Source: Planctomycetota bacterium
GTDB taxonomy: Bacteria > Planctomycetota > GCA-002687715 > DRQF01
Direction: 5' to 3'
DNA length: 12,187 bases
Assembly (NCBI GenBank): GCA_036479435.1
Contig: JAZGFI010000211.1
Coordinates: 1 to 12,187, forward strand
The translations under genes and the position numbers were made by a program. The notes below the pieces were generated by a model that was not told where the DNA came from, searched no databases, and was given only the letters and a program-made list of their open reading frames with translations. Positions 1 to 12,187 of the stretch are shown here, piece after piece; the stretch's first letter is position 1, and every line of letters starts with the position of its first letter.

Positions 1-124
1 AATCTTCCACCCCTACCCGGAACAACGCCTGTGCGTCATTACCTAAGGCAGGAGCCCAGTGCGATAATTCCGCTCGCTGGGATCTGTGCGGGGGGCCTCG
101 GGTGACCGAGGTCCCTACCGCGAC
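1..124 (+). mobile_element. Group II intron, 3' end (domains V and VI; class E/IIB-like)
   Basis: DV 52-84 is GAGCCCAGT-GCG-ATAATTC-CGC-TC-GCTGGGATC, with the AGC triad at 53-55 and a 2-nt bulge at 74-75. DVI 88-121 is GCGG/CCGC plus GGGGCCTCGG-GTGA-CCGAGGTCCC (GNRA loop), with bulged A117 as the 8th nt from a terminal AC (123-124). Confidence 0.9.
2..46 (+). CDS. C-terminal fragment of a group II intron reverse transcriptase/maturase (5'-partial)
   Basis: Frame from nt 2 reads IFHPYPEQRLCVIT* (TAA 44-46). This resembles the 'ILHP(W/Y)PxQR' tail I recall for endonuclease-less, class E-like intron-encoded proteins, and it stops 5 nt before domain V. Confidence 0.75.
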   Translation: MFHPYPEQRLCVIT

Positions 125-135
125 ACAGCAGGTTC

Positions 136-2775
136 TTAGTCGTTGGCTTTGGTTTTGTTGTCGACCTCTTGGCTGGCCTTGCTGTTGCTGGTCGGGAGTG
201 GGGGTTGGGGCTTTGTTTGCGGGCCCTTGCCAAGTTGTTGGAGGAGGTAGGCTTCGTACTTGCGTGCGCGATTGAGGCGTTGGATGTCGCCGCCGAGACC
301 GTGGCCACCGGTGGGATCTAAGAACAGTTCGACGAGGGTTTCTTTGTCGGCTTTTAGGAGCTCGCGATAGACGCGGACGGTGTCTTGGTAAAGGACATTC
401 GAGTCTTCCATGCCGTGGACGAGGAGGAGTTTGCTCTTGAGGTTTTTGGCGAGCGGCAAGAGCGAGTACTTTTTGAGATCGGGGGTTCCTTCGCGCGACT
501 TGCCGATGGTTCCGGTGGAATACCAAGAGTTGTAGTTTTCCCATTCCGTGGGGCCAGCGCCGGCGATGCCGACGGCGAAGACATCGGGTTCGGTGTAGAG
601 GCACATTTGGGTCTGGAACCCCCCAAAACTCCAGCCGTGAAGCGCCATCTTCTTTTCGTCAACGCCGTGCTCTTTGCAGAGAAAGTGGGCGCCGTCGACG
701 AGGTCCTCGACTTGCGGCTTACCGACTTGCTCGAAGTTGGCTTTCTCAAAAGCGCCGCCGTATCCGGACATTCCGCGGGGATCGATGGTCGCGGTGACCC
801 AGCCGTGTTTTTTGGCCATGTACATGGCGAGAAAGTAGCTGTCGTAGTGGTAGTTGCCCTCGGTGACCTGTTTGCGAGTGCCGAGAGGCCCGCCGTAGAC
901 GTAGAGCAAAAGTGGTCGCTTGTCGCTATCTGTCCAATCGTCGGGTTTGAAGACATGGCCGTGAATGCGATGGCCGTGCCGGTTCTTGAAGCTGAAGAAC
1001 TCGGGAGCCAAGCGCGTCAGCTCTAAGGTCGATTCGGGATGAGAATCGGTGAGCTTGCGCTGGGAGGATTTCTCGACGTCAAGGAAGACCAGTTCTTTTG
1101 GCTGCCCGAAACACTGGAAATTCGCCAGCGCAAAAAGCCCATTGGCACTCACGGCCGCATCGTTATAGACCCCGCGTTTCGAACTAAGGCGCACCATGGT
1201 CCCGGTGTCGATTTCGATGGAGTAAAGGTCTTGACAGGTTGAGTCTTCTTTAGTTGCCGTGACGTAGAGCTGTCGATGGTCCTTACTGATGGCGACGGGG
1301 TAGACCTCGTAGTGGCCATGAGTGAGTTGGTCGCAGCTTTCATAAAGCGGGTCAATGAGGTGGATATGGCGAAAACCGCTCTGCTCGCTGAGGATAACGA
1401 TCCGGGTACCATCGCGGTTGAAGTAAGGGCGCATCATGCGCGGCGTATTGGGCCCACCGTCGTGCGAGAATTCGTAGACCACACGGCTTTCCGCAGCCAG
1501 CTCGTCCTTCTTCTTTTTCTTGTCGGCGGCTTTCGAGTCGTCCTTCTTCGTTTTGTCTTCATCCGCCGAATCATCGTCGGCTTTCGCGGTTTCTTTGGCC
1601 GCGGGCTTCTTCGGCGTCTTCGGTTCAAGGTCGACTTGAACAACGCGGACCTTCTCGGTTTTCTGGTCGAATTCGACAAAGACGAGCTTCTTCGAGTCCA
1701 AAGACCAAGACGGCGTATTCAGGACATCGCGGGGGCCAGATAACTTATGGGACCAAGTGCGGCGGTGCCGAGAGGTTTCGAGCGCACTGTCGCCGATCTC
1801 GACGACGTAGATGGAGGTTTCACGGTCGCCAATCGGATCGTCCGACACCGTTCGAGGAACCTCTTTGACGTCCATGAAGCGTTTGCGGTATTGCGCGATT
1901 TTTACGTGCCGTGAACCACTTCGCCGCGCGCCTTTAGACGCGCGAATAACCAGTTTTTTGCCATCGGGGCTCAATCGAAAAGCGGAGAGGCTCTCGCCCT
2001 TGGCGAGCTTGGGATCGATTTCCTCGACGAAGTGAGAGCCAAACTTAACTCGTCGAATCCCTTCTTCGCGGAAGACGAAACCTTCGCCGTCAGGGGTGTA
2101 CTCATAGCCGCGTTCGGATGAGCTACGGGTCGCGGTCAGTCGCTCGATGGCTTCACTCTTGGCTTGGAATCGATAAAGGTCACCACCCGACGAAAAAATT
2201 AACTCCGATTTGTCAGGGGCCCACTTGAATGAAGAGACTCCATCCCACTTGGGGTCCTTTTTGTTTTTGTGGTCGTCTTTCGCGATGAAGTTCTCATCGT
2301 CGCCTTGCAATTTGTCGTTTTTTCTTTTGGCGGCGCTATCCTTCTTGCCCTTCTTGGCGGCCATTTCATCTTTAGTCTTTTTCGCCGCCTCCTTCCCAGC
2401 TTTCTTAGCCGCCTCGACTCGGTGTTCCGTGACTTTTCGTGCGGTCTTTCGGTAGATCTTCATCTTCGCGGCGGATGTGACACGACGGAGTTCACCGGTG
2501 GCGACCTCGAACAAATAGAGATCAGAACCGTGTCGGCGCTCCACGTGGGGCCGCCACAAAAAGGCGGCGTAGAGTCCATCGGCTGAAAACTGAGCGCTTC
2601 TTGCCGAGGGCCCGAAGAGACCCTTCTTTGGGAACAGGTCCTTGAGCTCGAGCCCTCCCGCCTCGTCTTTGGAGACTTCCGGCGGAGCTTGTTTCTCTTT
2701 CAGTGCCTGTGAGGGGAGATTGGCAGGGGTGGCCAGGGCGAGCGCAAGGGCGACGAAGCGAAGACGGCTAAACAC
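136..2775 (-). CDS. S9 family (DPP-IV-like) serine peptidase, exported, 879 aa
   Basis: Nucleophile motif GWSFGG (619-636), catalytic Asp in HGMEDSNV and His in GGHGL, VYGGP motif, N-terminal beta-propeller repeats (FSADG, WAPD, YTPDG, LSPDG). Start reassigned to GTG at 2775, which has a GGAG SD 9 nt upstream and precedes a signal peptide (FSRLRFVALALALATPANLPSQA). Confidence 0.9.
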   Translation of the reverse strand: MFSRLRFVALALALATPANLPSQALKEKQAPPEVSKDEAGGLELKDLFPKKGLFGPSARSAQFSADGLYAAFLWRPHVERRHGSDLYLFEVATGELRRVTSAAKMKIYRKTARKVTEHRVEAAKKAGKEAAKKTKDEMAAKKGKKDSAAKRKNDKLQGDDENFIAKDDHKNKKDPKWDGVSSFKWAPDKSELIFSSGGDLYRFQAKSEAIERLTATRSSSERGYEYTPDGEGFVFREEGIRRVKFGSHFVEEIDPKLAKGESLSAFRLSPDGKKLVIRASKGARRSGSRHVKIAQYRKRFMDVKEVPRTVSDDPIGDRETSIYVVEIGDSALETSRHRRTWSHKLSGPRDVLNTPSWSLDSKKLVFVEFDQKTEKVRVVQVDLEPKTPKKPAAKETAKADDDSADEDKTKKDDSKAADKKKKKDELAAESRVVYEFSHDGGPNTPRMMRPYFNRDGTRIVILSEQSGFRHIHLIDPLYESCDQLTHGHYEVYPVAISKDHRQLYVTATKEDSTCQDLYSIEIDTGTMVRLSSKRGVYNDAAVSANGLFALANFQCFGQPKELVFLDVEKSSQRKLTDSHPESTLELTRLAPEFFSFKNRHGHRIHGHVFKPDDWTDSDKRPLLLYVYGGPLGTRKQVTEGNYHYDSYFLAMYMAKKHGWVTATIDPRGMSGYGGAFEKANFEQVGKPQVEDLVDGAHFLCKEHGVDEKKMALHGWSFGGFQTQMCLYTEPDVFAVGIAGAGPTEWENYNSWYSTGTIGKSREGTPDLKKYSLLPLAKNLKSKLLLVHGMEDSNVLYQDTVRVYRELLKADKETLVELFLDPTGGHGLGGDIQRLNRARKYEAYLLQQLGKGPQTKPQPPLPTSNSKASQEVDNKTKAND

Positions 2776-3097
2776 GGAATGCGGCTCCAAGCTGGGGCTG
2801 AAGATGAAGAAAGCCAGGTTGGGGCCGATTGGCTCACTCGGGTGGGGACCGAGTCCAAGTCTATCCCAACTTCCGCCCGCTGTGCATTCCCCGGACTTTT
2901 CATAACAGTGCGACACAATTTGTCGCTTCGCGGGTTATTCCGAATGGGTCAGATACTCAGTGTTTGCCATCATTTATCCAGTGCAGTTGACGGCGATTAA
3001 GGCCTCCAGCACGCAGATCACGGCAACTCATTTGTTTTCAGGCCTTTCCGATGTCGTACCTCGGCTCAAAACCCAAATCCGGTGACTCGAGTATCCT

Positions 3098-3781
3098 ATG
3101 AACCAACTCCAACGCGACCTTTTGCGCCGAAGGATCACGGAGAAGTTCACGCGGAACCCCGCGCGTCCTGGGGATCGGTCTGCGGCGGTTTTGTTGCCAA
3201 TTGTCGATCGCATCGAACCCGCGGTCGTCGGTATTTGGCGTGCTCAGCACGGGATTCACGGTGGACAATTCTGTTTCCCGGGGGGCAGTGTCGAAGCCGG
3301 GGATGAAAATGCCTGGGAAACCGCAATTCGCGAAACACGCGAAGAAATCGGTTTGGAGGACCCCGTGGAGTCTCTAAGTGGTCTGGGTGAATACAACACC
3401 CACGTTTCGAGCTTTCGAGTCGACGTTCATGTCGGTTTCGTAGATGGCAATCCTCGGTGGCGACGGCAGCCGTCGGAAGTCGAGGCCATCCTTGAGATAC
3501 CTCTGTCGTTCCTGCAAGGTCTCCACGCAAGACTGCCCAAAGTTGAAGATGTGTGGGATTTGCCGATCGACGCCGGCTACGATCTTGATCCCTCGCCCTT
3601 TTTAATCGACGGCGAGCTTCCCGAGCGCGGCGCAGGACATCGCTTGGAAGCCGCCGAGGGGCCCCGAGATATGCCCTTCATTTGGGGCTTGTCCGCCAGA
3701 GTCCTGTACGACTTCTTAAACCGAGCCTGGGAACCGGCCCTGGAAGACATGAAGAGTTCGCGCCGTATCCGGCGTCCCTGA
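3098..3781 (+). CDS. Nudix hydrolase, CoA pyrophosphatase (NudL/Nudt7-like)
   Basis: Nudix box GGSVEAGDENAWETAIRETREEIG, preceded by AAVLLP...HGGQFCFPGG and followed by SEVEAILEIPL and IWGLSARVL, typical of CoA-diphosphatases. Confidence 0.85.
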   Translation: MNQLQRDLLRRRITEKFTRNPARPGDRSAAVLLPIVDRIEPAVVGIWRAQHGIHGGQFCFPGGSVEAGDENAWETAIRETREEIGLEDPVESLSGLGEYNTHVSSFRVDVHVGFVDGNPRWRRQPSEVEAILEIPLSFLQGLHARLPKVEDVWDLPIDAGYDLDPSPFLIDGELPERGAGHRLEAAEGPRDMPFIWGLSARVLYDFLNRAWEPALEDMKSSRRIRRP

Positions 3782-3817
3782 GTTCCCAAAGAGCAGCCAT
3801 CTCGCTACAACGCTCTC

Positions 3818-4762
3818 ATGGCTACTTCGCTCCCCACGCCTGCCACCACGCTGCCAGAAACAGACCTCACTTCTCCGGCTGATTCGGCCTTTGCAAAGTC
3901 CTTGGCTCTGGGCGCCAATTTTGTGCGCTGGCTGCTGATGGCATTAAACCTGTCTTGTCTCGATGCACCCTTGGTTGCCGTCACTTGGCAAGCGTTCGCC
4001 GCAGACGTTTTTCAGATTCAACTTAGCGGTTCGCGTGTCGCCTTGTTAGCCCTCGCGATTTGGTGTGCTTACGCCGGAGATCGTTGGTTGGACGGGTTTC
4101 GCTTGACGTCCAAAAGTGCTTCCCCACGTCATCGTTTCGCGCGGCGTTTTCGTATTGAGATGGCAGTGGTTCTGTTCCTAGGCATCGCCGCGGCGCTCGT
4201 CATCGCGGGGAGAGAACTCTCCGGAGGAATTGCTTTTTCCTCTTGGTTACTCGCTGGCACCGCCTTGGTGTTTATCGCCGGGACGTTTACGTCGCCGACT
4301 CTGTTTCGAGCGCGGCTGCCGCGCGAGTTGATTGTGGGATCGTTAGTCGCGGCTGCGGTGTGCCTGTTTCCTTTTGAGGCTCCAAGCGAATCCCTGTTCC
4401 CCAAGATGGTATTCGCGGCATCGATCGCTTTGTTGTTTGCCACCAATGGTTTGGTCATTGCGCGCAGCGAGCATCCCCGTGACTTGCTTTTGGGAGAGGC
4501 GAGCGCGGCGACGCGGTGGCCCCGAGTCATGGAAAAACTGCGACCATTTTTGTGGATTGCCATGGCCACCAGCGCGACGATCAGCTTGGCGGCGGGGTTT
4601 GCCCTTTCGTCGGCAGCACCGTCGGTCGTCTTGGCGATTCTGGCGATCGCCTTCGCCGGCTTGCTGTGGGTCGACCGATCGAAGATCGCAACCGACCTCA
4701 AGCCCGTGGCCGCGGATCTCGCCTTGCTCGCTCCTTGGCTCATGCTGTTTTATGAACTTTGA
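3818..4762 (+). CDS. Multi-pass membrane protein, divergent UbiA-prenyltransferase-like
   Basis: About 8-9 hydrophobic segments. YAGDRWLD and NGLVIARSEHPRDLLLGEASAA resemble degenerate versions of the two UbiA acidic motifs. Stop overlaps the next gene. Exact start and function uncertain. Confidence 0.6.
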   Translation: MATSLPTPATTLPETDLTSPADSAFAKSLALGANFVRWLLMALNLSCLDAPLVAVTWQAFAADVFQIQLSGSRVALLALAIWCAYAGDRWLDGFRLTSKSASPRHRFARRFRIEMAVVLFLGIAAALVIAGRELSGGIAFSSWLLAGTALVFIAGTFTSPTLFRARLPRELIVGSLVAAAVCLFPFEAPSESLFPKMVFAASIALLFATNGLVIARSEHPRDLLLGEASAATRWPRVMEKLRPFLWIAMATSATISLAAGFALSSAAPSVVLAILAIAFAGLLWVDRSKIATDLKPVAADLALLAPWLMLFYEL

Positions 4763-5453
4763 TCGCATTGCTCCTTACTTTCGCCCCTTGGAGTGGCTGT
4801 TGTTTCAAGACTCCATGCAACGCGCGCGCGAGTGCCATCTGTCGAAAGTTAGAGATGCCCGATCCATTTTAGTTCTCGGCGAAGGCGACGGCAGATTTGT
4901 CGAAGCTCTGTTAAGGGCCTCGTCGCCCAGAGGGCGCCACATCGAGATCCTGGACTCAAGCAGGCGCATGTTGGGGCTCGCGAAGAAGCGTTTGCAACGA
5001 TCGGGGATTGACCCTAAGGCCATCGCCGGTATTAGATGGCGACCAGAAGACCTGCGTGGTGCTGATCTCGGCCAACAGCGATTTGATCTGGTCGTGACGC
5101 CCTTCGTCTTGGATTGCTTCTCCGCTGAGAGCCTAGAAAAAATCGTGCCGAGCATCGCCTCCAGCCTGCAGCCGGGTGGACACTGGCTCCACATCGACTT
5201 TCGCGAGGCAAAGACGCCCCGGTGGGCACGCTGGCGGAGCCGCGCTTGGCTCTTCGCCTTGTACGCGTTTTTTCGGCGAACCGTCGATCTGGAGGCTCGC
5301 GAGCTCCACGATCTCGAGCCTCTCATGAGAGGGTATTCCCTCAAACGGCAGTCAAATACCCGATTTCGCGGCGGACTCATTGAGGCGAGTTTGTGGGAGA
5401 GCTTTACGCCGGGGCAAGCATCGGGGAAGATCACGCAGGGAGAAACAACTTGA
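4752..5453 (+). CDS. Class I SAM-dependent methyltransferase, 233 aa
   Basis: True start is ATG 4752 (MNFDRIAPYFRPLEWLLF), overlapping the upstream stop. Motif I ILVLGEGDGRF, acidic ILDSSRRML, FDLVVTPFVLDCF, LQPGGHWLHIDF. Confidence 0.85.
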   Translation: MNFDRIAPYFRPLEWLLFQDSMQRARECHLSKVRDARSILVLGEGDGRFVEALLRASSPRGRHIEILDSSRRMLGLAKKRLQRSGIDPKAIAGIRWRPEDLRGADLGQQRFDLVVTPFVLDCFSAESLEKIVPSIASSLQPGGHWLHIDFREAKTPRWARWRSRAWLFALYAFFRRTVDLEARELHDLEPLMRGYSLKRQSNTRFRGGLIEASLWESFTPGQASGKITQGETT

Positions 5454-6883
5454 CCAACATTTCCATCAGTTTTCTCGGCGCGGCCGAGGGAGTCACGGGC
5501 TCGCGACACATGCTGGACGTCGACGGCACCAGGGTCCTCGTCGACTGCGGGCTTTTTCAGGGCCGCCGCAGCGAGGCGCGTGAGCGCAACCGGGATCTCG
5601 GCGTAGATCCCCAGACCGTGGACCAAGTGGTGCTGACTCACGCCCATATCGACCACAGCGGAGCGCTGCCCATTTTTTGTCGCGACGGCTTTCGCGGCTT
5701 TATCCACGGTACCGGTGCGACCGTCGACTTGGCCCAGATCATGTTGCGCGACTCTGGGCACATTCAAGAGTCCGATGCACGGCACTTCAATCGACGTCTG
5801 ATGAAAGACGCCCGTCGCAAGGGAAAAAAGCACGTCAACCCCGACCTCGAGATCCAACCGCTCTACACCGTCGAAGACGCGGCTCTTTGCGATGCGAAAT
5901 TCAAAACGATTGGCTACCAGCAACGGCGTGAGATCGAGCCCGGAATTTTTATCGAACTCTTCGACCAAGGCCACATCATCGGCTCTGCTTCGGTTTTGGT
6001 CACGGTGGAGCGCGGCGCAAAGCCCTTTCGCATTGTCTTTAGCGGTGACCGCGGACGATCACACAAACCAATTCTTCGCGACCCGCAACCTTACCCCGAA
6101 TGCGACGTGCTTTTGACCGAGACGACCTACGGCAATCGACGTCACGAGAACGCCGTCGACATGGAAGCGCGGCTTGCCGAAGTTCTGAAACCGCTCGTTG
6201 AGCGCCCAGGCCGAGCGATCATCCCCGCGTTTTCAGTCGGCCGTACCCAGAACATCCTCTATCACCTGCATGAGATCTTTTCGAAGGGGACACTGCCTCA
6301 GATGCCAGTCTACGTCGACAGTCCCCTGTCGAGGCGAGCCACCAAAGTCTATGCCAACCACCCCGAGTGCTATGACCAAGAAACGAAGGCTTTGCTTAGC
6401 GATCGCAAGAATCCGCTCCATTTTGAGGGCTTGCGCTACGTCGAGAGCGTCGAGGAATCGAAGTCTCTTAACGACGTCGACGGTCCTGCCGTTATCATCT
6501 CGGCGTCGGGGATGTGCGAGGGCGGGCGCATTCTGCACCACCTAAAACGAAGCGTTGAACGTGAAAACGACGTGATCTTGATCGTCGGTTGGCAAGCGCC
6601 CAATACTCTGGGCCGTCGCATTCGCGAACGCGAACGCGAGGTACGGATCTTTGGCAAGACCTATGAGCTCAACGCACGCGTCGAAACTATGAACGGGCTC
6701 TCGGCTCATGCCGACCGTGATGATCTCGTGGAGTCCGTTGCCCACTTGAAAGACAGTTTGCAGACCTTGTTTCTCGTCCACGGCGAGCGCGTCCAAAGTG
6801 AGCCCTTTCAAAAGCGCCTCCTTGGTCTCGGGCACCGCGACGTGAGAATCGCGGAGCTGGGCCAAACTGTTCAGCTGACCTAA
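5450..6883 (+). CDS. MBL-fold beta-CASP metallo-hydrolase/ribonuclease (YSH1/TTHA0252-like)
   Basis: FLGAAEGVTGS, LVDCGLFQG, THAHIDHSG, GHIIGS, FSGD, ETTYG, PAFSVGR, SASGMCEGGRILHH, SAHAD and LVHGE motifs. TTG start at 5450 in a TTGA overlap with the upstream stop; GGGAG SD at 5438-5442. Confidence 0.92.
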   Translation: MTNISISFLGAAEGVTGSRHMLDVDGTRVLVDCGLFQGRRSEARERNRDLGVDPQTVDQVVLTHAHIDHSGALPIFCRDGFRGFIHGTGATVDLAQIMLRDSGHIQESDARHFNRRLMKDARRKGKKHVNPDLEIQPLYTVEDAALCDAKFKTIGYQQRREIEPGIFIELFDQGHIIGSASVLVTVERGAKPFRIVFSGDRGRSHKPILRDPQPYPECDVLLTETTYGNRRHENAVDMEARLAEVLKPLVERPGRAIIPAFSVGRTQNILYHLHEIFSKGTLPQMPVYVDSPLSRRATKVYANHPECYDQETKALLSDRKNPLHFEGLRYVESVEESKSLNDVDGPAVIISASGMCEGGRILHHLKRSVERENDVILIVGWQAPNTLGRRIREREREVRIFGKTYELNARVETMNGLSAHADRDDLVESVAHLKDSLQTLFLVHGERVQSEPFQKRLLGLGHRDVRIAELGQTVQLT

Positions 6884-6909
6884 GCGCTGAGCGGCGCAAG
6901 GAAGAACGA

Positions 6910-7578
6910 ATGAAACGCCAGGAGAAGGCCGATCGAATTGCCGAGATTCTCGCCGGACTCTATCCCCGCACGCCGATTCCGCTGGACCATCGTGACCCTT
7001 ACACCTTGTTGGTGGCCGTGTTGTTGTCGGCCCAATGCACGGACGTTCGCGTCAACGAAGTGACTCCGGCGCTTTGGCGCCTCGCCGACAATCCCCGGAG
7101 CATGGCGAGAAAACCAGTCGACGCGATCCGTGCCATCATTCGGCCTTGCGGCCTCTCGCCGTCTAAGTCCAAGGCAATCCGCGGGCTCTCCCAGATTCTC
7201 TTGGACCAACACGGTGGGCAGGTTCCTCAGACCTTCGAAGCTCTGGAGGCGCTCCCGGGCGTGGGGCATAAGACAGCAAGCGTCGTGATGTCTCAGGCCT
7301 TTGGGTTTCCCGCTTTTCCCGTCGATACGCACATCCTCCGCCTGGCGGCTCGTTGGGGTTTGTCAAAAGCCCGCAATGTGGATGAAGTAGAACGCGACCT
7401 CAAACGTCTCTTCCCCGAGGAGTCCTGGAATGCCCTGCATCTAAGGATAATCTTTTTTGGGCGCGAACATTGCCCGGCGCGTAGCCACGATCTGCGGACC
7501 TGCAAGATCTGCTCATGGGCTGCGACCAAAAAGCGAATCGCCGAAGAAAGAGCGCGTCTGCCAGCATCTCGCCGTTGA
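6910..7578 (+). CDS. nth: Endonuclease III (HhH-GPD DNA glycosylase/AP lyase)
   Basis: LLVAVLLSAQCTDVRVN, HhH motif LPGVGHKTA with catalytic Lys, VDTH with catalytic Asp, C-terminal Cys cluster of atypical spacing. Confidence 0.93.
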   Translation: MKRQEKADRIAEILAGLYPRTPIPLDHRDPYTLLVAVLLSAQCTDVRVNEVTPALWRLADNPRSMARKPVDAIRAIIRPCGLSPSKSKAIRGLSQILLDQHGGQVPQTFEALEALPGVGHKTASVVMSQAFGFPAFPVDTHILRLAARWGLSKARNVDEVERDLKRLFPEESWNALHLRIIFFGREHCPARSHDLRTCKICSWAATKKRIAEERARLPASRR

Positions 7579-7683
7579 ATCGCCAGCCGAGGCTGGCTTC
7601 GGCCACAAGGCGGCTGGCCTCGTCTATAAGTCGGGGAGCGGACTGTTATGCTTTTCGAGCTCAATAGCACTTGCTTCCATCGA

Positions 7684-7698
7684 AAGGAGTGATCGATG
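7684..7698 (+). promoter_or_regulatory. Ribosome-binding site of the TlpA-like gene
   Basis: AAGGAG at 7684-7689, 6 nt before ATG 7696. Confidence 0.8.
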
Positions 7699-8775
7699 AA
7701 ATTACTGTTGGCCGTCATAACGACGGCGCTTTTGTGGCCGTCGGGGCTGATCGCCCAAGGTGCGGATTCAATCGCGAAGATCTCTGCCGATTTTCAGGCG
7801 GCGGGTCAGGACGATGACCTCATTGACGACGATGAGATGAAATCCCTTGGCGGGCGCGCCCTGGCCTTAGCGAAAGCCAAAGGAGGCCGCGTTGGTTTTG
7901 ACGCGACGCTTTGGACTTTTTACGTCGCTAGGTACGGCGAAGACGACGGCGCCACGCGCAAAAAGTTGCGCCGCGGCGCCATGGATCTGGTCATTAAGCG
8001 CTACGCCAACTCGACGGGCAGTCTGAAAAAGATCGTGGCTGAGTGGCGGGTGCTCCGTCCCGATGATGTCAACGAGTTCGCGGGCTACTACCGAGAGCTT
8101 GCCAAGGCGACCAAAAAAGCCGCGGTCAAGGAACTCGCCAAAGCGGGCGGTTTCGGTTTGTTGTCACAAAAAGCCGACATGGGCTTCGCGCTGACCGACA
8201 AAGAACGCAAGCAGATGCTGGCCCACTGGAAGAAACTGGTGGCCGAAAAAGGCGACGAGAAAAATCCGAACGACCGCGCTGGCCGCAGCTACGCCGACAG
8301 CCTCAAGGGAAAGATCTTTGAAATTGAAAACCTCTACATCGGAGCGACCGTTCCGGAGATCGCGGGGACCGATATCGACGGCGTCAGCTTCAAGCTTTCA
8401 GACTACCGCGGCAAGGTCGTGATGTTGGACTTCTGGGGTCATTGGTGACCGCCCTGTCGGGCCATGTACCCCCACGAGCGGTCGCTCGTTAAGAAACTTG
8501 CCGGTAAGCCATTCGCCATCATTGGCGTTAACAGTGATTCTGACATCGAGGTCGTCAAAAAGGCCGTCAAAGAGGAAAACCTCACCTGGCGAAGCTTTTG
8601 GAACGGACCCAAAGGCACTGGAGGCCCCATTTCTGAGGCTTGGAACGTCACCGGCTGGCCGACGATCTACGTGATTGACGCCGAGGGTAAGATCCGCTTC
8701 AAAAACGTCCAAGGCGAAAAGCTCGACGAAGCCGTCGAGAAACTGCTGGCCGAGATGGAACAGAAGAAAAAATAG
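7696..8775 (+). CDS. Exported TlpA/ResA-like thioredoxin-fold protein with UxxC motif; probable selenoprotein (Sec at TGA 8446-8448), 359 aa
   Basis: The two track ORFs share a frame, joined by TGA CCG CCC TGT CGG GCC ATG. Read-through gives PEIAGTDIDGVSFKLSDYRGKVVMLDFWGHW-U-PPCRAMYPHERSL...IIGVNSD...WNVTGWPTIYVIDAEGKIR, a complete TlpA domain including the cis-Pro motif WPT. N-terminal signal peptide present. Confidence 0.88.
8474..8489 (+). promoter_or_regulatory. Candidate bacterial SECIS element
   Basis: Perfect stem ACGAGC/GCTCGT closing a GGTC loop that starts 32 nt after the TGA. The apex resembles E. coli fdhF SECIS (GCA-GGUC-UGC). Confidence 0.65.
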
Positions 8776-8828
8776 CCTTCGCGAAGAATTTCGGAACAAG
8801 TTTTCAGCTTGTGACGTTTCTTCGACCA

Positions 8829-8900
8829 GCTGGGCCTCTGGTTCTCTTCTCCTTTTGCCGGGATCGCTCGGAGGAGAGGCCAGGGGTCCGCTTTTTTTTT
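8829..8900 (+). terminator. Intrinsic terminator-like long hairpin followed by T9
   Basis: GGGCCTCTGGTTCTCTTCTCC (8832-8852) pairs with GGAGGAGAGGCCAGGGGTCC (8870-8889) using several G-U pairs, which favours a plus-strand RNA; TTTTTTTTT at 8892-8900. Confidence 0.7.
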
Positions 8901-8933
8901 GCTCCCAAAGTCAATCCTGCGAGGTCCTTACGC

Positions 8934-8942
8934 TGTTATAGT
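8934..8942 (+). promoter_or_regulatory. Possible extended -10 promoter element for the asparaginase gene
   Basis: TGtTATAGT matches TGnTATAAT with one mismatch, between the terminator and ATG 8970. No clear -35. Confidence 0.35.
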
Positions 8943-8969
8943 CGCGGTATTCCCGAGGATGCCTGTGCT

Positions 8970-9998
8970 ATGAGCGGTCGAATTTCCATCATCAATACTG
9001 GCGGTACGATCGGCATGATGCCCTCCGAAGGCGGGTACGCGCCGGTCCCGGGCGCCCTTTCCAAGATGTTGGAGACGCTCCCGGAACTAGGACGGGACAC
9101 CTTGCCGAAGTTCGAGGTCATCGAGTTAGATCCGATCCTCGATTCCGCCAACATGGGCCCCGATGACTGGAACACCATTGCCGAGGTCATCGCGAGCCGC
9201 TACGACGCGTTCGATGGCTTTGTAGTTTTGCACGGCACGGACACGATGGCCTACACCGCATCCGCGCTTTCCTTCATGTTGGAGGGATTGCGCAAACCCG
9301 TCATCTTGACCGGTTCGCAGATTCCCCTCGCCCGCATTCGCACGGATGCTCGACAGAATCTGCTCGACTCGATGCTGATTGCCTCGCAGTTTTCCATCCC
9401 AGAAGTAAGCCTGATTTTTGGCGGGCGCTTGTTTCGCGGCAATCGCGTCACCAAGACGAATGCGGCGGACCTCGACGCTTTCGCCAGCCCTAACTACGCC
9501 GAGCTGGGCCGATCCGCAGTCCGCCTTGAAGTCTTTCGCGATCGCGTGCGCGCCGCGCCGCGCGGGCCGCTCAAAGTGCAGAAAATCAGCGGCTGCCGCG
9601 TCGGCGCCCTGCGTCTGTTTCCGGGAATCGACGCTGGCATTTTGGAGAGCATCTTGGCCACCTCTCCCGACGGCTTGGTGCTTGAATGCTACGGCATCGG
9701 CAACGCACCGGTCCGCAACGAAAAACTCCTGGATGTCTTGTCCGCAGCTTGCGGACGCGGGGTGGTAGTGGTGGCTTGCAGTCAGTGTTTGGAAGCGCGC
9801 GTTGATTTGACTCGTTACGAAACTGGTGCCGCCTTGGCTCGAGCTGGCGTCATCGCTGGCCTAGACCTCACCGCCGAAGCCGCGATGACCAAACTCATGT
9901 ACCTCTTCGCCAGAGGCGATTCCTCCGATCGCGTCAAGGCCCAGATGCAAACCAACCTCCGCGGCGAGATCACCATCGTCGATGGCGAAGCGGGCTAA
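8970..9998 (+). CDS. ansA: L-asparaginase type I (cytoplasmic), 342 aa
   Basis: NTGGTIGM and HGTDTMAYTASALSF catalytic Thr motifs, KPVILTGSQ, RGNRVTK, AFASPN, no signal peptide. Start reassigned to ATG 8970 (MSGRISII). Confidence 0.9.
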   Translation: MSGRISIINTGGTIGMMPSEGGYAPVPGALSKMLETLPELGRDTLPKFEVIELDPILDSANMGPDDWNTIAEVIASRYDAFDGFVVLHGTDTMAYTASALSFMLEGLRKPVILTGSQIPLARIRTDARQNLLDSMLIASQFSIPEVSLIFGGRLFRGNRVTKTNAADLDAFASPNYAELGRSAVRLEVFRDRVRAAPRGPLKVQKISGCRVGALRLFPGIDAGILESILATSPDGLVLECYGIGNAPVRNEKLLDVLSAACGRGVVVVACSQCLEARVDLTRYETGAALARAGVIAGLDLTAEAAMTKLMYLFARGDSSDRVKAQMQTNLRGEITIVDGEAG

Positions 9999-10050
9999 GC
10001 CGGCAAGGCGAAGAGCTGGCCGGGATATCGACCAACTCCTCTAATCCAAA

Positions 10051-12061
10051 TCAGAACGATAGGTTCGTGAAATTCAAGACGTCAAAGGCCTCGCTGTAGC
10101 CCGCGAGGATGGCGGGATTGGAATCTACTTCGGTGACTCCGAAGTAAATTTCACGACCGGTGCCGCCGCCTAAGAATGCCCAAGTTAGGGTTCGATTAAA
10201 GGTGGCGAAGCCGCTGGCATTCGTGGTGGCTTGCAGGTTGGAATCAATGATCTGCAGACCGTTGTTGCCGTCGTCGAAGTACAAGAATCCGGTGACGAGC
10301 GCGCTGGCATTGGAAGCCGAGCCAATCTTGGAGTCAATCTGCGCCGTCATGGTGACATTCGTCGTCGCCATGGGTATGGTGCCCATCGAGATGCCGATGG
10401 GGCCGATCGAAACCGCGACTGATTGCACGAACATCTTGTCGGGAGCCTGGAGGGCTTCCGTCAGATCGCTGCCAATCGTGGCGGGGCTTGAATTGCCGGC
10501 CGGGTCCGTCGCGACGAAGGACACCGGGGTGGTGCTGCCATCCGGCAAGAAGTTCACGACGAAGGTGTGCTTGATCTCGTAGGGCCCAAAAGTCGGACTC
10601 GTGCGAGATTCGAGCCCGCGGATTCCGTTCCAAGTTGCCACGACTCGGCAGGGTTCATCCGTGCGGATGCGATACTTGATCGTGTTCGTGTTGAACCAGA
10701 TGACTTCAACGGCGGTGATGACCGGAGCGGTCGAGTCGTTGGGATTCTCAAAGATTGCCGATAGCGGGTTCGTGCCGTGCGCCACTTCGTAGCCGTCGGG
10801 AAATCCGTCGCCATCGGTGTCCGGGTTCTCGGGGTCGGTGCCGTGGTCGATCTCTAAAAGATCGGTTAAGGCGTCGCCGTCGAGGTCGACTCCTTTGCGG
10901 AATCCCATCCCGGAAGGCGTACCGATAAAGGTCCAAGCCCCGTAGCCGAGTCGTGCCAAATCAATGATCAGGGATGGGGGTAACGGAGGCCAGGACGGAT
11001 GGGGCGGAAAGAACAACCCGGTGCCCGGGTTGTAGGTGTAGGAGGTGCGTTCGATGCCCCCAGCACCGAAGTCCACCGATCCAATGGCTACGAGGTCAGA
11101 ATGCCCAGCTTCCGCCGCCGTGATCAGAGTGAGATGATCGCTAAAGGTTGCCCAGTTTTGCGACGTAACCGTCGCCTGATGAGCGCTCGATCGCGCGAGC
11201 CCCGTGTCCATGCCTTTCATGAAGTCTTCGAGGCGGGCGGCTTCGGTGGCGTCAATGTTGGAAAAAGCCTCGGAAAAATCAAAAAGCGTGCCGATGCGTC
11301 CGGTGTGGAGCAAGGACGGTCCGATCTCTGAGCTGAACCCGGCGGAGAATCCGCCCACCGATCCCAGGTCGTGCTTGCCGAGTTCTTTGTCGCCGACAGC
11401 GCGTAACTGGGTCACGACGAAAGACTGCGCCTGCCCGTTCGTCTCTTGGAAAACCTCGCCGCTACCGCCGATGGGCAAGGAGTGGCAAGCCGCGCAACTG
11501 TTGTTGGGCGTGGAAAGTTCCTCAATGAAGATGCGCCCGCCTTCGAGTTGGTTGGGAGTCGAACTGCGATCGAGGTTCTGAATCGGATTGGCGGGGTAGT
11601 GCAAAGCCGAAATGTAGTCGGACATGTCGGACAGTTCGCCAGCTGTTAGCTGGCTGCCCTTCAGCAAACCCTCGAAGGCGACATTGAAAGCCTCAAGATC
11701 TGAGCGCTCGCCACGCCAGTGATAGGGCGCGCCTTCGGGAAGTCCCCTCAAACTCTGAGTGACCATCGGGCCCTTGTTGTCGACCCATAGATCGATTTGA
11801 TTGGCCGGAGTTACAACTCTGTGGAGGTGATTGCCGAGGTTGTAGATCGTCTGGTTGGTGTGGCCGCCAATGTGACAAGAGGCGCAAGATGAGGTGCCAC
11901 CAGCGGAACGGTCAGCATCGTTAAGGATGCCGCGCCCACGACGCACACTCGCCGGAGCGGGGTCAAACCCAAGGCTTACGCTCTGCGCGATGGTGGTGCC
12001 GAAGGCGTCATTGACAAGATCGATCTTCGACAGGGTGTTGGTGCCGTAGTTGAAGACGATG
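10051..12061 (-). CDS. Di-heme cytochrome c (CCP/MauG-superfamily-like) multidomain protein, 5'-truncated or interrupted
   Basis: CASCH (11872-11886) and CAACH (11482-11496), KGPMVTQSLRGL...PYHWRG between them, a last propeller-like blade IVFNYGTNTLSKID, DxDGD repeats and beta-rich C-terminal domains. No signal peptide or credible start inside the window. Confidence 0.75.
10762..10887 (-). repeat. Tandem Ca-binding-type protein repeats (bacterial TSP3-like)
   Basis: DLDGDALTDLLEIDHGTDPENP followed by DTDGDGFPDGYEVAHGTNPL. Confidence 0.8.
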
Positions 12062-12187
12062 GGGTGCGGATCCTCTGCGACGACACTTATATCCTTACTA
12101 AACATAGACTTAGGTCTTTTTCGGGCTAGAAAATTGGGGCCATCCTTGCTACCTATGCAATGCAAAACGCAATAGGCCAGCACGGAG
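12062..12187. mobile_element. Probable insertion-sequence terminus (ISKra4-like inverted repeat)
   Basis: GGGTGCGGATCCTCTGCGACGAC resembles, from memory, ISKra4-family IRs (GGGTGYGGCTC...). GC is 39/90 over 12091-12180 versus 70/120 over 11941-12060, and the cytochrome frame stops looking protein-like here. No transposase inside the window. Confidence 0.5.

Follow-up and report, generated by a model that had tools for sequence, protein, structure and literature searches.

An in-frame TGA in a split planctomycete gene is predicted to encode the selenocysteine of a TlpA-like thioredoxin-fold protein

Gene layout and the in-frame TGA

The window, by which we mean the whole stretch of 12,187 nucleotides that was analysed, carries a frame that runs from ATG 7696 to TAG 8773 to 8775 and contains a sole internal TGA at 8446 to 8448, the codon of residue 251. 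In the databases, its halves are stored as separate proteins of 250 and 103 amino acids, as the initial annotation had foreseen when it described a split TlpA-like gene of 359 codons that pipelines would call as two or as a pseudogene. The gene and its associated features are as follows (positions are those of the window).

7684..7689, plus strand: Shine-Dalgarno-like AAGGAG, 6 nt 5' of the ATG, read from the sequence; its function is putative
7696..8775, plus strand: full gene, 359 codons plus TAG, with a single in-frame TGA, from the sequence
7696..7758, plus strand: likely signal peptide (MK, hydrophobic core, LIA-Q), by hydrophobicity scan only
7759..8331, plus strand: predicted alpha-helical solenoid domain, about residues 22 to 212, matching no Pfam family, from AlphaFold helices
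8332..8772, plus strand: ResA/TlpA-type thioredoxin-fold domain, residues 213 to 359, from Pfam and structure matches
8446..8448, plus strand: TGA, predicted Sec251, the attacking residue of U-P-P-C, from the sequence and homologues
8455..8457, plus strand: TGT, Cys254, the predicted resolving Cys, from the sequence
8464..8466, plus strand: in-frame ATG (Met257), used by gene callers as the start of the 103-aa second fragment
8474..8489, plus strand: predicted SECIS hairpin ACGAGC-GGUC-GCUCGU, which encodes H-E-R-S-L-V
8828..8901, plus strand: long hairpin resembling a terminator, with a U run after it, from folding against shuffles

The TGA had been placed at the first Cys of a thioredoxin WCxxC motif, and it does fall at the attacking position of W-U-P-P-C, in the protein context LDFWGHW-U-PPCRAMYPHERSL. 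Apart from U251 and C254, the protein has no Cys or Sec residue. Past the TGA, the same frame stays open for 108 sense codons, and the earlier impression that it shows no decay there was borne out: GC3 is 0.72 versus 0.69 on the two sides, and comparison with a full-length orthologue (L098, from a genome of the same family, 55% identical and also with TGA) gave redox-domain dN/dS values of ~0.16 immediately before the TGA and ~0.19 after it, indicating purifying selection on either side of the codon; the value for the N-terminal part was ~0.55. Eight of nine loci were processed in this comparison. A read-through protein with Cys was absent from the protein collection searched.

TGA is a normal stop in this genome, since it ends 1093 of 2400 long, non-overlapping ORFs. 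Within the window, five of the eight other ORFs checked end in TGA, the number given initially, and all eight use TGG for Trp. Genome-wide UGA recoding is ruled out by these stops, by the use of TGG and by a single UCA tRNA that was typed as tRNA-Sec. An assembly or sequencing error at the TGA is likewise ruled out by independent data: assemblies from study P2 (runs X2 and X7) and study P3 (run X4) span 8446 to 8448 and have no other letter there. This support from two further studies consists of assembled contigs, not the raw reads that had been proposed as a check, and run X1 was left uncounted as a possible source.

A sigma-70 promoter scan at the gene returned no match. The terminator-like hairpin has a folding energy of -39.2 kcal/mol (z -2.67), with equal stability in 2 of 200 shuffles; a simple terminator scan missed it. 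The gene lies between endonuclease III upstream and a type I asparaginase downstream. Endonuclease III also adjoins the orthologue L098, and otherwise the neighbours vary across the family; no conserved neighbour was found in the 1.5-kb flanks, where the biggest neighbour clusters comprised 7 of 101 loci.

Three other frames in the window were recorded in passing. A partial gene at 10051 to 12187 on the minus strand, which runs off the contig, has a CxxCH di-haem cytochrome c peroxidase-like part and TSP3 repeats, with a weak match to PF03150 and another weak match to hydrazine synthase gamma. On the plus strand, 3818 to 4762 encodes an LA_0991-like, prenyltransferase-like membrane protein (a weak match, 39 bits against a cut-off of 300), and it is followed at ~4752 to 5453 by an ORF that resembles a methyltransferase by eye.

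Selenocysteine machinery, homologues and the downstream hairpin

A search for the selenocysteine genes selA to selD had been suggested from the sequence, and all four were found above curated cut-offs: selA, selD and the tRNA-Sec gene lie on one contig and selB lies on another, and selD has an in-frame TGA of its own. Among relatives that carry the family, selB was found in 47 of the 50 genomes tested (out of 69 listed), and two of the three genomes without a selB match have selA, while the third, G054, has selD only. All 22 same-order relatives tested have selA. Five relatives in the phylum that lack both selA and selB had no TGA at the Sec position among the matches listed, a listing that leaves aside 92 weak ones. 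Two apparent exceptions to this pattern were rejected. Genome G027, which lacks sel genes, seemed to hold a Sec form, but its TGA is a terminal stop after W-C-P-P-C, and genome G078, taken for a Cys form left after loss of the machinery, has selA, tRNA-Sec and TGA paralogues.

Confirmed matches to the family number at least 515. The pairing of TGA with Cys at this column, which had been named as a check, is evident among related loci from GTDB genomes, 76 of 78 of which were assigned to Planctomycetota: the codon for residue 251 is TGA in 71 and encodes Cys (TGY) in the other 7, and the 71 TGA loci, which are up to ~40% divergent, hold it at one column. Within the genome itself, 10 of 11 BLAST matches have TGA at this column, and six close Sec paralogues are present, counting this gene. 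The other five (C263:3983, C112:6459, C170:22049 and C181:7920 on the plus strand and C290:353 on the minus strand) share the TGA and the GGTC hairpin and differ in their N-terminal parts; the C112 paralogue has a G-U variant of the hairpin with an 8-bp stem.

In a FastTree phylogeny of 134 domains, the seven close Cys loci and 14 Cys proteins form one clade (support, 0.999) that is nested among Sec forms, with deeper nodes weak. Because the seven loci form one clade, the contrast between Sec and Cys is largely a single event. Four Cys forms scattered elsewhere in the tree still read HERSL or HERAL. We thus attribute the contrast chiefly to a single reversion with subsequent decay, and to a few recent ones. 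Remnant SECIS elements after a change from Sec to Cys have been described (PMC1794560).

The hairpin at 8474 to 8489 was not part of the initial annotation, nor were the likely signal peptide, the helical domain and the six close paralogues. It has 6 bp and a 4-nt GGUC loop at a spacing of 31 nt from the UGA, and the local fold (8470 to 8493) has an energy of -8.5 kcal/mol. Published criteria for bacterial SECIS elements are a loop of 3 to 9 nt with G within its first two positions, a stem of 4 to 16 bp, a minimum free energy of -7.5 or lower and a spacing of 16 to 37 nt (PMC13188914), and the values of the hairpin lie within all of these limits.

Conservation of the hairpin is strict at the level of codons. 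They are frozen in 91 of 97 distinct TGA loci, and none of 13 Cys loci contains the 12-mer. In TGA loci, HERSL has CGG for R (91/91), TCG for S (91/91) and CTC for L (93/93), while the four- and six-fold synonymous sites around them vary freely; under this genome's codon usage, the chance of GAG CGG TCG CTC is 0.006. The genome contains nine copies of the 12-mer, and six of these follow a paralogue's TGA at a distance of 30 nt. HERSL is kept in just 3 of 102 Cys-form proteins, so the RNA signal appears to set the sequence of this peptide. As a separate observation from just outside the hairpin (8458 to 8469), Arg255 is CGG in 81 of 88 TGA loci and Tyr258 is TAC in 86 of 88.

RNAalifold returned the same six pairs unprompted. 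Across 22 sequences, the stem was 98.5% paired, and stem changes comprised no compensatory double change and two single changes that preserve pairing as G-U; one sequence breaks two pairs. Because no compensatory double change was seen, the evidence for pairing is conservation, not covariation. Folding of the whole region did not show the SECIS (z -0.62), and the naked window RNA prefers a pairing of 8447 to 8452 with 8478 to 8483 that hides the hairpin; this alternative helix would need to open once a ribosome sits on the UGA. Pairing of a UGA-CC stretch with the GGUC loop was rejected as a family feature, since only U-P-P-C forms allow it and about half of the loci are U-G-P-C.

The motif is missing from 6 of the 97 TGA loci, all from more distant relatives, and a scan of five of these found no substitute hairpin of at least 5 bp in four. 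Members of a clade of relatives at the order level (L112 and L115 to L118) keep the TGA, read HEKEM or DEKAL and have no clear hairpin of at least 5 bp.

Protein fold, redox partner and interpretation

An AlphaFold2 model built on 51 sequences (mean pLDDT, 91; pTM, 0.83) has helices over residues 2 to 212, with a pLDDT mostly of 80 to 97 in the solenoid, and a thioredoxin fold from residue 213. The C-terminal domain aligned most closely with the Bacteroides structure 4grf (Z 20.8, rmsd 2.0) and DsbE (3gl3; Z 20.8), followed by ResA (2f9s; Z 20.1) and TlpA (1jfu; Z 15.0). Its Pfam matches above cut-off are PF00578 (AhpC-TSA, the best), PF08534 (Redoxin), PF13905 (Thioredoxin_8) and PF00085 (Thioredoxin). 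Judged from Pfam, PDB sequences and structure, the traits of the TlpA/ResA/CcmG-like group (cd02966) are present, namely, a thioredoxin fold, a TlpA-type insert and an active-site pair at a helix start, and a G-W-P-T loop of the cis-Pro type is conserved (P322). In contrast, no NCBIfam model, including three for selenoproteins, matched above its cut-off: scores were 78.7 against 170 for ResA (NF002854), 57.4 against 230 for TlpA (NF047696), 33.1 against 300 for NF041054 (WAxxUGC), 17.1 against 100 for NF053656 (TUGYCR) and 15.5 against 805 for NF045694 (TsoB).

The N-terminal part matched only a designed helical repeat (5h78; Z 14.0, rmsd 4.5), a weak result for helical repeats that may reflect only a common solenoid layout. 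In the ESM Atlas, the best score for this domain was 0.89, to clusters that are unnamed or called "peroxiredoxin family," which we treat as a lead only. The N-terminus is hydrophobic and resembles a signal peptide in a simple scan, and no later transmembrane stretch was seen.

A single DsbD-type protein was detected in the genome. Two C-x5-C domains lie in its N-terminal part, and its C-terminal thioredoxin domain reads YTGVT-U-PNC; the gene lies on the minus strand of contig C271, and its TGA (position 81513; L258:1113) is followed by a hairpin of 8 bp and by another 108 codons. Of 19 distinct related genomes, 15 have TGA at this site and four have Cys (20 loci were fetched from 27 matches, and one duplicate was counted once). 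Because the only DsbD detected also has U-x-x-C, a reducing relay with Sec at both ends, in DsbD and in the Sec-TlpA protein, is plausible. DsbD re-reduces exported reductases of the TlpA type in the ResA/CcmG/TlpA family.

The sel genes, the pairing of TGA with Cys among homologues, purifying selection and the independent assemblies all favour the reading of UGA as Sec that was first put forward. We regard it as very likely from this evidence that the two stored genes are one gene, whose in-frame UGA is decoded as Sec, which would merge the two fragment annotations into a single enzyme. SelB with Sec-tRNA(Sec) would bind the GGUC-loop hairpin and insert Sec at codon 251. SelB-dependent insertion competes with termination in an established bacterial pathway, and failure of insertion would end translation at a 250-aa product that lacks the active site. 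The signal peptide is predicted to export the protein. By analogy with ResA, CcmG and TlpA, the selenolate of Sec251 would attack a substrate disulfide and Cys254 would resolve the intermediate, after which the Se-S bond would be re-reduced through DsbD; the helical solenoid may select the client protein. The product is thus, with good probability, a predicted exported disulfide reductase of the ResA/TlpA type with a U-P-P-C active site, likely recharged by DsbD.

A role for the same selenoprotein other than that of a DsbD-fed reductase with a protein client, as a disulfide isomerase, a scavenger of peroxide or sulfenic acid, or a metal/thiol buffer outside the cytoplasm, seems unlikely to us. 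It would agree with AhpC/TSA as the best Pfam match and with Prx-like UxxC selenoproteins as a listed class (PMC13188914), and six close paralogues with differing N-terminal parts and no conserved neighbours suggest diverse roles. However, the CxxC reductases ResA, DsbE/CcmG and TlpA outrank peroxiredoxins in the structural comparison, and the motif is U-x-x-C as opposed to the T-x-x-U of peroxiredoxins (PMC13188914).

Far less probable is that the UGA is read through as Cys or Trp, rather than Sec, by a suppressor or near-cognate tRNA. A natural UGA-reading tRNA-Cys has been described, and G054 has TGA forms of the family in an assembly where selA, selB and tRNA-Sec were not found; but that assembly (3.1 Mb) may be incomplete and has selD, the sole UCA tRNA among the 44 tRNAs of the present genome (92% complete) is typed as tRNA-Sec, and the hairpin fits a SelB-type consensus. 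The least credible reading takes the TGA for a true stop, so that the gene would either be a pseudogene or yield two proteins, the second from re-initiation at ATG 8464: two proteins are indeed in the databases and this ATG is in frame 15 nt past the TGA, but the conserved TGA column across divergent loci, dN/dS below 0.2 on either side, the split of a single fold into halves that each lack the active site and the lack of any Shine-Dalgarno-like run seen before ATG 8464 all speak against it.

Taking Sec insertion as the preferred reading, we tentatively propose a wider scheme, which we hold to be somewhat less likely than not: the gene would belong to a large Planctomycetota family that has yet to be modelled and in which the SECIS dictates HERSL, and in an extracytoplasmic reducing relay a Sec-containing DsbD would feed several exported Sec-TlpA paralogues, whose differing helical domains would select their clients.

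Relation to known selenoproteins and other candidate Sec genes

The gene is a member of a known broad class, the UxxC TlpA-like bacterial selenoproteins, and lies outside the ResA and TlpA equivalog models. That UxxC thioredoxin-fold selenoproteins are a known class, as was initially stated, is documented by catalogued predicted UxxC families in cd02966, PF00578 and PF08534 (PMC13188914, Table 1), by earlier reports of thiol-disulfide isomerase-like and Prx-like UxxC families (PMC1088965) and by listed Prx-like thiol:disulfide oxidoreductase and thiol:disulfide interchange selenoproteins (PMC1794560). With the catalogued TlpA-like members (PMC13188914), the protein has in common U-x-x-C, a TlpA/redoxin-type fold, PF00578 and PF08534, and an in-frame SECIS; it differs in the ~190-residue helical solenoid before the redox domain, the fixed SECIS that appears to dictate HERSL and the several paralogues per genome. 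Agreement with the "thiol-disulfide isomerase-like" family as described (Zhang et al. 2005; representative MGB1650493.1) is in motif and domain class only.

Table S9 of Kim et al. 2016 (PMC4807772) names as Sec candidates two thiol-disulfide isomerase-like thioredoxins from a planctomycete, and the annotation splits each of them into two genes. These P1 candidates, likened here by their description, share the thioredoxin fold, the in-frame UGA and the two-gene annotation, whereas a SECIS-type hairpin was found here and that source gives none by bSECISearch. Compared with ResA of B. subtilis, CcmG/DsbE and TlpA of B. japonicum, the protein has the same fold, W-x-x-P-C position and cis-Pro-type loop, but Sec replaces the first Cys and no membrane anchor was seen after the signal peptide; moreover, it scores below both the ResA and TlpA cut-offs, and no cytochrome c maturation genes lie beside the gene in the window. 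Our literature search found nothing on this sub-family or its SECIS, although BSepDB and several supplements may list these genes, and for a periplasmic selenoprotein with DsbD it returned only an unrelated match. The main texts of PMC13188914, PMC13326102 and PMC12013277 have no mention of planctomycetes; their supplements may list these genes.

With at least 515 matches and no NCBIfam model above cut-off, many planctomycete selenoproteins would be hidden as fragments. The fixed 12-nt SECIS offers a precise search handle for them and a clear example of an RNA element that appears to constrain protein sequence. The genome holds 20 or more candidate Sec genes in total. Aerobic bacteria rarely retain selenoproteins according to a 2026 review (PMC13188914), a statement that so many candidates, many of them exported, would fit badly were the host aerobic. 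A hairpin accompanies 22 of 28 hand-picked candidates versus 4.7% of all TGA, with criteria that were set after the candidates had been viewed, so the comparison is descriptive.

Several of these candidates have more than one TGA. On the plus strand of contig C181 (L131), a frame of more than 1250 codons that runs off the contig has three in-frame TGA codons (4587, ~6375 and 7920), with the motifs W-U-T-P-C, G-Y-G-U-T-C and a W-U-G-P-C/HERSL domain. Frames with in-frame TGA that look HMA-like by eye occur at C124 (minus; 11796, 11553 and 11313), C146:3357 (minus), C109:1396 (plus) and C96:7092 (minus), and one HMA-like protein has three TGA codons within 270 aa. On the minus strand of C274 (4861 and 4501), a thioredoxin-like V-P-G-U-x-x-C is fused to an MsrA-like G-M-S-U-Y-W, with a hairpin at each and names again by eye. 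More candidates in which an in-frame TGA is joined by a redox-type motif and a GU-loop hairpin lie on the plus strand at C279:18551, C96:7815, C262:46936, C294:2479, C220:1002 and C185:14439 and on the minus strand at C75:10125, C97:31014, C69:4347, C295:7575 and C209:1614. Finally, the database proteins P0005, P0008 and P0108 have MYPHERSL-type starts and a second redoxin domain, one of them ending at DFWGHW, and on these sequences they are likely fragments of multi-domain, multi-Sec members.
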